Source: Bacteroides sp. CAG:545 (GTDB lineage Bacteria > Bacteroidota > Bacteroidia > Bacteroidales > UBA932). Taken from it: a stretch of DNA of 64,000 bases. How positions within the stretch are numbered: position 1 is the stretch's first letter; each line of letters starts with the position of its first letter. The translations under genes were made by a program, and so were the position numbers. The DNA is taken from contig HF996057.1 in NCBI GenBank assembly GCA_000432515.1, forward strand, positions 2,905-66,904, given 5' to 3'. Positions 1 through 64,000 of this stretch are shown piece by piece. The notes under the pieces are model-generated. The model searched no databases and had not been told where the DNA came from. It was given only the letters and a program-made list of their open reading frames with translations.

Positions 1-763
1 ATTGTTTATTAATGTCAGTACGTTCTTTTTCCAGTTGATGGAAGAGTCTGATATTTTCGTCTTCGGAGCCTTTACCACGATCTATACGCAACTCGCAACG
101 GACAGAGTTTTTGGTTACCCAAAGCGTCCACTGTACACCGCCAATGCCAGTACCGCTGGAAATGAAACTATCCTTGGTCGGAGATGTGTTTCTGAACGCG
201 GGCATCCCTTTGTCCGCTTTAAATACATTGAGTAGCTCTGTCCAGAACTTGAAACGCATTTCATGGCGGTGTGTCTCTGCCCGGCGTATTTCACCTTTCT
301 CTCTGGCTTCCTTGGATGGCGCCGATTTGATTGTGAACAGCGGTCCTAGAGGAGAGTCCATGATGCGAATCAAGCGGAGTTCCAGCAAGTAGAAGTCGCA
401 GCCATTGTCGGTTTCATTAAGCCAATTCACTGCTTCGACGTGCTCCTGTTTGGCTTTCTCTACAATCCAGATGGCTACCTTGGCGTCAAAAGCTGTGCGG
501 TATGTGATAATCTTTCCTAAATGGTCATGATTAGAATCACCGAACTGATTTTCGATGACCACGACTGAACCGTCTTCCAATTCTGACTGTATATCCACGC
601 GGAAGTTCTCTGATGTCTGCTCCGTGGAAGGATTTACTAATTTGCGGTGGATAGTTTCTGAGACATAGTCAAGATTATCTGCCAACCAAGGCGTGAAGTC
701 TCCGGATTCAGACTTGAAGTGCTTTCGGAGGCTGATAGTTTCGATTTTACTTATAGTACTCAT
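1..763 (-). CDS. DUF4268-family protein with PD-(D/E)XK-like N-terminal region (C-terminus runs off window start)
   Basis: Minus-strand ORF starts at ATG (revcomp of 761-763) and is open to position 1. Translation MSTISKIETISLRKHFKSESGDFTPWLADNL...NFRVDIQSELEDGSVVVIENQFGDSNHDHLGKIITY...WIVEKA...NWLN...CELRIDRGKGSEDENIRLF matches, from memory, the conserved blocks of DUF4268 proteins (DFTPWLA, NFRxDI, IENQ..DHDHLG.IITY, WI.E, DWLN). Confidence 0.6.
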   Translation of the reverse strand, partial: MSTISKIETISLRKHFKSESGDFTPWLADNLDYVSETIHRKLVNPSTEQTSENFRVDIQSELEDGSVVVIENQFGDSNHDHLGKIITYRTAFDAKVAIWIVEKAKQEHVEAVNWLNETDNGCDFYLLELRLIRIMDSPLGPLFTIKSAPSKEAREKGEIRRAETHRHEMRFKFWTELLNVFKADKGMPAFRNTSPTKDSFISSGTGIGGVQWTLWVTKNSVRCELRIDRGKGSEDENIRLFHQLEKERTDINKQ

Positions 764-769
764 ATAATG

Positions 770-1288
770 TTATGCTGCAATAACGTCGTGAAGTTTTCGT
801 ATGTAGCCAACAAAGGCTGCGGTGTCGGTAGTGAAGAAAGACTGGAGATCCCATTCTGAGAATGGTTCTTCGTGATATAGGGTATCAGGAAGGATGTCGC
901 CATTGATGAACTGTACGAGATCACGTATCTCGATGCGGACCTTTTCCAGTTTTTCCAACGTAACGCTTTTCCAGAAGTCAGGATGGGCAATTTTTCCAAG
1001 GCCGCGCTTAAAGATGGAAAAATCTGGTTCAGAATAGCGGTAATAGTGTCCATTGCCATCATCCTGTACTTCCACCTCAACGCCGGCTTCCCCCGCTCGG
1101 TCGCGTATATAGGAAATATCGGCGCGGAGAGTGCGAGTCTTTATGCCGGTATGCTTATCTCCATAGAGTTCACGCAAAGCGTCATTGCACTTTTCCATGA
1201 GATCGTCAAAGTAGAATTTACGCCGAAAATTACTGAAACAATCGTCCAGTACTTTGTATCGAATCTGTGCGTGTTTGTTACTTGCCAA
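770..1288 (-). CDS. Short HTH protein homologous to the N-terminal wHTH region of Bacteroidales WYL-domain regulators (TTG start), lacking the WYL domain itself
   Basis: ORF track 770..1288 (172 aa). N-terminus MASNKHAQIRYKVLDDCFSN..DDLMEKCNDAL..G..GIKTRTLRADISYIR fits the M..NK.A.IRYK..D.C..N...DL.EK..DAL...G...SKRT...DI pattern of that family as I recall it. It ends after about 170 aa, where full-length members are about 330 aa. It lies 7 bp upstream of the DUF4268 gene on the same strand. Confidence 0.45.
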   Translation of the reverse strand: MASNKHAQIRYKVLDDCFSNFRRKFYFDDLMEKCNDALRELYGDKHTGIKTRTLRADISYIRDRAGEAGVEVEVQDDGNGHYYRYSEPDFSIFKRGLGKIAHPDFWKSVTLEKLEKVRIEIRDLVQFINGDILPDTLYHEEPFSEWDLQSFFTTDTAAFVGYIRKLHDVIAA

Positions 1289-1393
1289 GGTGCTATTGTG
1301 ATTATTATGAACAAAAATAACGATAATTCTTGAAAGAGCCTACTGGTATCATTGATTCAAGCGAATATTTCACAGATATTCCGCGAAATTTTA

Positions 1394-1401
1394 TAACTTT
1401 G
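1394..1401 (+). promoter_or_regulatory. Bacteroidetes sigma-A -7 box (TAACTTTG) upstream of the TonB-dependent receptor start
   Basis: Matches the TAnnTTTG consensus and lies about 34 bp upstream of the ATG at 1435. Confidence 0.5.
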
Positions 1402-1434
1402 GCGCGTCATAACTGTAAAACTATAGATTTTTTT

Positions 1435-3527
1435 ATGAAACGAACACGGATTTGCCGTTTCTTGGCAGTCCTGACGATGATTTCGTCAAACCATTTTTCT
1501 GCGTTTTCAGCAGGAGGCAGTCCTGACGATGATTTCGTCAAACCATTTTTCTGCGTTGTCAGCAGGAATTTCAGACTCATTCAAAAAGAACATTGTACTG
1601 GATTCAGTATCGGTCACGGGGGCAAGAGTGCCTATGGCATTGGGCAAGAGCACACGAATCGTGACATTGCTGGACAGCACGGCGGTGGCGTCCCTGCCGG
1701 TGGTAAGTGTCAATGACGTGCTCAAATATGTGGCAGGCATCGACGTGCGGCAGCGAGGCGACATGGGCGCGCAGACGGATATTTCCATGCGCGGCGGTAC
1801 GAGCGACCAGGTGGCCGTCTTCCTTAACGGCATCAATATCTGCGACCCGCAGACAGGCCACAATGCAGTAGATTTCCCTTTTGATGTCAATGACATTGAC
1901 CATATCGAGGTCCTTTCCGGGCCGGCAGGCGTGGCTTACGGTTCGTCTTCCCTTGTCGGGGCCATCAACATTGTCACGAAAAAGCCTGTGGGAAAGGAAG
2001 TTGCGGCGCATGTCGAAGGCGGCTCCTATGGCTATTTCAATGGCGGAGCACGTCTGGGCATCGTTACGGGAAAAGTCACAAACCAGATTTCGGCAAGTTA
2101 TCTGCGCTCAGACGGTTTTAGCCGCAATGCTGACGGTGGGCTGAATACCGACTATGAGACGGTCAAGGCTTATTATCAGGGCGGTTTCACTTCTGCAAAG
2201 GCGGATGTGGACTGGTTTACCGGCATAAGTCTGCGCGATTTCGGCTCCAATACATTCTACAGCGCCAAGTTCGACAACCAGTTCGAGCATACGTTCAAGT
2301 CTTTTGTGGCTGTCAAGGCCCAGACAAAGGGTTTTGTGAAACTCAGGCCTGAATTCTACTGGAACCGTGGTCAGGACAGGTTCGAACTTGTACGCGGCGA
2401 TGAATCCAAAGTTCCGTTCAACTATCACCGTACCAGTGTTTTAGGTGGTGGTTTGACGGCCTGGATAGAGACCGTGGCAGGCAAGACCGCGCTCGGTGCC
2501 GATGTCCGAGATGAAGACATTATCAGTACCAATCTTGGTGAGGACCTCGAATCTGTCAAGAAAGTAGGGAAGGCCGAGTACAAGAAAGGGCTCAGGCGCA
2601 CGAATTACAGTATCTATCTCGAACACAGTTACGAATACCTCAATCTGGCTGCTACAGCCGGTGTCGCGGCGGGGGAGGATACCCGAAAATACGAGCCCTT
2701 CTACTCCCATGGCGGTGAAGAATACCGGAAATGACGAGCCTTTCAAGTTCTATCCGGGAGTGAATCTGAGTTACCGCTTTTTGGGCGACTGGAAGGTGTA
2801 TGCATCGTATAACTCTTCATTGAGAATGCCTACTTTTACGGAACTGTATTATTCCGTGGGCGGACATCAGGCCGACAAGAATCTGAAGGCAGAGAAAATG
2901 CAGTCTGTGGAAGGCGGTCTGAAATTCTCGAGGCCGTGGCTAAATGCCGTTCTGACAGTGTATTACAATATGGGACGCAATATGATTGACTGGACCAAGG
3001 ACTTGTCGGAAGGGACCAATGCAGAGTGGCGTTCTGGCAATTATACCAGGGTCAATGCCTTCGGTCAGGAACTTTCCGCAAGGGTGGATTTCCCGGCCTT
3101 GCTTGTCCGTGATGATTTCTTCCTGAGAAATCTGGATGTCGCGTTCAGCCACATTGACCAGGACAAGAAACTTGGAGCGGATGTGCAGTCAAAATATGCA
3201 TTGGAATACCTTAAATATAAGGTGGTGGTGAAGGCCGGTTTCCATATCTGGAAGGGCTTGTGCGCAGATGCTTCGTGGAGATGGCAGGACCGGGAAGGCA
3301 ATTATGAACTCTTCGAGAACAAGGTCTCCAAGGGAATGGTGCCGTATCGTCCATATTCATTGGTCGATGCTCGTGTGTCATGGAGCGAGGTGCGTCGCGG
3401 AATTTCCTATAATATATATGCTGAGGTGAACAATGTGCTGAACCACAAGTATTTCGACTATGGCAATGTGCCTCAGCCGGGTATAATTGCCAAGGCTGGA
3501 CTTGTAGTGGGCTTCGGCCGCAGATAA
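1435..3527 (+). pseudogene. TonB-dependent outer-membrane receptor (plug plus beta-barrel), disrupted by a 52-bp tandem duplication near the 5' end and a second +1 frameshift near 2680-2735
   Basis: Three consecutive frames carry one protein: 1435 (MKRTRICRFLAVLTMISSNHFSA..), 1529..2734 (TonB box DSVSVTGA, plug motifs DISMRGG, IEVLSGPAGVAYGSS) and 2661..3527 (beta-barrel strands ending ..GLVVGFGRR). Removing one copy of the duplication restores MKRTRICRFLAVLTMISSNHFSALSAGISDSF.. in frame. Confidence 0.7.
1464..1567 (+). repeat. Perfect-but-one-mismatch 52-bp tandem duplication (2 copies) inside the TBDR signal-peptide coding region
   Basis: ggcagtcctgacgatgatttcgtcaaaccatttttctgcgtt(t/g)tcagcagga occurs at about 1464-1515 and again at about 1516-1567. 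Because 52 is not a multiple of 3, the duplication shifts the frame. Confidence 0.9.
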
Positions 3528-4288
3528 TGAACGAAATGGAACTGACTATTCCTACTCCGCGGGGAGATATCTTCGCCATATATACAGAGGGATACGCTTC
3601 TGAATCAATGTGCCCTGATGACGACTCCGGGCGTGGACCGTTGGTGATACTGTGCCACGGACTGATGATGAACTGCAGGCAGAATCCGATTATGGGTTTT
3701 GCCTCCAGTCTCAACAAGGCCGGATATGATACGTTGCGTTTCGATTTTCGTGGAAGCGGACTCAGCAGCGGCGATATCACTGAAATGACTCCGCTTACGG
3801 AAGTGGATGACTTGAAGGATGTTGTCGCACACTACAAGGACAGACGTATCGTGCTCTGCGGCCATTCGTTGGGCGGTCTGGTTTCATTGATGACGGCTGC
3901 CGAGAACCAGTCAATTTCAGCATTGGTCCTGTTGGCCCCGGCAGTGAACATTGAACTTGATTCCAGGGCAGGGCGTGTCGCCATCGAGACTTTCGATCCT
4001 GTCAATATCCCGGAATTTGTGGAAGTCTGGGGTTCAAGGCTTTCGAGGTCTTACTTCACCACAGCGCAGAATTTGGGGATATTTGAAAGAATAGCTAAAT
4101 ACAAGGGGCCTGTCTGTGTCCTGATGGGCGAAAGGGACAGGATCGTGGAGCTGAATCTTTCCGAAAAACTGCAGGAGGCATTGCCGCAGGCTCAGATTCA
4201 TGTCATTCCTCATGCCGACCATCTGTTTTCCAGAGGTATCCGTCTGAAGGCTGCAGCTGTCGCTGTGGATTTCCTGCGCAATTTTTAA
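3527..4288 (+). CDS. alpha/beta-hydrolase fold protein
   Basis: 253-aa ORF with a GHSLGG nucleophile elbow (GxSxG). Its start overlaps the TBDR stop (TAATG). Confidence 0.7.
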   Translation: MNEMELTIPTPRGDIFAIYTEGYASESMCPDDDSGRGPLVILCHGLMMNCRQNPIMGFASSLNKAGYDTLRFDFRGSGLSSGDITEMTPLTEVDDLKDVVAHYKDRRIVLCGHSLGGLVSLMTAAENQSISALVLLAPAVNIELDSRAGRVAIETFDPVNIPEFVEVWGSRLSRSYFTTAQNLGIFERIAKYKGPVCVLMGERDRIVELNLSEKLQEALPQAQIHVIPHADHLFSRGIRLKAAAVAVDFLRNF

Positions 4289-4377
4289 GGGCTCATTTAT
4301 ACGTTTTAGGCGGAAAATAGTTAAATTAGCAGTTTGTCAGCGGTGTGCTGGCAAGACCTATTATTAATAATCAAGAT

Positions 4378-5745
4378 ATGGTAAGATTTGTCAAAGAGCC
4401 GGCAAGAGACATTCCGGTGAAAGATGAGGTGGATATTCTGGTTGTCGGCGGAGGCCCTTCCGGAATTATGGCAGCAAGGGCTGCAGCCGGTAAAGGGTTG
4501 AAAGTCATGCTTATAGAAAGCAGGGGATATGTAGGTGGCAATCTCACCATCGGTCTCCCGATTCTGGGGTTCCTCGGAAGGAAGGGAAATCAGGTAGTAG
4601 AAGGCCTGCCCCAGATGCTTATCGACAGATTGCGCGCGAATGGCAAGGCGTCTGAACATAAGCCTTGCAAGAATCACGTCAGTCTGACCATCATTGACCC
4701 GGAAGAGGTAAAGGATGTGGCTCTCGGAATGCTCGAGGAAGTAGGCGTGAAAATTCTGTTCTACGTTTTCTGCTCAGATGTCATCAAGGAGGGCAATGAG
4801 GTGAAAGGCGTGATCGTCGAGAGCAAGGAAGGCCGTGAAGCGATTCTTGCGAAAACCGTCATTGACTGTACCGGTGACGCAGACGTGGCTTACCGTGCAG
4901 GCGTAGAATGTCACAAAGGCGACAAGGACGGCGGAATGCAGCCTCCTACACTTATGTTCTGTATGAGAGGGGTCAATGTTCCTGAACTCCGCGATGCCAT
5001 AGTGAACCATCACGAAGAATATGATATGGACGTGATGCCGCCTGAGCAGTTCAAGGAAGGGCCGTTCATCGTGGTCGGTTTCAGAAACAAGATCAATGAA
5101 GCCCGCGAAAAGGGTTATTCGATTCCTGTAGCGAGGACCATCCTCATTACCGGACTTGCGGATGATGAGATCTGGGTCAATATGTCCAGAGTCTGCGGAG
5201 TGGACTCCACGAAACCGGAAAGCTACACCAACGGTGAAATCACTGCTCGTACGCAGAATGATGAAATCGAAAGATATCTGCGTGACTTCATACCGGGATT
5301 TGAACATGCATGGAGAGACAAGGTCGCTTCATTTATGGGAATACGCGAAAGCCGTGTGATAAAAGGCAAATATGTGTTGACGGCGGATGATATCCTTTCC
5401 TGCCGCAAATTCGAGGACTCGATAGGTGTGGCAAGTTATCCTGTGGATATCCATCACAGTCACGGAGATGACTGCACTATGATGTGGTGCCCGGACTGTT
5501 ACGACCTCCCTTATCGTATGCTCGTGCCGGAAAATGTTGAGAATCTGCTTGTTGCGGGACGTTGTGCATCGATGACGCATGAGGCTATGGCTTCAGCCCG
5601 AGTGATGTCCACCTGTATGGTGATGGGCGAGGGCGCAGGAAGAGCTGCCCGAATCGCAATCGAGGAAGGAGTGCCTGTTTCCAAGGTCAATGTGGAAGAA
5701 GTCCGGAAGGACCTGCGTGAAAGCGGAGCGTATCTCAGAGACTAA
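4378..5745 (+). CDS. FAD-dependent oxidoreductase
   Basis: ORF track 4345..5745 begins with GTG. The first ATG at 4378 gives MVRFVKEPARDIPVKDEVDILVVGGGPSGIMAARAAA, which contains a Rossmann GxGxxG FAD-binding motif. Confidence 0.65.
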   Translation: MVRFVKEPARDIPVKDEVDILVVGGGPSGIMAARAAAGKGLKVMLIESRGYVGGNLTIGLPILGFLGRKGNQVVEGLPQMLIDRLRANGKASEHKPCKNHVSLTIIDPEEVKDVALGMLEEVGVKILFYVFCSDVIKEGNEVKGVIVESKEGREAILAKTVIDCTGDADVAYRAGVECHKGDKDGGMQPPTLMFCMRGVNVPELRDAIVNHHEEYDMDVMPPEQFKEGPFIVVGFRNKINEAREKGYSIPVARTILITGLADDEIWVNMSRVCGVDSTKPESYTNGEITARTQNDEIERYLRDFIPGFEHAWRDKVASFMGIRESRVIKGKYVLTADDILSCRKFEDSIGVASYPVDIHHSHGDDCTMMWCPDCYDLPYRMLVPENVENLLVAGRCASMTHEAMASARVMSTCMVMGEGAGRAARIAIEEGVPVSKVNVEEVRKDLRESGAYLRD

Positions 5746-5780
5746 TAGGCAATCACACATCTTTAATACACTGAACCGAC

Positions 5781-6686
5781 GTGAAAACATTGAAATACAT
5801 ACTTTCAGCTGCATTGGCATTGACAATGACAGTAGCGGCGACAGCCAAGATAGTGCGTGCTCCACAGGAAAAAGGCACGCACAGGGTCTTGACCTGCAAT
5901 ATCCGAATTACCGGACTCAGCGAGGACGAAAATACTCCGGGCCAATGGGAAAACAGGAAGGAGGTCTGCAGGGACGTGATTCTTTCGCAGAAACCTGACA
6001 TCATCTGCATGCAGGAGGTGATCTATGAGTCGTATGCATATATGAAGAAGGAACTCAAGGGCTATACTTCATTCGGCTTTACCGGGCCGGAGATGGATCC
6101 GTACACTGAAGGATATCATTACATCGGCAAGAATGTGATTTTCTTCAGGACTTCGAGGTATGAAATGACCGGTTCCGGCTGCTATTGGCTTTCTGAAGAT
6201 CCGCTTATCGGTGGCAGCCTTTCATGGAACACGACTCGTGCGAGACATTGTAACTGGCTGAGACTCAGAGATAAGAAAACAGGAGAGGAGTTCCGCATAA
6301 TGGATATCCATCTGGACCACAAGACTGAGCTGGCTCGTCAGGAACAGACCAAACTGACTATTCGCGAGACCTCGCAGTATGCGGAAGATTTTCCGCAGAT
6401 CCTGTGCGGTGATTTCAATTCCGGACCGAAGAAGGCGGCAGCAGGGTTTTTGCGTGAGGCCGGATGGAAAGACGCTTATGAGACGCTCGGCATCCCTGAA
6501 CGGAATTCGTTCCATGGATTCAAGGGCGAGAATTATAAGAAACCGAAGCCGAGAATCGACTTCATCTTCATGCGCGGTGCTGTGCAGCCTTTGTATTGCA
6601 AGATGCTGACGGATACTGTCAATGGTATTCTACCGAGTGACCATTATTTCATTGTGGCGGATTTGAAGATAGGAAATAACGACTAA
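5781..6686 (+). CDS. Secreted endonuclease/exonuclease/phosphatase (EEP) family protein
   Basis: 301-aa ORF with a GTG start. It has an N-terminal signal peptide (MKTLKYILSAALALTMTVAATA) and EEP-like motifs (ICMQEV; D..H near the C-terminus, PSDHYF). Confidence 0.6.
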   Translation: MKTLKYILSAALALTMTVAATAKIVRAPQEKGTHRVLTCNIRITGLSEDENTPGQWENRKEVCRDVILSQKPDIICMQEVIYESYAYMKKELKGYTSFGFTGPEMDPYTEGYHYIGKNVIFFRTSRYEMTGSGCYWLSEDPLIGGSLSWNTTRARHCNWLRLRDKKTGEEFRIMDIHLDHKTELARQEQTKLTIRETSQYAEDFPQILCGDFNSGPKKAAAGFLREAGWKDAYETLGIPERNSFHGFKGENYKKPKPRIDFIFMRGAVQPLYCKMLTDTVNGILPSDHYFIVADLKIGNND

Positions 6687-6697
6687 ATTTTCGATAT

Positions 6698-8068
6698 ATG
6701 ACATCAGACCAGGCCGGAATCAGGCAATACATTGAGGAAAACAAGGACAGGTTCTTCGAGGAACTGTTCTCGCTTATGAGAATACCTTCGGTCAGCGCGA
6801 AGCCGGAGAACAAACAGGACATGTGGAAGTGTGCGGAGCGTTATGCCGAACTTCTCAGGGAGGCCGGTGCAGATGAGGCCGGTGTGTTCCCGACAGAGGG
6901 GAATCCTGTAGTCTTCGGGCAGAAGATCATTGACCCGACATGTAAGACGGCATTGGTTTACGGCCATTATGACGTGCAGCCGGCAGAACCGCTCGAAAAA
7001 TGGAACTCGGATCCTTTCGAGCCGGAAATCCACGACGGAGCCATCTGGGGACGCGGTGCCAATGATGACAAGGGCCAGACTTTTATGCATGTGAATGCTT
7101 TCGAGTACCTTGTAAGGAACGGACTGCTCAAGCACAATGTGAAATTCATCTTCGAAGGTGAGGAGGAAGTCGGCAGCAAGAATCTTCCGGCCTGGGTCGA
7201 AGCTAACAAGGAAAGGCTTGCCTGCGACGTGATTCTCGTTTCGGACACGACCATGTTGTCAGACAAGGTGCCTTCCATCAACTGCGGAATGCGCGGCGTG
7301 ACTTATCTTCAGGTCAATGTCAAGGGACCTGACAAGGACTTGCATTCAGGACATTACGGCGGGGCTGTGGCCAATCCGATAAATACCCTGTGTGATATGA
7401 TTTCGTCATTGATAGACAAGGACGGAAGAGTCACCATTCCGGGGTTCTATGACGATGTGGAGGAACTTTCTGCTGAGGACAGGGCTTCACTCGCACGTGC
7501 GCCGTTCGATATGGAAGAGTATAAGGAAAGCATCGGCGTCAAGGAAGTCAAGGGCGAAAAGGGCTACACTACGCTTGAGCGTACGGCGATAAGACCTTGT
7601 CTGGATGTATGCGGAATCTGGGGTGGCTACACTGGAGCAGGCAGCAAGACGGTGCTTCCGTCAGAGGCTCATGCCAAAATTTCCATGCGCATCGTGCCGA
7701 ACCAGAAGGCTGACAAGATCATTGACCTGGCTGCAAAGCATATCCTCGCGATAGCGCCTCCTTATGTCGAGGTCAGCGTCGAGAAGATGGAAGCAGGAAA
7801 CGGATTCCTGATCCCGATCACTTCTCCAGCTTACAAGGCAGCATCCCGTGCGATGACGGAAGTCTATGGTATTGAGCCTGTTCCAAGTCGTGGCGGCGGC
7901 AGTATCTGTGTGCTTGCGGACATGAGGAACATTCTCGGTGCGGACCCTCTGCTGATGGGCTTCGGTCTTGAGCGTGACACCATCCACTCTCCGAACGAGA
8001 GTTATCTGCTCCGTCAGTTCTATGCGGGAATTGAGTCTATAACCCTGTTTTACGAATATTGGAAATAA
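6698..8068 (+). CDS. M20 family dipeptidase (ArgE/DapE/PepV-like)
   Basis: 456 aa with metal-binding motifs typical of M20 (YGHYDVQP, GRGANDDKG, EGEEEVGS). Confidence 0.8.
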   Translation: MTSDQAGIRQYIEENKDRFFEELFSLMRIPSVSAKPENKQDMWKCAERYAELLREAGADEAGVFPTEGNPVVFGQKIIDPTCKTALVYGHYDVQPAEPLEKWNSDPFEPEIHDGAIWGRGANDDKGQTFMHVNAFEYLVRNGLLKHNVKFIFEGEEEVGSKNLPAWVEANKERLACDVILVSDTTMLSDKVPSINCGMRGVTYLQVNVKGPDKDLHSGHYGGAVANPINTLCDMISSLIDKDGRVTIPGFYDDVEELSAEDRASLARAPFDMEEYKESIGVKEVKGEKGYTTLERTAIRPCLDVCGIWGGYTGAGSKTVLPSEAHAKISMRIVPNQKADKIIDLAAKHILAIAPPYVEVSVEKMEAGNGFLIPITSPAYKAASRAMTEVYGIEPVPSRGGGSICVLADMRNILGADPLLMGFGLERDTIHSPNESYLLRQFYAGIESITLFYEYWK

Positions 8069-8084
8069 TCATAATAAACTAATA

Positions 8085-9221
8085 ATGAACGAATTGAATA
8101 CCATACTGGGAAATTTCGCGATTGAGGGCGAAATCAGTGAAATCAAGCCTCTCGGCAACGGACTTATCAATGACACTTACAAGGTGACCACAGCCGGCGA
8201 TGCGCCTGACTATGTGCTGCAGCGGATCAACAATGCCATCTTTCAGGATGTGGACATGCTTCAGAACAATATCGAGGCTGTAACTTCCCACATCCGCAAG
8301 AAACTTGTCGAGGCAGGGGAAAATGACATTGACCGTAAAGTGTTGAGATTTATTCCTTTGAAGGACTCGGCCAAGACTTATCTTGAGGTGGACGGAAAGT
8401 TCTGGAGAGTGTCTGTTTTCATTCCTGACGCCTACACTTACGAGACTGTAAATCCGGAGTATTCTTACTGTGCCGGCAAGGCTTTCGGAAATTTCGAGTC
8501 AATGCTTTCTGACCTCGACACCGAGCTCGGCGAGACAATTCCTGATTTTCACAATATGGAACTCCGTATGGCTCAGCTTATCGATGCCGTGGAAAATGAC
8601 TGCCGCTGCAGGATTGACGAACCGGAAGAAGGCGACGGAAGGGAGCCTATTGCTGATGACCCTGACCACAGTGACGAGGTTGTGGCAATGCTGGATGACA
8701 TCGACGAGCACAGTGAAGAGATGTGCAAAGCTGAGCGTATGTATCGCGACGGGCAGCTGCCTAAACGTATCTGCCACTGTGATACCAAGGTCAATAACAT
8801 GATGTTCGACAAGGATGGCAACGTCTTGTGTGTTATCGACTTGGATACTGTGATGCCGAGCTTTGTGTTCTCGGATTTCGGTGATTTCCTGCGCACTGCG
8901 GCCAATACCGCGCCTGAGGATGAGCCGGATACTTCCAAGATCAGTTTCAATATGGATATCTTCAAGGCGTTCGCACGTGGATATATCGAGTCCACCAAAG
9001 GCTTCTTGACTGACGTGGAGAAGGAGAATCTGCCTTATGCTGCATGTATGTTCCCGTTTATGCAGGCTGTGAGGTTCCTCGCTGACTATCTTAACGGCGA
9101 CACCTATTTCAAGACCAAGTACATCGACCATAACTTTGTCCGCGCGCGTGCCCAGATGGCTCTGTTCCACAGCGCAATGGAGCATCGTCAGGAGATGACC
9201 GACTTCATCAACAGCCTGTAG
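8085..9221 (+). CDS. APH-fold anomeric sugar kinase, N-acetylhexosamine 1-kinase (NahK)-like, with an acidic insertion
   Basis: 378 aa. Blocks align to Bifidobacterium NahK as I recall it: IEGEISEIKPLGNGLINDTYKV, HCDTKVNNMMFD, IDLDTVMPSF, FLADYLNGDTYFKTKY. An extra acidic segment (DEPEEGDGREPIADDPDHSDEVVAMLDDIDEHSEEM) precedes the catalytic loop. Confidence 0.65.
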   Translation: MNELNTILGNFAIEGEISEIKPLGNGLINDTYKVTTAGDAPDYVLQRINNAIFQDVDMLQNNIEAVTSHIRKKLVEAGENDIDRKVLRFIPLKDSAKTYLEVDGKFWRVSVFIPDAYTYETVNPEYSYCAGKAFGNFESMLSDLDTELGETIPDFHNMELRMAQLIDAVENDCRCRIDEPEEGDGREPIADDPDHSDEVVAMLDDIDEHSEEMCKAERMYRDGQLPKRICHCDTKVNNMMFDKDGNVLCVIDLDTVMPSFVFSDFGDFLRTAANTAPEDEPDTSKISFNMDIFKAFARGYIESTKGFLTDVEKENLPYAACMFPFMQAVRFLADYLNGDTYFKTKYIDHNFVRARAQMALFHSAMEHRQEMTDFINSL

Positions 9222-9232
9222 TCTGCCAAGCG

Positions 9233-9733
9233 ATGCTACGTGAAAATCTTGTTGTTCGAAAATCCGTGCCAGAGGACATTGACCGTCTGAAAGACATTTT
9301 CGCTCACGCCAGGCTTTTCATGGAAAGCACCGGCAATCCCGACCAGTGGGGAGACGGCTACCCGAGCGAAGAGCTCATTTTGGATGATATCAGCAGTGGT
9401 GACAGCTACGTCTGCGTCTCGGAAGGACGTGTTGTCGCCACTTTCGTCCTGCGCGGCGGTGAAGACCCGACCTATGCGCAAATATATGAAGGCCAATGGC
9501 TTGACTCCGCACCATACGCCACCATCCACCGGATTGCCTCTTCCGGAGAGGTGAAGCACATCTTCCACGCCGTGGTTCACTTTGCATTGACCCGCTACGA
9601 CAGCATCCGTATCGACACCCACAGCGCGAACAAAGTCATGCAGGCGGCCATCCTCAAGGAAGGATTCCGCTACTGTGGCGTCATCCGCTGCTGGAACGGT
9701 ACGGAACGTCTTGCCTATCAGTATGTTAAGTGA
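9233..9733 (+). CDS. GNAT family N-acetyltransferase
   Basis: 166 aa in the typical GNAT size range. Assigned by overall resemblance. Confidence 0.55.
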   Translation: MLRENLVVRKSVPEDIDRLKDIFAHARLFMESTGNPDQWGDGYPSEELILDDISSGDSYVCVSEGRVVATFVLRGGEDPTYAQIYEGQWLDSAPYATIHRIASSGEVKHIFHAVVHFALTRYDSIRIDTHSANKVMQAAILKEGFRYCGVIRCWNGTERLAYQYVK

Positions 9734-12483
9734 TTGTGGATTGTCCTGAACATGTCCGGGATGATCAGAATCGGTGACGTGAAGAGAAGGATGATTCCCC
9801 AATCCTGGAGAGACAGAGCTTCAACATTGAAAGCTGGGCCGCAAAAATTCACGATAATGAACTGGCCGGCGAGAATTACGAAAGCGATGATGACAAATCC
9901 GCGTCCTATGGCTTTCTTTCCTTCCTTCGGGTTCTTGAACAGCATGACAAGGTCGCCCAGCAGACTTCTGCCAGTCCTGAAGAACCTTGCATTGAACAGA
10001 TTCCAGAACTGCAGCACAACGAAAATTGAGAAGAAGATGCCTTTCTCGTAAGTGGTCAGGACATTGTCCGCAGTGTGGCCGGACAGGAATTCCGTAAAGA
10101 ATGACTTCATTGCTTCTTTAGTGAAAAGGCCGTTCATGCTGGTAATGTCCAGATGCCAGAGAACCTGCCACAGAAGAGCCAGGTATATGAAGAAGCAGAT
10201 GCTCACGGAGAATATCGACTTGGCCATCTTTCTGTCGATTATATGGCTCTTTGGACTACGTGGCTTCTCGTTCATCACTTTAGGATCGGCAGGCAACGAA
10301 GACAGAGCCATGGCCGCGAATGTATCCATAATCAGATTCACCCAAAGCATCTGTGTGACTGTCAGCGGGGATTCCATTCCGATGAATGAACCCAAAAGCA
10401 CCACAAGGCAGGCACATACGTTGATTGTCATCTGGAAGAGAATGAACCTCTTGATATTCAGATAGATGGAACGTCCCCAGAGGATGCCCGTATTGATGCT
10501 TGAGAACGAATTGTCGATTATGGTGATGTCGCTTGCCTCTTTCGCCCTTGCCGTGCCGTCTCCCATTGACAAACCGACCTGAGCCTTTTTGAGTGCAGGA
10601 GCGTCATTGGTCCCGTCTCCGGTTACAGCTACCACTTCGCCCATCCTTTGCAGCAGGGTGACAAGTCTGGCTTTGTCTTCCGGCTTGGCTCTGGACAATA
10701 TCTTAAGGCGCGGAATGATCTTCATGGCCTGTTCATCCGACATCTCCTCAAAGGATTGGCCGCTCAATGTCAGGTCCTCTCCACCATCATTGATGATGCC
10801 CAATTCACGTCCTATCTCATTGGCCGTCACTGCCACGTCGCCGGTAACCATTATCACCCGAACACCTGCTTTCCCTTGACACATATCTATGGCGTCTTTT
10901 ACATCAGGACGAACAGGATCGGCTATCCCGACCATTCCGACGAATGTGAGATCGCCTTCATTTCCGTCAGGGTCAATGTATTGTGCGGCAAATGCGAGCG
11001 TTCTCATCGCTTTGCTTTGCCACCCGTTCAGCGTGTCCTTGATATTTTCGGCAGTTGCACTCTCAGGGAAAGCGGTGCATCGGGAAATGATTATCTCAGG
11101 TGCTCCTTTCAGCAGCCGGATCTTTCCGCCCTTCACGTCAGGATTCTCAATGAGCGTCTCCATGCTTTTCGTCAATGAAGAGAAACTCTTCCTGTCCAGT
11201 ATGGTGCAATCTTCTCTAATCTGAAGATAATCAATGCCTTTCTCTTCTTTTAACCACATCAGCAGTGCTCCTTCAGTCGGATTGCCGATAGCCTTGACAT
11301 TGCCATCTTCATCCTCGGACAGGCCGGCTGTAGCGTTTATAGCAATGCTCCTGCTGATAATGTCATCGTTTCCGAAGAACTGTGATTGAAGGACTTTCAT
11401 CTTGTTTTCCGTGAGAGTGCCGGTCTTGTCAGTACAGATGACCGTGGTCGCTCCCATTGTTTCGCATGCGTGCAGTTTCCGGACAAGATTCTTCTCCTTG
11501 AGCATCTTCTTCATGCTCAGCGCAAGACTGATGGTAATGCTCATCGGAAGTCCTTCAGGAACAGCCACTACAATCAGGGTCACAGCTATCATTATCGAAC
11601 TCAGCACGTATTCCAGAATCTGGACTATGTCAGTGTTGTTGTCAATGTTCCCGTCCAGGAAGAAATAATAGAAAAGTCTCCCCACTACTATAAGGCCGGC
11701 AATGATGTAGCTTACCTTAGTAATCATATCGCCCAGATTGTCAAGCTGTTGCGAAAGGGGAGTGGTGACTTCCTGTTCTTCCTGAATCAGTTTTGCGCCC
11801 TTTCCTTCCTCCGTGTCAGTTCCGACAGCAGTCACGCGACAAACACACAGCCCCTCGATAATCGTGGAACCGCGCAGGACCATGTTCGCCGGGAAAGTAG
11901 TATCTTGTTTGCCTTCAGGTACAGTTACATATTTGTCAGCATAGAGCTCACCGGTGAATATGGATTCGTCCACCTTCAGGGAGGCTGCTTCGAGGACAAT
12001 GGCATCCGCAGGCACCTCATCTCCGCTTTCTAGCTGGACAATATCCCCGACACAGACATCGCATTTGCGTATTTCGTAGAACTGTGTCTGTCTGCCGTTG
12101 CTGGACTTTCGGATTACCTTGACCGGTCTTTCATCCTTGACCTTGTTCAGCACTTCAAACTCTTTCTCGGCGCGTACCTCAAATATGAAACCGATACCGG
12201 TAGCAAGCAGAATCGCCACAAGTATCCCGGCGGGCTCTATCAGGGATGATGCCGGTTTTCCAAGCCAATACACCTCATATACGGATACGATTACCGAAAA
12301 GACCAATACTACGAGCAGAATGATTATGATCGGGTCCCTGAACTTGTCCAGGAACTTCTTCCACAGAGATTCTTTTTCCGCTTCGGGTATAATGTTCTTT
12401 CCGGCTCCGTTCACCACTTCCGGAGAGCCTTGCGCAAGGCAGCTTGATAAGTATGATTTGTTCATCTTTGGGGTGATTGTCAT
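9718..12483 (-). CDS. Calcium-translocating P-type ATPase (PMCA/SERCA-type cation pump)
   Basis: 921 aa with the phosphorylation motif CTDKTGTLTENKM, the hinge motif VTGDGTNDAPALKKAQVGLSMG and 10 predicted transmembrane segments. Confidence 0.9.
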   Translation of the reverse strand: MTITPKMNKSYLSSCLAQGSPEVVNGAGKNIIPEAEKESLWKKFLDKFRDPIIIILLVVLVFSVIVSVYEVYWLGKPASSLIEPAGILVAILLATGIGFIFEVRAEKEFEVLNKVKDERPVKVIRKSSNGRQTQFYEIRKCDVCVGDIVQLESGDEVPADAIVLEAASLKVDESIFTGELYADKYVTVPEGKQDTTFPANMVLRGSTIIEGLCVCRVTAVGTDTEEGKGAKLIQEEQEVTTPLSQQLDNLGDMITKVSYIIAGLIVVGRLFYYFFLDGNIDNNTDIVQILEYVLSSIMIAVTLIVVAVPEGLPMSITISLALSMKKMLKEKNLVRKLHACETMGATTVICTDKTGTLTENKMKVLQSQFFGNDDIISRSIAINATAGLSEDEDGNVKAIGNPTEGALLMWLKEEKGIDYLQIREDCTILDRKSFSSLTKSMETLIENPDVKGGKIRLLKGAPEIIISRCTAFPESATAENIKDTLNGWQSKAMRTLAFAAQYIDPDGNEGDLTFVGMVGIADPVRPDVKDAIDMCQGKAGVRVIMVTGDVAVTANEIGRELGIINDGGEDLTLSGQSFEEMSDEQAMKIIPRLKILSRAKPEDKARLVTLLQRMGEVVAVTGDGTNDAPALKKAQVGLSMGDGTARAKEASDITIIDNSFSSINTGILWGRSIYLNIKRFILFQMTINVCACLVVLLGSFIGMESPLTVTQMLWVNLIMDTFAAMALSSLPADPKVMNEKPRSPKSHIIDRKMAKSIFSVSICFFIYLALLWQVLWHLDITSMNGLFTKEAMKSFFTEFLSGHTADNVLTTYEKGIFFSIFVVLQFWNLFNARFFRTGRSLLGDLVMLFKNPKEGKKAIGRGFVIIAFVILAGQFIIVNFCGPAFNVEALSLQDWGIILLFTSPILIIPDMFRTIHNHLTY

Positions 12484-12641
12484 GGCAAAGGTATTGAATT
12501 ATTTATAAGACGGAAACGCTCGTTCAGATCTTCAAGAAATCTCATTTCATCGTCTTCAATGATGGAATCAGCTTCTATCAGGTCTGACAATATCCGTGCG
12601 AAAGCAATTCGTTGAAGTCTATCTTTCAGGAGCATTTTAAA

Positions 12642-13082
12642 TCAAAATCCGATGAATTGTGAGATGGCTTGGGTGATGTCATTGTAAGTCGCCTCGAAAT
12701 CGCCAGTGTACCAGGGATCTGCCACGTCACGTGCATTGCCTGTGAGTGACATCAGCAGGGATACGTTGGCGTTTTTCCCGGGGAACATGCGTTCCAGATT
12801 ACGCAGGTTGTTCCTGTCCATGACGAAAATATGGTCAAAGCAGGAATAGTCTTCCGCCGTTATTCTGCGTGCGGCCCTGCGTTCGAACGGAATTCCGTGC
12901 AGAGTCAATGTCCTTTTGGCCGGCGGATAGATGTCGTTGCCGATTTCCTCCATCGATGTGGCTGCGGATGCTATTTCAAATTCATTTTCTTTCCCGGCAT
13001 CCCTGACCATCTTCTTCATTATAAACTCAGCCATCGGACTTCTGCATATGTTTCCGTGGCACACAAAAAGCACTTTTGTCAT
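12642..13082 (-). CDS. Low-molecular-weight protein-tyrosine phosphatase
   Basis: 146 aa with the P-loop VCHGNICRSP (CX5R) near the N-terminus. Confidence 0.85.
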   Translation of the reverse strand: MTKVLFVCHGNICRSPMAEFIMKKMVRDAGKENEFEIASAATSMEEIGNDIYPPAKRTLTLHGIPFERRAARRITAEDYSCFDHIFVMDRNNLRNLERMFPGKNANVSLLMSLTGNARDVADPWYTGDFEATYNDITQAISQFIGF

Positions 13083-13147
13083 TTCCTCATAATTTCTGCT
13101 GTAAAATTACAGAAAAAATAGCAGATTGCGAAAGTTCCAATTCACCG

Positions 13148-13783
13148 TTACATACAATGGAAGTAAAGCCTGACGGTATCGAAGCGCCGAGCTGCCAGGT
13201 CCTCTTTGCGGATGAGGAAATTCAGCATTCCGCAGTCGTAGAAGCGCAGGTTCCATCTTTCGTCCTCGTCTATCTGGAGAAGGGAGATGTACTCAGGGGC
13301 CGCCTCGTGGATTTCCTCGAAAAACGGCATGCCGAGAAGCTTGTGACCATAGTCGAAATCAGCAGTTGTCTTGAAACAGATCGCTTCGTCGCATAGACAA
13401 GCCGCCTCGCCGTCTTCATTGAGAATAATATGAGTGTTGAAGTTCTTATCCTCAGACGTATAGATAACCTTGAACGCCTCCTGCGGCCAGAAACCCAATC
13501 CCTCGGCTGGCGCTTCCATGTCGCCCAGGAAATAATCGAGGTCGGCGAAGAAATACAGCATTCCCTTATGCGGGAGAAGGTTTTCCTCGTCATATCCGGC
13601 GATCTCGTCCAGCTTTATCTGACAGATGAACGTCATCAGCAGCTCGCCTTCGCCATCGTAGTCATCGTCATTGTCCTGCAGAAGCGGAAACTCCACCCCG
13701 TCCGGCAGGTCGGGAAATCCCCACCAATGGCTCTTTCCCTGGAGAGAACCTTCTGTCAATGAAGTAGTTATCTTTATTGCCAT
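13148..13783 (-). CDS. DUF1963 (YwqG-like) family protein
   Basis: 211 aa. The acidic, aromatic-rich sequence resembles YwqG/DUF1963 proteins. Assigned by resemblance only. Confidence 0.45.
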   Translation of the reverse strand: MAIKITTSLTEGSLQGKSHWWGFPDLPDGVEFPLLQDNDDDYDGEGELLMTFICQIKLDEIAGYDEENLLPHKGMLYFFADLDYFLGDMEAPAEGLGFWPQEAFKVIYTSEDKNFNTHIILNEDGEAACLCDEAICFKTTADFDYGHKLLGMPFFEEIHEAAPEYISLLQIDEDERWNLRFYDCGMLNFLIRKEDLAARRFDTVRLYFHCM

Positions 13784-13861
13784 AACTGTCTGTCAATCTG
13801 TGTTTTTGTAAAGTTAACAAATATATTATCTTTGCCGACGGAAAATATAATTTTCAATGTT

Positions 13862-15322
13862 ATGAATAAAGCAAGATTGACAGTACTTCTTTTCACCCTA
13901 ACGGCCTCAGTGGCTGTTTCAGCACAGAACTTCCAATCCAGGCGACCTGCAGAAGGGGAGCGGCTGTTCACATCAGAGAAAATCGAAAGCGTGATAGACA
14001 ATGTCACGGCGCAGCTTACGAATCCGAAACTCGCGTGGATGTTCCGCAACTGTTTCCCTAATACGCTTGACACTACCGTGCACTTCCGCGAAGACAGTGA
14101 CGGCAACCCGGACACCTTCGTATATACTGGAGATATTCATGCGATGTGGCTGCGGGATTCCGGAGCACAGGTCTGGCCGTACGTCCGTTATGCGTCTGAA
14201 GATGAGCATCTTCGGGCAATGATAGCTGGTGTCATAAACAGGCACTTCCTGTCCTTCAGCATTGACCCTTATGCAAATGCATTCAATGACGGACCGACAG
14301 GAGAAGGCTGGACGACAGACGATACTGGTTCGCCAAAAGATCCGAATGTCTATGAGAGAAAGTGGGAAATCGACTCTCAATGTTATCCTATACGCCTTGC
14401 TTACGAGTACTGGAAAGTCACTGGAGATACATCAGTATTCGGCGACAAGTGGATAAAAGGTATGAAACGTGTCCTCGAGGTGATGAGAGAACAGCAGCGC
14501 AAAGACGGTCCGGGCTCTTATATATTCCTGCGAGTAACTGACCGTCAGCTCGATACCAAATGCTACCGGGGACATGGCAATCCGGTGAAACCGTGCGGCC
14601 TGATCGCCTCAGCATTTCGTCCGTCAGACGATGCCACGACATTTGAATACCTCGTTCCGTCCAATTTCTTCGCTGTTTCTTCACTCAGAAAAGCAGCCGA
14701 GATCTTCGAAAAAGTGAACAAGGACAAGAAGATGGCCAAAGAATGCCGTGCGATCGCAGATGAAGTGGCTGCAGCACTCAAGAAGGAAGCAGTCGTATAT
14801 CATCCTGAGTTCGGAAACATCTATGCATTCGAAGTGGACGGCTACGGAAACCATTTCCTGATGGATGATGCCAATGCGCCAAGCCTCCTGTCGCTTGCAT
14901 ACCTCGATCCGTCCATGGCCAATGATCCTATATATCTCAATACCAGGCGTTTCGTATGGAGTGACAGCAATCCGTATTTCTATAAGGGCACGGCAGGCGA
15001 AGGCATCAGCGGACCGCATATCGGTTTTGAGAATATCTGGCCGATGAGTATAATGATGCGCGCTTTCACCTCCACCGATGACGATGAACTTTTGGATTGC
15101 ATTCTGATGCTGATGAATACAGATGCCGGCACCGGATTCATTCACGAATCATTCTATAAGGATGACCAATACGATTTCACTCGTGAGTGGTTTGCTTGGC
15201 AGAACACGCTCTTCGGAGAACTCATCCTCAAGCTCATTGACGATAACAAACTGCCACTTCTGAACAGCATTGCACTGGATGCCGACGGGAAGGCATATTT
15301 GAAAAATTCTACTTTACGCTGA
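13862..15322 (+). CDS. Glycoside hydrolase family 125 (exo-alpha-1,6-mannosidase), secreted
   Basis: GH125 signature YTGDIHAMWLRDSGAQVWPY. The ORF track starts at 13832 with an alternative codon. The first ATG at 13862 gives signal peptide MNKARLTVLLFTLTASVAVSAQ, and a -7 box TATCTTTG sits about 28 bp upstream. Confidence 0.8.
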   Translation: MNKARLTVLLFTLTASVAVSAQNFQSRRPAEGERLFTSEKIESVIDNVTAQLTNPKLAWMFRNCFPNTLDTTVHFREDSDGNPDTFVYTGDIHAMWLRDSGAQVWPYVRYASEDEHLRAMIAGVINRHFLSFSIDPYANAFNDGPTGEGWTTDDTGSPKDPNVYERKWEIDSQCYPIRLAYEYWKVTGDTSVFGDKWIKGMKRVLEVMREQQRKDGPGSYIFLRVTDRQLDTKCYRGHGNPVKPCGLIASAFRPSDDATTFEYLVPSNFFAVSSLRKAAEIFEKVNKDKKMAKECRAIADEVAAALKKEAVVYHPEFGNIYAFEVDGYGNHFLMDDANAPSLLSLAYLDPSMANDPIYLNTRRFVWSDSNPYFYKGTAGEGISGPHIGFENIWPMSIMMRAFTSTDDDELLDCILMLMNTDAGTGFIHESFYKDDQYDFTREWFAWQNTLFGELILKLIDDNKLPLLNSIALDADGKAYLKNSTLR

Positions 15323-15350
15323 AAAAGTGCGGAAATAAAGCAGAATCTTT

Positions 15351-15358
15351 TTAACTTT
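15351..15358 (+). promoter_or_regulatory. TAnnTTTG -7 box (TAACTTTG) about 100 bp upstream of the first DUF3575 gene
   Basis: Exact consensus match in the intergenic region upstream of the pilus locus. Confidence 0.4.
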
Positions 15359-15456
15359 GGGCGAATTTGCGGGTAATTAAGTAACGTGAAAGAATTAAAC
15401 TTTCGTTAGCAAGGTATGTCTAAGGAGACGTTTGATTTAATACGCAACCAAATCCG

Positions 15457-16302
15457 TTGGTGAAAAAGGCAGGGCTATATACAGCGGTCATCATGACTGC
15501 GATACTTACAACTCATGCTCTTCAGGCTCAGTCCAATGAGTCTGTAAGTGCCGGCGTAAATGTAACTGCCACGCGCCCCAAGTCCAATTCCGACAAGATT
15601 TTAGGAATCGACCGCTGGTCTTTCCGGGTCAATGCCCTCGAACTTCTCTGTACAGTTCCCAATGTCAATGCTGAGTTCGACATTTCGTCTTCACCATATA
15701 ACAGATGGACTCTCGGACTTACTGCAAAATATAACTGGAACACCTGGCACAGCGTCCCTCCATCTCATGTATTCAATATGTTTGAGGTGCGGCCGGAATT
15801 CCGCAAGTGGTTCAGAATGAAGCCGAAAGAAGGTTCGAAAGACCCTGTTAAAGAGCGCGCGTACTTCATCGGCGGCTATGTCAGTGGCGGCACATATTCC
15901 ATAAAACCGGGAAAATACGGCATTCAAGGACCTCTTTTCAGTGTCGGAGCCCTTTTCGGATATGACTTTCCTTTATATACATACAGGCATTTTGCGATAG
16001 ACTTTGAACTCGGAGCTGCTGCAGGAGTCGGCGTGACGTCCTATACAGGATACTCAATGAACCGCAGCAGTACTGACTTTGTGGAAGCACCGGAACATTC
16101 CAAAGGATGGCACGTGTGTCCTTTCCCTGTCGTATCTGAAATCAAGGCGTGTCTGGTGTTCAGGACATTGTCCATCAAGGAGAAATATAAGAAAGTAGAT
16201 AGTCAGAAACTGATTCTCAAGCAGGAAGCTGAGGATGCCAAGCGTCTGGCTGCAGAGAAAAAGGCCGAACTGAAACGGAAGAAAAAGGAGGTGGCACAAT
16301 GA
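15457..16302 (+). CDS. DUF3575 outer-membrane beta-barrel protein (pilus-locus associated), with K/E-rich C-terminal tail
   Basis: TTG start and signal peptide MVKKAGLYTAVIMTAILTTHALQAQ. The body matches the DUF3575 pattern (VNALELLCTVPNVNAEF, EVRPEFRKWF, FELGAAAGVG). The C-terminus is KKAELKRKKKEVAQ. Confidence 0.6.
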   Translation: MVKKAGLYTAVIMTAILTTHALQAQSNESVSAGVNVTATRPKSNSDKILGIDRWSFRVNALELLCTVPNVNAEFDISSSPYNRWTLGLTAKYNWNTWHSVPPSHVFNMFEVRPEFRKWFRMKPKEGSKDPVKERAYFIGGYVSGGTYSIKPGKYGIQGPLFSVGALFGYDFPLYTYRHFAIDFELGAAAGVGVTSYTGYSMNRSSTDFVEAPEHSKGWHVCPFPVVSEIKACLVFRTLSIKEKYKKVDSQKLILKQEAEDAKRLAAEKKAELKRKKKEVAQ

Positions 16303-17357
16303 AAGTAATTGTTCCGCTGACACTTATCGGTGGTTTTGCATTGTCCTGCGTCCAGCTCGACTTGAAGACCGCAGACGATACTTCGGATGAGACGGCGATT
16401 GCCTTTTCTGTGGATTGGGGCGAAAAAGAGAACACGTCGCGTCCTGACTCGGTTTATATTGCGATGAACAAGATCTCCGACAATATCAGGTATTCATACT
16501 CGACCGATGCAGCTGGATCGTTCTTCCTTACAGATGAAGATACTACCGGAGTGCACCGGGAATATGCCGTGTATGGTAACTATGTGATGTTGGCATATTA
16601 TTGTGACAGAAGCGATTACAGTCTTTCGGGACCGCAGCGCTTCATGAAGGACAAAACCCTTTCGGTGAGAGATTTCACCGCTACAGTCAATGACCTTCCG
16701 GCAGAGGAACTGGATGATTTCCGCGGCGGCTCGAAAGTGGATTTCAATTCGGCTTACCGCTTTATCCGTACGCCGGGGCCTGTCTGGACAGCATCGCTGA
16801 AAGGAGTGGTTTCAGACACGAGAGAGAATGTCTATCGTCTCACGATGCAGCCGATGCAGCAGAAAATCACTGTGGCAGTCAAGATTACCGCTGAAGAAGA
16901 CGTCAGAATCATCTCGGTCACAGCAGAACTTTCAGGAGTCCCGGCATCGTTTGCACTTCTTACAGGAGAGGTGTCAGAGAAAGATCTCGCAAGAGTCATT
17001 TTCTCAATGTCCCGTTCGGAATATGGCTACGAGGGCACTGTGGCCGTTCCGGGACTGCTCCCGTCGGAAAACAGCAGTCTGCGCACGGGACCAGGTATAT
17101 TGAGACTGAGCGTTACTGCAGCAAGAGGAGACGAGACCAAGATACTTTACCCGGCGATTAACATAGGAGACAAAATAGTATCCGCTTCTCTGATGACGTC
17201 AGTGTCAGGTTCGGACGGAAGACGCATAGCAAAACGGGAGGCGCGACTGGAGATTGGGGATGAGTTGCGGATCGGGGCTGAAAATTTCAGCAGTGAAGGC
17301 GGGGGAGACGGCGTGGAAGCCTGGTTCGACAGCGGAGTGATAGATGTAGAAATATAA
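16299..17357 (+). CDS. Lipoprotein, candidate FimB/Mfa2-like pilus anchor
   Basis: The start overlaps the upstream stop (ATGA). Lipobox LIGGFALSC. It lies directly upstream of three fimbrillin paralogs and is about 350 aa. Confidence 0.4.
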   Translation: MKVIVPLTLIGGFALSCVQLDLKTADDTSDETAIAFSVDWGEKENTSRPDSVYIAMNKISDNIRYSYSTDAAGSFFLTDEDTTGVHREYAVYGNYVMLAYYCDRSDYSLSGPQRFMKDKTLSVRDFTATVNDLPAEELDDFRGGSKVDFNSAYRFIRTPGPVWTASLKGVVSDTRENVYRLTMQPMQQKITVAVKITAEEDVRIISVTAELSGVPASFALLTGEVSEKDLARVIFSMSRSEYGYEGTVAVPGLLPSENSSLRTGPGILRLSVTAARGDETKILYPAINIGDKIVSASLMTSVSGSDGRRIAKREARLEIGDELRIGAENFSSEGGGDGVEAWFDSGVIDVEI

Positions 17358-17378
17358 GACACATTTAGTATATAATAA

Positions 17379-18560
17379 TTGGATAAACTGTTACGCATAT
17401 CGCTTATCGCATTGATACTCACGGCTTGCCAGAATTCTTGGCAGGGAGTGAGGGACGGCGATTACGACGACTTCGGAGGGGGAGAGCCGGTTCCGGTCCT
17501 TGTCGGAGTCGGCGGCTCGGGTGTATCCTACAGCAAGGGCAGCGGAGCCGTTGACGGCATTGACGGCAAGAAATGGGCTGATGTCAATGTCTATGTCTAT
17601 GCGTTCAATCAGGACGGATCCTCATTCTCCACCACAGCAGCTTCATCAGGGAACGGATGTCTTGTGGATGCTTCTCTGGACAATGCCGGCTGGCGTTCCG
17701 GCCGCAAAGCCTATTATGACGGCTCCGACGGCTATCTCTCATGGGTGGATTCGGAGAAGGAGGCCTATTACCCTACAGGTAGGGAGATATATGATTTCTA
17801 TGCCTATTACATTGACAATCTGAATATTCCGCAGTCTTCCATAAGCCGGGGCAGGGATAAGATCTCGTTTCCGGTCACGATCGACGGCAGCATTGACCTG
17901 ATGACAGGAAAAGCTCCTCTCAGCGAAAATGTATTCAAAGGCACACTGCTCTCTGAAACCGAGAAGGCACTGGTGCGCAAATATGCATTCAGTTCATATA
18001 CGGCGAGGAGAAACATAAATCCTAAACTTGAATTCACGCACCATCTCACCCGTCTCCGTTTTGAACTTTATCCGGCATCTGACGGAGCCAACACGGTGAT
18101 GGTCAATTCCGTAGAAGTCAAATCCAGAACGCGGGGAACATTTACAGTATTGAGCAGGAAAGAGTCGGAACTCGGAGTGAATTTCTCTCCCGGCCGTAGT
18201 CCGCTCTATCTGGCAGAGGCAGACGGCAGCGCGTTGAAACAGGACACTTATCATACGGATTACAACGGAGATTTTACGGACGTTCTGTATGAAAGGCCTC
18301 ACGTCCAGGTAGGCGGTTCGCTCCTTGTTGCACCTGACACGGAATATGAAGTGAAGATCGAGATGAGAGAGGCTAAAGGTCAGTCATACAAGACGACATC
18401 ATCCTTTACCATACGCACCTCGTCCGGCTTTCAGGCAGGCAGACAATATGTGGTGAGACTGGCCATATACGGAATGATGGATGTGCGTCCGAATGTGGAA
18501 GTGGAGCCGTGGGGGACTGGAGGAAGTATAATCCTTGACGAAGAAGACAAAATTAAATAA
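17379..18560 (+). CDS. Fimbrillin family protein (type V pilus subunit), lipoprotein
   Basis: TTG start and lipobox LILTAC. It shares blocks with the next two ORFs (YAFSSYTARRNINPKLEFTHHLTRLRFELY). Confidence 0.55.
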   Translation: MDKLLRISLIALILTACQNSWQGVRDGDYDDFGGGEPVPVLVGVGGSGVSYSKGSGAVDGIDGKKWADVNVYVYAFNQDGSSFSTTAASSGNGCLVDASLDNAGWRSGRKAYYDGSDGYLSWVDSEKEAYYPTGREIYDFYAYYIDNLNIPQSSISRGRDKISFPVTIDGSIDLMTGKAPLSENVFKGTLLSETEKALVRKYAFSSYTARRNINPKLEFTHHLTRLRFELYPASDGANTVMVNSVEVKSRTRGTFTVLSRKESELGVNFSPGRSPLYLAEADGSALKQDTYHTDYNGDFTDVLYERPHVQVGGSLLVAPDTEYEVKIEMREAKGQSYKTTSSFTIRTSSGFQAGRQYVVRLAIYGMMDVRPNVEVEPWGTGGSIILDEEDKIK

Positions 18561-18584
18561 ACAACATAACTATTTTAAACACAA

Positions 18585-19715
18585 ATGATTATGAAAAAGT
18601 ATCATTTACTCGCAGCTGTTGCCTTCGTAGCGTTGGCAGCTTGCACCAAGAACGGACAGACCAATGTTCCTGAAATTGCTGATCCTCTCGAGGACGGGAC
18701 ACCGGTTCCGGTACTTTTCTCTGCTGTTTCCCCATCAACAGGAGTACAGGTAAAATCTGTAGGCGCAGTTGACAAGGCGTGGAGCGGTCAGGAACTCAAG
18801 ATCTACGGTTATGACAGGACAGTCACTGACTTCACAGGCGAGGCATTCATTGACAATGTCTCGGCTACAGCACCGGCTGACGGCAACAAAGGCGCTATCG
18901 AAGTGCATAACAATGCCGCTCAGAACGAGCCATTCTACTATGTTACAGGCAAATACTATGATTTCTACGGATACCACATTGACGATGCAGCTACAGGAGA
19001 GCCTGTAAAGACCGCAACATCAGTGTCAGTTCCATTCGAACTCAAAGGTTCCCAGGACCTTATGCTTGCAAAGGCTGACCAGCAGACCGATATCGACGCA
19101 GCCGGAAAGACTGACGAGGTCAATGCTGACAAAGCCTACAGTGCGTTTGCCGCAAGGCGTGGCGTTCAGCCGAACCTCCTGTTCAAACACCAGCTTACAA
19201 GATTCACTTTCGAAATCGTGGCAGGTTCCGAGGCAGGAAGCAATATCTATGTGACTGACGTGAAGATTGCTTCCAAATACAAGGGAAGTCTCGAAGTAGT
19301 AGGACAGAACAGAGGCCTTGTGGGTGTTGCAGATGAAACTGCAGAGCTTTCTCTTATGGAGAAGGGAGACAATGGTGTTCAGGCTCTTACGGAAGTTAAA
19401 CCTGAAGCTTATGTAGAAGGCAAGACGAATTACAAAGCTATTGGAGAAAGCCTTATGGTTATCCCTGGAGAGGCTACCTACAAGCTTTATGTTTCTACTC
19501 GTCAGGATGGCGTGACTACAGAAATCGCTCCTCAGGAATGGACTCTCGACATTACCAAGATAGAAGGTGCTCCGGAAGGCGCGACCAAATTCGAGGCCGG
19601 TTATTCATATAAGGTGAAGATCGTCATCTACGGTCTTGAGGAAGTAAAGATTACCGCTGAACTCGAGGACTGGAAAGAGGGCGGTTCTACTGTTCTTGAC
19701 CCGGATTTGATGTAA
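18585..19715 (+). CDS. Fimbrillin family protein (paralog 2)
   Basis: Lipobox ALAAC. Paralogous block KAYSAFAARRGVQPNLLFKHQLTRFTFEIV. Confidence 0.6.
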   Translation: MIMKKYHLLAAVAFVALAACTKNGQTNVPEIADPLEDGTPVPVLFSAVSPSTGVQVKSVGAVDKAWSGQELKIYGYDRTVTDFTGEAFIDNVSATAPADGNKGAIEVHNNAAQNEPFYYVTGKYYDFYGYHIDDAATGEPVKTATSVSVPFELKGSQDLMLAKADQQTDIDAAGKTDEVNADKAYSAFAARRGVQPNLLFKHQLTRFTFEIVAGSEAGSNIYVTDVKIASKYKGSLEVVGQNRGLVGVADETAELSLMEKGDNGVQALTEVKPEAYVEGKTNYKAIGESLMVIPGEATYKLYVSTRQDGVTTEIAPQEWTLDITKIEGAPEGATKFEAGYSYKVKIVIYGLEEVKITAELEDWKEGGSTVLDPDLM

Positions 19716-19743
19716 TTTGTTTATTGTCAATGACTTCTGAAAA

Positions 19744-20814
19744 ATGAAGAAATACATTTGCATATTAGCTTTGGCTGTGGCTTCTCTTGCCGGATGCAAC
19801 AAGGATTCTGCAAGGGAAGATGAAAATGCCTGGATACACGACGAAAGTCTGCGAGTCCCGGTACTTTTCGGTTCAGCTTCCAATATAGAAGCCACGACCA
19901 AAGCCATACAGGACGGCCTAGTCACGGGAAGTGTGATGAACAGCCTTGACGTGGGCATTGTCGGTGTCGCCGAAAAGCAGAGCGATGCCACTCCTGTCAC
20001 TTGGAGTACTGACCTCGAAGGGTCCATACTCATTGACAATCTTGGAGTTACGACTACATCCACCGGTGCTGTGGTCTTCTCTCCGAAGATTTACTATCCT
20101 TTCGGCAACAAGTACGCGTATTCATTCTACAGCTACTATCCGTACAAGAATACGGAAGGCCAGACCGCTTCAGTCGCTGACGGTGCTTACAAGATTACTT
20201 ACAATCTCGGAAACACCGACATCCTCTGGGCAAGTGCAGTGGCTCAGGATTACAATGGGACGACCGGTTTCAATGCTGCCTATTGCCGTGCCGTGAAACT
20301 CGACGGCGTGGATTCCCAGTATTATCCGAAACTTCAGTACAGCCACCTTCTGACCGCGCTCGTATTCCGCATCGTAGGCAAGGACAATGATATCGAAAAT
20401 TATGATGTCAAGGTTACCGGAATGCAGATTACCAACACTTCCAGCACGGCTACACTCTGCATTGCTGACAGCAAGGGAGAGCAGTCAGGCGTGCTTACCG
20501 GAAGTGAAGACGACGGCAGTATAGGATTCACGGATTTGGATGTGGCACCGACTGCAAACGAATCTGACCTCTGTACGATTTTGGCTATGCCTGCGAGAAA
20601 TTATACCGCGGCCATTACGCTTACTGTTGACGGCGCGAACAAGAGCACGGTCGCTCTTCCTCTCGGAAGCACGGACGGCCGTACCAAGTATGACGCCGGT
20701 TACATCTACTATTTTACAGTCACCATCAACAGCCCTCAGGAAATCACAATCGTGGAAACAGGGCTGAAAGAATGGATACCGGGTACCAATCCTACACCTG
20801 GCGGAGAAATCTGA
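19744..20814 (+). CDS. Fimbrillin family protein (paralog 3)
   Basis: Lipobox SLAGC. Paralogous block NAAYCRAVKLDGVDSQYYPKLQYSHLLTALVFRIV. Confidence 0.55.
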   Translation: MKKYICILALAVASLAGCNKDSAREDENAWIHDESLRVPVLFGSASNIEATTKAIQDGLVTGSVMNSLDVGIVGVAEKQSDATPVTWSTDLEGSILIDNLGVTTTSTGAVVFSPKIYYPFGNKYAYSFYSYYPYKNTEGQTASVADGAYKITYNLGNTDILWASAVAQDYNGTTGFNAAYCRAVKLDGVDSQYYPKLQYSHLLTALVFRIVGKDNDIENYDVKVTGMQITNTSSTATLCIADSKGEQSGVLTGSEDDGSIGFTDLDVAPTANESDLCTILAMPARNYTAAITLTVDGANKSTVALPLGSTDGRTKYDAGYIYYFTVTINSPQEITIVETGLKEWIPGTNPTPGGEI

Positions 20815-20840
20815 TTTTGAGACTGTTGAAAAAATATCTG

Positions 20841-21383
20841 ATGGCATCTGCTGTTCTGCTCGGAGTCCTTTTGGGCTTTGAGCAGCTTGCCTGTGCTCAG
20901 CAGGTTGCCCTGCGTTCCAATGTTCTGAATGGCGTATTGCTGACTCCTGATATAGGACTGGAAATGGTGACGGGCGAGCACAGTTCGTTGTCCGTATCCG
21001 TTTTCGGACACAGCAAGCCTTATGGCATTGACTCGAAACTGATTGCGGCTCAGCCGCAGTTCCGCTGGTGGTTCAATGGCAGGCCTCTGGTCCGGGAGTA
21101 TGTGGGCATCGCGGTATTGTTCTCGTCCTATGACATGTCGATGGGTGAGCGCAGCTACAAAGGTATTGCAGGCGGAATCGGTATTACAGGAGGGTATGTG
21201 TTGCCTCTGGGTAGGCGCTGGGGCGTGGAATTCTCCGGGGGCGTAGGCGTGGTCGCATTCAGTCAGAGGCGTTCGGGCCGTTATGACAGTTTCGGCGACC
21301 TGGATGGAGAGGCGCACAACTCACGAGGTTATAAGCTTATGCCGATGAATCTCGGCGTTACATTCATATATATAATGAAATAG
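20841..21383 (+). CDS. DUF3575 outer-membrane beta-barrel protein (second copy)
   Basis: The internal ATG of ORF 20772..21383 gives signal peptide MASAVLLGVLLGFEQLACAQQ. DUF3575 blocks are present: ALRSNVLNGVLLTPDIGLE, QPQFRWWF, GGIGITGGY, W.VEFSGGVG, NLGVTFIYIMK. Confidence 0.6.
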   Translation: MASAVLLGVLLGFEQLACAQQVALRSNVLNGVLLTPDIGLEMVTGEHSSLSVSVFGHSKPYGIDSKLIAAQPQFRWWFNGRPLVREYVGIAVLFSSYDMSMGERSYKGIAGGIGITGGYVLPLGRRWGVEFSGGVGVVAFSQRRSGRYDSFGDLDGEAHNSRGYKLMPMNLGVTFIYIMK

Positions 21384-21389
21384 CCGGTA

Positions 21390-23654
21390 ATGAAGAGGTA
21401 TCTGAAAATATTCCCTTTGCTTACGCTTCTGTTTTTCGTGCTTCCTCTCGGGGCGCAGGAGATGAAGCGTGTCACAGGACATATACTCGACAAGACCAGC
21501 GGCAAGCCGATTGACCTCAAACAAGTGTCCGTAAATATTTACGGTTTCAATACAGTTGCTCAGGCTGAAGATGTGAAGAAGCAGATGGACGGGGATGAAA
21601 ACACTTTCGTAGCCCCTGATTCACAGGCTTTTCCGGATGACAATGGCTATTTTGAAATCTCCATCCCGGAGACTGGCGCGCTGATTTTCAAGGCTGACAT
21701 GAAGCCTGCGGTCTTGGAGAAAGTCAATTTCCGGCTTGAGATCAATGTCAAGATCGAGATGGGCAACTATATCCGTACCAGTACAGTCACTGCGGTACGT
21801 GATCAGGTGGGAGTGCTTGACCCTCAGGGAGATATAGAAGGAAACTGGCTCAAGGCGAGGAGCACGATCGCGCTTCCTGAGAACAGCGGCAAGAGCAATG
21901 CGAGGATGATTGTCCAGCCGGTCCTGCTGGACGGTGTGACCAAGGACACTCTCCGCTATCTTAAGCCTACCGTGATGGACGGCGGGGAATATCGTCTCAC
22001 CCAGCTGAGGCGTATGAACTACAATCCTGCGCTCGATCCTCTAAATCGTTGGATATCACCGGATACGCTCACTGCATCCGCTCAAATCGTCAATTGGGCA
22101 GATACTATTTATCTGGAGGACCCGTCGAAGAACTATCAGGTGAAGGGCATCATCCAGCTCGAGGACTACAACCTCCCGTATTTCAGGAAGGACTATTTTC
22201 TCGCTTCCTCGAGACTTAGACGTCCGCTCCGTTTCCTGGAATATTCTATGGATCCGTATATGCTTGACCCTGAGCAATATCGTGAGCGGGCAAGAAGAGA
22301 AAAACGCAATACTGCCGGGAATATGTCATTGACCTTTATGGTCGGAAAAGCGCAGCTTTCGGCTGATGACGAGGTGGGGCGGCGGCAGATAGATTCCATC
22401 AAGACTGTCCTGCTGGACATTATCCATGGCGAGGGCTCGCAGCTGAAGGAGTTCCATATTACCGGTACGGCTTCACCGGACGGACCTTATGCGGGAAATG
22501 TGAACCTTGCTAAAAAACGTATGGAATACGCTCTGAATCAGATAGTTTCGGTGTTGCCTAAGGCTGTCAGGGACAGGGTGTACATGACTACTTCCGCATC
22601 TGTCGCGCCTTGGACAGATGTCGCTGAACTGCTTGAGGCTGATTCGCTTATGGTTCAGGCCAAGGCCATAAGGGATATTGTCTCGGCCAATCCGGGGACT
22701 CCCGACCGTCAATGGGGAAAGATACGGGCATTGCCATATTACCGCTCATTGATAGTGAATTACCTTCCGCGTCTGCGTTCTGTCAGGTATCAGTACGGAT
22801 ATGAGATTTTCAGAGAACTGACGCCGGCGGAAATTATGGAGCGTTACCGTTCCGATGAAGATTACAGGAGCGGGAAAAAGAAATTAGCGCTTTATGAATA
22901 CTGGCATCTGTTTCAGATGGTCAAGGACATGGATGAACTGGAGAAGCTATACAAGAGGGCTTATGATGAGTCCATAGAGGCGAACGGAAGGCCTTGGATA
23001 CTCGCAGCGAATTCACTTGCAGCATCTTACATCGCCAGAGGCGTGACTGACACTACATTGCTCAAAGGCTTCATTGACCTCCAGACTCCTTCTGTGGATT
23101 ACCGTCTGATGAGGATGGACGGGAACGGATATGAGATAGTTAACCCGGAGGCCGTGGTCGCCAATCAGATGATCATGTACGTGATGTCCAATAACTTCCG
23201 TAAGGCCGGTCAGCTCACGAATATTCTTCCGGACAATGACAGGAACCGTCTGGTAAGGGCTTTTGCTCTCTGTCTCGGAGGGTATTACAAGGGTGGCAAT
23301 ACTCCGCAGCAGCGAAGCCGTGCCCGTGAAGTGTTCGAGACTGTTTCAGAAAGTTCTTCGCTCAACAAGGTGGTGCTCTGTCTTGCCATGAATACCAAGA
23401 CCTATGATGCTCTTGCGGAGGAAGCCGTGGCCGCTTTGCCTGAGCAGGCCGCACTGACTGATTATCTCAAGGCCGTGATCTATGGCCGCAAGGGAGCCAG
23501 GACTCAGGATTTTATGGATGATATGGCGTCGGAAGATTACCTCCTGTCCTGTTTCCATAAAGATCCGGCGTTCATTGACATAGCCGCCGGGGATGGGGAT
23601 ATTGTAGAAACTATAATGAAAAGTGCACGTGACAGATATGAGAATGGGGAGTAA
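21390..23654 (+). CDS. Large secreted multidomain protein (possible DUF3868-type N-terminus, internal OmpA-like peptidoglycan-binding-like motif, helical C-terminal half)
   Basis: 754 aa with signal peptide MKRYLKIFPLLTLLFFVLPLGAQE. The internal segment ITGTASPDGPYAGNVNLAKKRMEYALNQIV resembles the OmpA C-terminal-domain signature. Its position right after DUF3575 matches the usual DUF3575-DUF3868 synteny. Confidence 0.35.
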   Translation: MKRYLKIFPLLTLLFFVLPLGAQEMKRVTGHILDKTSGKPIDLKQVSVNIYGFNTVAQAEDVKKQMDGDENTFVAPDSQAFPDDNGYFEISIPETGALIFKADMKPAVLEKVNFRLEINVKIEMGNYIRTSTVTAVRDQVGVLDPQGDIEGNWLKARSTIALPENSGKSNARMIVQPVLLDGVTKDTLRYLKPTVMDGGEYRLTQLRRMNYNPALDPLNRWISPDTLTASAQIVNWADTIYLEDPSKNYQVKGIIQLEDYNLPYFRKDYFLASSRLRRPLRFLEYSMDPYMLDPEQYRERARREKRNTAGNMSLTFMVGKAQLSADDEVGRRQIDSIKTVLLDIIHGEGSQLKEFHITGTASPDGPYAGNVNLAKKRMEYALNQIVSVLPKAVRDRVYMTTSASVAPWTDVAELLEADSLMVQAKAIRDIVSANPGTPDRQWGKIRALPYYRSLIVNYLPRLRSVRYQYGYEIFRELTPAEIMERYRSDEDYRSGKKKLALYEYWHLFQMVKDMDELEKLYKRAYDESIEANGRPWILAANSLAASYIARGVTDTTLLKGFIDLQTPSVDYRLMRMDGNGYEIVNPEAVVANQMIMYVMSNNFRKAGQLTNILPDNDRNRLVRAFALCLGGYYKGGNTPQQRSRAREVFETVSESSSLNKVVLCLAMNTKTYDALAEEAVAALPEQAALTDYLKAVIYGRKGARTQDFMDDMASEDYLLSCFHKDPAFIDIAAGDGDIVETIMKSARDRYENGE

Positions 23655-24885
23655 ATTGGTTTCGGCAGCGTTGTCGCTTGTGTTTCTGCCTCTGGGCATC
23701 CAGGCTCAGGAGGTGGATACCACGAGTTTCAATGCATTGGAATACAGTATGCAGAAACGCTATCGCCCTCGGAATGAGGCGTTTGTCTCGGAAAAATTCC
23801 TGGACAATACCTTTCTGCGTGCGGGAATGGGTACTGTGGGCCTGTTCCGCAATTCCGTGTCAAGTTATTCTCAGGGACCGTCAGTCTCAGTTTCAGTCGG
23901 TAAGATGTTTGATCCGCTTAATGCGGTAAGTGTAGGCGGAACGGTGTCTGAGTTCCGGCGCAATGTGGATGGAGTCCGTGTCTGGCGTGTCGGAGCAGGC
24001 ATTTCACACAGTTTCGATTTTACTTCATATTTCTACGGCTATTCGCCTTCAAGGATATTCAATGTCTCTACGGTAGAGGGGGCGGAAGTCTCGCTTGTAC
24101 GCACTTCCGGGAAGTATTCTGCTGCTGTTCAGGTGAATATGGGCATTGACCTGCGTGCAAGAATCGCACGTGAGATGGATATCTTCTTCACCCCTTCATT
24201 TATGCTCGGCAACGACGGTACGGATTGCCTCTATTCTCCGGACAGATGCCATATCGGTTATGGCTTCAATTTCGGCCTGCTCGCTTATTTCAACAGGTTC
24301 AATGCCGCAGGGCGCGAAGGTTTCGGGGCCTGGTTTGTCCGCGATGCGTCGATTTCTTTCTCTGGAGGTGTCCAGCTCCAGCTCGCGGACATTGTCGGAG
24401 AAACAGTAGGCTATCTTCCTTCAGCACGGGAGAGTGCAGCCCTTTCATACGCCAAACTGCTGAACGGACCGCTTTCTGTCAGACTGTCAGGGTTTTACGG
24501 TCGTGATATATGGAAGAAGTTCAATGACGGAAGACAGATGAACTGTTATTATGGCGGTGTCAGGGGAGAACTTATGTTCGAGACGCTTTATTGGCGCAAA
24601 AACAGCCGTCAGGTATTTTCAATGCCTTTGCTTCTAGGTCCTGAAGCCGGACTTATATGGAAAACAGACGACGGATATGCTATCCGCCGCCTGTATCTCG
24701 GTCTTTCTGCCGGTATTCAGTTCCGGTTCAATCTTGCCTCCCACTTCGGACTTTTCATCGAGCCGAGAATGTCAGTCGTTCCTTATTCCTGGAAGTCACG
24801 CAGCGGAAATGTTCTCGTAAAGTCATTCGCCACCTGGTATGACACGCTGTTCACTCTTCAGATGGGTGTCAATATTCCGCTTTGA
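23638..24885 (+). CDS. Hypothetical secreted protein, likely outer-membrane beta-barrel
   Basis: Signal peptide MRMGSKLVSAALSLVFLPLGIQAQE. The sequence has an alternating amphipathic beta-strand character. The start overlaps the upstream gene. Confidence 0.35.
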   Translation: MRMGSKLVSAALSLVFLPLGIQAQEVDTTSFNALEYSMQKRYRPRNEAFVSEKFLDNTFLRAGMGTVGLFRNSVSSYSQGPSVSVSVGKMFDPLNAVSVGGTVSEFRRNVDGVRVWRVGAGISHSFDFTSYFYGYSPSRIFNVSTVEGAEVSLVRTSGKYSAAVQVNMGIDLRARIAREMDIFFTPSFMLGNDGTDCLYSPDRCHIGYGFNFGLLAYFNRFNAAGREGFGAWFVRDASISFSGGVQLQLADIVGETVGYLPSARESAALSYAKLLNGPLSVRLSGFYGRDIWKKFNDGRQMNCYYGGVRGELMFETLYWRKNSRQVFSMPLLLGPEAGLIWKTDDGYAIRRLYLGLSAGIQFRFNLASHFGLFIEPRMSVVPYSWKSRSGNVLVKSFATWYDTLFTLQMGVNIPL

Positions 24886-24908
24886 CGGCTTTCCTGTTTT
24901 TCAAATCG

Positions 24909-25952
24909 TTAAAATCCCCAGTCGGATGCTTTGAATGAGCTTTTCGGCGCATTCGGTACATTGACGAAGTACTTGAAACCGGTGAGTTTCTCAAGGTCTG
25001 AAATCGACATCAGGTCCTTGGCGCTGAGCTTGTAGTTCTTTCCTTTCTGCTTTGCGGCGGTCTCATGACGGAGCACATATGCGACACATTTAAGTTCGTC
25101 AGCGGAGCACTGTGTCACTGATTTGCCTGTGTTGCCTTTTTTTGTGCGGAGCAAGGCATAATAGAACATTGTCGGCATACTGACATCTGAACGGCCTCCG
25201 AACTGAATAGTCTTTGCCTTTTGTGTCTTGCCGTAAACATCGGTGTAATCGTCGAAATAACAGCCGATTACCATATAGAGACTGTCCTGTGGGACAATTC
25301 CGTCAACATATCCTTCGAGTGTGTTCCAAGGTGCACCTCCAGTGTTGAATCCGTCTTGGTCCTGGATATTCGAATAGTAGAATACCTGGCGGTTGGTATT
25401 CGTAGAAGATGTTCTTTCGTTGGAACCGAGCATATGGCCCTTGTTACATCCTCCTCCAGTTGCTTTTGAATTGTACTGGATAGCCGAAGGAATGTCCGGA
25501 TCTTTTCTGTAGTCGTTAGTTCTGTTAGCTTGTCCTATCGGATGCAGACTGTTGTGCCTGATTGCAGCCACCCATACCGGGCAATGATGACTCTTGCTGA
25601 AGCATACGGTGTAGTTTCTTGCTCTTTTCCCGTTGTGAGCATATTTTTCCGGGCCGTTGCAGAGATGATATGCATAATACAAGTCGCTGTTTTCTGCATC
25701 AACAAGGTATTTTGTGCCTTCTTTCTTGGCATTGACGGCAGGAAGCTCGAACCATTTTGCCCCTGTGGTAACTGACGGCTCAGGGTTAGGACCAGGTTCC
25801 GGATTTGGTTCCGGTTCCTGGTCTGGATTCTCAGGTTTGTTCGGCGTTTCAATGTCGGTTTTATTGTCATCCGGCGAACATGCCACGAAAACTGGCATCA
25901 TAGTAAGTGCAAATGCGAGCACTGCCGCTGAAAGTGTCCTTTTCAGATTCAT
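24909..25952 (-). CDS. Extracellular DNA/RNA non-specific endonuclease (NUC family) lipoprotein with Pro/Glu-rich linker
   Basis: Lipobox VFVACS followed by a PENPDQEPEPNPEPGPNPEP linker. The catalytic-region motif NKGHMLGSNERTSS resembles the DRGH motif of Serratia/EndoG-type nucleases. Confidence 0.6.
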   Translation of the reverse strand: MNLKRTLSAAVLAFALTMMPVFVACSPDDNKTDIETPNKPENPDQEPEPNPEPGPNPEPSVTTGAKWFELPAVNAKKEGTKYLVDAENSDLYYAYHLCNGPEKYAHNGKRARNYTVCFSKSHHCPVWVAAIRHNSLHPIGQANRTNDYRKDPDIPSAIQYNSKATGGGCNKGHMLGSNERTSSTNTNRQVFYYSNIQDQDGFNTGGAPWNTLEGYVDGIVPQDSLYMVIGCYFDDYTDVYGKTQKAKTIQFGGRSDVSMPTMFYYALLRTKKGNTGKSVTQCSADELKCVAYVLRHETAAKQKGKNYKLSAKDLMSISDLEKLTGFKYFVNVPNAPKSSFKASDWGF

Positions 25953-25963
25953 TTCTAACTATT

Positions 25964-27166
25964 TTAAATTGTCCTGCCGGGATAAGACGCGAGGCCTTTT
26001 TCGAGGACGTCCAGGGCTTTTTCCAGTTCCGGAACTTCCAGGACATAGGCAATGCGGATATGATTCTGTCCGACTCCAGGCGTTTTGTAGAACGAGGCTG
26101 CAGGGGTTACCATCGTGGTCTGCCCCTCATATCTGAATTCGGTAAGCATCCACTTTGCGAAGTTCTCTGCATTGTCCACTGGAATTTCGGCGATTGTATA
26201 GAATGCGCCCATCGGGACAGGGGAGAATACTCCCGGCATTGCATTGAGCCTGCTGAGCATATAGTCGCGCCTTCTGATATATTCTTCCTTTACTGCTTCA
26301 AAATATGACTGCGGAGTATCCAGCGCTCCGATAGCGGCAAGCTGGCCGTAGATCGGAGGACATAGACGTGCCTGGGCATATTTCATCGCCGCGGTCATCA
26401 CGTCCTTGTTGTGTGAGATGATGCAGCCGATACGGCAGCCGCACAGATTGTACCTCTTGGAGACGGAATCGACCAGAATGACGTTCTGCTCAAGTCCGGG
26501 GATGTTCATTGCCGAGAAATGCGGCTCGTCAGTATAGCAGAACTCTCTGTAAACCTCGTCGGAAATCAGGAAGAGATCGTGCTTTTTGGCAACCTCGCCG
26601 AGCGCAAGCATGTTTTCCTTGGTGTAGAGCGTGCCTGTAGGATTTCCGGGATTGCTGATGAGGATGGCCTTGGTGCGCGGAGTGATAAGTTTCTCGAACT
26701 CAGACATTTCCGGGACTTTGAATCCGTTGCGGATGTCTGTCGGCACAGCCTTCAGCGTGATGCCGTTCATGAAAGCGAACGTGTTGTAGTTCGTGTAGAA
26801 CGGTTCCAGCACAATGACTTCGTCACCCTCGTCGCAAGTAATCTGAAGGGACAGGTTCACGCCTTCGCTTCCCGCCACTGTGACGATGAGCTCAGGAACT
26901 TCAATGTCGATTCCGATTTTCTTGTAGTACTTTTCTACAAGTCCTTTGCGCAGCTCTATCAGACCTGCCGAATTTGAGTAGGATACGTGGTCCAATGTGT
27001 TCTGGCGTACTGCTTCCAATGCGCACTCAGGGGATTTGATATCCGGCTGGCCGACATTGAGATGATAGACTTTTATACCTGAAGATTTTGCGGCATCCGC
27101 GAATGGAACCAGTTTTCTGATGGCCGATGCGGGCATCAGTTCAGACTTGCGGGAGATTTTTGTCAT
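25964..27166 (-). CDS. Pyridoxal-phosphate-dependent aminotransferase (class I/II)
   Basis: The internal ATG at 27166 gives MTKISRKSELMPASAIRKL. The PLP-lysine motif SVSKRYNLCGCRIG (SxSKxxxxxGxRxG) is present. Confidence 0.8.
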   Translation of the reverse strand: MTKISRKSELMPASAIRKLVPFADAAKSSGIKVYHLNVGQPDIKSPECALEAVRQNTLDHVSYSNSAGLIELRKGLVEKYYKKIGIDIEVPELIVTVAGSEGVNLSLQITCDEGDEVIVLEPFYTNYNTFAFMNGITLKAVPTDIRNGFKVPEMSEFEKLITPRTKAILISNPGNPTGTLYTKENMLALGEVAKKHDLFLISDEVYREFCYTDEPHFSAMNIPGLEQNVILVDSVSKRYNLCGCRIGCIISHNKDVMTAAMKYAQARLCPPIYGQLAAIGALDTPQSYFEAVKEEYIRRRDYMLSRLNAMPGVFSPVPMGAFYTIAEIPVDNAENFAKWMLTEFRYEGQTTMVTPAASFYKTPGVGQNHIRIAYVLEVPELEKALDVLEKGLASYPGRTI

Positions 27167-27247
27167 TTTGTTACGTTTTAATTTAACTATTACCGTTTTA
27201 GTTAAAAAATATATCCTATATAGTGATGCAAAGATAGTGATTTTTTT

Positions 27248-27255
27248 TACCTTTG
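27248..27255 (+). promoter_or_regulatory. TAnnTTTG -7 box (TACCTTTG) about 30 bp upstream of the glnA start, in the divergent aminotransferase/glnA intergenic region
   Basis: Consensus match in the AT-rich intergenic region. Confidence 0.5.
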
Positions 27256-27284
27256 TGGACGTACTTAACAAAATCAACAACATT

Positions 27285-29459
27285 ATGTCAACTTTCAGAC
27301 AAAGAGCATTGGACGAAGCATCCGCACATGCTGCGGAGCGATTCTTCGTTGAGAAGAGGCCGGTATCGGCTTACTTCGGAGAAAACGTGTTTGACCTCGC
27401 CAAAATGAGGAAATACATGTCTCAGACTGCTTACGATGCTGTCATTGCTGCTGTAAAGTTCGGCAAGAAGATCGACAGGGCTGTAGCCAATGAAATCGCA
27501 TCAGCCATGAAGACCTGGGCTACCGAGAAGGGTGCTACGCATTACACCCATCTTTTCCAGCCGCTTACCGGTACTACTGCAGAAAAGCACGAGTCTTTCG
27601 TTACTGTGAAAGACGGCCAAGCATTCGAGAGATTCAGCGGAAGCGCGCTCGTCCAGCAGGAGCCTGATGCATCCAGTTTTCCGAATGGAGGACTGCGTAA
27701 CACATTTGAAGCCAGAGGTTATTCCGCATGGGACCCTAACTCTCCGGTATTCATCTTGGACGAGACACTCTGTATCCCGTCAGTATTTGTGTCGTACACG
27801 GGCGAGGCTCTTGATATGAAAGTGCCGAATTTGCGCTCAATCCAGGCGCTAAGCAACGCTGCAACGTCAGTGGTGAATCTTTTCGACAAGTCCGTAAAGG
27901 CTGTTTCTGTCAATGTGGGACTCGAGCAGGAATACTTCCTTGTCGATGAGTCACTGTACAATGCGCGTCCTGACCTCAAGCTTTGCGACAGGACAGTAAT
28001 CGGTCACACATCAGCCAAAGACCAGCAGTTGTCCGACCACTATTTCGGCGCTATTCCTAGCCGCGTGGAAGCATTCATGAAGGATTTTGAGACTGAGGCA
28101 TACAAACTCGGAATCCAGCTTCAGACAAGACACAATGAAGTGGCTCCCAATCAGTTCGAGTGCGCCCCTGTGTTCTGTGAGGCGACGAAAGCCATTGACC
28201 AGAATATGCTGTTGATGATACTTATGCCGAAAGTGGCTGAGAAACATCATCTTAAAGTGATCTTCCACGAAAAACCTTTCGACGGCATCAACGGGAGCGG
28301 AAAACATTGCAACTGGTCGATGCAGACTGATACAGGTGTGAATCTCCTGTCCCCAGGCAAGACTCCTACCAAGAATCTCCAGTTCCTTGCATTCTATGCT
28401 TCAGTAGTACGTGCAGTATATCGTCACGACTATCTGCTGATGACATCCGTATGTTCATTGAACAACTCATATAGACTTGGAGGTCACGAGGCGCCTCCTG
28501 CTGTAATGTCCATCTTCTCAGGCTCTACATTGTCAAAAATTTTCGACAATATCCTGAACATGAAGGATTTCGCTGATGCAGAGGCCAGCAAGGCTTCCAT
28601 CCAGATGGTAAGCTCCATTCCTGAAATCGTTCAGGACAATACCGACAGGAACAGGACATCTCCATTTGCCTTTACAGGTAACCGTTTCGAATTCCGTGCT
28701 GTAGGATCTTCTGCCAATGCGGCAGGCGCCACATATGTGCTGAACTCGATTGTGGCTGAGAGTCTTAATGATTTCCGCAAGGAAGTAGATGAGCTTGAAG
28801 CCAATGGTGAGAATCGCCAGAGTGCAGTGCTTACAGTGGTGAGAAAGTTCATTGCCGAGTCCAGGAATGTGATGTTTGAAGGAAACGGTTACAGCAAGGA
28901 ATGGGAAGAGGAGGCTGCCAAGAGGGGATTGAGAGCTGTGCGCAATGTTCCTGAGGCATTTAAAGTATTCCTTGAGAAGGATTCGGTGGAAATGTTTGAT
29001 AAACTGGGAGTTCTGTCACCGGTGGAATCACAGGCCCGTTACGAGGTTATGAATGAGACTTATGTGAAGAAGCTCCAGATTGAAGCCAGGCTTATCGGCG
29101 ACGTCTGCCTGAATCACGTGGTTCCTGCTGCCGTAAGTTATCAGAATATTCTTGTAAAGAGCATCCAAGGATGCAAGGATGTGTTCGGTGAAGAATTCAA
29201 GTCCCTCTGCAAGGCGGACATGGATACCTACAAGAAGATTTCCGGTTTCGTGAACAATATCTCCGCTGATGTGGAAGCGCTTGTGGAAGCCCGCAAGAAA
29301 GCGAACAAGGTGGAAGATATGGCTGAAAGGGCATATTTGTACTCGACAGAAGTCAAGAATGAAATGGACAAGGTACGTTACAATGCTGACCATCTCGAGA
29401 TGCTTGTAGATGACGAACTCTGGCCATTACCAAAATATCGAGAGCTATTGTTCTTCTAA
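27285..29459 (+). CDS. glnA: Glutamine synthetase type III
   Basis: 725 aa from ATG 27285 (MSTFRQRALDEASAHAAERFF..). Both the length and the sequence are typical of GSIII (GlnN) in Bacteroidetes. Confidence 0.85.
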   Translation: MSTFRQRALDEASAHAAERFFVEKRPVSAYFGENVFDLAKMRKYMSQTAYDAVIAAVKFGKKIDRAVANEIASAMKTWATEKGATHYTHLFQPLTGTTAEKHESFVTVKDGQAFERFSGSALVQQEPDASSFPNGGLRNTFEARGYSAWDPNSPVFILDETLCIPSVFVSYTGEALDMKVPNLRSIQALSNAATSVVNLFDKSVKAVSVNVGLEQEYFLVDESLYNARPDLKLCDRTVIGHTSAKDQQLSDHYFGAIPSRVEAFMKDFETEAYKLGIQLQTRHNEVAPNQFECAPVFCEATKAIDQNMLLMILMPKVAEKHHLKVIFHEKPFDGINGSGKHCNWSMQTDTGVNLLSPGKTPTKNLQFLAFYASVVRAVYRHDYLLMTSVCSLNNSYRLGGHEAPPAVMSIFSGSTLSKIFDNILNMKDFADAEASKASIQMVSSIPEIVQDNTDRNRTSPFAFTGNRFEFRAVGSSANAAGATYVLNSIVAESLNDFRKEVDELEANGENRQSAVLTVVRKFIAESRNVMFEGNGYSKEWEEEAAKRGLRAVRNVPEAFKVFLEKDSVEMFDKLGVLSPVESQARYEVMNETYVKKLQIEARLIGDVCLNHVVPAAVSYQNILVKSIQGCKDVFGEEFKSLCKADMDTYKKISGFVNNISADVEALVEARKKANKVEDMAERAYLYSTEVKNEMDKVRYNADHLEMLVDDELWPLPKYRELLFF

Positions 29460-29469
29460 AAAATTGATT

Positions 29470-30714
29470 GTGAGGAAGTTATTAGTATTACTATCATTAC
29501 TGTCACCGGCCTTCGCGGTTTCTTGTACGAACCGTGAGGTCGGTGACCCTTTGTCTATACCTTTTGTAAAGGAGGCAATTTCAGACACGACATCGGCAGT
29601 ATATTGCCAGGTAAAGTCAGGATGTTTGGATGGAGTGTACGGCTCCATATCCGTAATCGGACCGGCTCAGGAGGCATTGGTTATGACGGAAGCATTGTCC
29701 TGTTGCGATTATTTCGACAATGTGGACGGGAGAAGCGTCCCGGACGGACTTCCTGATTTTGCGGGCGAGACGCTTGACCTGATATGCGATTCTGCGAATG
29801 CACCCTATGAAGGGTATGTCGCCAAAGGCAATGAGAATTATCTTAAGGAATTGACTTTCAAGAATTTCCTGAGCGCATTGGACACTACTTGCGCCGTGGG
29901 GCAGTTCGACAAGAATTCATTGACAAGAAAGCAGTCCTCCAAGATCGTGATACTGGCTTCCCCATATTCGTCCGCTTACGGTTACAGGGACATAATGTCC
30001 ATCGTGAAGAAGGCAAGGCCTCAGGTCAATGTGGTTTCTGTCTGTCATTCCATGTTTGATTATGCTGTTTCCCGCCATGGGGACAAGTCCAGTGTCATGG
30101 TATGGACAAGTGAAGACATTCTGGGCGCAGGAGTCTATTCTGCGGTCTGCTCGGATTTGTCTGATGATTATCCGTCAATGAAACATGTGACCGTCTGTCC
30201 GGATCACTCAGGAACATTGAAAGAAAGGATATTGTCTTTCCTGGACAAATGCAAGGCTACGGAGATGACTGAAAAGATAGATGCTGCGATTGTGGATGAC
30301 ATGTCCCTGGATGCTGACAGTCTGAATGCGGAATTGGGCATTATGCTCGACAATGGTACCGACGGCATCGAAGTTTACAAGTCATTGTTGTCTGACGGGT
30401 TTGAGTTCATTGATCCGAAGCATGCAGTGACGGCGCAGTGCGAGCGCTATTTGAGAAAAGAGAATTATTTTACTCACAGGGTGGCGTATCCTATCGTGAA
30501 TATCTATTGTACAGTGCCTGTTTCAGGATTGTCGTCGTCTGATTATGATGAAAACGGCAGTTTTACTGATTCCTTCAAGTATGATAGGGCGGATAATTCA
30601 GATAATGAGACGTTCCTTCTCATTGAAGCGCCAGGAGGATTTTTGTCGGACAGTCAGAAGGCTTACTTGAGAAGGTATGCCGGAAATATTTATAGTCAAT
30701 ATGTTTCAAATTAG
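29470..30714 (+). CDS. Hypothetical lipoprotein
   Basis: ORF track 29410..30714. The ATG at 29410 overlaps glnA by 50 bp and gives a poor N-terminus. The in-frame GTG at 29470 gives the ideal lipoprotein signal MRKLLVLLSLLSPAFAVSC. Confidence 0.45.
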   Translation: MRKLLVLLSLLSPAFAVSCTNREVGDPLSIPFVKEAISDTTSAVYCQVKSGCLDGVYGSISVIGPAQEALVMTEALSCCDYFDNVDGRSVPDGLPDFAGETLDLICDSANAPYEGYVAKGNENYLKELTFKNFLSALDTTCAVGQFDKNSLTRKQSSKIVILASPYSSAYGYRDIMSIVKKARPQVNVVSVCHSMFDYAVSRHGDKSSVMVWTSEDILGAGVYSAVCSDLSDDYPSMKHVTVCPDHSGTLKERILSFLDKCKATEMTEKIDAAIVDDMSLDADSLNAELGIMLDNGTDGIEVYKSLLSDGFEFIDPKHAVTAQCERYLRKENYFTHRVAYPIVNIYCTVPVSGLSSSDYDENGSFTDSFKYDRADNSDNETFLLIEAPGGFLSDSQKAYLRRYAGNIYSQYVSN

Positions 30715-31516
30715 TATTCAACCGGAAGAAATAGACAAACTGAAGTTGGCTGCTTTTGACGGGAAGATCACTGTCATAGACAAGCCGGGAGATGAGTTTG
30801 ACAGGGCTGTAGCATATTTGAGGCGGCAGAAGGTCATTGGCTTCGATACGGAGTCAAGGCCTTGTTTCACGTCATTTCAGCCGAAGGGCGGTGTGGCTCT
30901 TCTGCAGCTTTCCGGACCTAAAGAGGCGTTTCTGTTCAGAATCAAGCATGTCGGAATGGAAAAACGTCTTTGCCGGATATTGTCTGACGAGAAGATAATC
31001 AAAGTGGGCGCCGCGGTTCATGATGATGTGCGAGGCCTTCAGAAATACACTGAGTTCGAGGCCCGTGGCTTTGTGGACCTGCAGAAAATCGTATGGGAAT
31101 ACGGGATTCGGGACAAGAGTGTCAAGAAAATGTCCGCAATTATTCTCGGCGTGAGGATATCCAAGACTCAGCAGCTCTCCAATTGGGAAGCGGAGGTGCT
31201 TTCTGAGGCTCAGATGCTTTATGCGGCTACTGACGCTTGGGTCTGCCGGGAGATGTACAAGGCGCTGCTCAAGTCGGAAAAGCATCCGCTGACTCCGGAA
31301 GAAATGATTCCGCCGGCTCAACTTGCTTACAATGAGGAACATAAGTCGGAGAAGAAGAAAGAGGCTGAGACGAAAAAGGAGAAAAAGGAAGAGGAAGAGA
31401 GCAAGGCGAAGAAACATAACAGGCGATACTGGATGCGTAAGCGCTATTACAGGAACAAGCGTAGAAACAAAAACAAAAATAAGGACAATGGTAAAGATAA
31501 TACTGAAAAAAGGTAG
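30701..31516 (+). CDS. 3'-5' exonuclease domain protein (DEDD/RNase D-like) with long K/E/R-rich C-terminal tail
   Basis: DEDD motif IGFDTESRP. C-terminal tail KKKEAETKKEKKEEEESKAKKHNRRYWMRKRYYRNKRRNKNKNKDNGKDNTEKR. The last 29 bp overlap the rlmI start. Confidence 0.65.
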   Translation: MFQISIQPEEIDKLKLAAFDGKITVIDKPGDEFDRAVAYLRRQKVIGFDTESRPCFTSFQPKGGVALLQLSGPKEAFLFRIKHVGMEKRLCRILSDEKIIKVGAAVHDDVRGLQKYTEFEARGFVDLQKIVWEYGIRDKSVKKMSAIILGVRISKTQQLSNWEAEVLSEAQMLYAATDAWVCREMYKALLKSEKHPLTPEEMIPPAQLAYNEEHKSEKKKEAETKKEKKEEEESKAKKHNRRYWMRKRYYRNKRRNKNKNKDNGKDNTEKR

Positions 31517-32681
31517 AGAGGAGTCATTGAGGAGATTCCATCCCTGGGTGTTCTCGGGGGCAATCGCGCAGGTGGTAGGTGAACCTGCTGAAGGTGACGT
31601 GGTGAGTGTGCATGGCTCTGACGGAAAGTTTCTTGCAGCAGGACATTATCAGATCGGTTCCATTGCCGTAAGGGTTTTGAGTTTCGACAGCGCTGTAATC
31701 AATGAAGATTATTGGAAGTCAATGCTGTTGAAAGCTTTTGCAGTACGCAAGGCTGTCGGACTGGCCGACAATGCACAGACAAATTGTTTCCGGCTTGTCC
31801 ATGGAGAAGGAGACGGGCTTCCTGGATTTATAATCGATTGGTATGACGGGGTTTGCGTTATGCAGGCACATTCTGTGGGCATGTTCAGGGCCAAGAAGCA
31901 GATAGCTGATGCTCTGGTGTCCATATTCGGGGACAGCCTGAAGGCCGTGTATGACAAGAGTTCCGGTACGGCTCCGTTCAAGGCCGGGCTCGATCTTGTG
32001 GACGGTTATCTTTACAAGAAAGCGGATTTCTGTGACGATGAGCAGGTCGTGACCGAAAACGGAAACAAGTTCATAGTGAACTGGACAGAAGGCCAGAAGA
32101 CAGGTTTTTTCTTGGACCAGAGAGAGAACAGGGCCCTTGTCGGCAGATATGCTTCAGGTCGTAATGTGCTGAACCTGTTCTGCTATACTGGAGGTTTCTC
32201 AATCTACGCTTTAGGTGCAGGAGCCTCTCATGTGGATTCTGTGGACAGCTCAGCGAAGGCGATGGCACTGGTGGACAAGAACGTGGCATTAGGCGGTTTC
32301 GAGCCGTCACGCCATACCAGTTATTGTACTGACGCTCTCGTTTTTCTGAGAGACATTCCTGCAGACAAATATGATCTGATGATAGTGGACCCGCCTGCGT
32401 TCGCCAAGCATCGCGGGGCATTGAAAAATGCATTGAGAGCATACCAGCGTCTGAATGCTGCGGCTATTTCAAAGGTCGCTCCAGGAGGTCTTGTATTTAC
32501 GTTCAGCTGCTCCCAGGTTGTGGACAAAGAGGCTTTTGCTCTTGCTGTGTTCTCCGCAGCCGCTCAGTGCGGACGTAGTGTGAGGATTCTTGACAGGCTC
32601 AATCAGCCGGCAGACCACTCCGTGAATATCTATCATCCGGAAGGGGAGTACCTGAAGGGGCTGCTGCTTTATGTGGAATAA
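31488..32681 (+). CDS. rlmI: 23S rRNA m5C methyltransferase RlmI-like (PUA plus class I SAM-dependent MTase)
   Basis: The internal ATG at 31488 gives MVKIILKKGREESLRRFHPWVFSGAI, an RlmI-type N-terminus. SAM-MTase motifs VLNLFCYTGGFS and DPPAF are present. Confidence 0.75.
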   Translation: MVKIILKKGREESLRRFHPWVFSGAIAQVVGEPAEGDVVSVHGSDGKFLAAGHYQIGSIAVRVLSFDSAVINEDYWKSMLLKAFAVRKAVGLADNAQTNCFRLVHGEGDGLPGFIIDWYDGVCVMQAHSVGMFRAKKQIADALVSIFGDSLKAVYDKSSGTAPFKAGLDLVDGYLYKKADFCDDEQVVTENGNKFIVNWTEGQKTGFFLDQRENRALVGRYASGRNVLNLFCYTGGFSIYALGAGASHVDSVDSSAKAMALVDKNVALGGFEPSRHTSYCTDALVFLRDIPADKYDLMIVDPPAFAKHRGALKNALRAYQRLNAAAISKVAPGGLVFTFSCSQVVDKEAFALAVFSAAAQCGRSVRILDRLNQPADHSVNIYHPEGEYLKGLLLYVE

Positions 32682-32843
32682 CAAGGACTGTCTGCTATTG
32701 CAGTCGTCTGAATATAAACGTTTTACGGCCGAATTTCACTTTGACCGTAATTTTTTTGCTTTTTTTGAATACGTTTTATATGGCTGTATTCCAAAAGATT
32801 GCGGATTTGGGTTAAAAATATCGTAAAAGATTGATAGGAAAAT

Positions 32844-32875
32844 ATTTGCAGCGAAGTGATAAAGTCGTAACTTTG
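32844..32875 (+). promoter_or_regulatory. Orphan canonical Bacteroidetes promoter (TTTG-N20-TAACTTTG) with no downstream plus-strand CDS
   Basis: TTTG lies at about 32844 and TAACTTTG at 32868-32875, with 20-bp spacing. The next about 240 bp are non-coding and the convergent maf gene lies beyond. Confidence 0.45.
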
Positions 32876-33115
32876 CAATCGAGTTGATGATGAGGTTCTC
32901 TCACAGACAACTCGTTGGTTATTAGTTTTAGTGTTATTAATTATGTGGTTAGTGTGAGTTTTTGCGCGTGAGGCGTCATTACTCAACGATTTAAAAAGGT
33001 CCTTCAAAAAGGGCTTTTTTATTTAACTTGTTTCTAAATCGTTTTTACACCCATCTGCAGGTAAAGACTTGTCCAAGTGCTGAACCTGTAATATTTTATG
33101 ATGCTTCGGGAACTG

Positions 33116-33709
33116 CTATTGCCGGAATTTGGCAAGTTCTTGATAGACAAGATGAACCGGGAGTCCCATGATGGTAAAGAACGAGCCTTCTATGCGGTCA
33201 ATGCCGATATAGCCGATCCATTCCTGGATACCATAGGCGCCGGCCTTGTCGAAAGGCCTGAAATTGTCCACATAGTATTCTATCTCACTGTCGGTCAGTT
33301 CTTTGAAATGAACGTATGCCGTGTCAGAAACAGTCTCTTTACGCTTGTTGCTTCTCAATGTCAATGCAGTGGTTACATGATGAACCCTTCCGGATAGCTT
33401 TTTCAGCATTGATATTGCATCCTCGCGGCTGTGCGGCTTGCCCATAATCTCATCCTCGCAGTAAACCATCGTGTCTGAAGTGATCAGGATCTCGTCATCT
33501 TCAAGAGGCCTGTGAAACCCGTCAGACTTGCCTTCCGACATCAATGCCGGAATCTCGCCGAGAGGCGTGTCCTTATCGTAATGCTCTGTAAATGAAGTGT
33601 CTGTATCAATCGTGAAACGAAGTCCCAAGCCTTCAAGCAGTTCCTTGCGCCTCGGCGAAGCGCTTGACAGAATCAGCCTGTGGCCGTTAAGAGAAAGTCC
33701 TGAATTCAT
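33116..33709 (-). CDS. maf: Maf-like nucleoside triphosphate pyrophosphatase
   Basis: 197 aa, LILSSASPRRKELL N-terminus and overall Maf signature. Confidence 0.8.
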   Translation of the reverse strand: MNSGLSLNGHRLILSSASPRRKELLEGLGLRFTIDTDTSFTEHYDKDTPLGEIPALMSEGKSDGFHRPLEDDEILITSDTMVYCEDEIMGKPHSREDAISMLKKLSGRVHHVTTALTLRSNKRKETVSDTAYVHFKELTDSEIEYYVDNFRPFDKAGAYGIQEWIGYIGIDRIEGSFFTIMGLPVHLVYQELAKFRQ

Positions 33710-33723
33710 TGCGTTTACTCTGG

Positions 33724-34245
33724 TTAAAACTTGGCTGTATAGCCGGCGACATCGAAAACCCAGTCGCCTCTGGATTTCAAGACCTGCTGAATGACATCAC
33801 GCACGCAGCCGCGTCCTCCCGGGAAAGGGGAAACATAATCGGAAACGCTCTTGACTTCATCCACGGCGTCAGACGGACAGGCGCCTATTCCGCATGCCCT
33901 GAGGACAGGAATATCCGGAAGGTCGTCACCCACATACAGCACCTCATCTGCGCCCAATGAATATTTCGAGCAGAAGTGATTGAAATCCAATATCTTGTCT
34001 CTGGAACCGAGATAGATGTCTTCTGGAATGAGGCCGCAGGTGCGGAATCTCTGGACAATGGAACCAGACCTGCCGCCGGTTATTATGGCCACAGGATATT
34101 TATGGAGGACAGCCATTCTTACGCCGAAAGAATCCTTGGCGCCGAAAGTGCGGAACAGTTCCCCTTTCAGGTCGCAAAGGATTCCTCCGTCAGTGAAAAC
34201 GCCGTCAATGTCGAAAGCAAAAGCCTTGATCTTGGAAAAATCCAT
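33724..34245 (-). CDS. kdsC: KDO 8-phosphate phosphatase (HAD family, YrbI/KdsC)
   Basis: 173 aa with HAD motif I FAFDIDGVFTDG and KdsC-like size. Confidence 0.8.
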   Translation of the reverse strand: MDFSKIKAFAFDIDGVFTDGGILCDLKGELFRTFGAKDSFGVRMAVLHKYPVAIITGGRSGSIVQRFRTCGLIPEDIYLGSRDKILDFNHFCSKYSLGADEVLYVGDDLPDIPVLRACGIGACPSDAVDEVKSVSDYVSPFPGGRGCVRDVIQQVLKSRGDWVFDVAGYTAKF

Positions 34246-34250
34246 GTCCG

Positions 34251-34589
34251 TTATGATTTGGCTCCGTTATTGAACGGAGGAAAATCTCCGAGATTGAAAG
34301 TGTTGCCTTTATCTCGCTGAGACGGCTGTGATTCCAGGCTTATAGGTCCGAAATTGTTTTCGTATTTTGAAACATTGTCAGTCAATGCTGCAAGCAGTCT
34401 CTTCGCGTGCTCCGGAGTCATTATTATACGGCTGCAGATGTCCGGCTTCGGCATTCCCGGAAGCATCTTGGCGAAATCAATGATGAATTCGCTGTGAGAG
34501 TGCGTAATGATGGCAAGATTCGAGTATGTGCCGGCTGCAACTTCCGGTCTGAGCTCGAGGCTCATTTTGTTGTCTTCGTTATTTTCCAT
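34251..34589 (-). CDS. DUF3467 family protein
   Basis: 112 aa. GTYSNLAIITHSHSEFIIDF...TPEHAKRLL matches the DUF3467 pattern as I recall it. Confidence 0.5.
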   Translation of the reverse strand: MENNEDNKMSLELRPEVAAGTYSNLAIITHSHSEFIIDFAKMLPGMPKPDICSRIIMTPEHAKRLLAALTDNVSKYENNFGPISLESQPSQRDKGNTFNLGDFPPFNNGAKS

Positions 34590-34628
34590 ATCATGAGTGT
34601 TCTAATTAACACAAATTTACTAATTTTT

Positions 34629-34636
34629 CTTAACTT
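34629..34636 (+). promoter_or_regulatory. TAnnTTTG -7 box (TAACTTTG) about 57 bp upstream of valS
   Basis: Consensus match in the divergent intergenic region. Confidence 0.45.
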
Positions 34637-34692
34637 TGCATGATTTGAACATAATGTAATTATACGATTACTGTAAAAGAAAAATTATAAAC

Positions 34693-37347
34693 ATGGAATT
34701 GTCGGCAAAATACGATCCTTCTCAGGTAGAGGACAAGTGGTATGCCTATTGGCTCAAGAACAAGTTTTTCCATTCGGAACCGGATGAAAGAGAACCATAT
34801 ACTATAGTTATTCCGCCACCAAACGTGACAGGTATTCTTCATATGGGACACGTTCTGAACAATACGCTCAATGATGTGCTTGTCAGAAAAGCCAGAATGG
34901 ACGGCAAGAACGCCTGCTGGATACCAGGTACTGACCACGCATCCATTGCGACAGAAAGCAAGGTTGTGGCAAGGCTCAAGTCTCAGGGAATCAACAAGGA
35001 AGACCTCACCAGAGAGGAGTTCCTCAAATATGCTTGGGAATGGAAAGAAGAGCATGGCGGCATTATCCTCAGCCAGCTCCGCAAACTCGGAGCATCCTGT
35101 GACTGGGACCGTACCAAATTCACCATGGATCCGGATTTGACGGAATCCGTCATCAATACTTTCGTGTATTTCTATAAAAAAGGATTGATTTACAGGGGAG
35201 TGCGTATGGTAAACTGGGATCCGGAAGGACATACCGCAGTCAGCGACGAGGAAGTTGTGCACAAGGAGACCAAGAGCCATTTCTATCACCTCAGATACTA
35301 TATCTCTGACGGTAACGGAAACCGCACGGACAAATATATAATTGTCGCAACCACACGTCCTGAGACCATCATGGCGGATGCTGCGGTCAGCATCAACCCT
35401 GACGACGAGCGCTATCATTGGCTTAAAGGAAAGAAAGTCCTCATTCCATTGATTGACAAGGAAATACCTGTTATCGAGGACTCTTATGTCGAGATCGGCT
35501 TCGGTACCGGCTGTCTGAAAGTGACTCCGGCTCACGATGTCAATGACTATGAAATCGGCCTTCGTCACAATCTTCCTGTAATCGACATCATCGACGATCA
35601 CGGAAAACTCAACGAAAAAGCGCAGATTCTTGTAGGAGAGGACCGTTTCGTGGCCCGCAAGAAAATCCAGAAGATGCTGGAGGAAGCCGGCTGTCTCGAA
35701 AAAGTGGAGGAATATGTCTCTCCTGTAGGATATTCAGAAAGGACCAATGCTGTTATCGAGCCGAGGCTTTCTACCCAGTGGTTCCTGAAAATGGGACATC
35801 TTGCGGAAATGGCACTCGACTCTGTGGAAAGCGGCCGCGTGAAGCTCATTCCGGACAAATACAGAAACACCTACAAGCATTGGATGGAAACTGTCCGCGA
35901 CTGGTGCATCAGCCGTCAGTTGTGGTGGGGGCAGCGTATTCCTGCATATTATCTGCCTGATGGACAGTATGTTGTCGAGGCTACACCTGAAGTTGCACTT
36001 GAGGCTGCGAAGAAGATTGACCCTTCAATCACGGCGGATCAACTTAGACAGGACGAGGATGTGCTCGACACATGGTTCTCTTCATGGCTCTGGCCTATTT
36101 CAGTGTTCGATGCTGAAAAACCCGGACATCCGGAACATGCTGCAAACAAGGATTTGGCATACTATTACCCTACAAATGACCTCGTTACAGGACCGGACAT
36201 CCTTTTCTTCTGGGTTGCCAGAATGATTATGGCCGGAGACGAATTCATGAACGCGGAGCCGTTCCACAATGTTTATCTTACCGGTATCGTGAGGGACAAG
36301 CTCGGCAGGAAGATGTCCAAGACATTGGGCAATTCTCCTGATCCACTTGACTTGATAGCAAAATATGGTGCGGACGCAGTGAGAATCGGTATGCTTCTCT
36401 GCGCTTCTGCCGGCAATGACATATTCTATGATGAATCCCAGGTGGAGCAGGGACGTAATTTCTGCGGAAAAATCTGGAACTCATACAGACTTGTAAAGGG
36501 ATGGGCTGTTTCAGAAGAAATCGGTCAGCCTCAGTCAAGTGCCATTGCTGTAAAATGGTTCAGGAACAAACTCAGCCAGACCATTGCCACAGTAGAAGAT
36601 CACTATGCTAAGTTCAGAATCTCAGATGCATTGATGAGCATATACAAACTCTTCTGGGACGACTACTGCTCCTGGTACTTGGAACTTATCAAACCTGCTT
36701 ACGGGCAGCCGATTGACAAGGTTACCTATACAGAAACTTTAGGTTTCTTCGAGGCTCTTCTCAAGATGATTCACCCTGTGATGCCGTTCATTACGGAGGA
36801 ACTCTGGCAGGATATGGCAGAGCGCAAGGATGGCGAGACGATAATGTTCCAGCCGACTCCTGTAGCAGGAGAATTCGATGCTGCATTTATCTCATCTTTC
36901 GAACTTGCTGAAGAAGCTGTCAATGCAATCAGAGGAATCAGACAGCAGAAGAACATATCACCTAAAGAAGAGCTTCAGGTGATGTTCAAGGGGGATTTCC
37001 CGGCAGAAATGCTTGCTGTAGTCGCAAAACTCGCCAATACATCTTCTGCGGAAGTCGTTGCAGATTTCGGTAACACATCTGAAGGCGTTTCACAGATGGT
37101 CAGGACGGTGGAAATGTATGTTCCGCTGACGGGCAAGGTCAATGTGGAGGAAGAAATCGCCAAGCTTGAAGCTGAACTTGACTATCAGAAGAAGTTCCTC
37201 GAGTCTGTAAGGCGCAAGCTTTCCAACGAGAAGTTTACGGCTCATGCACCTGAAAAAGTAGTGGCTGTAGAACGCCAGAAAGAGGCTGACTCGCTTTCGA
37301 AGATTGAAAGCTATGAGGCTCAGCTAAAGGCACTTAAGTCAATGTAG
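34693..37347 (+). CDS. valS: Valine--tRNA ligase
   Basis: 884 aa. HIGH motif PPPNVTGILHMGHVLN, KMSKS motif KMSKTLGN, and a C-terminal coiled coil. Confidence 0.95.
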   Translation: MELSAKYDPSQVEDKWYAYWLKNKFFHSEPDEREPYTIVIPPPNVTGILHMGHVLNNTLNDVLVRKARMDGKNACWIPGTDHASIATESKVVARLKSQGINKEDLTREEFLKYAWEWKEEHGGIILSQLRKLGASCDWDRTKFTMDPDLTESVINTFVYFYKKGLIYRGVRMVNWDPEGHTAVSDEEVVHKETKSHFYHLRYYISDGNGNRTDKYIIVATTRPETIMADAAVSINPDDERYHWLKGKKVLIPLIDKEIPVIEDSYVEIGFGTGCLKVTPAHDVNDYEIGLRHNLPVIDIIDDHGKLNEKAQILVGEDRFVARKKIQKMLEEAGCLEKVEEYVSPVGYSERTNAVIEPRLSTQWFLKMGHLAEMALDSVESGRVKLIPDKYRNTYKHWMETVRDWCISRQLWWGQRIPAYYLPDGQYVVEATPEVALEAAKKIDPSITADQLRQDEDVLDTWFSSWLWPISVFDAEKPGHPEHAANKDLAYYYPTNDLVTGPDILFFWVARMIMAGDEFMNAEPFHNVYLTGIVRDKLGRKMSKTLGNSPDPLDLIAKYGADAVRIGMLLCASAGNDIFYDESQVEQGRNFCGKIWNSYRLVKGWAVSEEIGQPQSSAIAVKWFRNKLSQTIATVEDHYAKFRISDALMSIYKLFWDDYCSWYLELIKPAYGQPIDKVTYTETLGFFEALLKMIHPVMPFITEELWQDMAERKDGETIMFQPTPVAGEFDAAFISSFELAEEAVNAIRGIRQQKNISPKEELQVMFKGDFPAEMLAVVAKLANTSSAEVVADFGNTSEGVSQMVRTVEMYVPLTGKVNVEEEIAKLEAELDYQKKFLESVRRKLSNEKFTAHAPEKVVAVERQKEADSLSKIESYEAQLKALKSM

Positions 37348-37350
37348 GTT

Positions 37351-37764
37351 ATGGTGTACTTTGAGACCAGTTTTCCTGTACGCTACTATGAAACGGACCA
37401 GATGGGAATCGTTCACCATTCAAATTATATCCGTTACTTCGAGTGCGCGCGAAATCTGATGATAAGGGAAGGCGGATATCCGATAGAACAATGCGAGGCG
37501 GAAGGAATCGTGATACCTGTCGTATCCGTGGAATGCAAATACAAACATTCGGCTAAGATGGGGGACGTGCTGAGGTGCACGGCCGCCATCGACAAGCTGC
37601 CGTTGGCAAAGCTCGTCATCAAGCAGGCTGTCTATAATCAGGATAATGTGCTGTGTGCTTGCGGTCAGGTGGTTTTAGGTTTCTTGAACAAGGAAACCGG
37701 TCGTCCTGTAGCTTGCCCTGAAAAAATGCTGGAGATGATAAACTCCAGAATGAATGATAGATAA
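37351..37764 (+). CDS. Acyl-CoA thioesterase (hotdog fold, YbgC/4HBT-like)
   Basis: 137 aa. The YYETDQMGIVHHSNYIRYFE N-terminus is typical of 4HBT-family thioesterases. Confidence 0.7.
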   Translation: MVYFETSFPVRYYETDQMGIVHHSNYIRYFECARNLMIREGGYPIEQCEAEGIVIPVVSVECKYKHSAKMGDVLRCTAAIDKLPLAKLVIKQAVYNQDNVLCACGQVVLGFLNKETGRPVACPEKMLEMINSRMNDR

Positions 37765-37786
37765 TTACTCTTAAAATCAATAAGTT

Positions 37787-38002
37787 ATGACAATTTATCC
37801 GTTAGGCGTACTTGGTCCGTGGGAAATAGTTATCATCGCTTTGGTGATTCTCCTTCTTTTCGGTGGAAAGAAAATTCCTGAACTCATGCGCGGTTTGGGT
37901 AAGGGTGTAAGAAGTTTCAAGGATGGAATGAGTGACGTTGAAAAACAGATCAACGACATCGACAATGATGCCGACAAACCGTCAAAAACTGATTCTAAGT
38001 AA
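37787..38002 (+). CDS. tatA: Twin-arginine translocase TatA/E
   Basis: 71 aa with a single N-terminal TM helix followed by an amphipathic helix ([36 protein letters not shown]). Confidence 0.8.
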
Positions 38003-38037
38003 TAAATTCTGGAACAGTGGGCGGAAGTGGCGATGAA

Positions 38038-38766
38038 ATGAGTTTCTGGGATCACCTTGACGTGCTGAGGGGAACATTGTTCCGCTCAGTGCTCTGCATT
38101 GTGTTTTTCAGTGTGATTCTCCTGTGCTTCAAGGGATTTCTGTTCGATGACGTAATTCTCGCGCCGACAAGGCCTGATTTCTGGCTTTACAGTTGGCTGA
38201 ACTTGCCGTTTGAGATGCAACTGATAAATACTGACATTTCCGCGCAGTTTTTCATTCATCTCAAGGTTTCGTTTATCTGCGGTTTTGTAATATCCTTTCC
38301 TTATGTTTGTTATGAGGTGTGGATGTTTGTAGCTCCGGCACTTTATCCGGCAGAGAAATCGGCAGTCAGGAAGGCGTTTTCATTCGCTTCTGTTCTTTTT
38401 TATGCAGGACTCGTAATCGGCTATTACCTCATACTGCCCATCACATTGAATTTCTTCCAGAACTATACTGTCAGTTCCGAAGTCATGAACACCATCACTC
38501 TCGATTCGTACATTTCGATGTTCACGTCAATGGTGCTTCTGTTCGGAATTGTTTTCGAGTTTCCTGTCCTGATCGCGGTGCTGAACAGAATGGGAATAGT
38601 TTCAAGGGAAAGCCTGGGCAAATACAGAAAGCATGCTGTGGTGGCGATTCTCATTATCGCCGCTATAATTACGCCTGCTGACCCGTTTTCAATGCTGATT
38701 GCAGCGGCGCCGCTTTATCTCTTGTACGAACTGAGCATATTGGCGTGCGTCAGAAAATCTGAATAA
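38038..38766 (+). CDS. tatC: Twin-arginine translocase TatC
   Basis: The internal ATG gives MSFWDHLDVLRGTLFRS. There are 6 predicted TM segments, and the gene lies downstream of tatA. Confidence 0.8.
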   Translation: MSFWDHLDVLRGTLFRSVLCIVFFSVILLCFKGFLFDDVILAPTRPDFWLYSWLNLPFEMQLINTDISAQFFIHLKVSFICGFVISFPYVCYEVWMFVAPALYPAEKSAVRKAFSFASVLFYAGLVIGYYLILPITLNFFQNYTVSSEVMNTITLDSYISMFTSMVLLFGIVFEFPVLIAVLNRMGIVSRESLGKYRKHAVVAILIIAAIITPADPFSMLIAAAPLYLLYELSILACVRKSE

Positions 38767-38777
38767 TAATCTCTGAA

Positions 38778-40700
38778 ATGATATCAATTAACGGTATTAC
38801 AGTTGCTTACGGAAGTTATGTGCTGCTGGACAATGTCAGTTTTCATATAAGCGAAAATGACAAAATCGGTCTGGTAGGCAAGAACGGAGCGGGGAAGTCC
38901 ACGATAATGAAACTGATATGTGGCGAGCAGGCTCCGACATCAGGGCACATTGACCTTCCGAATCATATAAAGATAGGATATCTGCCGCAGATAATGCAGC
39001 ATAACAAGGGAAAGACCGTCATTGAAGAAACGATGACGGCTTTTGCGTCAATGACTGCACTCGAAAATGAGCTTGACGAGATAGGCCGTCAGCTTGCGGA
39101 AAGGACTGACTACGAGTCAGATGAATATATGTCATTGATTTCCAGGATGAATGAGATCAATGATACTTTGGCGATAGAGCATTCGGAACCGCCTGCTGTC
39201 CAGGCCGAGAAGACATTGTTGGGACTCGGTTTCAAGGATGAGGATTTCGGCCGAAAGACTGAGACTTTCAGCCAGGGCTGGAATATGCGTATAGAATTGG
39301 CGAAAATCCTTCTCTCCAGACCGGACGTGCTGCTGCTCGACGAGCCTACCAACCATCTGGATATCGAGTCCATCGAATGGCTTGAAGATTATCTGAAGGC
39401 TTATCGCGGCTCAGTTTTGCTCGTATCTCATGACAGGCGCTTCCTGGACAATGTCACCAACCGTACAATCGAGATAATGGTGGGACATATCCACGATTAC
39501 AAAGTGCCTTATACTCAGTATCTTGAGCTTCGTAAGGAGCGTCTTCATCAGCAGGTGGCCGCTTATGAAAACCAGCAGAAGATGATAGAAAAGACTGAGG
39601 ATTTCATAAACAAGTTCAGGTACAAGCCGACAAAGTCAAATCAGGTGCAGTCCAGAATCAAGGCTCTCGAAAAACTGGACCGGATTGAGATCGATGAGAC
39701 GGACAATTCCACGATGACGGTGAAATTTCCTCCGGCTCCGCGTTCTGGAGATGTGGTGTTCAAAGGAACAGACCTGACTGTAGGTTATCCACAGAAAGTC
39801 GTGTTCAAGAATGCTGAAATAGAAATCAGACGAGGAGAGAAGGTCGCGCTTGTGGGCAGGAACGGTGAAGGAAAGACCACATTGATGCGAGTCATAATGG
39901 GGGAATTGGAGCCAATATCTGGTGAAGCCCGTGTCGGGCATAATGTCAATGTGGGCTATTTTGCTCAGAATCAGGAGGATGTGCTCGACAAAAGTCTTAC
40001 TGTACTGGAAACGCTCGAAAGCATTGCTTCCGGTGATATCCGCACCAAACTGAGAGATATCCTTGCCGCTTTCCTTTTCAAGGGAGAGGACATTGACAAG
40101 AAAGTGGCGATTCTGAGCGGTGGCGAGAGGGCACGTCTTGGAATGGCGAAGCTGATGCTTCAGCCGTATAACCTGCTGGCGCTCGATGAGCCTACAAACC
40201 ACATGGACATCCGCTCAAAGGATGTGCTGAAACAGGCTCTGAAGAATTTTGACGGCACATTGGTAATCGTTTCGCACGACAGGGATTTCCTGGATGGCCT
40301 TGTGGACAAGCTGTACGAATTCAGGGACGGTCGTGTCAAGGAGCATCTGGGTGGAATTCAGGACTTCCTGGATGAGCGCAGAATAGAAACTCTCCAGGAA
40401 CTTGAACGGAGGTTCAAACCTGAGGAAAAGCCTGTGGTACAGGAAGTTTCAGAAGGAAAGAAAGATTTTGTGGCACGAAAAGCCGTCTCCAAAGAGGAAC
40501 GTAAGGTGCGTAACCGCATAGCTTTCCTGGAAAAGGAGATCGCAAAACTTGAGGAAAGCATGAAGAAAATAGAGGCAGTGCTGTCTTCTCCGGGAGCTGA
40601 TGATGTGATGGAACTGACCAGAACGTATCTGGAAGACAAAAGAGACTTGGATGCCAAGACCGAGGAGTGGGCAGAACTCTCGGAAAACATTGACGGATAG
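38778..40700 (+). CDS. ABC-F family ATPase (two ABC domains, no TMD)
   Basis: 640 aa with two Walker A motifs (GKNGAGKST; GRNGEGKTT), two signatures (LSGGERARL) and a C-terminal coiled coil. Confidence 0.85.
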   Translation: MISINGITVAYGSYVLLDNVSFHISENDKIGLVGKNGAGKSTIMKLICGEQAPTSGHIDLPNHIKIGYLPQIMQHNKGKTVIEETMTAFASMTALENELDEIGRQLAERTDYESDEYMSLISRMNEINDTLAIEHSEPPAVQAEKTLLGLGFKDEDFGRKTETFSQGWNMRIELAKILLSRPDVLLLDEPTNHLDIESIEWLEDYLKAYRGSVLLVSHDRRFLDNVTNRTIEIMVGHIHDYKVPYTQYLELRKERLHQQVAAYENQQKMIEKTEDFINKFRYKPTKSNQVQSRIKALEKLDRIEIDETDNSTMTVKFPPAPRSGDVVFKGTDLTVGYPQKVVFKNAEIEIRRGEKVALVGRNGEGKTTLMRVIMGELEPISGEARVGHNVNVGYFAQNQEDVLDKSLTVLETLESIASGDIRTKLRDILAAFLFKGEDIDKKVAILSGGERARLGMAKLMLQPYNLLALDEPTNHMDIRSKDVLKQALKNFDGTLVIVSHDRDFLDGLVDKLYEFRDGRVKEHLGGIQDFLDERRIETLQELERRFKPEEKPVVQEVSEGKKDFVARKAVSKEERKVRNRIAFLEKEIAKLEESMKKIEAVLSSPGADDVMELTRTYLEDKRDLDAKTEEWAELSENIDG

Positions 40701-40725
40701 AAGATTGGCTAAACTTGAGTAATAT

Positions 40726-41811
40726 ATGTTCGTACTTGATTCCCACTGTGATACGCCATCACAGATAATGAGGTTGAGAAATCTGGGCATCGACAACCCG
40801 TATGCTCATGTGGATTTTCCGAAATTGGCGCGAGGGGGAGTGGACGCTTCCTTTTTCGCATTGTTCACACCTGGCACGATGGCGCCAGATGCTGCCACAA
40901 GGTATGCTTTGGAAATGCTGGCAGGTGTCAATGATGCTGTAGAGGCCGCCCCGGACATGGCCGCAATGGCATATTCACCGGAAGATGCTCTGAAGAACAA
41001 GGCCGCCGGCAAGACCTCCATCTTTATCGGCTTGGAAAACGGTTTGCCTATACAGGAGAGTCTGGCTTTGCTCAGGCAGTTCTATCGTATGGGAGTACGT
41101 TATCTCACATTGACACATAATACTGACAATCAGATATGTGACTCTGCGGCACAGGGAAAAAGATGGGGCGGTCTGAGTCCGTTCGGAAGAAAGGTCGTGG
41201 CTGAAATGAACCGGCTCGGAATGGTTATCGACCTGGCACATGCTTCTGATTCCACGTTCTTCGATTGTGTGCGCTGTTCCAAGGCACCTGTCGTTTCTAC
41301 CCATTCATGCTGCAGGGCATTGGCAAGTCACCGTAGAAACATGTCAGACGAAATGCTGAAGGCGATTGCCGCGGTGGATGGCGTCATACAGATAAACTTC
41401 TATCCGTTGTTCTTGTCTGATGATTTCGGCATTGAACTGGAGAAATCCGGATTGGATCCGATAGCCGACGCTGTGGAAGCACAGTTCATACAAGATCCGG
41501 CGTCACCTGAAAAATATCGTGCCTGGGTGGAAGTCCAGAAGAAATTGTCAATGCTGAAGCGCCCGTCCTACAAGACGGTTGTCGATCATATCGACCATGC
41601 GGTAAGTGTCGCCGGGATTGACCATGTCGGAATCGGCTCCGATTTTGACGGAATCAATGTGACTCCGGAAGGGTTGGAAGACGTCTCCAAGATGCCGGTA
41701 ATCTTCGACGAAATGAGAAAACGGGGCTACTCTGAAAATGACATCGAAAAGGTTGCCGGAGCCAATTTCTTGCGTGTCATGAGGGACGTAAGATCCGTAT
41801 CTGAGGGCTAA
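40726..41811 (+). CDS. Membrane dipeptidase (peptidase family M19)
   Basis: 361 aa with an N-terminal LDSHCDTP motif typical of M19. Confidence 0.8.
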   Translation: MFVLDSHCDTPSQIMRLRNLGIDNPYAHVDFPKLARGGVDASFFALFTPGTMAPDAATRYALEMLAGVNDAVEAAPDMAAMAYSPEDALKNKAAGKTSIFIGLENGLPIQESLALLRQFYRMGVRYLTLTHNTDNQICDSAAQGKRWGGLSPFGRKVVAEMNRLGMVIDLAHASDSTFFDCVRCSKAPVVSTHSCCRALASHRRNMSDEMLKAIAAVDGVIQINFYPLFLSDDFGIELEKSGLDPIADAVEAQFIQDPASPEKYRAWVEVQKKLSMLKRPSYKTVVDHIDHAVSVAGIDHVGIGSDFDGINVTPEGLEDVSKMPVIFDEMRKRGYSENDIEKVAGANFLRVMRDVRSVSEG

Positions 41812-41828
41812 ATATTGGCAGATTATTA

Positions 41829-41880
41829 ACAAAAATGAATGTAACAAAAATGTTTTCATCTAAAACATCATTGTTACATT
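41829..41880. terminator. Long near-perfect hairpin (about 22-bp stem, 5-nt loop) between convergent genes, a likely bidirectional terminator
   Basis: aatgaatgtaacaaaaatgttttca-tct-aaaacatcattgttacattcatt, seen directly in the sequence. Confidence 0.55.
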
Positions 41881-41889
41881 CATTGATTA

Positions 41890-43167
41890 TTAAATAGATA
41901 GGTCTGCCTTTACAACAGTTAACAGAAAATACAATGCTGACGCGGCAAAACGCTCGATGTTCCGCTTACGGTCATTTTTGTAATTGAATTTCTTCGTTTT
42001 TGTAACTCCGGAAGTAGTGCTGACACCCACCCAGACTGTGCCGTCAGGGTTTACACCGTCACCTCCTCCAGGGCCGGCAAGACCTGTGGTGGAAACAGCA
42101 TAGTCAGAGCCGAGAAGTGTGCGTACTCCGTCAGCCATGGCAGCTGCCACCTCGCTGCTTACCACGCCATGCCTTTCAATAATCTCAGCCGGAACGCCCA
42201 GCACTTTTTCCTTTACCGGGATGGCGTATGAAGTCACGGAACCAAGATAATATTCTGAAGAGCCGGGAACCGTTGTGATCAGATGTGAGATCTCTCCGCC
42301 GGTGCAGGACTCGGCAGCACTCAATGTCTTGTGGTGCGCTTTCAGAATCTCACCCAGGGCGTGTTCAAGCGTATCATCGCAGTCGGAGTAGATAACATCC
42401 CCAAGAATCGCTTTCAATGCCTCAAAACGCTCGGAAATGCGGGCTTCTTCCTCATTCTTGTCTCCACCATAGATGGAGAGCCTTAATCTGACGCCTGTGA
42501 GGGGATTAGGAAGGTAAGCGAGATGCATGTCAGAAGGCAGTGAGTCTTCCCAGTCCTCGATTTTCTTTGCAAGGGCAGACTCCGCCAAGGAGTAAGTCAT
42601 TATGCTTCTGTGATATATGGCAGTCAGACCGAAATGCGCATGGATATCGTTTATCACGTCAGGAAGCATATTCATTGTCTCGAACGGAACACCTGGCATC
42701 GAATACAGCACTGCCGGATGCCCATATCTCGATTCTGGGAAACGGAATACCATAATAGGAGCCGTTCCGTAGCGGTTGGGGATAACTTCACATTTGTCCG
42801 GGACGCTTGCTTGAGCCACGTTCGTATCCAGTATGTCGAGACCGCGGGAATGAAGTATGTTCCTCATTATCAATGACTGAGCCTCGTTTATGACATAGCT
42901 CCCGCTGCCGGAAAGTTCTGCCAGTGCAGCTTTTGTGATATCATCTTTGGTAGGTCCCAGTCCGCCTGTGCATATCACCACTTCATGAGTCCTGAGTTCC
43001 TCGTCCAGTGCAGAAACGATCACGTCGTGAACATCACCTATTGATCTCATCTGTGTGACTTTCAATCCGATAGCATTAAGCGCCACAGCTATTCCGCTTG
43101 AATTCGTGTCCACAATCTGGCCGATCAGAATCTCGTCCCCGATTGTGCAGATACTTGCCTCTGTCAT
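41890..43167 (-). CDS. cinA: Competence/damage-inducible protein CinA (MocF-like N-domain plus CinA C-domain)
   Basis: The internal ATG gives MTEASICTIGDEILIGQIVDTNS. Confidence 0.8.
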   Translation of the reverse strand: MTEASICTIGDEILIGQIVDTNSSGIAVALNAIGLKVTQMRSIGDVHDVIVSALDEELRTHEVVICTGGLGPTKDDITKAALAELSGSGSYVINEAQSLIMRNILHSRGLDILDTNVAQASVPDKCEVIPNRYGTAPIMVFRFPESRYGHPAVLYSMPGVPFETMNMLPDVINDIHAHFGLTAIYHRSIMTYSLAESALAKKIEDWEDSLPSDMHLAYLPNPLTGVRLRLSIYGGDKNEEEARISERFEALKAILGDVIYSDCDDTLEHALGEILKAHHKTLSAAESCTGGEISHLITTVPGSSEYYLGSVTSYAIPVKEKVLGVPAEIIERHGVVSSEVAAAMADGVRTLLGSDYAVSTTGLAGPGGGDGVNPDGTVWVGVSTTSGVTKTKKFNYKNDRKRNIERFAASALYFLLTVVKADLSI

Positions 43168-43171
43168 AGCT

Positions 43172-44209
43172 TTACAAATTATTGGAATCCAATTTTTTAA
43201 GTATTCTCTCAACCAGTGCCGGCCCCTCATAGATGAAGCCGCTGTAAATCTCTACCAGTGAAGCTCCTGCATCAAGCATTTCCTGAGCCTGTTCCGGCGA
43301 CATGATGCCGCCCACACCGATTACAGGCAATTTTCCGCCTGTTTTGCTCGAGATATATCTTACCATTTCGAGATTTCTTTCGTAAATCGGGGCGCCTGAC
43401 ATGCCTCCGTTGCCGATTTCGTCTATCTTCTCTTGTGGAATCGTAAGGCCGTCGCGCTTCCTCGTCGTATTACCTGCCACTATACCGTCAATGCCAGAAA
43501 GCATGGCATAGTCCAGAATCTCATCTATCTGAGTATGAGTCAGATCCGGAGACAATTTCAGCAAAATAGGCTTATATACGTCAAGTCCTGTCCTCATGTT
43601 CAGGATGTTGTCCATGAAGTCGGACAGCGCTGATGTGTCCTGGAGGCTTGTAAGGCCTACTACATTAGGGCAGGAGATATTGACCACAAACATATCCACG
43701 AAGTCGTACAGAAGGGAAAAAGCCGCTTTGTAATCTTCTGCGACCTGTTCTCCCTGAGACGCCGAATTCGGTGCAATGTTACCCGCGATTATCACCTCCG
43801 GATGCTCCTTGTTAAGGTTTGCTATCGCATTGGCAATGCCCTTGTTGTTGATGCCCATACGATTGATGATTGCCCTGTCCTTGATAACCCTGAACAGTCT
43901 CGGCTTAGGATTTCCCGGCTGCGGCTTTACTGTCAATGAGCCTATTTCGACGAAACCGAAACCAAAGTCAGACAACTCGTTATAACATTCGCCGTTCTTG
44001 TCCAGACCACCTGCAAGTCCTACTGGATTCGGAAACTTGATGCCGAATACTTCCTTGGCCAATGCAGGGTGTTCCCGTTTATAGATCAGTCTGATGATGC
44101 TGCGTACGAAAGGAATCTTTCCCAATACCTTGAGACAGTTCAATGTGAACTGATGAGCCGTCTCAGGATTGAATTTGAATAGAATCGGTCGGATGATGGA
44201 CTTGTACAT
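43172..44209 (-). CDS. pyrD: Dihydroorotate dehydrogenase (quinone), class 2
   Basis: 345 aa with an N-terminal membrane-associated extension and blocks FPNPVGLAGGLDKNGE and GFGFVEIGSLT. Confidence 0.9.
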   Translation of the reverse strand: MYKSIIRPILFKFNPETAHQFTLNCLKVLGKIPFVRSIIRLIYKREHPALAKEVFGIKFPNPVGLAGGLDKNGECYNELSDFGFGFVEIGSLTVKPQPGNPKPRLFRVIKDRAIINRMGINNKGIANAIANLNKEHPEVIIAGNIAPNSASQGEQVAEDYKAAFSLLYDFVDMFVVNISCPNVVGLTSLQDTSALSDFMDNILNMRTGLDVYKPILLKLSPDLTHTQIDEILDYAMLSGIDGIVAGNTTRKRDGLTIPQEKIDEIGNGGMSGAPIYERNLEMVRYISSKTGGKLPVIGVGGIMSPEQAQEMLDAGASLVEIYSGFIYEGPALVERILKKLDSNNL

Positions 44210-44287
44210 ACTGGATATGAATTTTACGACTGCAAAGATACTCAGAATCTTGCCTTCTTGTCAATCCATACTGAAAAATATGTCCTT

Positions 44288-44764
44288 TTACTTTATTTCA
44301 ATGAAAGTATTGTCATCGTAAAACACTACAATTTTCGATATTTTACGCTGATTATCAATTACTTGAATAGGGCCGGCAGGGGAGTCCTGACTCTTCGTGG
44401 CTTCAATATTCGTCTCTCGCCCTGCAGATGTACGGGCAATATTGGATTCTCGCGGCGTCTGGACAGGCATTTCCTGTACAACAGGCTGTGAAAACAAATC
44501 AGGAGCAGGATTCGCTTCCTGAGTCGGGGCAGCTTGTGGCTTCTCGACCATCATGGTCTTGTACATCTTGCCTTTGCCGTTCATTAGCCATTCAATGTTA
44601 AGGTTAGGGTAGTGCTCCATCATACTGTTCAGAAAATCCCAGCCGGGTTTGTTCCTTCCTGCCAATATATGGGACACACTTGCTCTTGCCACATTGATGG
44701 TGTCGGCAAACTGAGACTGGGAGATGTTCTCCGCAGCAAGAAATTGTTCTAATCTGCTGTTCAT
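44288..44764 (-). CDS. XRE-type helix-turn-helix protein with Pro/Gln-rich C-terminal half
   Basis: The internal ATG gives MNSRLEQFLAAENISQSQFADTINVARASVSHILAGRNKP (HTH_3-like). This small HTH family is common in Bacteroidales. Confidence 0.6.
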   Translation of the reverse strand: MNSRLEQFLAAENISQSQFADTINVARASVSHILAGRNKPGWDFLNSMMEHYPNLNIEWLMNGKGKMYKTMMVEKPQAAPTQEANPAPDLFSQPVVQEMPVQTPRESNIARTSAGRETNIEATKSQDSPAGPIQVIDNQRKISKIVVFYDDNTFIEIK

Positions 44765-45346
44765 ATTTCTAAACGTTGTGGTTACAAAAGTAATACGAAT
44801 AAATGTAAAAAACAAGTGTTTACATTTGGTTATCTTGTACACAGGTGTAAATTGTAAACAGATACACAATAAAGATAGACTAAAAACAACTTGATATAAT
44901 AAAACGTAAATACTTAGGTTTCAGCGGATAAACATTTAAATATAATTCCCACACCTCTATTTTACGCCACTCAGAGCAGGAATTTACACTAAATAAGTAA
45001 ATCAATAGTTAAAGTATCGTAATATAAAACTCAGAATATCAATAATATAGCATCCTTAAAAATACGTTATAAAAAACACTTATATTACATTGGTTAAAAT
45101 TTACAAATACAAACACATTATATTGTTAACTTATGTTAAATTTACAACAATTAACAGAAGCGACAATGATGTAACGGGGTTAAGGTTAATTTTGTAAACA
45201 GGGCGAATACACAAATGGTAAACTCCGTGACATTCTCAAATTCACAGAATTTTCAAAAGTTCTTCCGATATTCTTAATCTATGCGTAATTTTGCAGCCGC
45301 AAACGATGAAAGACATAATGTCTGCAATCGTACATAAGAAAATACA
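44765..45346. promoter_or_regulatory. 580-bp AT-rich (about 28% GC) divergent intergenic island with clustered TGTAAACA/AATTTACA motifs
   Basis: 8 copies of TTTACA/TGTAAA lie in about 450 bp, against an expectation of about 1. There are 3 copies of the 8-mer TGTAAACA/TGTTTACA and 4 copies of AATTTACA(A/C). Confidence 0.4.
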
Positions 45347-46564
45347 TTGAATATGATACCTGAACTGAGAATAGAAGATTATAACTACCCGCTGCCAGAT
45401 GAAAGGATCGCAAAATATCCCCTGTCAGAGCGTGATTCTTCCAAATTATTGAGATACGAGAACGGAAAAGTCTCCGAATATGTATTCCGTGACATTCCCG
45501 GTCTGCTTCCTGACAATGCCATAATGGTATTCAACGACACTAAAGTCGTTCCTGCTCGTCTGCATTTTGTACGACCTACTGGTGCCAGAATCGAGATTTT
45601 CTGCTTGCAGCCTGTAAAACCTGAGGAATACAACCTGTCATTTGCCGCAACTGAATCCTGCACTTGGAAATGCGTAATCGGCAATGCCAAGAAATGGAAA
45701 GGAGATGTACTTTCGCTCTATAACCCGCAGGAAGATGAGGCAGTTACGGCATTGAACATGCGTGCTGAACTGGTCTCAAGAGAAGGTGAAACCGGCATTG
45801 TACGCTTCAGCTGGGACGGCGGCCATCCGTTCTCACGTGTTCTTGAGATCTGCGGAACAATCCCTATTCCACCATATCTGAACCGGGAAAGCGAGGCTTT
45901 GGACGTGGAACGTTATCAGACGCTTTATGCTAAGATAAGAGGCTCTGTAGCAGCTCCTACGGCAGGTCTTCATTTTACGGAGAAAGTCCTTGAGGAGATC
46001 AAGGCCAGAGGCATTGACATGGAAACCGTGTGTCTGCACGTAGGTGCCGGTACATTCCTCCCAGTAAAGGATTCGGAAGTTTCCAAACATTCAATGCATC
46101 GTGAGCCGTTTGTCGTGTCCCTGGACTTCCTGAAGGACATTCTGGAATCCGGAAAAAAGATAATCGCTGTCGGAACCACTTCTGTAAGGACGCTTGAATC
46201 CCTGTACTATGTGGGCGTGAGCTGTATTGAAAAAGGTCATCCGGAGGATGTGGAGCAGTGGGCTCCTTACACACGTGAGTATGAACCGACCACCCGGGAA
46301 GCCATTGCGGCGCTTGTCAAATACTTGGAAGACAATTCATTGACAGAACTCAAGGTCGGGACGCGCATCATCATTGTCCCAGGATTCAAATTCCGTCTTG
46401 TGGATGTTCTGGTGACGAATTTCCATCAGCCTGAGAGTACATTGATCCTGCTTGTGTCCGCTTTCGTGGGTGGAGACTGGCGTACAATTTACGATTACGC
46501 GCTGTCCCATGATTTCCGCTTCCTGAGCTATGGGGACAGTTCGCTGCTGTTCAGAAACTGTTAA
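45347..46564 (+). CDS. queA: tRNA preQ1(34) S-adenosylmethionine ribosyltransferase-isomerase
   Basis: LRIEDYNYPLPDERIAKYPLSERDSSKLL N-terminus and QueA-like C-terminal blocks. At 405 aa it is somewhat longer than the usual 350. Confidence 0.8.
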   Translation: MNMIPELRIEDYNYPLPDERIAKYPLSERDSSKLLRYENGKVSEYVFRDIPGLLPDNAIMVFNDTKVVPARLHFVRPTGARIEIFCLQPVKPEEYNLSFAATESCTWKCVIGNAKKWKGDVLSLYNPQEDEAVTALNMRAELVSREGETGIVRFSWDGGHPFSRVLEICGTIPIPPYLNRESEALDVERYQTLYAKIRGSVAAPTAGLHFTEKVLEEIKARGIDMETVCLHVGAGTFLPVKDSEVSKHSMHREPFVVSLDFLKDILESGKKIIAVGTTSVRTLESLYYVGVSCIEKGHPEDVEQWAPYTREYEPTTREAIAALVKYLEDNSLTELKVGTRIIIVPGFKFRLVDVLVTNFHQPESTLILLVSAFVGGDWRTIYDYALSHDFRFLSYGDSSLLFRNC

Positions 46565-46575
46565 TGCCCAGTGGT

Positions 46576-48099
46576 TTATAATGCTGAAATGTTCAGACTT
46601 AGTTCTTTGATGCCCATGCTGCACAGTGTGGGCATAAATTTTTTGTCTGAGGCCATTTCTCCGCACACGGCTGCTTCAATCCCGGCTTCTTCAGCAGCTT
46701 TAGAGACAATGCTGATGGCGGACAATACAGCCGGATCGTCATATCTATATAGGTAGGACACTGCGCTGTTTCCCCTGTCAGATGCCATAATGTACTGCGT
46801 CAAATCATTGGTGCCGATGCTGAAGAATCCCGCCCTGGATGCGAATTCTTTGGCCATAAGCACTGCTGCCGGCGTTTCTACCATCATACCGGCCTGAATG
46901 TCCGCATTGAACTTGATTTTCTCTGTTGCGAGTTCCTTTTTACAATCATCCAGTATCGAAATGGCCCCGTCCCATTCTTCTAACGTGCTGAGCATCGGGA
47001 ACATGACGCGGACATTACCGTAGGCGGATGCCCGTAGGATGGCTCTCAGCTGAGTTTTGAAAATCTCTGGTTTTTGCAGGCACAGCCTTATAGCACGCAG
47101 CCCGAGAAACGGATTGTCCTCATGGTCCATATGAAAGTACGGCAGGTGTTTGTCTCCGCCGATATCCAATGTCCTTATAGTCAATGTCTTGCCTGCACAG
47201 ATTTCAGCCGCCTCGCGGTATGCGTCGAACTGTGTCTGCTCATCCGGAAATCCGTCTTTGCTTTCCATGAACAGGAATTCACTGCGGAACAGGCCAATGC
47301 CCTCTGCACCTTTTCCAATGGCATTGCGTACATCTTCAATACTGCCTGCATTGGCATAGACCTTGACTCCTGGATATTCTCTATTTATCTGGCTTACAGT
47401 GCTTTCTGCCGTCAGTTTTGCCTCCATCCTCGTCTGGAATGCAGTCTCTGCAGCATCGTCAGGCGAGATGATTACATGACTGTTTTCAGCATCGATGATA
47501 GTGCGTTCTCCGTCAGAAATTTCTGTCGTGCAGCTGCATACGCCTGTCAGGACTGGAATCCCTTTGGTTTGGGCGATAATGCAGACGTGGCTTGTGGTGC
47601 TGCCTTTTTCCGACACCATTCCCGTTATACGGGATAAGTCCAGGGCTTCCAAATCTGAAGGGTAGAATTCTTCTGCTACTAAGATTATATGTTCATAATC
47701 AGGAAGTTGCAGCATCCTATCCGTTTCTCCTGCAAGTATCCGTTTAAGTCTTGCGACAACATCCTTGACATCATCTTTTCTCGCCTGCAGGTATTCGTCA
47801 TCCAGTTCGTCGAACATTGCGCAGATATCTCCGCAGGCCTTGTCTGTCGCCTCCATGACGGATAATCCTGCGCTTATGGCAGCGTCAATGGCTTCCCGCA
47901 GCATCGGATCTTCTGCAATTTCCGCATGTGCTTCGAAGATGCTGTCTTTTTCAGCGAGATGCCGAAGTTCTTCCGAAAGCCTTGTAAAGCTCTCGTCGAT
48001 ATCCATTGTTTCAGTGCTCTCGAGTTTGCTTCTATGCAGAATGAATGCATTCCCTGCACATAATCCTCTGGATTTTGCCGGTGATGTAAGGATTTTCAT
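46576..48099 (-). CDS. ptsI: Phosphoenolpyruvate-protein phosphotransferase (PTS enzyme I)
   Basis: 508 aa from ATG 48099. Aligns block-by-block to E. coli PtsI as I recall it: phospho-His region GSTTSHVCIIA, GAEGIGLFRSEFLFM, TLDIGGDK, FSIGTNDLTQY, active Cys AVCGEMA. Confidence 0.85.
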   Translation of the reverse strand: MKILTSPAKSRGLCAGNAFILHRSKLESTETMDIDESFTRLSEELRHLAEKDSIFEAHAEIAEDPMLREAIDAAISAGLSVMEATDKACGDICAMFDELDDEYLQARKDDVKDVVARLKRILAGETDRMLQLPDYEHIILVAEEFYPSDLEALDLSRITGMVSEKGSTTSHVCIIAQTKGIPVLTGVCSCTTEISDGERTIIDAENSHVIISPDDAAETAFQTRMEAKLTAESTVSQINREYPGVKVYANAGSIEDVRNAIGKGAEGIGLFRSEFLFMESKDGFPDEQTQFDAYREAAEICAGKTLTIRTLDIGGDKHLPYFHMDHEDNPFLGLRAIRLCLQKPEIFKTQLRAILRASAYGNVRVMFPMLSTLEEWDGAISILDDCKKELATEKIKFNADIQAGMMVETPAAVLMAKEFASRAGFFSIGTNDLTQYIMASDRGNSAVSYLYRYDDPAVLSAISIVSKAAEEAGIEAAVCGEMASDKKFMPTLCSMGIKELSLNISAL

Positions 48100-48100
48100 G

Positions 48101-48361
48101 TTACTTGAGTTCCTGTACGAATGTTGCGATGCGTTCTGCCACAGCAGTTTCATTGTCGCCCTCAGTAATGATCTCCAGTTCCGTTCCTTTTTTGAGGCCG
48201 AGAGTAAGAAGCGAAATCATACTCGTTCCCGAGGTGGATTTTCCATTGGCCTTCAATGTTACTTTTGTCGGAGCGGACTCCTTGATGAGTTTGATGAGTT
48301 CAGTTGCAGGACGTGCATGGATGCCGTTCTCCGCAGTTACAGTTACTTTTACGCTATTCAT
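48101..48361 (-). CDS. ptsH: Phosphocarrier protein HPr
   Basis: 86 aa with the His15 motif NGIHARPA and a Ser46-region KSTSGTSMISLLTLG. Confidence 0.85.
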   Translation of the reverse strand: MNSVKVTVTAENGIHARPATELIKLIKESAPTKVTLKANGKSTSGTSMISLLTLGLKKGTELEIITEGDNETAVAERIATFVQELK

Positions 48362-50147
48362 TGTTGTTCAATATGTTATAAATTATATTCGGATCTTCTG
48401 CAGACATCAGGGTCTTAAGTTTGTCCTCGTCTTCAAATGTCTCGCCTAGCGATGCCAAAATCTCTATATGTTCATCGCCTTTGCCTGCAATTCCTGCGAT
48501 CAGATATGCTTTCTCATCCCCGAAATCCACTCCTTCAGGATATTGAAGAATGACGATTCCTGAACGGATGATGTCCTTTTTGGCCTCATCCGTGCCGTGA
48601 GGAATGGCAATTCCCATGCCCATATAGGTCGTGGACTCATTTTCGCGTTTCAGCATTGCCTCTGCATATCCTTTCTGGACATATCCTTTCTGCTCGAGAA
48701 GATGCCCGGCGCGAAGTATTGCGTCATCTTTGCTTTCGGTCTTGAGCCCGGTAAGGATGTTGTCTTTGGCAAGCACTTCATGGTTGCAGCCTTTAAGCGA
48801 TTCCAGAAGCCTGTCCAGTGCCGGATCATCCATGAAGTTCTCAATTCCTATTACGACTGTCTTTTTTCCGCCTTCTGCACTGTTCTTTTCCACTTTTTCC
48901 AATGCCCTGTCTTTCAAATGGTTCTGACAGACCACAATGTCGGTATCCGCAGGAATACCTTCGATGGCGCAGTTGCTGATATCCGCGTCAATGTTTTCGT
49001 ACGCGGCTCTTTTACGGAACCTTGTAGCCCCGAGAGCGCTTGAGCCCATACCAGCGTCGCAGGCGAACTTTATGCGCTGTCTTGTGCCGGATTTGGATAT
49101 GTTTACATCTGCATTGACCTGATTGTCAGAGGCATTGGCCTTGCGTCCCTTTATGAGTGGGAGCGAGACGGCGAACGAGACTCCGGCGGCAATCAGAACT
49201 CCGGCCAATACGATGAGTGTCTGGCCTTTAGGCGCCATCGCCAGCACGGAAATTATGCTTCCGGGGGATGCCGGTGCTACCAGTCCGCCGCCGAATATGC
49301 TGAAAAACAGGAGGCTCGCGGAACTGCCGGCAATCATTGATATGAGCAGCAGAGGGTTTGCGAGTACATATGGGAAATAGATTTCGTGGATTCCTCCGAA
49401 GAAATGTATGATGGCCGCTCCTGGTGCCGATGTCTTGGAACTGCCTTTGCCGACAGCCCAGTACGCAAGCAGCATACCCAGTCCCGCACCGGGATTTGCT
49501 TCGATCAGGAACATCACCGATTGGCCGATTTCGTGTACCTGTTCGATTCCGATGGGTGAGAAAATCCCGTGATTTATGGCATTGTTCAGAAACAGGATCT
49601 TGGCCGGCTCTACCACTAACGATATCAGCGGCAGCATTTTATGTGCGATCAATGCTTCTGCGGCGCGGCTGACCAGTCCTGTGAGGGAACTTATCGCATT
49701 GCCCACTACTAGGAAGCCGGCGATGGCGAGAAGCATACCGATAATGCCGACCGAAAAGTTGTTCACCAGCATCTCGAAGCCGCTCCTGACGCGTCCTTTG
49801 GTCAGCTTGTCGAACTCCTTTATGGCCAAACCGCCAGCCGGCCCCATAATCATCGCGCCTATGAACATCGGAATGTCGCTGCCCGCGATTACGCCGATTG
49901 TCGCTATCGCCCCGGTTACTCCGCCTCTGTCGCCAGCGATGTTCTTGCCCGCCGTATAGGCGATAAGAATCGGAAGGAGATAGGTCAATGCAGGTGAAAC
50001 TAGCTTTGCCAGGTTGTCGTTGGGCAGCCATCCGTCAGGGATAAAGAGGGCTGTGATGAGTCCCCATGCTATGAAGGCTCCTATGTTGGGCATTACCATG
50101 GCGCTCATCGAGCGTCCGATACGCATGATAGTGTTCTTGAATTTCAT
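48354..50147 (-). CDS. mtlA: PTS mannitol-family transporter, fused EIICBA (MtlA-like)
   Basis: Block identity to E. coli MtlA as I recall it: MVMPNIGAFIAWG, SGFEMLVNNFS, EPAKILFLNNAINHGIFSP, FLIEANPG, IIHFxGGIHEIYFPYVL, VxPASPGSI..VLAM.PKG. EIIB Cys motif FACDAGMGSS. EIIA His motif GIAIPHGT. A -7 box TATATTTG lies upstream on the minus strand at about 50183-50190. Confidence 0.85.
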   Translation of the reverse strand: MKFKNTIMRIGRSMSAMVMPNIGAFIAWGLITALFIPDGWLPNDNLAKLVSPALTYLLPILIAYTAGKNIAGDRGGVTGAIATIGVIAGSDIPMFIGAMIMGPAGGLAIKEFDKLTKGRVRSGFEMLVNNFSVGIIGMLLAIAGFLVVGNAISSLTGLVSRAAEALIAHKMLPLISLVVEPAKILFLNNAINHGIFSPIGIEQVHEIGQSVMFLIEANPGAGLGMLLAYWAVGKGSSKTSAPGAAIIHFFGGIHEIYFPYVLANPLLLISMIAGSSASLLFFSIFGGGLVAPASPGSIISVLAMAPKGQTLIVLAGVLIAAGVSFAVSLPLIKGRKANASDNQVNADVNISKSGTRQRIKFACDAGMGSSALGATRFRKRAAYENIDADISNCAIEGIPADTDIVVCQNHLKDRALEKVEKNSAEGGKKTVVIGIENFMDDPALDRLLESLKGCNHEVLAKDNILTGLKTESKDDAILRAGHLLEQKGYVQKGYAEAMLKRENESTTYMGMGIAIPHGTDEAKKDIIRSGIVILQYPEGVDFGDEKAYLIAGIAGKGDEHIEILASLGETFEDEDKLKTLMSAEDPNIIYNILNNNE

Positions 50148-50363
50148 TGGTCCAGTGCTATGCAGTTGCATTATTTCTTACAAATATAAAACAATTCTGC
50201 CGACAAAATCACCTATTTGAAATCCATAATATTATTTTTGGAGCAGCCTTTGGAATAGAACTTTTTGCATATTCACGTGGTTTTTATTAGTTTTGTCCCT
50301 TGATACTGCATTTTGTGGAGATATCCGCGAATGTATGATATCCTAAACCAATTTTTTAAGATT

Positions 50364-51539
50364 ATGAGTGAAGAATTGAATGAATTCACCGACATCAGTC
50401 CTTATACGGATGCGGAAGCGGTAGAGGCGCTTGGTAAACTTGCAGATCATCCCGCTGTTGTGGAAGTGTCTAAAGCTATATTTCCGGACAAAGAGCCTGA
50501 ATTCCTCAGAAAAATACTAAAGAGCGTAAAGAGCATTGACGAGTTCCAGATTCTTGTAATGAACAAGGCTGTAGAATGGGTTCTGTCCACGACTGCACAC
50601 AATTTCTCCTATGACGGCATCGGGAATCTCAAGAAAATCAACGGCAAGTTCCTGGCGATGTCCAATCACCGCGACATTATTCTTGACCCTGCGATAACTC
50701 AGGTGGTGCTTTACCGCAATGCGATTCCTATGACTGAGATAGCAGTGGGAAGCAACCTGTTGACCAACAAGTATATAGAATATCTCATCCGCTCGAACAG
50801 GATGATCAAGGTCATTCGCGGGATCAATGCGAGACAGCTCTATCTTTCATCACAGGTCCTTTCGAAATATATCAGAGAGTGCATCACCTCCGGCCGCAGT
50901 TCCATCTGGATTGCCCAGCGTGAAGGCAGGGCCAAGGACGGTATCGACACTACTGAGCAGGGCCTGCTCAAGATGCTGGATATGAGCGGTACTGCTGATT
51001 TCACTACGAATTTTGAGGAACTTAACATTGTTCCGCTCAGTATTTCATACGAATATGAGCCGTGCGATATCCTCAAGGCTCGTGAGCGCCTGATTTCACG
51101 GACACAGAAATATGTCAAGGGCTCCCGTGAGGATCTCATAAGCATTATGACCGGAATCGAGCAGCAGAAAGGCAATATCCATCTGAATATCGGTTCGCCG
51201 CTCACTCATGATGAGATTGAGGCTGCGTCATACTGTAACAAGAATGACCGCTATCAGGCGATCAGACATGCAGTTGACGTCAGGATTATAGAGGGTTACA
51301 AGTTGTGGAAGACCAACTATATCGGTTATGATATGGTGAACCACACTTTCAAATACCGTGACAAATATACTCCGGATGATGTTGCTCAGTTTACAGATTA
51401 CGTTGAGCATCAGCTCGATAAGGTGGAGAAGTCTCTGTGCAGGGCTGATTTGAGAGATATATTCCTGAGGATATATGCGAATCCTGTAGTCAGTCTTGAG
51501 AATCTTATGATAGAACGTGCCGCTGCTTCCAGGCAGTAA
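50364..51539 (+). CDS. Lysophospholipid/glycerol-phosphate acyltransferase family (LPLAT) protein
   Basis: The first ATG of ORF 50313..51539 gives MSEELNEFT. An acyltransferase-like H(x)nD motif lies in MSNHRDIILDP. It is about 390 aa. Confidence 0.5.
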   Translation: MSEELNEFTDISPYTDAEAVEALGKLADHPAVVEVSKAIFPDKEPEFLRKILKSVKSIDEFQILVMNKAVEWVLSTTAHNFSYDGIGNLKKINGKFLAMSNHRDIILDPAITQVVLYRNAIPMTEIAVGSNLLTNKYIEYLIRSNRMIKVIRGINARQLYLSSQVLSKYIRECITSGRSSIWIAQREGRAKDGIDTTEQGLLKMLDMSGTADFTTNFEELNIVPLSISYEYEPCDILKARERLISRTQKYVKGSREDLISIMTGIEQQKGNIHLNIGSPLTHDEIEAASYCNKNDRYQAIRHAVDVRIIEGYKLWKTNYIGYDMVNHTFKYRDKYTPDDVAQFTDYVEHQLDKVEKSLCRADLRDIFLRIYANPVVSLENLMIERAAASRQ

Positions 51540-51560
51540 CAGAATGTGTGGAACATATAT

Positions 51561-51597
51561 AAAAAATCAGTAGTCGAAACCGGCTACTGATTTTTTA
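51561..51597. terminator. Bidirectional rho-independent terminator (A-run, 8-bp stem, T-run) between convergent acyltransferase and MscS genes
   Basis: aaaaaATCAGTAGtcgaaaccggCTACTGATtttttat. The MscS stop lies inside the hairpin. Confidence 0.6.
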
Positions 51598-52513
51598 TAT
51601 GCACATCCATCTGCGGGAACGGGAAACTTAGACCGTTCTTGGGAATCTCCGTGAATATGGCCTCATTTATGTCATATAGCACATCCCAGTAGTCCTCAGC
51701 ATTGACCCAGCCTTTCATTACATATTCTATGCTGCTGTCTTTCATCGAATTAAGTGCTACGAAAGGGGCAGCGGAGCCTGGTGTTGTCCCGTCAAGGATA
51801 CGCTTGTCGGATTTCAGGATATTCATCAGGACTTCCTTGGCCTTGGCGTTGTCCGTGCTGTAGTCGAGATTAACAAACCACTCGCAGCGGTTCACATTTC
51901 TCTCGAAGAAGTTCTTTATGTTTCCGTTTGAAAGCGCACCGTTAGGCAGGACGACTGTTTCATTGTTGAATGTCCTTAGCTTGGTGCTGAAGATATTCAC
52001 TTCTGTCACAATACCGGAAAAACCTAAAGCATTGATATAGTCTCCAGCCTTGAACGGCTTGAACATCAATATCATAATGCCTCCGGCGAAATTCTGCACT
52101 GTTCCGCTCAGCGCCATACCTATCGCCATACCGCCTGCAGCGAGCAGGGCCGCAAGTGAAGTCGTGTTCACACCTAATGTGCCTATCGTGATGATGACGA
52201 GCAGCACTGTCAATGTGATGGTGAAAAGACTGGTGACGAACGATGCAAGTGTCTTTTCTGTATGCTTGCGTTCGAATATTCTTCGGAGCAGTACCTTCAC
52301 CCGCTTTATGATCCAGAGACCGATTGCGTATATTGCAATGGCGGCCAGCACCTTGAAGCCGAATGTGATGGCATCATGGATAAGGCTCTGGAAGAACTGA
52401 TCAGGGTTGGTGGTCAGTTCTTTAGCCATATTGCTCAATGCAACTTTCGCGGAGTCCGGATTGAACTTTGCGGTATCCAGCTGCGAAGTTATTTGCGGAA
52501 TTTGTAGAATCAT
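51584..52513 (-). CDS. Mechanosensitive ion channel (MscS family)
   Basis: 309 aa with 3 TM helices followed by an MscS beta domain (GDYINALGFSGIVTEVNIFSTKLRTFNNETVVLPNGAL). Confidence 0.8.
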   Translation of the reverse strand: MILQIPQITSQLDTAKFNPDSAKVALSNMAKELTTNPDQFFQSLIHDAITFGFKVLAAIAIYAIGLWIIKRVKVLLRRIFERKHTEKTLASFVTSLFTITLTVLLVIITIGTLGVNTTSLAALLAAGGMAIGMALSGTVQNFAGGIMILMFKPFKAGDYINALGFSGIVTEVNIFSTKLRTFNNETVVLPNGALSNGNIKNFFERNVNRCEWFVNLDYSTDNAKAKEVLMNILKSDKRILDGTTPGSAAPFVALNSMKDSSIEYVMKGWVNAEDYWDVLYDINEAIFTEIPKNGLSFPFPQMDVHIKNQ

Positions 52514-52516
52514 CTA

Positions 52517-53797
52517 TCAGAACAATTTGTCGATTGCTGCAATTATTTCTTCTGCAGGCAGTTCCGGGCTCAGAACCAGGTCCGGTTCCTTGAGTATGAA
52601 CCCTTTTCTCGTAGCGCTCAGCATACCGCCTCCTGTCACATTGAGCATAATGGTTTCATCCTTCTTCACGGTACCATTGTCGATTGCCTGTTTCAGACTG
52701 GCCACCGCACATGCTGAGGCTGGGAAAATGTCATATCCTTCAGCACTGTAATAACGTACAACCCATGAAACAATCTCATCGTTGCTGACTTTGAACATGT
52801 CGCCGCCTGATTTCTCCAGCACGTCGAACAGGCCACCTGCTATGCTGTATGGAGGTTTTCTGTTGGAGAGAACCTTTCCGAGAATGACTTCCGCCTTACT
52901 CCTGGACTCTTCAGGTGTCATCGATACGAGTTCGCGGCTGTGATTCTTCCAAGAGTCATACATGATAGTGAACGGAGCGTTCTGGCTGGCATAGACTCTC
53001 ATATTGTTCTTGCCGAATCTGCCGTCGGCAGCGAGCCTCTCTGCGTTTTCCCAAGCGGCAATAGCGCCCGTGCCGCTACCTACAGCCTGGAAATATGCAT
53101 CAGGAATACGGCCAATCACTTCCACGGCTGACAGTACTGTGGTTCCCATACCGTCTCTTCTGGCCACGTTCTTGGCACCGCCTTCAGCCATATATCTCGG
53201 ATCCTTGCAGAGTTTGTCTCCCAATGCGATGGCGTCATAATAGTCTGTGCCTGTCGGGGTTGCGACTATCTTTACGCAAGATGACAGCTTCTTTCTGAAC
53301 CAGAGGTCGCTTATATTGTCATAAGGAATGCAGATGACGATAGGAATGTTGTTGTCAGAGCATACTTTGGCAAATGCTCTTGCTGTGTTTCCGGCAGACT
53401 GGACAACCAGGATTCTCTTGTTGTTCTTCGGAAGTCTTGCGCATACGGAATAGGCTTCAGTCTCTTTGAACGAGCAGGTTTCCATTCTGGCGCCAAGGCG
53501 AGGGCAATAACCTGAGAATGTAATGTATAGATTCTCAAGGCCTAACATATTGGCCAAACCCTTGCTCTTATACGTTACAGGTGCGTGCGAATGTCTGAGA
53601 GTCTTGCGCACTGGAAGCCATTCTGCGTATCTGTAAAGCCCTTTGAGGTCATCTCTCGGGGTAAATTTGGTGTTATTGTAAACAGCTCTTACAAGTGAAG
53701 GAGCAGTTGCTTCCGGGTCGGCAAGAGACCAGCCCTCATCATCGAAAATTCGACCGTTTGATACATTGATCAACTTATAATCGATTGGCTTGAACAT
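52517..53797 (-). CDS. Fold-type II PLP enzyme, threonine-synthase-like (candidate cysteate synthase)
   Basis: 426 aa. The LYRYAEWLPV and CSFKE(T) PLP-lysine region resemble the threonine synthase family, but the sequence deviates from canonical ThrC (SFKE rather than SFKDRG). Confidence 0.55.
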   Translation of the reverse strand: MFKPIDYKLINVSNGRIFDDEGWSLADPEATAPSLVRAVYNNTKFTPRDDLKGLYRYAEWLPVRKTLRHSHAPVTYKSKGLANMLGLENLYITFSGYCPRLGARMETCSFKETEAYSVCARLPKNNKRILVVQSAGNTARAFAKVCSDNNIPIVICIPYDNISDLWFRKKLSSCVKIVATPTGTDYYDAIALGDKLCKDPRYMAEGGAKNVARRDGMGTTVLSAVEVIGRIPDAYFQAVGSGTGAIAAWENAERLAADGRFGKNNMRVYASQNAPFTIMYDSWKNHSRELVSMTPEESRSKAEVILGKVLSNRKPPYSIAGGLFDVLEKSGGDMFKVSNDEIVSWVVRYYSAEGYDIFPASACAVASLKQAIDNGTVKKDETIMLNVTGGGMLSATRKGFILKEPDLVLSPELPAEEIIAAIDKLF

Positions 53798-53809
53798 ATT
53801 GGTTTAGAT

Positions 53810-54769
53810 TTATTTCTTGATTATCAGGAATGTCATGTATGCTGCTTCGAGAAGCAGTAGGAGCAGGCCGTCAGCCCGATCCAGCTGGTTCTTCTTGTTT
53901 GTATGGATACTTGCCCATATCACTAGTGAGCTGAGCAGCAGTGCGCCCAAGTCCACATAACTCATGCCTGTCATGGAGAGCGGATGCAACAATGCGGAGC
54001 CTCCAAGAATCAGGAGAATGTTGAACACATTGGAGCCCAAAATGTTGCCAAGAGCAAGCTGCCCCTTTTTCTTGAATGCGGCCACGATGCAGGTCACAAG
54101 TTCAGGCATTGACGTGCCGCCGGCAAGAATCGTGATGGCAATGAGTTTGTCGCTGACATTGAGCATCTTGGCTATTGATGTAGCTGAATTGACAAACATT
54201 CTACCGCCGAAAACAAGTCCCGCAAGTCCGGCAACTATCAGCACTGCTGCCAATGCCGGTTTTATAACCTTTTCATTTTCATTGGTTTCTGTCTGATTTG
54301 CCGTGTCGAAACGGAAGCACATATAAATGTACGCAGCAAACAGCACGAGGAGAATCGCTCCATCCATTCTGCCCAGCACGTCATCTCCGATGCCGAAAAG
54401 GGTACGACTCATTCCTAAAGCGATAAATATCAATGTTATGGCTATGTTCAGAGGTATATCCTTTTTCCTGTTCATCGGAGTAATGTTCATCGGCAAAATC
54501 AATGCTGTGGCTCCCAAAATCAAGAATACATTGAAAATATTCGAGCCTACTACATTGCCGATTGCGATATCTCCGTTTCCCTGAAGGGCTCCGATGAAAC
54601 TGACTACCATCTCAGGTGCTGATGTCCCCATTCCGACTATCGTAAGTCCTATGACGAAGTCGCTGACTCCAAACCTCTTGGCAATGGATGATGCTCCATC
54701 TACCAGAAAGTCTGCACCGAGAACCACAAGTGCAAGTCCGACTATAAGCAATAAACACTCTATCAGCAT
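53810..54769 (-). CDS. Sodium/calcium exchanger (CaCA family, YrbG-like)
   Basis: 319 aa with two alpha-repeat motifs (GTSAPE, GNVVGSNIFN / GTSMPE, GNILGSNVFN). Confidence 0.8.
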   Translation of the reverse strand: MLIECLLLIVGLALVVLGADFLVDGASSIAKRFGVSDFVIGLTIVGMGTSAPEMVVSFIGALQGNGDIAIGNVVGSNIFNVFLILGATALILPMNITPMNRKKDIPLNIAITLIFIALGMSRTLFGIGDDVLGRMDGAILLVLFAAYIYMCFRFDTANQTETNENEKVIKPALAAVLIVAGLAGLVFGGRMFVNSATSIAKMLNVSDKLIAITILAGGTSMPELVTCIVAAFKKKGQLALGNILGSNVFNILLILGGSALLHPLSMTGMSYVDLGALLLSSLVIWASIHTNKKNQLDRADGLLLLLLEAAYMTFLIIKK

Positions 54770-54781
54770 GTTACCTTAAAA

Positions 54782-56203
54782 TTATTCTTCTTCTTTGTCT
54801 TTTAGTTTCAATGCGCATACGTTCTCCACGTGCATCGTATGAGGGAACATATCCACCGGCTGCACAGCAGTAATCTCGTACATAGGGGACATCATTGCCA
54901 GATCCCTTGCCTGTGAGGCAGGATTGCAACTGACATATACTATGCGTTCAGGAGCGGCCTCCATAATGACTTTTACTACATCCGGATGCATTCCTGCTCT
55001 TGGCGGGTCGATAATCATCACTTCCGGCTTGCCGTGCTCTTTTATGAAATCGGCTGTCAGGATATCTTTCATGTCGCCGTCGAAGAATGTGCAGTTGGTG
55101 ATTCCGTTAGCCTCCGCATTTATCCTCGCGTCCTCGATGGCTTCTTTAACATATTCGATACCAATCACTTTGGATGCTTTGTCCGAAATGAACTGGGCGA
55201 TTGTGCCAGTGCCGGTATAGAGGTCATATACGACCTCATTTCCTGTCAATGCTGCAAATTCCTTGGCTACTGAATACAGTTTGTAGGCTTGTTCGCTGTT
55301 CGTCTGGTAGAATGATTTGGGACCGATCTTGAATTTCAATTTGCCCATGGTCTCCCAGATGGCGTCCTCTCCTTTATATAATATGCAGTCCAGATCGGAA
55401 ATCGAGTCATTGAGCTTTTCGTTTATCACGTAATGCAGCGACTTGATTTGCGGAAATTCTGCTGCAATGGCATCCAGCATCGGGACAATCTTGTCCTGGT
55501 CGTCGTAAGCGAAACAAACTGTGAGCATTACGTCGCCGACTTGATTGTTTCGGACAATGATATTTCTCAGGAAACCAGTATTTTCCCGGATGTTGTAGAA
55601 CTCGAGGTTATGAGTGACGGCGTATTCCCTGATGAAAAGCCTGATCTCATTTGAAGGCTCCGGCTGCAGGCTGCAATGCTTGATATCCAATACTTTATCG
55701 AAGAATTTGCCTACATGGAAGCCTAGTCCAAGACGCTCCTCGTCAGTGAGGCTGTCCGGATCTTCATTGTTGTAGATCCATCTTTTGTTCGAGAATGTGA
55801 ATTCGAGTTTGTTCCTGTAGTATTTGGTCTTGTCTGACGGCAGGATAGGGGAGATGTCCGGAATTTCCAGATGTCCGATGCGGACCAGCTGGTCCCAGAC
55901 TTGCTGCTGTTTGGCTTTCAACTGCATATCGTAAGGCAATGGTTGCCAGCGGCATCCTCCGCATATTCCGAAGTGCTCGCAGAAAGGCTGAAGCCTGTCC
56001 TCGGAAGGTTTCACTATCTCGAGAATGAAACCTTCCATATAGTTCTTTTTCTTTTTTGTTACCTTGACATTGACAATGTCTCCCGGAACTGCGAATTCTA
56101 CGAAAACCACTGTCCCATCCACGTGGGCAAGTGATTTTCCTTCTGCAGCAACAGCTTCTATCTTAACATTTTCAAGTATGAGGTCGAGTTTTTTACGTCC
56201 CAT
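54782..56203 (-). CDS. rlmD: 23S rRNA (uracil-C5)-methyltransferase RlmD/RumA (TRAM plus Fe-S plus SAM MTase)
   Basis: The internal ATG gives MGRKKLDLILENVKIEA. The Cys cluster CEHFGICGGCRWQ and a C-terminal MTase with the catalytic Cys are present. Confidence 0.8.
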   Translation of the reverse strand: MGRKKLDLILENVKIEAVAAEGKSLAHVDGTVVFVEFAVPGDIVNVKVTKKKKNYMEGFILEIVKPSEDRLQPFCEHFGICGGCRWQPLPYDMQLKAKQQQVWDQLVRIGHLEIPDISPILPSDKTKYYRNKLEFTFSNKRWIYNNEDPDSLTDEERLGLGFHVGKFFDKVLDIKHCSLQPEPSNEIRLFIREYAVTHNLEFYNIRENTGFLRNIIVRNNQVGDVMLTVCFAYDDQDKIVPMLDAIAAEFPQIKSLHYVINEKLNDSISDLDCILYKGEDAIWETMGKLKFKIGPKSFYQTNSEQAYKLYSVAKEFAALTGNEVVYDLYTGTGTIAQFISDKASKVIGIEYVKEAIEDARINAEANGITNCTFFDGDMKDILTADFIKEHGKPEVMIIDPPRAGMHPDVVKVIMEAAPERIVYVSCNPASQARDLAMMSPMYEITAVQPVDMFPHTMHVENVCALKLKDKEEE

Positions 56204-56204
56204 T

Positions 56205-57887
56205 TCAATTGTCGTTTCTAACGATGGCTTGTGATACATTTATCATAAAGTCTCCCATTGCCTCCAATTCTGCTATCATATCGAGGAAATAGTTGAGAGA
56301 CTGATAGTTTCCAGTGTGGTGCTCTATCTGCAGAATGCCTTCTTCTCTCAGCTTGTTGCGAGTTTCGTTGATGTCATCTTCTGAGGCATAGGCATTGGAA
56401 ATGTCTTTGACTCCTTTCAGAGTCGTAGCGTTTTTCAGATTCTCAACCATTACGTCATAGCCTTTTTCGACTTTAGAACTCAATGTGAGTATCTTGGATA
56501 TGGAGTCGTCATCAAATTTTCTGTTATGCACGCGTTCTCTTTCCAATATCCTGCTTATGTTTTCTCCACTGTCGCCGAGGCTTTCGAGCTCGCCTATGAC
56601 ACGGTAGAGCACTTTGACCTGCTCTGCTTCTTCTTCTGTGAGATTGCCTGTGGAGACATTGCTCAGGAAACCTGCGATTTCATATTCGAGTTTGTCGGAC
56701 AGTTCCTCCAGGTGCACGAGTTTCACCCGGTATTCTTCGAATTTGTCAGGATCTTTTTCCATAACAGCATTTTTCACATTGTCAAAGCCGTTTCTGAGTA
56801 TTTCAGCGAAGTGTACGACCTCTTTGAATGCCTGTGAAATGGCTATGGCAGGTGTGCCGAAGTTGCGGGAGGTGATGTAAATCAGATTGCTGTATTCATT
56901 TGTTTCGCTGTCAGATTCCTGGACGCATTTGGTGACAAGTTTCTCGATGAATTTGGTGAACCAGGCGAGGATGCAGGTGTCGAACAGGTTGAAGAGCGTA
57001 TGGAAAAGCGCTATTCCGAAAACTCCCGCCCAAATGCCGGGAGCAATTCCCAATGCTGTCGTTATGCAGCCGACAAGGCTAATCAGCGGTTTGAATGCGA
57101 TAAGTGCAAGTACGGCGCCGAAAACATTGAAGAATGTATGTACCAATGCAGCTCTTTTTGCTTGTATATTTGCATCTGTGGCAGCCATGTTTGCGGAGAT
57201 TGTGGTTCCGATGTTCTCACCGAGCACCATAGCTGCAGCAAGGTCGAAATTGATCCATCCGCAACTGAGCATAACCATCGTAAGTGTCACAGCGCCAGTT
57301 GATTGCATTCCGAATGCCAGGATACATCCGATGGCCATAAACATTGGAACGCCGAGGAAATTGTTGGTTTGGAGTTCAGAAATGCGGTAGGCGAGTCCCT
57401 GAAGTTGGCCGGTACTTGGGAATGTGGACATTATGAAGGATACGCCGAGGAAAAGAAGACCGAATCCCAGGAGAACGTCTCCGAACACCTTGCGTTTCTG
57501 TCCCTTCATCATTGTCAGAATGAATCCGGCTGCAATAAGTGGATATGTAACGTATTTTATATCAATGAGAAAGCCCAACAGAGCAATTATCCAAGTGGTG
57601 AAGGATGCACCGATGTTCGCTCCCATTATGACGAGAATTGCCTGGCTCAGTGCAAGTACGCCGGCATTGACGAAACTTACTACCATTACGGTTGCCGCGC
57701 TTGATGATTCGGCGATTGTCGTTATGCAAAATCCGGACAGAATACTGTTGACAGGATTCTTTTTCATCCAAGGAAGGAATTTCTGGAGTCTGTCGCCGGA
57801 CAGTTTGAGAAGTCCGTTGCTCAGCATATTGAGGCCGTAGAGGAACAATCCAATGGCACCGAGTAGGGAGAAGATCTGTAAAAACAT
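56205..57887 (-). CDS. Na+/phosphate cotransporter family protein (NptA-like) with PhoU-like C-terminal domain
   Basis: ATG at 57887 gives MFLQIFSLLGAIGLFLYGLNML. The ORF track start at 57920 is a GTG. It has duplicated Na/Pi-cotransporter TM repeats and a C-terminal helical domain. Confidence 0.75.
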   Translation of the reverse strand: MFLQIFSLLGAIGLFLYGLNMLSNGLLKLSGDRLQKFLPWMKKNPVNSILSGFCITTIAESSSAATVMVVSFVNAGVLALSQAILVIMGANIGASFTTWIIALLGFLIDIKYVTYPLIAAGFILTMMKGQKRKVFGDVLLGFGLLFLGVSFIMSTFPSTGQLQGLAYRISELQTNNFLGVPMFMAIGCILAFGMQSTGAVTLTMVMLSCGWINFDLAAAMVLGENIGTTISANMAATDANIQAKRAALVHTFFNVFGAVLALIAFKPLISLVGCITTALGIAPGIWAGVFGIALFHTLFNLFDTCILAWFTKFIEKLVTKCVQESDSETNEYSNLIYITSRNFGTPAIAISQAFKEVVHFAEILRNGFDNVKNAVMEKDPDKFEEYRVKLVHLEELSDKLEYEIAGFLSNVSTGNLTEEEAEQVKVLYRVIGELESLGDSGENISRILERERVHNRKFDDDSISKILTLSSKVEKGYDVMVENLKNATTLKGVKDISNAYASEDDINETRNKLREEGILQIEHHTGNYQSLNYFLDMIAELEAMGDFMINVSQAIVRNDN

Positions 57888-58033
57888 ACCTAACTTAACA
57901 TAATATAAATTGTATAACACACGGCAAACCCGTATGGGAATACAAAGATAATATTTTATGGCTACATATAGCCGTAAAAAATCTCAGTTTCGTTCCAGTC
58001 GCGCACGGAACATCTCCAAAATACATTGTCATG

Positions 58034-58639
58034 TCAGAAAACCAGCGCGATTGTCAAGGCCAAGCCGATATTCAAGCTTTTGCTCTGGCCGAGTGATTCT
58101 TTCGGAACTTTCCGTTCGGCATACTTGTCGTAAACGTCAGGATGCGAATATGATATGCGTAGTCCGCCGTTCAGGTCCAATGCCAATTTCTCGGAAAGTC
58201 TCAGGCGATAAACATATCCTGTACCGGTTACTGCTGATACTGGTTTGGACTTTTGCAGTCCACAGCCGCCTTCAATATATATGGAACCGTGTTTTTCGAC
58301 TCCGTACCTGGATAGCGCAAAAGAACTCCGCAGGAGAACAGGAACGACGCACTCCTCTTTTTGAAGCCCCATGAACCCGCTTCGGACATATAATCCTAAA
58401 CGCTTGTATTCCAATCCTATAAGCCCCATCACCTCACCATTTATATGAGACCTGAAATCCAAACTTCTGCTGTCCACAAGATACCCTTCTCCGGAGATGT
58501 ATGAACTGTGGCTGCCGACGAGGATGGCTGAATTCACACCCCATTCCATACCATATCTGAATGACGCTCTCTCCCCTGCCTTTGTCAGCAGCGGAAAAGT
58601 CAATGCCAAACATGCCAGTATGAGTCGTAACTGCTTCAT
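58034..58639 (-). CDS. Hypothetical small outer-membrane beta-barrel-like protein (C-terminal Phe)
   Basis: Signal peptide MKQLRLILACLALTFPLLTKA. The sequence has an alternating pattern and ends ..LTIALVF. Confidence 0.35.
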   Translation of the reverse strand: MKQLRLILACLALTFPLLTKAGERASFRYGMEWGVNSAILVGSHSSYISGEGYLVDSRSLDFRSHINGEVMGLIGLEYKRLGLYVRSGFMGLQKEECVVPVLLRSSFALSRYGVEKHGSIYIEGGCGLQKSKPVSAVTGTGYVYRLRLSEKLALDLNGGLRISYSHPDVYDKYAERKVPKESLGQSKSLNIGLALTIALVF

Positions 58640-59164
58640 TCAGAATCTGTAATAAATGGTTATCTCCGGAATCCAGCTTCTGTAGATGCCGTTCTTGTAG
58701 AATTCGAGCGTTTTCCCGTCTTTCGTTATGTGGCATCCCAGTATAACATTGGCACTCAATGAAATATGAACCGGTACTTTAAACGCGAAATCGATGCAGA
58801 CAGCTCCCATCAGTCCACACATGTGGCCTTTGGATGTCCCGTGGTCTGCTACATAGCCCACAGATGCTCCGGGGCCGGCCATAACGCTGAACTGCGTGTC
58901 CTCGCCTATGCGTCCTGCAGTCAGCGGCATCAGCATTGCATAATCGCATTTTATACCGGCATTGTCATGCTTGTGGGAAAGTACATCAAGAATGTCTGCC
59001 GAGAGTCTGGCGACTGAAAGATTCTGGTTCCTTGACAAGTGGCGGAAACTGAAGCCGACGCTTTTGGGAGACGACAGCAAACCGATGTCCACTACCTGCG
59101 CAGAGCCTTTTGAACATATCAGAAGACACACGCAGACCATAAATATTGTCAAGGATTGTTTCAA
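58640..59164 (-). CDS. Hypothetical small outer-membrane beta-barrel-like protein (C-terminal Phe)
   Basis: TTG start and signal peptide MKQSLTIFMVCVCLLICSKGSAQ. It ends ..ITIYYRF and directly abuts the previous gene. Confidence 0.35.
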   Translation of the reverse strand: MKQSLTIFMVCVCLLICSKGSAQVVDIGLLSSPKSVGFSFRHLSRNQNLSVARLSADILDVLSHKHDNAGIKCDYAMLMPLTAGRIGEDTQFSVMAGPGASVGYVADHGTSKGHMCGLMGAVCIDFAFKVPVHISLSANVILGCHITKDGKTLEFYKNGIYRSWIPEITIYYRF

Positions 59165-59170
59165 TGCGTG

Positions 59171-60580
59171 CTAAATGTATTTCAATTCCATATATGTGGC
59201 GCCGACTTGAGCACCGAAAACTCCTCCTATAAAGCCTACGAGGTCACCTTTCTGGAGTTTGCCCTCATCGCACAGGATCTTGATGGAGTCGGCTGCGAAT
59301 TCCTCCTTGTCCCTTACCTTGTGGAATGGGTATGCCTTGATTCCGAACACGAGCGACAACTCTCTCATAGTGTAATCGTTATAACACATTGCATAAACCG
59401 GAACTTCAGGTCTGAATGTGGAGATATATCGTCCTACTCTTCCTGTATATGTATCGAAGACAAGAGCCTTGACAGGAAGCTCCTGGGTTGCCGCAACCAA
59501 TGATCTTGCAAGTACCACGGCGACCGGTTTCACTACCTTCCTCAAATCAAGGTCCAGGTTAACGTCGAGAGTCTGTTCGGTCTGCTGCGCTATCTTGGTC
59601 ATTGTCTTGACGGCTTCTACCGGATATTCTCCGTATGCGCTCTCACCGCTCAGCATAATCGCATCAGCGCTCTGGAAAATGGCATTGGCCACGTCCGTCA
59701 CCTCAGCTCTTGTCGGCCTCGGGTTCTCAATCATGCTCTGGAGCATCTGGGTGGCGATGATCACCGGTTTCTTCCTTGCCCGGCAGGCTTTGACTATATC
59801 CCTCTGTACCAATGGAATACGCTCTGCAGGAATCTCCACTCCCAAGTCTCCGCGCGCGACCATTACGCCATAGCAGTATGTGAGAATGTCGTCGAGGTTG
59901 TCCACTCCCTGCTGGTTCTCTATCTTGGAAATTATCTTCAGATGGCTGTTCTCGGCATCCAGAATCTCCTGGATTTCCTGGAGGTCCTTGGCACTGCGAA
60001 CGAAAGAATGTGCAATGAAGTCAATATTGGCCTTGATTGCCCAATGAATGAATTTCTTGTCCTTTTCCGTAACGGCAGGCAGATTTATATGGACATTCGG
60101 GACATTGACACTCTTGTGTCCTTTGATTACACCCTCGTTCATCACTTTGCATATAAGCTTGCCCTCTTCTTTGCCGATAACAGACAAATCCACGGAGCCG
60201 TCGTCAATCAGAATGTCGGAACCTACAGGAACATCTTCGGCCATGTGCGGATATGTAGTGTAGAGTCTCCCCTTTCGGCATGCTTCCGCAGGATTGTCAA
60301 TGATTTCTATGATTTCATCCGTATGTGCTACGAACCCCACGGCATCTGCCATCTGGGTAAGTCTGACCTCAGGTCCTTTCGTGTCAATGAGTATGGCGAT
60401 ACGGTCTGATACTTTGCGTACATTGTCCACTACCATCTGTGCACCCTCAAGTGATGCATGTGCGGAGTTGATACGGACAACGTTCATTCCGTTCTCGTAT
60501 AACTGCCTGATAAATCCTTCATCACATCTGTTGTCTGCAATAGTGCAGATGATCTTTGTCTTTTTCTCAAACATTTCCAT
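59171..60580 (-). CDS. pyk: Pyruvate kinase
   Basis: ATG at 60580 (MEMFEKKTKIICTIADN..). The VRINSAHAS, ILIDTKGPEVR and MVARGDLGVEIP blocks are present. A -7 box TACATTTG lies upstream on the minus strand at about 60607-60614. Confidence 0.85.
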   Translation of the reverse strand: MEMFEKKTKIICTIADNRCDEGFIRQLYENGMNVVRINSAHASLEGAQMVVDNVRKVSDRIAILIDTKGPEVRLTQMADAVGFVAHTDEIIEIIDNPAEACRKGRLYTTYPHMAEDVPVGSDILIDDGSVDLSVIGKEEGKLICKVMNEGVIKGHKSVNVPNVHINLPAVTEKDKKFIHWAIKANIDFIAHSFVRSAKDLQEIQEILDAENSHLKIISKIENQQGVDNLDDILTYCYGVMVARGDLGVEIPAERIPLVQRDIVKACRARKKPVIIATQMLQSMIENPRPTRAEVTDVANAIFQSADAIMLSGESAYGEYPVEAVKTMTKIAQQTEQTLDVNLDLDLRKVVKPVAVVLARSLVAATQELPVKALVFDTYTGRVGRYISTFRPEVPVYAMCYNDYTMRELSLVFGIKAYPFHKVRDKEEFAADSIKILCDEGKLQKGDLVGFIGGVFGAQVGATYMELKYI

Positions 60581-60851
60581 ATTATTTTCCAAGTACAAAT
60601 GTAGTAACTTTCAACCGAAATTATGTTACAATCATGGTATAATTCCGATATTGTTCGTGAGGAAAAAAAAGATTCCTCTTTCCTTTTCGCCAGCCATTCA
60701 TTATTTTTGCAATTTCAGGGCCGTCAGAACAGGAAATGCTGCCTGATTTTGCCTCAAGAATGCTGAAAAATGCGTATAACAAAAATGTTATACCGATTAA
60801 CATGTTTGTTATAATTATTGATTTACAAAGGTTTATATGTAATTTCGCGAT

Positions 60852-62162
60852 ATGGATACTGAAAAGATGAATCGACTGCTTCCTCCCCTTCCGGAAAGGA
60901 TGAGACCGCGTAATCTGGACGAATATGTAGGGCAAAAACACCTTGTAGGAGATGGTTGCGTGCTGCGGAATATGATAGCCGGCGGCAATTTGTCCTCATT
61001 CATATTGTGGGGACCTCCGGGTGTGGGAAAAACATCATTGGCCCGGATTGTGGCCAACTCATTGGACCGGGAATTCTACACATTGTCCGCCGTCAGTTCC
61101 GGCGTCAAGGATGTGCGCGAAGTCATCGACAAGGCCAAGGCTGACAAGTCTTCGATGTTTGGTACAGGAAAAGGTGCTCCGATTCTTTTCATTGATGAGA
61201 TTCACCGTTTCAACAAGGCTCAGCAGGATGCTCTTCTGGGAGCAGTGGAGGACGGTACGGTAGTACTGATAGGCGCGACTACGGAAAATCCGTCTTTCGA
61301 GGTCATCAATCCTCTGCTTTCGAGGTGTCAGGTGCTGGTGCTCAAGTCATTGGAAAAGGATGACCTTCAGCATCTGCTCGACAGGGCGCTGACTGAAGAC
61401 GAGATTCTAAAGCATAAGGATATCAAGGTCAATGAAGCTGAGGCGCTTTTCCGCTATTCCGGCGGTGACGCGCGTAAGTTGTTGAATCTGTTGGAGATAG
61501 TGGTGGACTCGTTTGCTGGTGTCGAGCATATCGTAATTGACAACAAGACTGTGGAGTCCTGTCTTCAGACCAATGCATCACGTTATGACAAGGGCGGCGA
61601 TATGCATTATGACATAATTTCCGCGTTTATAAAAAGCATCAGAGGTTCGGATCCGAATGCTGCCATATATTATCTGGCGAGGATGCTTGACGGTGGCGAA
61701 GACCCGAAATTCATCGCAAGGCGCCTGTGCATCTCTGCTTCTGAGGATATCGGACTGGCGAATCCCAATGCTCTTCTTCTGGCCAATGCCTGTTTCCAGA
61801 CTGTGTCTTCTATAGGTATGCCTGAAGGCAGAATCCCATTGGCGGAGACGACTATATATCTGGCTTCTTCTCCTAAGAGCAACTCAGCGTATCTTGCCAT
61901 AAACGAGGCTATGCAGGTGGCGTCGCAGACTCAAGCTGAAAGTGTGCCGATGCCGCTTCGGAATGCCCCGACCAAACTTATGGAAGAGCTTGGCTATAAC
62001 GACGGCTACAAGTATTCTCACGATTTTCCGGGTCACTTTGTGGATCAGGAATATATGCCAGAAGGCCTGAAGGGCAAGGTCTTCTACCAGCCGGCCGAAA
62101 ACCGCCACGAAGACGTCCTCGCCGCCTACCTCAAATCCTGCTGGCCCAAGTACTACAAATAG
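60852..62162 (+). CDS. rarA: Replication-associated recombination protein A (AAA+ ATPase)
   Basis: 436 aa with Walker A GPPGVGKTSLARIVAN, Walker B ILFIDEIHRF and a MgsA C-terminal domain. Confidence 0.85.
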   Translation: MDTEKMNRLLPPLPERMRPRNLDEYVGQKHLVGDGCVLRNMIAGGNLSSFILWGPPGVGKTSLARIVANSLDREFYTLSAVSSGVKDVREVIDKAKADKSSMFGTGKGAPILFIDEIHRFNKAQQDALLGAVEDGTVVLIGATTENPSFEVINPLLSRCQVLVLKSLEKDDLQHLLDRALTEDEILKHKDIKVNEAEALFRYSGGDARKLLNLLEIVVDSFAGVEHIVIDNKTVESCLQTNASRYDKGGDMHYDIISAFIKSIRGSDPNAAIYYLARMLDGGEDPKFIARRLCISASEDIGLANPNALLLANACFQTVSSIGMPEGRIPLAETTIYLASSPKSNSAYLAINEAMQVASQTQAESVPMPLRNAPTKLMEELGYNDGYKYSHDFPGHFVDQEYMPEGLKGKVFYQPAENRHEDVLAAYLKSCWPKYYK

Positions 62163-62216
62163 AGTGTGGTCTTGCGCAACCTGTAAGTCGCTGTGTGATA
62201 ACTGTTTAACTATTTT

Positions 62217-62251
62217 CAGAGTTAGTATTTTCCTAACTCTGATTTTGATTA
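62217..62251 (+). terminator. Candidate rho-independent terminator downstream of rarA
   Basis: CAGAGTTAG-tattttcc-CTAACTCTG followed by attttgatt. Confidence 0.45.
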
Positions 62252-62943
62252 AATAATTGATAATCTGTAACTTACGCGCTGCGCCTCGTGCCGCCGAACT
62301 CCAAGTGTGTACGGCAACAAGAAGCCCCTGTGAGGACCAGGCCCTCCCACTATCAAAAAAAGGGTAACCTGGCTTTTAGAGATCTCGACAATTCATTGAT
62401 AATCAACAATGTCCACAGAATACCGACATGCAGGTTGTCCGATAATTGACGCGTGAGTCCTTGCAGAACGACTGCATCGTCAGTGTCGGAACCGAACTTG
62501 ACATCTGGTTGTATCGCACCCATGTCAGCTCGTACAACCTTGCTGCAAATGCCGGAATCGCTGTTTCTTTTGCTCCCATGTTAATCTATTCTTGACATTT
62601 CCATGGGCAAAAGTACGGAACCGCTAAAAACGCTTCAATACGTAACCGCGAAGACGCTTACGAGAATCTGTCCTGAATATGTATAACCGGCAACAATGGC
62701 TTCGTTGAGTCAGCATGGATGTTTAGTTTTTTGCAGTGCGATGTGTATTGGATGACAGGTCCTCCTTTCTTGTGTGAGTCCGCATCGATAGATAAAGCGA
62801 GACGCTTACGAAAATCTGACCTGAATATGTGTAACCGCAACAATGGCTTCGTTGAGTCAGCATAGATGTTTAGTTTTTTCGGTGCGATGTGTACTGGATG
62901 ACAGGTCCTCCTTTCTTGTGTGAGTCCGCATCGATAGATAAAG

Positions 62944-63127
62944 CCACTTCTCTCTGGCGATTGCTAATAGAGGTGGCTGATGGGTGATTTGGGAAGGATA
63001 GCTTCGTGCGTTTTCGAACAACCTGCATGTCGGGATTTGGCACATATTGCTGACTGTCAATGAGATAGAATAAATATACAAATGCAGGTTATGTGAAAAA
63101 GCGGGTAACCTGGCTTTTGCTTTATTA
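62944..63127. repeat. Repeat unit B copy 1 (184 bp)
   Basis: cacttctctctggcgattgctaatagaggtggctgatggg...caacctgcatgtcgggatttggcacatattgctgactgtcaatgagatagaataaatatacaaatgcaggttatgtgaaaaagcgggtaacctggcttttgctttattag. It contains an internal 9-bp long-range inverted repeat (aacctgcat/atgcaggtt). Confidence 0.85.
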
Positions 63128-63237
63128 GCTAACCAGCTATGAATCAACACTTTCGCTGGCTGCGTGAATTTCAGGTTATTCGGTTTTTCCAAATAACAAT
63201 AGTCCGGTCAAGACGTAATCGCGGAGACTAGATAAAG

Positions 63238-63421
63238 CCACTTCTCTCTGGCGATTGCTAATAGAGGTGGCTGATGGGTGATTTGGGAAGGATAGCTTCG
63301 TGCGTTTTCGAACAACCTGCATGTCGGGATTTGGCACATATTGCTGACTGTCAATGAGATAGAATAAATATACAAATGCAGGTTATGTGAAAAAGCGGGT
63401 AACCTGGCTTTTGCTTTATTA
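63238..63421. repeat. Repeat unit B copy 2 (identical to copy 1)
   Basis: Direct comparison of the sequences. Confidence 0.85.
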
Positions 63422-63487
63422 GCGTGCGATGAGTACTGGATGACAGGTCCTCCTTTCATGTGAGAGTTCGGATCGATAGATAAAGCC

Positions 63488-63669
63488 ACTGCTCTCTGGC
63501 GATTGCTAATAGCAGGTGGCTGATGGGTGATTTGGGAAGGATAGCTTCATGTGTTTTCGAACAACCTGCATGTCGGGATTTGGTGCATATTGCTGAATGT
63601 CAATGAGATAGAATAAATATCCAAATGCAGGTTATGTGAAAAAGCGGGTAACCTGGCTTTTGCTTTATT
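63488..63669. repeat. Repeat unit B copy 3 (about 95% identical, few substitutions)
   Basis: Direct comparison of the sequences. Variants include cactGctctct, atagCaggtgg, ttcAtgTgtt and tggTgcat. Confidence 0.8.
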
Positions 63670-63950
63670 GTTTAACGTGTTGTGAATCAATGCTTTCGCC
63701 GGTTGTGTAAATTTCAGGTTGTTCGGTTTTTCCAAATAATAATAGTCCGGTCAAGACGTAACCGCGTATACGCTTACGCAAACTTTTATGGGAGCTAAAT
63801 GCTTATCGGGCGATACGGAGCGCCGAACAGCGGCATAGCCCGCGGCGAATTGCGAAACTCCCTGAGCTGAGCGTGCTCTTGCCGCAGTTCGGGACAATAT
63901 CAATGAAGGACGACGGGGGGCAAAAGGCGGGTTTTTGCACACAAGATTTC

Positions 63951-63995
63951 AGTCACGGGGGGGGCAAGAAGGCCTGATTTGCCCCCGTGACAGTT
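63951..63995. other. GC-rich perfect hairpin (13-bp stem) within a GC-rich tail at the window end
   Basis: GTCACGGGGGGGCAA-gaaggcctgatt-TGCCCCCGTGAC. The surrounding 63784-64000 is about 60% GC, unlike the repeat array. Confidence 0.5.
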
Positions 63996-64000
63996 CAAAA

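Follow-up and report, generated by a model that had tools for sequence, protein, structure and literature searches.

In the mannitol phosphotransferase system (PTS) of Escherichia coli and Klebsiella, the Enzyme II (MtlA) is a single chain comprised of IIC, IIB, and IIA domains and is encoded in an mtlADR operon served by a general Enzyme I (EI) and HPr. The phosphorylated residues of the E. coli protein, Cys384 in IIB and His554 in IIA, are accompanied by a GIHE motif in IIC, to which mutagenesis in E. coli has assigned a role in mannitol binding and phosphorylation. The mtl loci of gut Clostridia (L009, Clostridia UC5.1-1D10; L010, Ruminococcus; and L026, Eubacteriales) have their own ptsH-ptsI pair beside the mtl genes, with mtlD adjoining mtlA and a large divergent or upstream ORF that is probably a regulator. 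To our knowledge, the Bacteroidota are the textbook case of a large gut phylum whose sugar import does not depend on a PTS, and PTS gene counts in metagenomics are often read as a signal of Firmicutes or Proteobacteria. A route of the Zobellia galactanivorans type, from the same phylum and for the same presumed substrate, oxidizes free mannitol and involves no PTS. Among fish-gut metagenome-assembled genomes (MAGs), mannitol 2-dehydrogenase and fructokinase are widespread in Bacteroidia, with Zobellia as the cited characterized example, and mannitol PTS genes occur in Clostridia, one Bacilli, and one Gammaproteobacteria MAG, with none in Bacteroidia (PMC11333855). A generic statement that Bacteroidota MAGs contain mannitol genes has been made (PMC11077953). 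A 2026 review includes no characterized glycoside PTS from Bacteroidota (PMC13543919), which supports the proposal of the first-pass annotation that a sugar PTS is unusual in Bacteroidales. Our literature search found no experimental evidence for any Bacteroidota PTS and no paper on a Bacteroidales mannitol PTS. The PTS is rare for the phylum, yet its canonical machinery is already annotated in databases.

Within the 64-kb stretch of DNA analyzed here (the window), three minus-strand genes were found in the order mtlA-ptsH-ptsI. With a probability of roughly 0.75, they constitute a self-sufficient mannitol-type PEP:carbohydrate phosphotransferase operon, horizontally acquired and expressed from a host promoter, in a gut member of the Bacteroidales. 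mtlA (48354..50171) encodes a mannitol-type Enzyme II with the domain order IIC-IIB-IIA, ptsH (48101..48361) an HPr of 86 residues, and ptsI (46576..48099) a compact EI of 507 residues. The mtlA stop codon and the ptsH ATG share an 8-nt overlap (ATGAATAG) and the gap between the ptsH stop codon and the ptsI ATG is 1 nt; the three genes would be translationally coupled. The operon includes ptsH and ptsI but neither mtlD nor mtlR, unlike the arrangement in E. coli and Klebsiella, and the gene order also differs from that of the gut Clostridia loci. The three minus-strand ORFs had been placed correctly in the first-pass annotation, but the start codons of ptsI and mtlA were revised. That of ptsI is most likely M19 of the long ORF (48099), given its position directly after ptsH and the length of 507 residues in nearly all database copies. 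The mtlA ORF spans 605 residues and probably starts at M9 (50147), yielding 597 residues, because the promoter −7 box lies only 10–17 nt upstream of the first ATG; database copies are 597 and 590 residues long.

MtlA contains the Pfam domains PTS_EIIC (residues 24–282), PTS_IIB (367–457), and PTS_EIIA_2 (466–603), and belongs to the mannitol class of Enzymes II as defined by NCBIfam NF011663 and TIGR00851 (TC 4.A.2), scoring 676.3 bits against a curated cut-off of 589 for the mannitol IICBA model NF011663 and passing TIGR00851 narrowly (483.5 versus 468.4). It is 47–48% identical over its full length to the E. coli and Klebsiella proteins, with identical phospho-Cys, phospho-His, and GIHE motifs. 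Alignment to the solved E. coli IIB (1vkr) and IIA (1a3a) structures places Cys371 (codon 49061–49059) within ACDAGMGSS and His525 (codon 48599–48597) within GIAIPHGT, respectively, whereas GIHE occupies residues 260–263 of IIC, within GGIHEIYFPY (codons 49394–49383). HPr matches Pfam PTS-HPr and TIGR01003 (70.7 versus a cut-off of 47.9), and alignment with the E. coli protein shows that His15 (codon 48319–48317) and Arg17, in the segment NGIHARPA, and Ser46 (codon 48226–48224), in GTSMISL, are all present. EI is composed of PEP-utilisers_N, PEP-utilizers, and PEP-utilizers_C and scores 461 against a cut-off of 341.7 with TIGR01417. Its His171 (codon 47589–47587) aligns to E. coli His189 in the solved-structure alignment, Cys479 (codon 46665–46663) aligns to E. 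coli Cys502, and all PEP- and Mg-binding residues are kept. The EI and HPr active sites correspond to those of E. coli residue for residue. The earlier reading of a complete, intact PTS with every catalytic residue in place was therefore borne out by Pfam, NCBIfam, and alignment to the solved E. coli structures.

An unusual element of the chain is the C terminus of EI. The protein has 507 residues compared with 575 in E. coli and is about 45 residues shorter at its C-terminal end, the TIGR01417 match stopping at profile position 528 of 565. No residue follows strand β8 of the barrel, and α8 and the C-terminal helix are consequently absent. The loss of these two helices is a point against a functional PTS, and the activity of EI is a prediction. 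It could be taken, together with the lack of a nearby mtlD, to mean that the operon is degenerating or no longer works, with an inactive EI and a broken pathway; EI is the shortest among its relatives, its tail is more reduced than in all but one of the 71 nearest cluster representatives, and in one A. communis-type metagenome contig (L085) ptsI is split into two ORFs. However, 25 of the same 71 relatives also have shortened tails, 507 residues is the standard form among ∼1,960 cluster members, and the orthologue in L001, only 51% identical, stops at the same position. The EI proteins of the Ruminococcus and Eubacteriales loci are also short, at 534 residues. The AlphaFold2 model of EI is confident (pLDDT 94.4), and none of the eight barrel strands is missing from it; a Foldseek search with the model gave a TM-score of 0.82 (query-normalized) to 2wqd, and the PEP-binding domain superposes on that of T. 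tengcongensis at 1.0 Å over 262 alignment columns. Comparison with three other strains yielded dN/dS values of 0.10–0.12 for mtlA, 0.12–0.16 for ptsI, and 0 for ptsH (HPr being 100% identical in strains L086–L088), and purifying selection acts on all three genes. With the catalytic and ligand-binding residues intact as well, decay is a very improbable explanation. The genes were found to carry no inactivating lesions, a possibility left standing by the first-pass annotation, and the short tail is a conserved feature of the lineage, as judged from the sequence comparisons. The locus is best described as a real and probably functional mannitol-type PTS, and its naturally truncated EI is a convenient case for asking why an EI needs its C-terminal helices.

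An exact match to EI lies on a 164-kb contig from Bacteroides sp. CAG:545, and ∼1,700–2,000 near-identical copies are present in metagenome collections. The operon is surrounded by queA, an unassigned 408-aa ORF, MscS, and cysteate synthase, and the flanking MscS, acyltransferase-like gene, and queA recur in independent assemblies from different samples (L086–L088). Upstream of mtlA, a Bacteroidota-type −7 box (TAnnTTTG; TATATTTG) was read from the sequence at 50181..50188 on the minus strand, with TTTG at 50207–50204 as a possible −33 element at a spacing below consensus. The same −7 motif closely precedes many other genes of the window, and it also precedes mtlA in five relatives (L001, L006, L008, L011, and L084), in contrast to E. 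coli and Klebsiella, where neither the promoter type nor the host is shared; expression of the operon would proceed from this host-type promoter. The composition is native-like, as had been noted: the tetranucleotide correlation between the operon and the remainder of the window ranks at the 18th percentile, and the GC content is 0.497 versus 0.480. The host is an uncultured human-gut member of the Bacteroidales carrying the operon in its chromosome, on the basis of the EI match and the host-type −7 boxes across the window; with the conserved flanks, these also uphold the Bacteroidales context recognized earlier. The opposing view, that the PTS genes are a Firmicutes contaminant or part of a chimeric assembly and foreign to this genome, draws on the label 'Oscillibacter sp.' attached to L001, the closest GTDB match among the best 80 loci, and on the clustering of MtlA with Clostridia sequences. 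The label is probably wrong, since L001 contains a hybrid two-component system, a GH3 enzyme, and SusC/D-like genes, the last recognized by ORF size and C-terminal sequence only. Against recurrent flanks on both sides, −7 boxes throughout the window, matching composition, and the exact EI match, contamination is hardly credible.

A scan of GTDB genomes, from which the best 80 loci were taken so that counts are lower bounds, identified the mtlA-ptsH-ptsI order in at least eight other species-level genomes of Bacteroidales or Alistipes. Loci with this conserved order include L001, L002, L004, L006, L008, L011, and L012, and also the A. communis-type locus L084. The operon is not the singular retention that had been suggested, and the alternative that complete PTS operons are common in the parent group holds in part, given these relatives and an A. 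communis-type contig. In a bootstrapped neighbor-joining tree of MtlA, 11 Bacteroidales sequences (from Alistipes, Cryptobacteroides relatives, and rumen and horse MAGs) and 24 sequences of gut Clostridia type form one clade with 100% support. The gut Clostridia MtlA proteins of this clade are 50–53% identical to that of CAG:545, and monophyly of the Bacteroidales sequences is weak (53% bootstrap). Shared ancestry with gut Clostridia and weak Bacteroidales monophyly point to one or several old inter-phylum transfers. The tree thus favors exchange with gut Clostridia, possibly repeated, over the lineage-specific retention proposed in the first-pass annotation; the Bacteroidales would have acquired the cassette horizontally long ago, perhaps on more than one occasion, and since domesticated it, a direction that we infer from the topology. 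It would represent a clear case of gene exchange between Clostridia and Bacteroidales, later refitted with host promoters. The A. communis-type locus L084 has the gene order mtlA-ptsH-ptsI-abhydrolase-mtlD-GDPD, with the first three genes ordered and spaced as in CAG:545. Its MtlD is identical to WP_195452623.1, which shows that a named species of the Bacteroidales has both a predicted complete mannitol PTS and MtlD. It differs from CAG:545 in its full-length EI of 562 residues, its operon-linked mtlD, its GC content (0.60 versus 0.48 in the CAG:545 window), and its MtlA, which is 54% identical to that of CAG:545 and nearer to Clostridia MtlA (58–59%).

The fate of the transported sugar is the weaker part of the mannitol assignment. 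No match to mtlD was found across the 64-kb window by tblastn with the Klebsiella and Bacillus MtlD sequences, confirming the earlier observation that no mtlD is adjacent; no MtlR-type regulator is present among the operon-flanking genes, the nearest HTH-like ORF (44288–44869) matches no NCBIfam family, and a component for uptake across the outer membrane was likewise not found. These three absences point against a mannitol PTS. An MtlA-family transporter serving a different polyol or sugar, with its product handled by an enzyme other than MtlD, would account for the unlinked mtlD, and the narrow margin over TIGR00851 is consistent with this. In L001, the nearest relative among the best 80 loci, an Fe-ADH_2 dehydrogenase gene occupies the place of mtlD directly after ptsI, so that the substrate or the downstream step may differ in this sub-lineage. 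Conversely, MtlA passes both curated mannitol-specific models, retains GIHE, and is 47–50% identical to the Klebsiella and Bacillus proteins whose genes adjoin mtlD. In three Bacteroidales relatives (L003, L011, and L084) mtlD is in or next to the operon, which weakens the doubt about the substrate voiced in the first-pass annotation. A search with the L003 MtlD brought up a varied family of MtlD proteins from Bacteroidales, as well as mtlD-GDPD loci that stand alone in genomes of near-identical tetranucleotide signature (r = 0.87–0.91 to the window), a measure too coarse to identify species, as L001, a different species, reaches 0.93. Neither accession nor sample ties these stand-alone loci to CAG:545, and a look-up of the exact 525-aa EI retrieved no entry. 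On balance, a different substrate appears unlikely, and from the genomic association with mtlD we infer that MtlA transports mannitol and yields mannitol-1-phosphate. Two candidates for the later step were discarded: L081 as the mtlD locus of CAG:545 (GC 0.535, proteins named Candidatus Cryptobacteroides), and the L001 Fe-ADH_2 as a shared substitute for MtlD, as neither the window nor the other loci contain a homologue.

By family membership, the mannitol-type PTS would operate as follows. The compact EI would autophosphorylate on His171 from PEP and pass the phosphoryl group to His15 of HPr, from which it would reach His525 of MtlA IIA and then Cys371 of IIB. IIC would bring mannitol (or a closely similar hexitol) through the inner membrane and release mannitol-1-phosphate, which an unlinked MtlD would be expected to convert to fructose-6-phosphate. 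Knowledge of the PTS mechanism itself is unchanged by the CAG:545 operon. As a dietary polyol, mannitol is absorbed poorly, and the operon would consequently give these organisms a plausible private niche. A complete PTS under selection in an abundant human-gut member of the Bacteroidales, in several Alistipes, and in related genomes means that both assumptions, of a phylum without a PTS and of PTS counts as a signal of other phyla, have exceptions.

It is also conceivable, if rather doubtful, that the PTS has been pared to a minimal dedicated chain, with a single Enzyme II, an EI devoid of α8 and the C-terminal helix, and no coupling to mtlD. If MtlD were truly missing, such a chain would either supply mannitol-1-phosphate to a new route or serve chiefly in polyol sensing or regulation; if so, this would be the first Bacteroidota PTS with an assigned physiological role. 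Candidate parts of a new route are the L001 Fe-ADH_2 or the conserved mtlD-GDPD-phosphatase module of the relatives.

A sigma-70 promoter and terminator scan performed at chance level, and Rfam and tRNA scans of the 64-kb window gave no matches. At the 3′ end of the operon, the stop codons of ptsI and the convergent queA are 11 nt apart, and a terminator-like hairpin with a T-run for queA (46610..46635, plus strand) is located inside the last ptsI codons.

The three contiguous minus-strand ORFs at 46576-50171 encode MtlA (EIICBA, 48354-50171), HPr (ptsH, 48101-48361) and Enzyme I (EI; ptsI, 46576-48099), and the first-pass annotation of a complete phosphotransferase system (PTS) with all phosphoryl-transfer residues was borne out by Pfam, NCBIfam and alignments to the solved E. 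coli proteins. The 605-aa MtlA is comprised of PTS_EIIC, PTS_IIB and PTS_EIIA_2 domains, the 86-aa HPr of a PTS-HPr domain, and EI includes three PEP-utilising-enzyme domains. All four NCBIfam PTS models surpass their curated cut-offs: NF011663 for MtlA IICBA (676 bits, cut-off 589), TIGR00851 for MtlA IIC (483.5 bits, cut-off 468.4), TIGR01003 for HPr (70.7 bits, cut-off 47.9) and TIGR01417 for EI (461 bits, cut-off 341.7). EI His171 and Cys479 align with E. coli His189 and Cys502, with the PEP- and Mg-binding Arg, Glu, Asn and Asp also kept; HPr retains His15, Arg17 and Ser46, and in MtlA the IIA His lies within GIAIPHGT, the IIB Cys within ACDAGMGSS, and a GIHE motif is found in IIC. The mtlA stop and ptsH ATG overlap by 8 nt, and the ptsI ATG at 48099 (M19 of a long ORF) lies 1 nt after the ptsH stop, a packing predicted to provide translational coupling. 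A check for inactivating lesions revealed no frameshifts or internal stops in mtlA, ptsH or ptsI. The PTS machinery is canonical; it is the host that is unusual.

EI, at 507 aa, aligns to residues 67-526 of the E. coli enzyme (575 aa) and terminates directly after 'ELSLNISAL'. Among the 71 nearest cluster representatives at 50% identity, aligned with this EI, a single one ended within 5 residues of this point, 25 ended 6-20 residues further on, after one short helix, and 38 had more than 35 additional C-terminal residues. The orthologue in L001, a contig labelled Oscillibacter sp. (CAVJKV010000012.1), has the same end point. In an AlphaFold2 model (pLDDT 94.4), the barrel has its full set of eight strands and the chain stops after β8 (E499-503), α8 being absent; the PEP-binding domain of the model superposes on that of T. 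tengcongensis at 1.0 Å over 262 alignment columns, and the model as a whole resembles S. aureus EI, with a TM-score of 0.82 (normalised to query). Three independently assembled strains of the same species (L086-L088) have the same operon flanks, with 2-4% of sites differing from the window, and comparison with these gave dN/dS values of 0.10-0.12 for mtlA, 0.12-0.16 for ptsI and 0 for ptsH. Taken together, the shared end point, the model, the structural matches and the dN/dS values argue for a functional, natural minimal form of EI, not a lesion. The protein clusters of the operon products hold about 1,700-2,000 members, and the organism is therefore an abundant gut one in which the operon is stably kept.

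Contamination or a chimeric assembly, as the source of the operon, would place it outside the host chromosome. The EI sequence is identical to CCZ43913.1, from a 164-kb contig of Bacteroides sp. CAG:545, and the neighbours are ordinary chromosomal genes: queA is convergent with ptsI, the stop codons being 11 nt apart, and on the mtlA side lie a 408-aa ORF, MscS, cysteate synthase, a Ca/Na antiporter and RlmD. The 408-aa ORF matched no NCBIfam family and reads as acyltransferase-like. A Bacteroidota -7 promoter box, TATATTTG (TAnnTTTG), was read at 50188-50181, upstream of mtlA, and the box is also upstream of mtlA in loci L001, L006, L008 and L011 and in L084, an Alistipes communis-type contig. 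The window contains 42 such sites against 31.5 expected, many directly upstream of gene starts (e.g. 12486-12493, 34631-34638, 44233-44240, 45286-45293 and 57943-57950), a placement that independently marks it as Bacteroidota. Operon GC (0.497), GC3 and tetranucleotide profile (18th percentile among window segments) are all unremarkable, in agreement with the native composition proposed initially. The exact EI match, ordinary flanks, Bacteroidota promoters and unremarkable composition thus make contamination or chimerism very unlikely and any transfer old. A terminator-like hairpin with a T-run at 46610-46635 (+), within the last 20 codons of ptsI, apparently serves queA. The cysteate synthase gene (52517-53797, minus strand; TIGR03844, 431.6 bits, cut-off 324.9) lies 2.3 kb from mtlA. 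In Bacteroidales of the Alistipes/Odoribacter type, this enzyme provides the precursor of sulfonolipids, and the gene would fit a Rikenellaceae-like host.

According to an evolutionary survey, Bacteroidetes lack the PTS (PMC2405797), and a 2026 review names no glycoside PTS that has been characterised in Bacteroidota (PMC13543919). In fish-gut MAGs, mannitol PTS genes were found in Clostridia, one Bacilli MAG and one Gammaproteobacteria MAG and in no Bacteroidia, which were inferred to use mannitol 2-dehydrogenase and fructokinase (PMC11333855); in a further study, mannitol genes of Bacteroidota MAGs receive no more than a generic mention (PMC11077953). We found no literature description of a mannitol PTS in Bacteroidales. 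The host is therefore unusual, as first claimed, but the uniqueness of the system was overstated, since Bacteroidales and Alistipes MAGs and L084 also carry the operon. Among the matches listed in a scan of GTDB species representatives, MtlA identity to the window protein was 68% in L001, 54-58% in at least four rumen and horse MAGs of Bacteroidales, 50-53% in at least four MAGs of Alistipes, about 50% in numerous gut Clostridia and about 47% in Vibrio and Enterobacterales. The mtlA-ptsH-ptsI order is kept in L001, L002, L004, L006, L008, L011 and L012 among the loci listed. L001 probably comes from a Bacteroidales genome that was mislabelled or mis-binned, with a hybrid two-component system, a GH3 enzyme and an esterase in its flanks, ORFs with SusC/D-like ends (judged by sequence only) and a tetranucleotide profile correlating with the window at r = 0.93. 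The MtlD of locus L003, used as query, retrieved a diverse Bacteroidales MtlD family, one member being identical to WP_195452623.1 of Alistipes communis. This member is in L084, ordered mtlA(615)-ptsH(86)-ptsI(562)-abhydrolase-mtlD(385)-GDPD; thus, a complete mannitol PTS with MtlD is already present, and annotated, in a named Bacteroidales species. L085, a metagenome contig that is also of A. communis type and otherwise syntenic with L084, has its ptsI broken into ORFs of 299 and 298 aa (6622-8414), through either a strain frameshift or an assembly error, whereas that of L084 is undivided (562 aa).

Bootstrapped NJ analysis of 82 MtlA sequences placed the 11 Bacteroidales and 24 gut Clostridia-type proteins in one clade (100% bootstrap), separate from Bacilli, Paenibacillus and Proteobacteria; the phylogeny proposed at first pass thus groups Bacteroidales firmly with gut Clostridia, but Bacteroidales monophyly received just 53%. 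The A. communis-type MtlA is 58-59% identical to Clostridia sequences compared with 54% to the window protein or another Alistipes sequence. HPr and EI genes also sit beside mtlA and mtlD in the gut Clostridia loci L009, L010 and L026. The simplest reading is that a self-sufficient cassette moved between Clostridia and Bacteroidales, once or several times, long ago, in a direction that we infer, with subsequent vertical descent, rearrangement and promoter refitting. Such old transfer fits the tree, the native composition and the host-type promoter, and accords with ancient transfer, one of the two origins suggested originally.

The lack of an adjacent mtlD was confirmed, as tblastn with Klebsiella and Bacillus MtlD gave no match within the 64-kb window; the same queries located an mtlD gene in L003, directly upstream of mtlA, and in L011, some 1 kb past ptsI. 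Stand-alone mtlD-GDPD loci are present on contigs of abundant gut Bacteroidales, of which L089 and L092 have tetranucleotide profiles resembling the window (r = 0.87-0.91), so an unlinked candidate mtlD in this genome is plausible and somewhat favoured. A further stand-alone mtlD, L081, belongs to Candidatus Cryptobacteroides. In L001, an Fe-ADH_2 (PF13685) dehydrogenase gene (13843-15192, plus strand) directly follows ptsI, at the place of mtlD in other relatives, and because of this replacement the downstream step may be one other than MtlD; no homologue was found in the window or the other loci compared. The mtlD gene followed by a GDPD gene, often with a 4-nt overlap, is recurrent in Bacteroidales (L084, 9696-11909; L089, 2001-4177; L092, 10001-13507; L094, 737-2913), and the L092 locus also includes histidine phosphatase, metallophosphatase and SusC/D genes. 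Among L092-type loci (L095-L104), many independent contigs break off at one position some 160 nt past the His_Phos_2 gene, which suggests a repeat or strain-variable junction.

Follow-up and report, generated by a model that had tools for sequence, protein, structure and literature searches.

Pneumococcal BOX elements are built as boxA-boxB(n)-boxC, and the tandem amplification of DNA by unequal crossover between directly repeated insertion sequence (IS) copies or ends is a general bacterial mechanism. Mosaic intergenic repeats have been described in E. coli as BIMEs (PMC2817692), and IS elements are associated with BIME/REP-type intergenic repeats (PMC1525189). We found no Bacteroidales intergenic repeat families described in the literature that match the modules discussed here, which form an array downstream of rarA in a 64 kb stretch of DNA (the whole stretch analysed, hereafter the window) and which, as in BOX elements and BIMEs, are reused in variable order at intergenic sites. 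We put at roughly 60% the probability that this array is a strain-specific tandem amplification, with partial deletions, of one ~440-bp non-coding A-B-C segment lying between direct 28-bp ends of an IS66-family element.

Units, junctions and flanks of the array

The order A A B C B A' B C given in the original prediction, with B present three times and two of its copies identical, was reproduced by BLAST, TRF and alignment, and the repeats are far beyond chance (BLAST E-values 1e-138 to 1e-163). The array is limited to 62.35-63.78 kb, and no part of it recurs elsewhere in the 64 kb window (BLAST). All of its units lie on the plus strand. Units A1 (62652-62798) and A2 (62799-62944) are 94% identical (TRF period 146); the first ~10 nt of A1 are the outer end of the IS66 inverted repeat, and A2 starts with GAGACGCTTAC, the last 11 nt of that repeat. 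Features of unit B1 (62945-63128, 184 nt) are a hairpin on its 5' side, the inverted repeat AACCTGCAT/ATGCAGGTT and, on its 3' side, a conserved tail that ends in GGGTAACCTGGCTTTTGC; an inverted repeat within B had been predicted and is indeed present, at 63008-63028 and 63082-63102. Unit C1 (63129-63228) consists of non-IS sequence (63129-63189) followed by IS66 right-end positions 2751-2789 (63190-63228, 92.3% identical), cut 6 nt short of the IS terminus. Next comes a 10-nt remnant of the tail of A, TAGATAAAGC (63229-63238), at which an exact repeat of 195 nt begins (62935-63129 = 63229-63423), so that unit B2 (63239-63422) is 100% identical to B1. Unit A' (63424-63486), the last 63 nt of A, and unit B3 (63487-63671, 185 nt, 94.6% identical to B1 and closest to related loci L010 and L024) are of a second allele type, and alignment distinguishes two diverged allele types of the unit within the window. 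Unit C2 (63672-63777), about 85% identical to C1, ends in a complete IS66 right end (63733-63777, IS positions 2751-2795, including the 28-bp inverted repeat).

Two shorter words recur across these units where no occurrence is expected by chance: the 16-mer GGGTAACCTGGCTTTT occurs four times in direct orientation in the window, and the 15-mer CAACCTGCATGTCGG three times directly and once inverted (62423-62437). The proposed junction motif GATAAAGC was said to end every A and C copy ahead of B. A1 ends in this motif before A2, C2 does not carry it, and the TAGATAAAGC ending attributed to C1 is the 10-nt A-tail remnant described above. Judged by the canonical single-copy unit, GATAAAGC is no junction signal but the last 8 nt of A, which there precede B.

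Four junctions of this region were absent from the 65 related loci examined: A1|A2 (GATAAAGC|GAGACGCTTAC), C1|A-tail, that is C1|B2 (CGCGGAGAC|TAGATAAAGC), B2|A' (TTATTAGC|GTGCGATG), and the junction between the left half of palindrome P and the piece we call frag (62354|62355). The first three are blunt, have no microhomology and lie away from the IS repeat. Furthermore, contigs encoding an identical RarA end or diverge at 62334-62361, and the array structure is therefore backed by one assembly only. These observations bear on whether the tandem order could be an assembly artefact, formed from mis-joined or gap-filled reads of paralogous copies and strain alleles at a locus that really holds one A-B-C. 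The absence of all four novel junctions from related loci and the ending or divergence at 62334-62361 of short-read contigs with the same RarA are consistent with such an artefact, as are the placement side by side of two allele types found separately in other strains and the 100% identity of A1 and C1 to the A and C of the single copy in one related locus (L029). The RarA of the window is also exactly that of the 2013 MAG 'Bacteroides sp. CAG:545', so the window could be a short-read, pooled-sample assembly. However, no k-mer is shared at the blunt junctions; walking a de Bruijn graph from one canonical copy to another cannot generate them, and spanning reads must therefore exist. Multi-unit or duplicated arrangements also occur in independent assemblies, with two B-like units in L043, a second A after C in L051 and a local duplication of a block piece in the Mb-scale contig L070. 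We consequently regard an artefact as unlikely.

The sequence to the left of the array is itself modular. Element T (62172-62290, plus strand) is a long imperfect hairpin in which a terminator scan located the rarA intrinsic terminator (stem-loop at 62216-62242, then a T run), and it is a repeated module with T-like copies in L017, L033, L035 and L065. It is followed by the left half of palindrome P (62313-62354, unstranded); P is ~104 nt long and complete in L007 (11462-11565), and its right half is absent here. Then comes frag (62355-62445, unstranded), in which a direct copy of the B tail (62355-62377, including GGGTAACCTGGCTTTT) is joined to an inverted copy of the B middle (62393-62445, 77-81% identical, including the inverted 15-mer). 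The predicted combination of direct and inverted pieces of B upstream of the array is thus present, but frag is not the isolated relic that was supposed: it is a conserved piece of the canonical block in 12 other loci, preceded there by a further diverged B-like piece. To the right of the array, the sequence we call 'right' (63778-64000, plus strand) holds, in decayed and frameshifted form, the 5' part of a small HTH-like ORF (ATG at 63789) and is a paralog of a 106-113-aa ORF found after rarA in other strains, whose 113-aa version gives a weak HTH_28 / IS3-OrfA-like signal (Pfam, NCBIfam). In the closest strains, the sequence past 'right' runs through GC-rich hairpin repeats to a convergent Omp85 gene, suggesting that the array sits between the convergent genes rarA and Omp85, where such DNA would be tolerated.

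The copy number and context of the block in related strains indicate that a single unit is the usual state. At rarA, conspecific strains carry one A-B-C (L007, L010, L011, L024, L025, L049, L054 and L055), and four Mb-scale contigs carry the canonical block once, upstream of enolase and downstream of a 5S rRNA gene. The block adjoins 5S/23S in L033, L035, L037 and L046 and is also found at other gene junctions, at least 6 different contexts being counted on its left and about 10 on its right; across these loci T, P, frag, A, B, C, 'right' and a 102-nt hairpin repeat are combined differently. The intergenic modules change faster than the flanking genes: strain-to-strain identity is 77-86% for T and 91-98.5% for ABC, versus 97-99% for those genes. 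Identities of 93-100% between modules suggest that the rarA copy and other copies may coexist in one genome. We also considered whether the block is an obligatory 3' flank of rrn operons and rejected this: two loci have it beside 5S, yet from rarA the sequence runs on to Omp85, and a diverged family at metK has no rrn nearby. A scan of species representatives with the 20-mer GCGGGTAACCTGGCTTTTGC gave three chance hits only, all in unrelated bacteria, and neither BLAST against plasmids and phages (array, diverged B family and iteron-like region) nor a pattern scan of viral contigs gave a match.

IS66 ends and probable amplification of the array

The repeat bounding the array (62640-62662 and 63756-63778) can be assigned by its sequence to the terminal inverted repeat of an IS66-family insertion sequence. 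The full 28-bp repeat lies at 62634-62661 (minus strand) and 63750-63777 (plus strand), and the 89% identity between the end of C2 and the start of A1 (63751-63778 and 62635-62662) bears out the earlier observation that one recapitulates the other. Its left copy belongs to a truncated IS66 left end (62440-62661, minus strand; IS positions 1-222) with 92.8% identity to the IS66 of L069 (E = 1e-91); the outer end of the 28-bp terminal repeat of this truncated piece is at 62661. This left end carries a Bacteroidetes -7 box, TACTTTTG (62608-62615), and the start of tnpA (first 58 codons, 62403-62579, minus strand, ATG at 62579); in L069 the same frame continues, giving a product of 136 aa, and is succeeded by tnpB and by a DDE_Tnp_IS66 transposase. 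The IS66 of L069 is intact, 2795 bp long, with perfect 28-bp inverted repeats (IRL/IRR) starting GTAAGCGTC, and published IS66 repeats begin likewise with GTAAGCGTC (PMC12888890). The boundary pieces of the window show the ~20-30 bp terminal repeats beginning GTAAGCG that mark the family; of TnpA, TnpB and the DDE transposase, present as a full set in L069, the window holds the tnpA start only. Its IS66 pieces are remnants, not an IS. An 8-bp target-site duplication was found neither in the flanks of the L069 element (GGTTGTTC vs CGGACTAT) nor as matching flanks at the window remnants.

The 28-nt boundary repeat was also considered as a dif-like Xer site, given its quasi-palindrome and the possibility of IMEX-style tandem integration, and this was rejected because the repeat is the IS66 terminal repeat; GC skew showed no sign of a terminus either. 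That the units might prove to be pieces of a mobile element had been named at the outset as grounds for refuting the original reading, and this is partly the case: IS66 sequence makes up the boundary repeat, the 222 nt leftward of it and the 3' end of both C units, whereas neither A nor B nor the initial 61 nt of C is IS66 sequence.

With an inverted IS66 left end at the array boundary and an IS66 right end closing each C, the end of C joined to the start of A makes up the IS terminal repeat. Two 28-bp IS ends in direct orientation therefore flank A-B-C, an arrangement well known to permit unequal crossover. A first tandem copy would have arisen by replication slippage or unequal homologous recombination involving these two ends, and the ~440-bp repeats so formed could then have recombined further. 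The junctions A1|A2, C1|B2 and B2|A' may reflect later, illegitimate duplication or deletion events in this hairpin-rich DNA. Since these three internal junctions are off the IS repeat and have no microhomology, a simple crossover accounts for the unit boundaries only, not for the final order.

The association with IS66 ends also bears on the suggestion that the array grew as a small non-autonomous element, which could be MITE-like or rely on IS66 for mobilisation in trans, inserted repeatedly with GATAAAGC as its target. Such an element might be expected from modules that occur in many genomic contexts and variable combinations, from the physical association of IS66 ends with the block and from the IS66 end footprints stacked downstream of metK. 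Nevertheless, the supposed target is the internal A/B boundary of the single-copy unit, neither terminal inverted repeats nor target duplications are found at A, B, C or the block, and the flanking IS66 ends are direct rather than inverted, an arrangement from which no transposase could excise the segment. Copies are sparse (about ten contexts were found, with none elsewhere in 62 kb of the window), and viral contigs, plasmids and phages yielded no matches. Iterated insertion is very improbable on these grounds.

The evidence points to local amplification that came about as an ordinary side effect of repeats recombining with one another, rather than to an array of RNA genes or a shufflon, and the array needs no function of its own. 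The locus offers a caution in that IS scars and unequal recombination in a hairpin-rich intergenic 'junkyard' can mimic shuffled cassettes. The block also interrupts assemblies made from short reads for this gut Bacteroidales species, which is prevalent and uncultured, and marks a hotspot of strain structural variation at rarA/Omp85 and at an rrn flank, and the defined 2795-bp IS66 element can now be used for annotating the lineage.

Coding potential, RNA structure and inversion

The region was originally described as non-coding, modular, shaped by recombination and distinct from CRISPR, rRNA and tRNA loci, and our analyses agree. Variable sites fall 40/34/30 over the three codon positions, ORFs of the array have no Pfam or NCBIfam match (nor do the flanking small ORFs, save the weak signal of the 113-aa ORF), and exact-protein look-ups for ORFs within or beside the array returned no record. 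A small protein read from the minus strand across C-B-A was rejected: its frame reaches at least 80 codons in many copies but shows no codon periodicity and is broken in B3. A scan of the window found no tRNA or tmRNA. A CRISPR array was likewise rejected, as the units are 63-185 nt long, the 'spacers' are themselves repeated and there is no cas-like ORF, and so was a diversity-generating retroelement with template and variable repeats, since the copies do not differ specifically at adenines and no coding target is present.

One feature of the array sits poorly with a neutral model, which does not explain it: the last ~50 nt at the 3' end of B (CCAAATGCAGGTTATGTGAAAAAGYGGGTAACCTGGCTTTTGC) hardly vary between two subfamilies with strongly different interiors, part of this invariance being imposed by the search pattern. 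B, or the whole of A-B-C, might therefore encode a structured regulatory RNA or a cis-acting attenuator or terminator whose dosage the array multiplies. The conserved 3' part could switch between hairpins, AACCUGCAU/AUGCAGGUU versus CAGGUUA/UAACCUG followed by a U-rich tail, and the shared middle arm pairs with either partner. Each of the four changes seen in this arm (three A-to-G, one C-to-U) leaves both helices with wobble pairs, though on the plus strand only, the Y hairpin varies between C-G and U-G (9 vs 16 sequences), and the fold of A-B-C reaches z = -2.4 on the plus strand versus -1.2 on the minus strand. Covariation, however, does not favour an RNA: among 25 distinct B sequences, double changes occur in 0/19 and 0/7 pairs, in a test weakened because the search pattern fixed one arm of each helix and so inflated apparent conservation. 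The inner helix is broken in 11% of cells, shuffled controls do equally well (198 of 500 shuffles reach the observed percentage paired), and B alone and its 3' part give z of -0.9 to -2.0 on either strand. Neither compensatory changes nor stability above that of shuffled sequences (z -0.9 to -2.4 overall) thus supports the small structured RNA array first proposed. Rfam, searched at permissive thresholds with the window and 8 related loci, matched no family at E <= 1 and returned only sub-threshold chance matches (SNORA72 at the rarA terminator and some miRNA/snoRNA models). There is also no Bacteroidetes promoter consensus upstream of B on the plus strand, orientation to neighbouring genes is inconsistent, and most strains carry one copy. 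A structured RNA is accordingly quite improbable.

A related but separate reading, on which we place a similarly low probability, is that the 3' ~110 nt of B are a functional, undescribed cis-element, comprising AACCTGCAT...ATGCAGGTT, the overlapping CAGGTTA...TAACCTG hairpin and a T-rich tail. Conserved between the two diverged subfamilies, this segment occurs where genes end and on the downstream side of rrn operons, and it could act as a switchable terminator or attenuator RNA, or as a binding site for a protein or transposase that attracts IS66 insertions. If this reading were true, the triplication in the window strain would have a dosage effect, and a true terminator/attenuator or IS target would constitute a modest new family of cis-elements in Bacteroidales.

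The inverted copy of the 15-mer within frag raises the further question of inversion, and the original prediction had included a shufflon-like region served by a recombinase encoded beyond the window. In such a system, an inverted repeat of 15-20 nt would let a site-specific recombinase flip a promoter-bearing segment between alternative partners. The window has the inverted 15-mer without mismatch, and L033 and L034 have a perfect match over a 20-mer; the copy at 62423-62437 has three same-orientation partners (63019-63033, 63313-63327 and 63562-63576); the enclosed segment has the consensus -7 box TACTTTTG; and an 'IS66 end + promoter' segment is oppositely oriented in L017 and L069. Yet that promoter belongs to IS66 tnpA, and of the two loci with the opposite orientation one is the intact IS66 (L069) and the other is without any B (L017). 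Wherever the promoter segment and B occur together (16 related loci and the window) a single orientation is found, in 17 of 17, and the left partner site is decayed in L037, L042, L031 and L064 with no matching change opposite. In related strains, the 10 kb to either side hold no gene for a recombinase. The repeat does not fit ARACGTWCGT, the Mpi consensus of B. fragilis. We therefore think an invertible segment extremely improbable. In one strain (L055) an integrase-like ORF is found 6 kb downstream, which is not general.

Comparison with described repeat families and mobile elements

Of the described systems, IS66-family elements (IRL-tnpA-tnpB-DDE tnpC-IRR) match this locus at the array's boundary repeat (GTAAGCGTCTCCGCGGTTACGTATTGAC), across the 222 nt that precede the array and over the final 39-45 nt of each C. 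In contrast to these elements, the window holds truncated ends only, directly oriented and with no transposase gene, and is thus not a transposable unit; none of A, B and the opening 61 nt of C is IS66 sequence.

Bacteroidales invertons and shufflons resemble the locus in the short perfect inverted repeat around a segment of ~580 bp, or about 430 bp where the block is single-copy, with a consensus Bacteroidetes promoter. Here, however, there is no orientation polymorphism in 17 loci, partner sites are decayed, no recombinase is adjacent and the promoter is that of tnpA.

The array is also comparable to BOX elements and to BIMEs/REPs, in which non-coding hairpin modules are reused in variable order and number at intergenic positions after gene ends, often between convergent genes. 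The modules of the array, at 60-190 nt, have no sequence similarity to either family, and no RAYT-type transposase was seen; roughly ten contexts were found for them, with none other in 62 kb of the window, whereas REP and BOX exceed 100 copies in a genome.

Amplification by unequal crossover between direct IS repeats, the process behind our preferred reading, likewise involves an IS-flanked segment whose copy number varies by strain and whose unit boundary is the IS repeat. The array differs from such amplifications in that its repeats are 28 bp rather than a whole IS, no gene is amplified and three blunt rearrangements followed.

Unit structure of the array downstream of rarA

Reading of 60.8–64.0 kb together with repeat-finding tools bore out the predicted order A1 A2 B1 C1 B2 A' B3 C2 at 62652–63777, in which A' is the last 63 nt of A. 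B1 and B2 show no differences, the exact repeat extending over 195 nt (62935–63129 = 63229–63423); B3 is 94.6% identical to B1, A1 94% identical to A2 and C1 about 85% identical to C2. No further copies of A, B or C were found in the 64 kb window. The two short motifs singled out in the original prediction each occur four times in the window (0 expected by chance), and the 15-mer motif is indeed inverted at 62423–62437. GATAAAGC, noted as a conserved junction, proved to be the final 8 nt of A at the A/B boundary of a normal unit, and its copy at the C1 end is a 10-nt leftover of the A tail. Nor is the inverted fragment at 62355–62445 (frag, a direct B tail plus an inverted B-middle copy) isolated, being an invariable component of a canonical block found at several loci.

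The rarA gene ends at 62162, with an intrinsic terminator at 62216–62242. In other strains a GC-rich palindrome of ~104 nt follows the terminator (11462–11565 in L007; L-numbers denote related loci or contigs fetched for comparison). The window has its left half only (62313–62354); it is within this palindrome that short-read contigs carrying precisely the window's RarA break off or diverge.

A modular block dispersed over several loci

A gapped B pattern retrieved 39 human-gut metagenome loci (one match per locus), on which the modules were then mapped. The canonical block runs T - (diverged B piece) - frag - mid - A - B - C - right, where T is a hairpin module with the rarA terminator, mid a promoter-bearing IS66-end segment and right, in the window, a decayed 5' part of a small HTH-like ORF. 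It is present at the rarA locus, upstream of enolase (downstream of a 23S-5S rRNA operon), at a third locus adjoining a 181-aa ORF and at others besides, with at least 6 distinct left flanks and about 10 distinct right flanks over the loci. In each of four Mb-scale contigs (L066, L067, L068, L070) a single canonical block is present, between enolase and 5S. A diverged subfamily (B identity 80–86%), with B combined with other modules, occupies loci such as phosphoglycerate mutase, metK and tRNA/parAB. A contig bearing a diverged B-like unit (L053) also has a SAM-II riboswitch at 6753–6811, above the Rfam gathering score and ~430 nt upstream of metK (about 6985–8301, same strand in Rfam's coordinates).

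Across both subfamilies the 3' ~50 nt of B hardly vary, although the adjacent loop is strongly different. The shared middle arm shows few changes, and these stay wobble-compatible on the plus strand in either alternative hairpin, the second of which has a T-rich tail after it; the pairing test is biased by a search pattern that fixed one arm of each helix. The conservation is a hint that the 3' part of B acts as a cis-element (e.g. a terminator, attenuator or binding site), a reading of low probability.

At the protein level the window's RarA does not differ from CCZ43926.1 of 'Bacteroides sp. CAG:545', an uncultured member of the Bacteroidales from the human gut. Contigs that code for precisely this protein break off or diverge at 62334–62361; those of other strains in the same RarA cluster (97–98% rarA nucleotide identity) span the region. 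(Part of A)-B-C occurs once, over about 390 bp, in L007, L010, L011, L024, L025, L049, L054 and L055, and in the five long enough to judge Omp85 context (L007, L024, L025, L049, L055) this single block has rarA on one side and a convergent Omp85 gene on the other. The unit has two allele types: A2-B1-C1 of the window is nearest to L007 (95.6%), A'-B3-C2 to L024 (98.5%) and L010 (95.9%). The right flank (63778–64000) is closest to L011 and L055, where GC-rich hairpin repeats lead on to Omp85. Strain-to-strain divergence is higher in the modules than in neighbouring genes.

In some strains an inserted 106–113-aa ORF, weakly HTH_28/IS3 OrfA-like with a coiled-coil tail, directly follows and overlaps the rarA stop codon (L008, L009, L017, L024, L025; about 11280–11622); the window has a paralog of its 5' end at 63789–63840, with a frameshift, and L010 has an intact 52-aa version. 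A GC-rich hairpin repeat of ~102 nt (CATCATCAGATGCCGGGCCG...GGCCCTGATG...) forms a tandem pair ahead of the Omp85 stop in L007 (11975–12185) and recurs in rrn-flank blocks, the diverged family and many other loci. L024 carries a microvirus-like prophage (1598–6991; Phage_F capsid, REP_ORF2-G2P replication protein, four small ORFs) between genes for a Na/Pi cotransporter and a small outer-membrane protein, a site without it in the window and L007. One strain alone, L055, has an ORF of 407 aa (9028–10251) some 6 kb downstream of the block, and its N-terminus is typical of tyrosine integrases of Bacteroidetes. The finding suggests a strain-specific mobile-element insertion.

IS66 ends at the unit boundaries

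At its enolase locus, L069 contains an intact IS66-family element of 2795 bp, with 28-bp perfect terminal repeats (GTAAGCGTCTCCGCGGTTACGTATTGAC), tnpA (136 aa), tnpB and a DDE_Tnp_IS66 transposase; a published IS66 repeat starts with the same GTAAGCGTC (PMC12888890). In BLAST of this element against the window, IS positions 1–222 matched 62661–62440 on the minus strand (92.8%, E = 1e-91), 2751–2795 matched 63733–63777 and 2751–2789 matched 63190–63228. From these matches, A-B-C lies between two directly oriented 28-bp IS ends, and each C is a composite in which 61 nt that do not come from the IS are followed by its right end. The end of C2 does recapitulate the start of A1, as originally noted, but what is repeated is the IS66 terminal repeat. 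By the same matches, the conserved promoter box TACTTTTG (62608–62615) is that of IS66 tnpA, and the 58-codon minus-strand ORF is the 5' end of tnpA.

Partial IS66 terminal repeats are also stacked in tandem just 3' of metK in L072 and L071 (about 11353–11405), as GTAAGCGTCTCCG, GTAAGCGTCTCCG, GTAAGCG and GTAAGCGTCTCCGCGGTTACG, with the look of end footprints repeated at a single site; they are followed by a T-like hairpin and the small HTH ORF. Beside the intact IS66 of L069, six iteron-like copies of TCACGGACAAGT (about 6150–6360, minus strand) lie near genes for a resolvase and a large serine recombinase. This motif also forms overlapping hairpins upstream of diverged B-like units (e.g. L030, L061, L063), and no plasmid match was found for the iteron-like region.

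Function and origin of the array

Codon periodicity was absent from the array (variable sites 40/34/30 over codon positions), array ORFs had no domain matches and the longest minus-strand frame is broken in B3. An Rfam search of the array returned no family, and RNA fold stability z-scores were -0.9 to -2.4. Among 25 distinct B cores, 0 pairs had changed on both sides, shuffled sequences performed as well as the real data in this covariation test, and the inner helix of B is disrupted in 11% of cells. Inversion, as in a shufflon, found no support: 17/17 loci are oriented alike, and several copies have a decayed left partner site. No recombinase gene adjoins the locus, and the array had no plasmid, phage or viral-contig matches.

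The array is most likely a local amplification of DNA flanked by IS66 scars, part of a mosaic intergenic repeat family of low copy number. An unlikely alternative is that assembly created it: all four novel junctions of the window are absent from the other loci, and its source may be a short-read MAG. Multi-unit arrangements of modules do occur in L043 and L051, and the 3.05-Mb contig L070 has a second partial IS66 left end (IS66 positions about 44–187 plus terminal repeat) upstream of its canonical block (about 9380–9550 in locus coordinates; 849–1021 reverse-complemented). Local duplications thus occur here in an independent Mb-scale contig, and these cases together indicate a region structurally plastic in nature.

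Under local amplification, the window order is compatible with four units and, inside them, three blunt junctions: A1|A2, where the IS repeat is reduced to its outer 11 nt; C1|B2, where the IS end is kept up to GAGAC before the 10-nt A tail; and B2|A'. Microhomology is absent at all three, which points to illegitimate events in hairpin-rich DNA, and the two allele types with the perfect 195-nt duplicate show at least one old and at least one very recent event. We regard the array as real-looking but ordinary, its repeat family belonging to an uncultured gut Bacteroidales species. One unequal crossover or slippage between IS ends would have given [A-B-C-IS end] twice, and the resulting ~440-bp repeats could then expand and contract, direct repeats around a segment being the usual starting point for such events.
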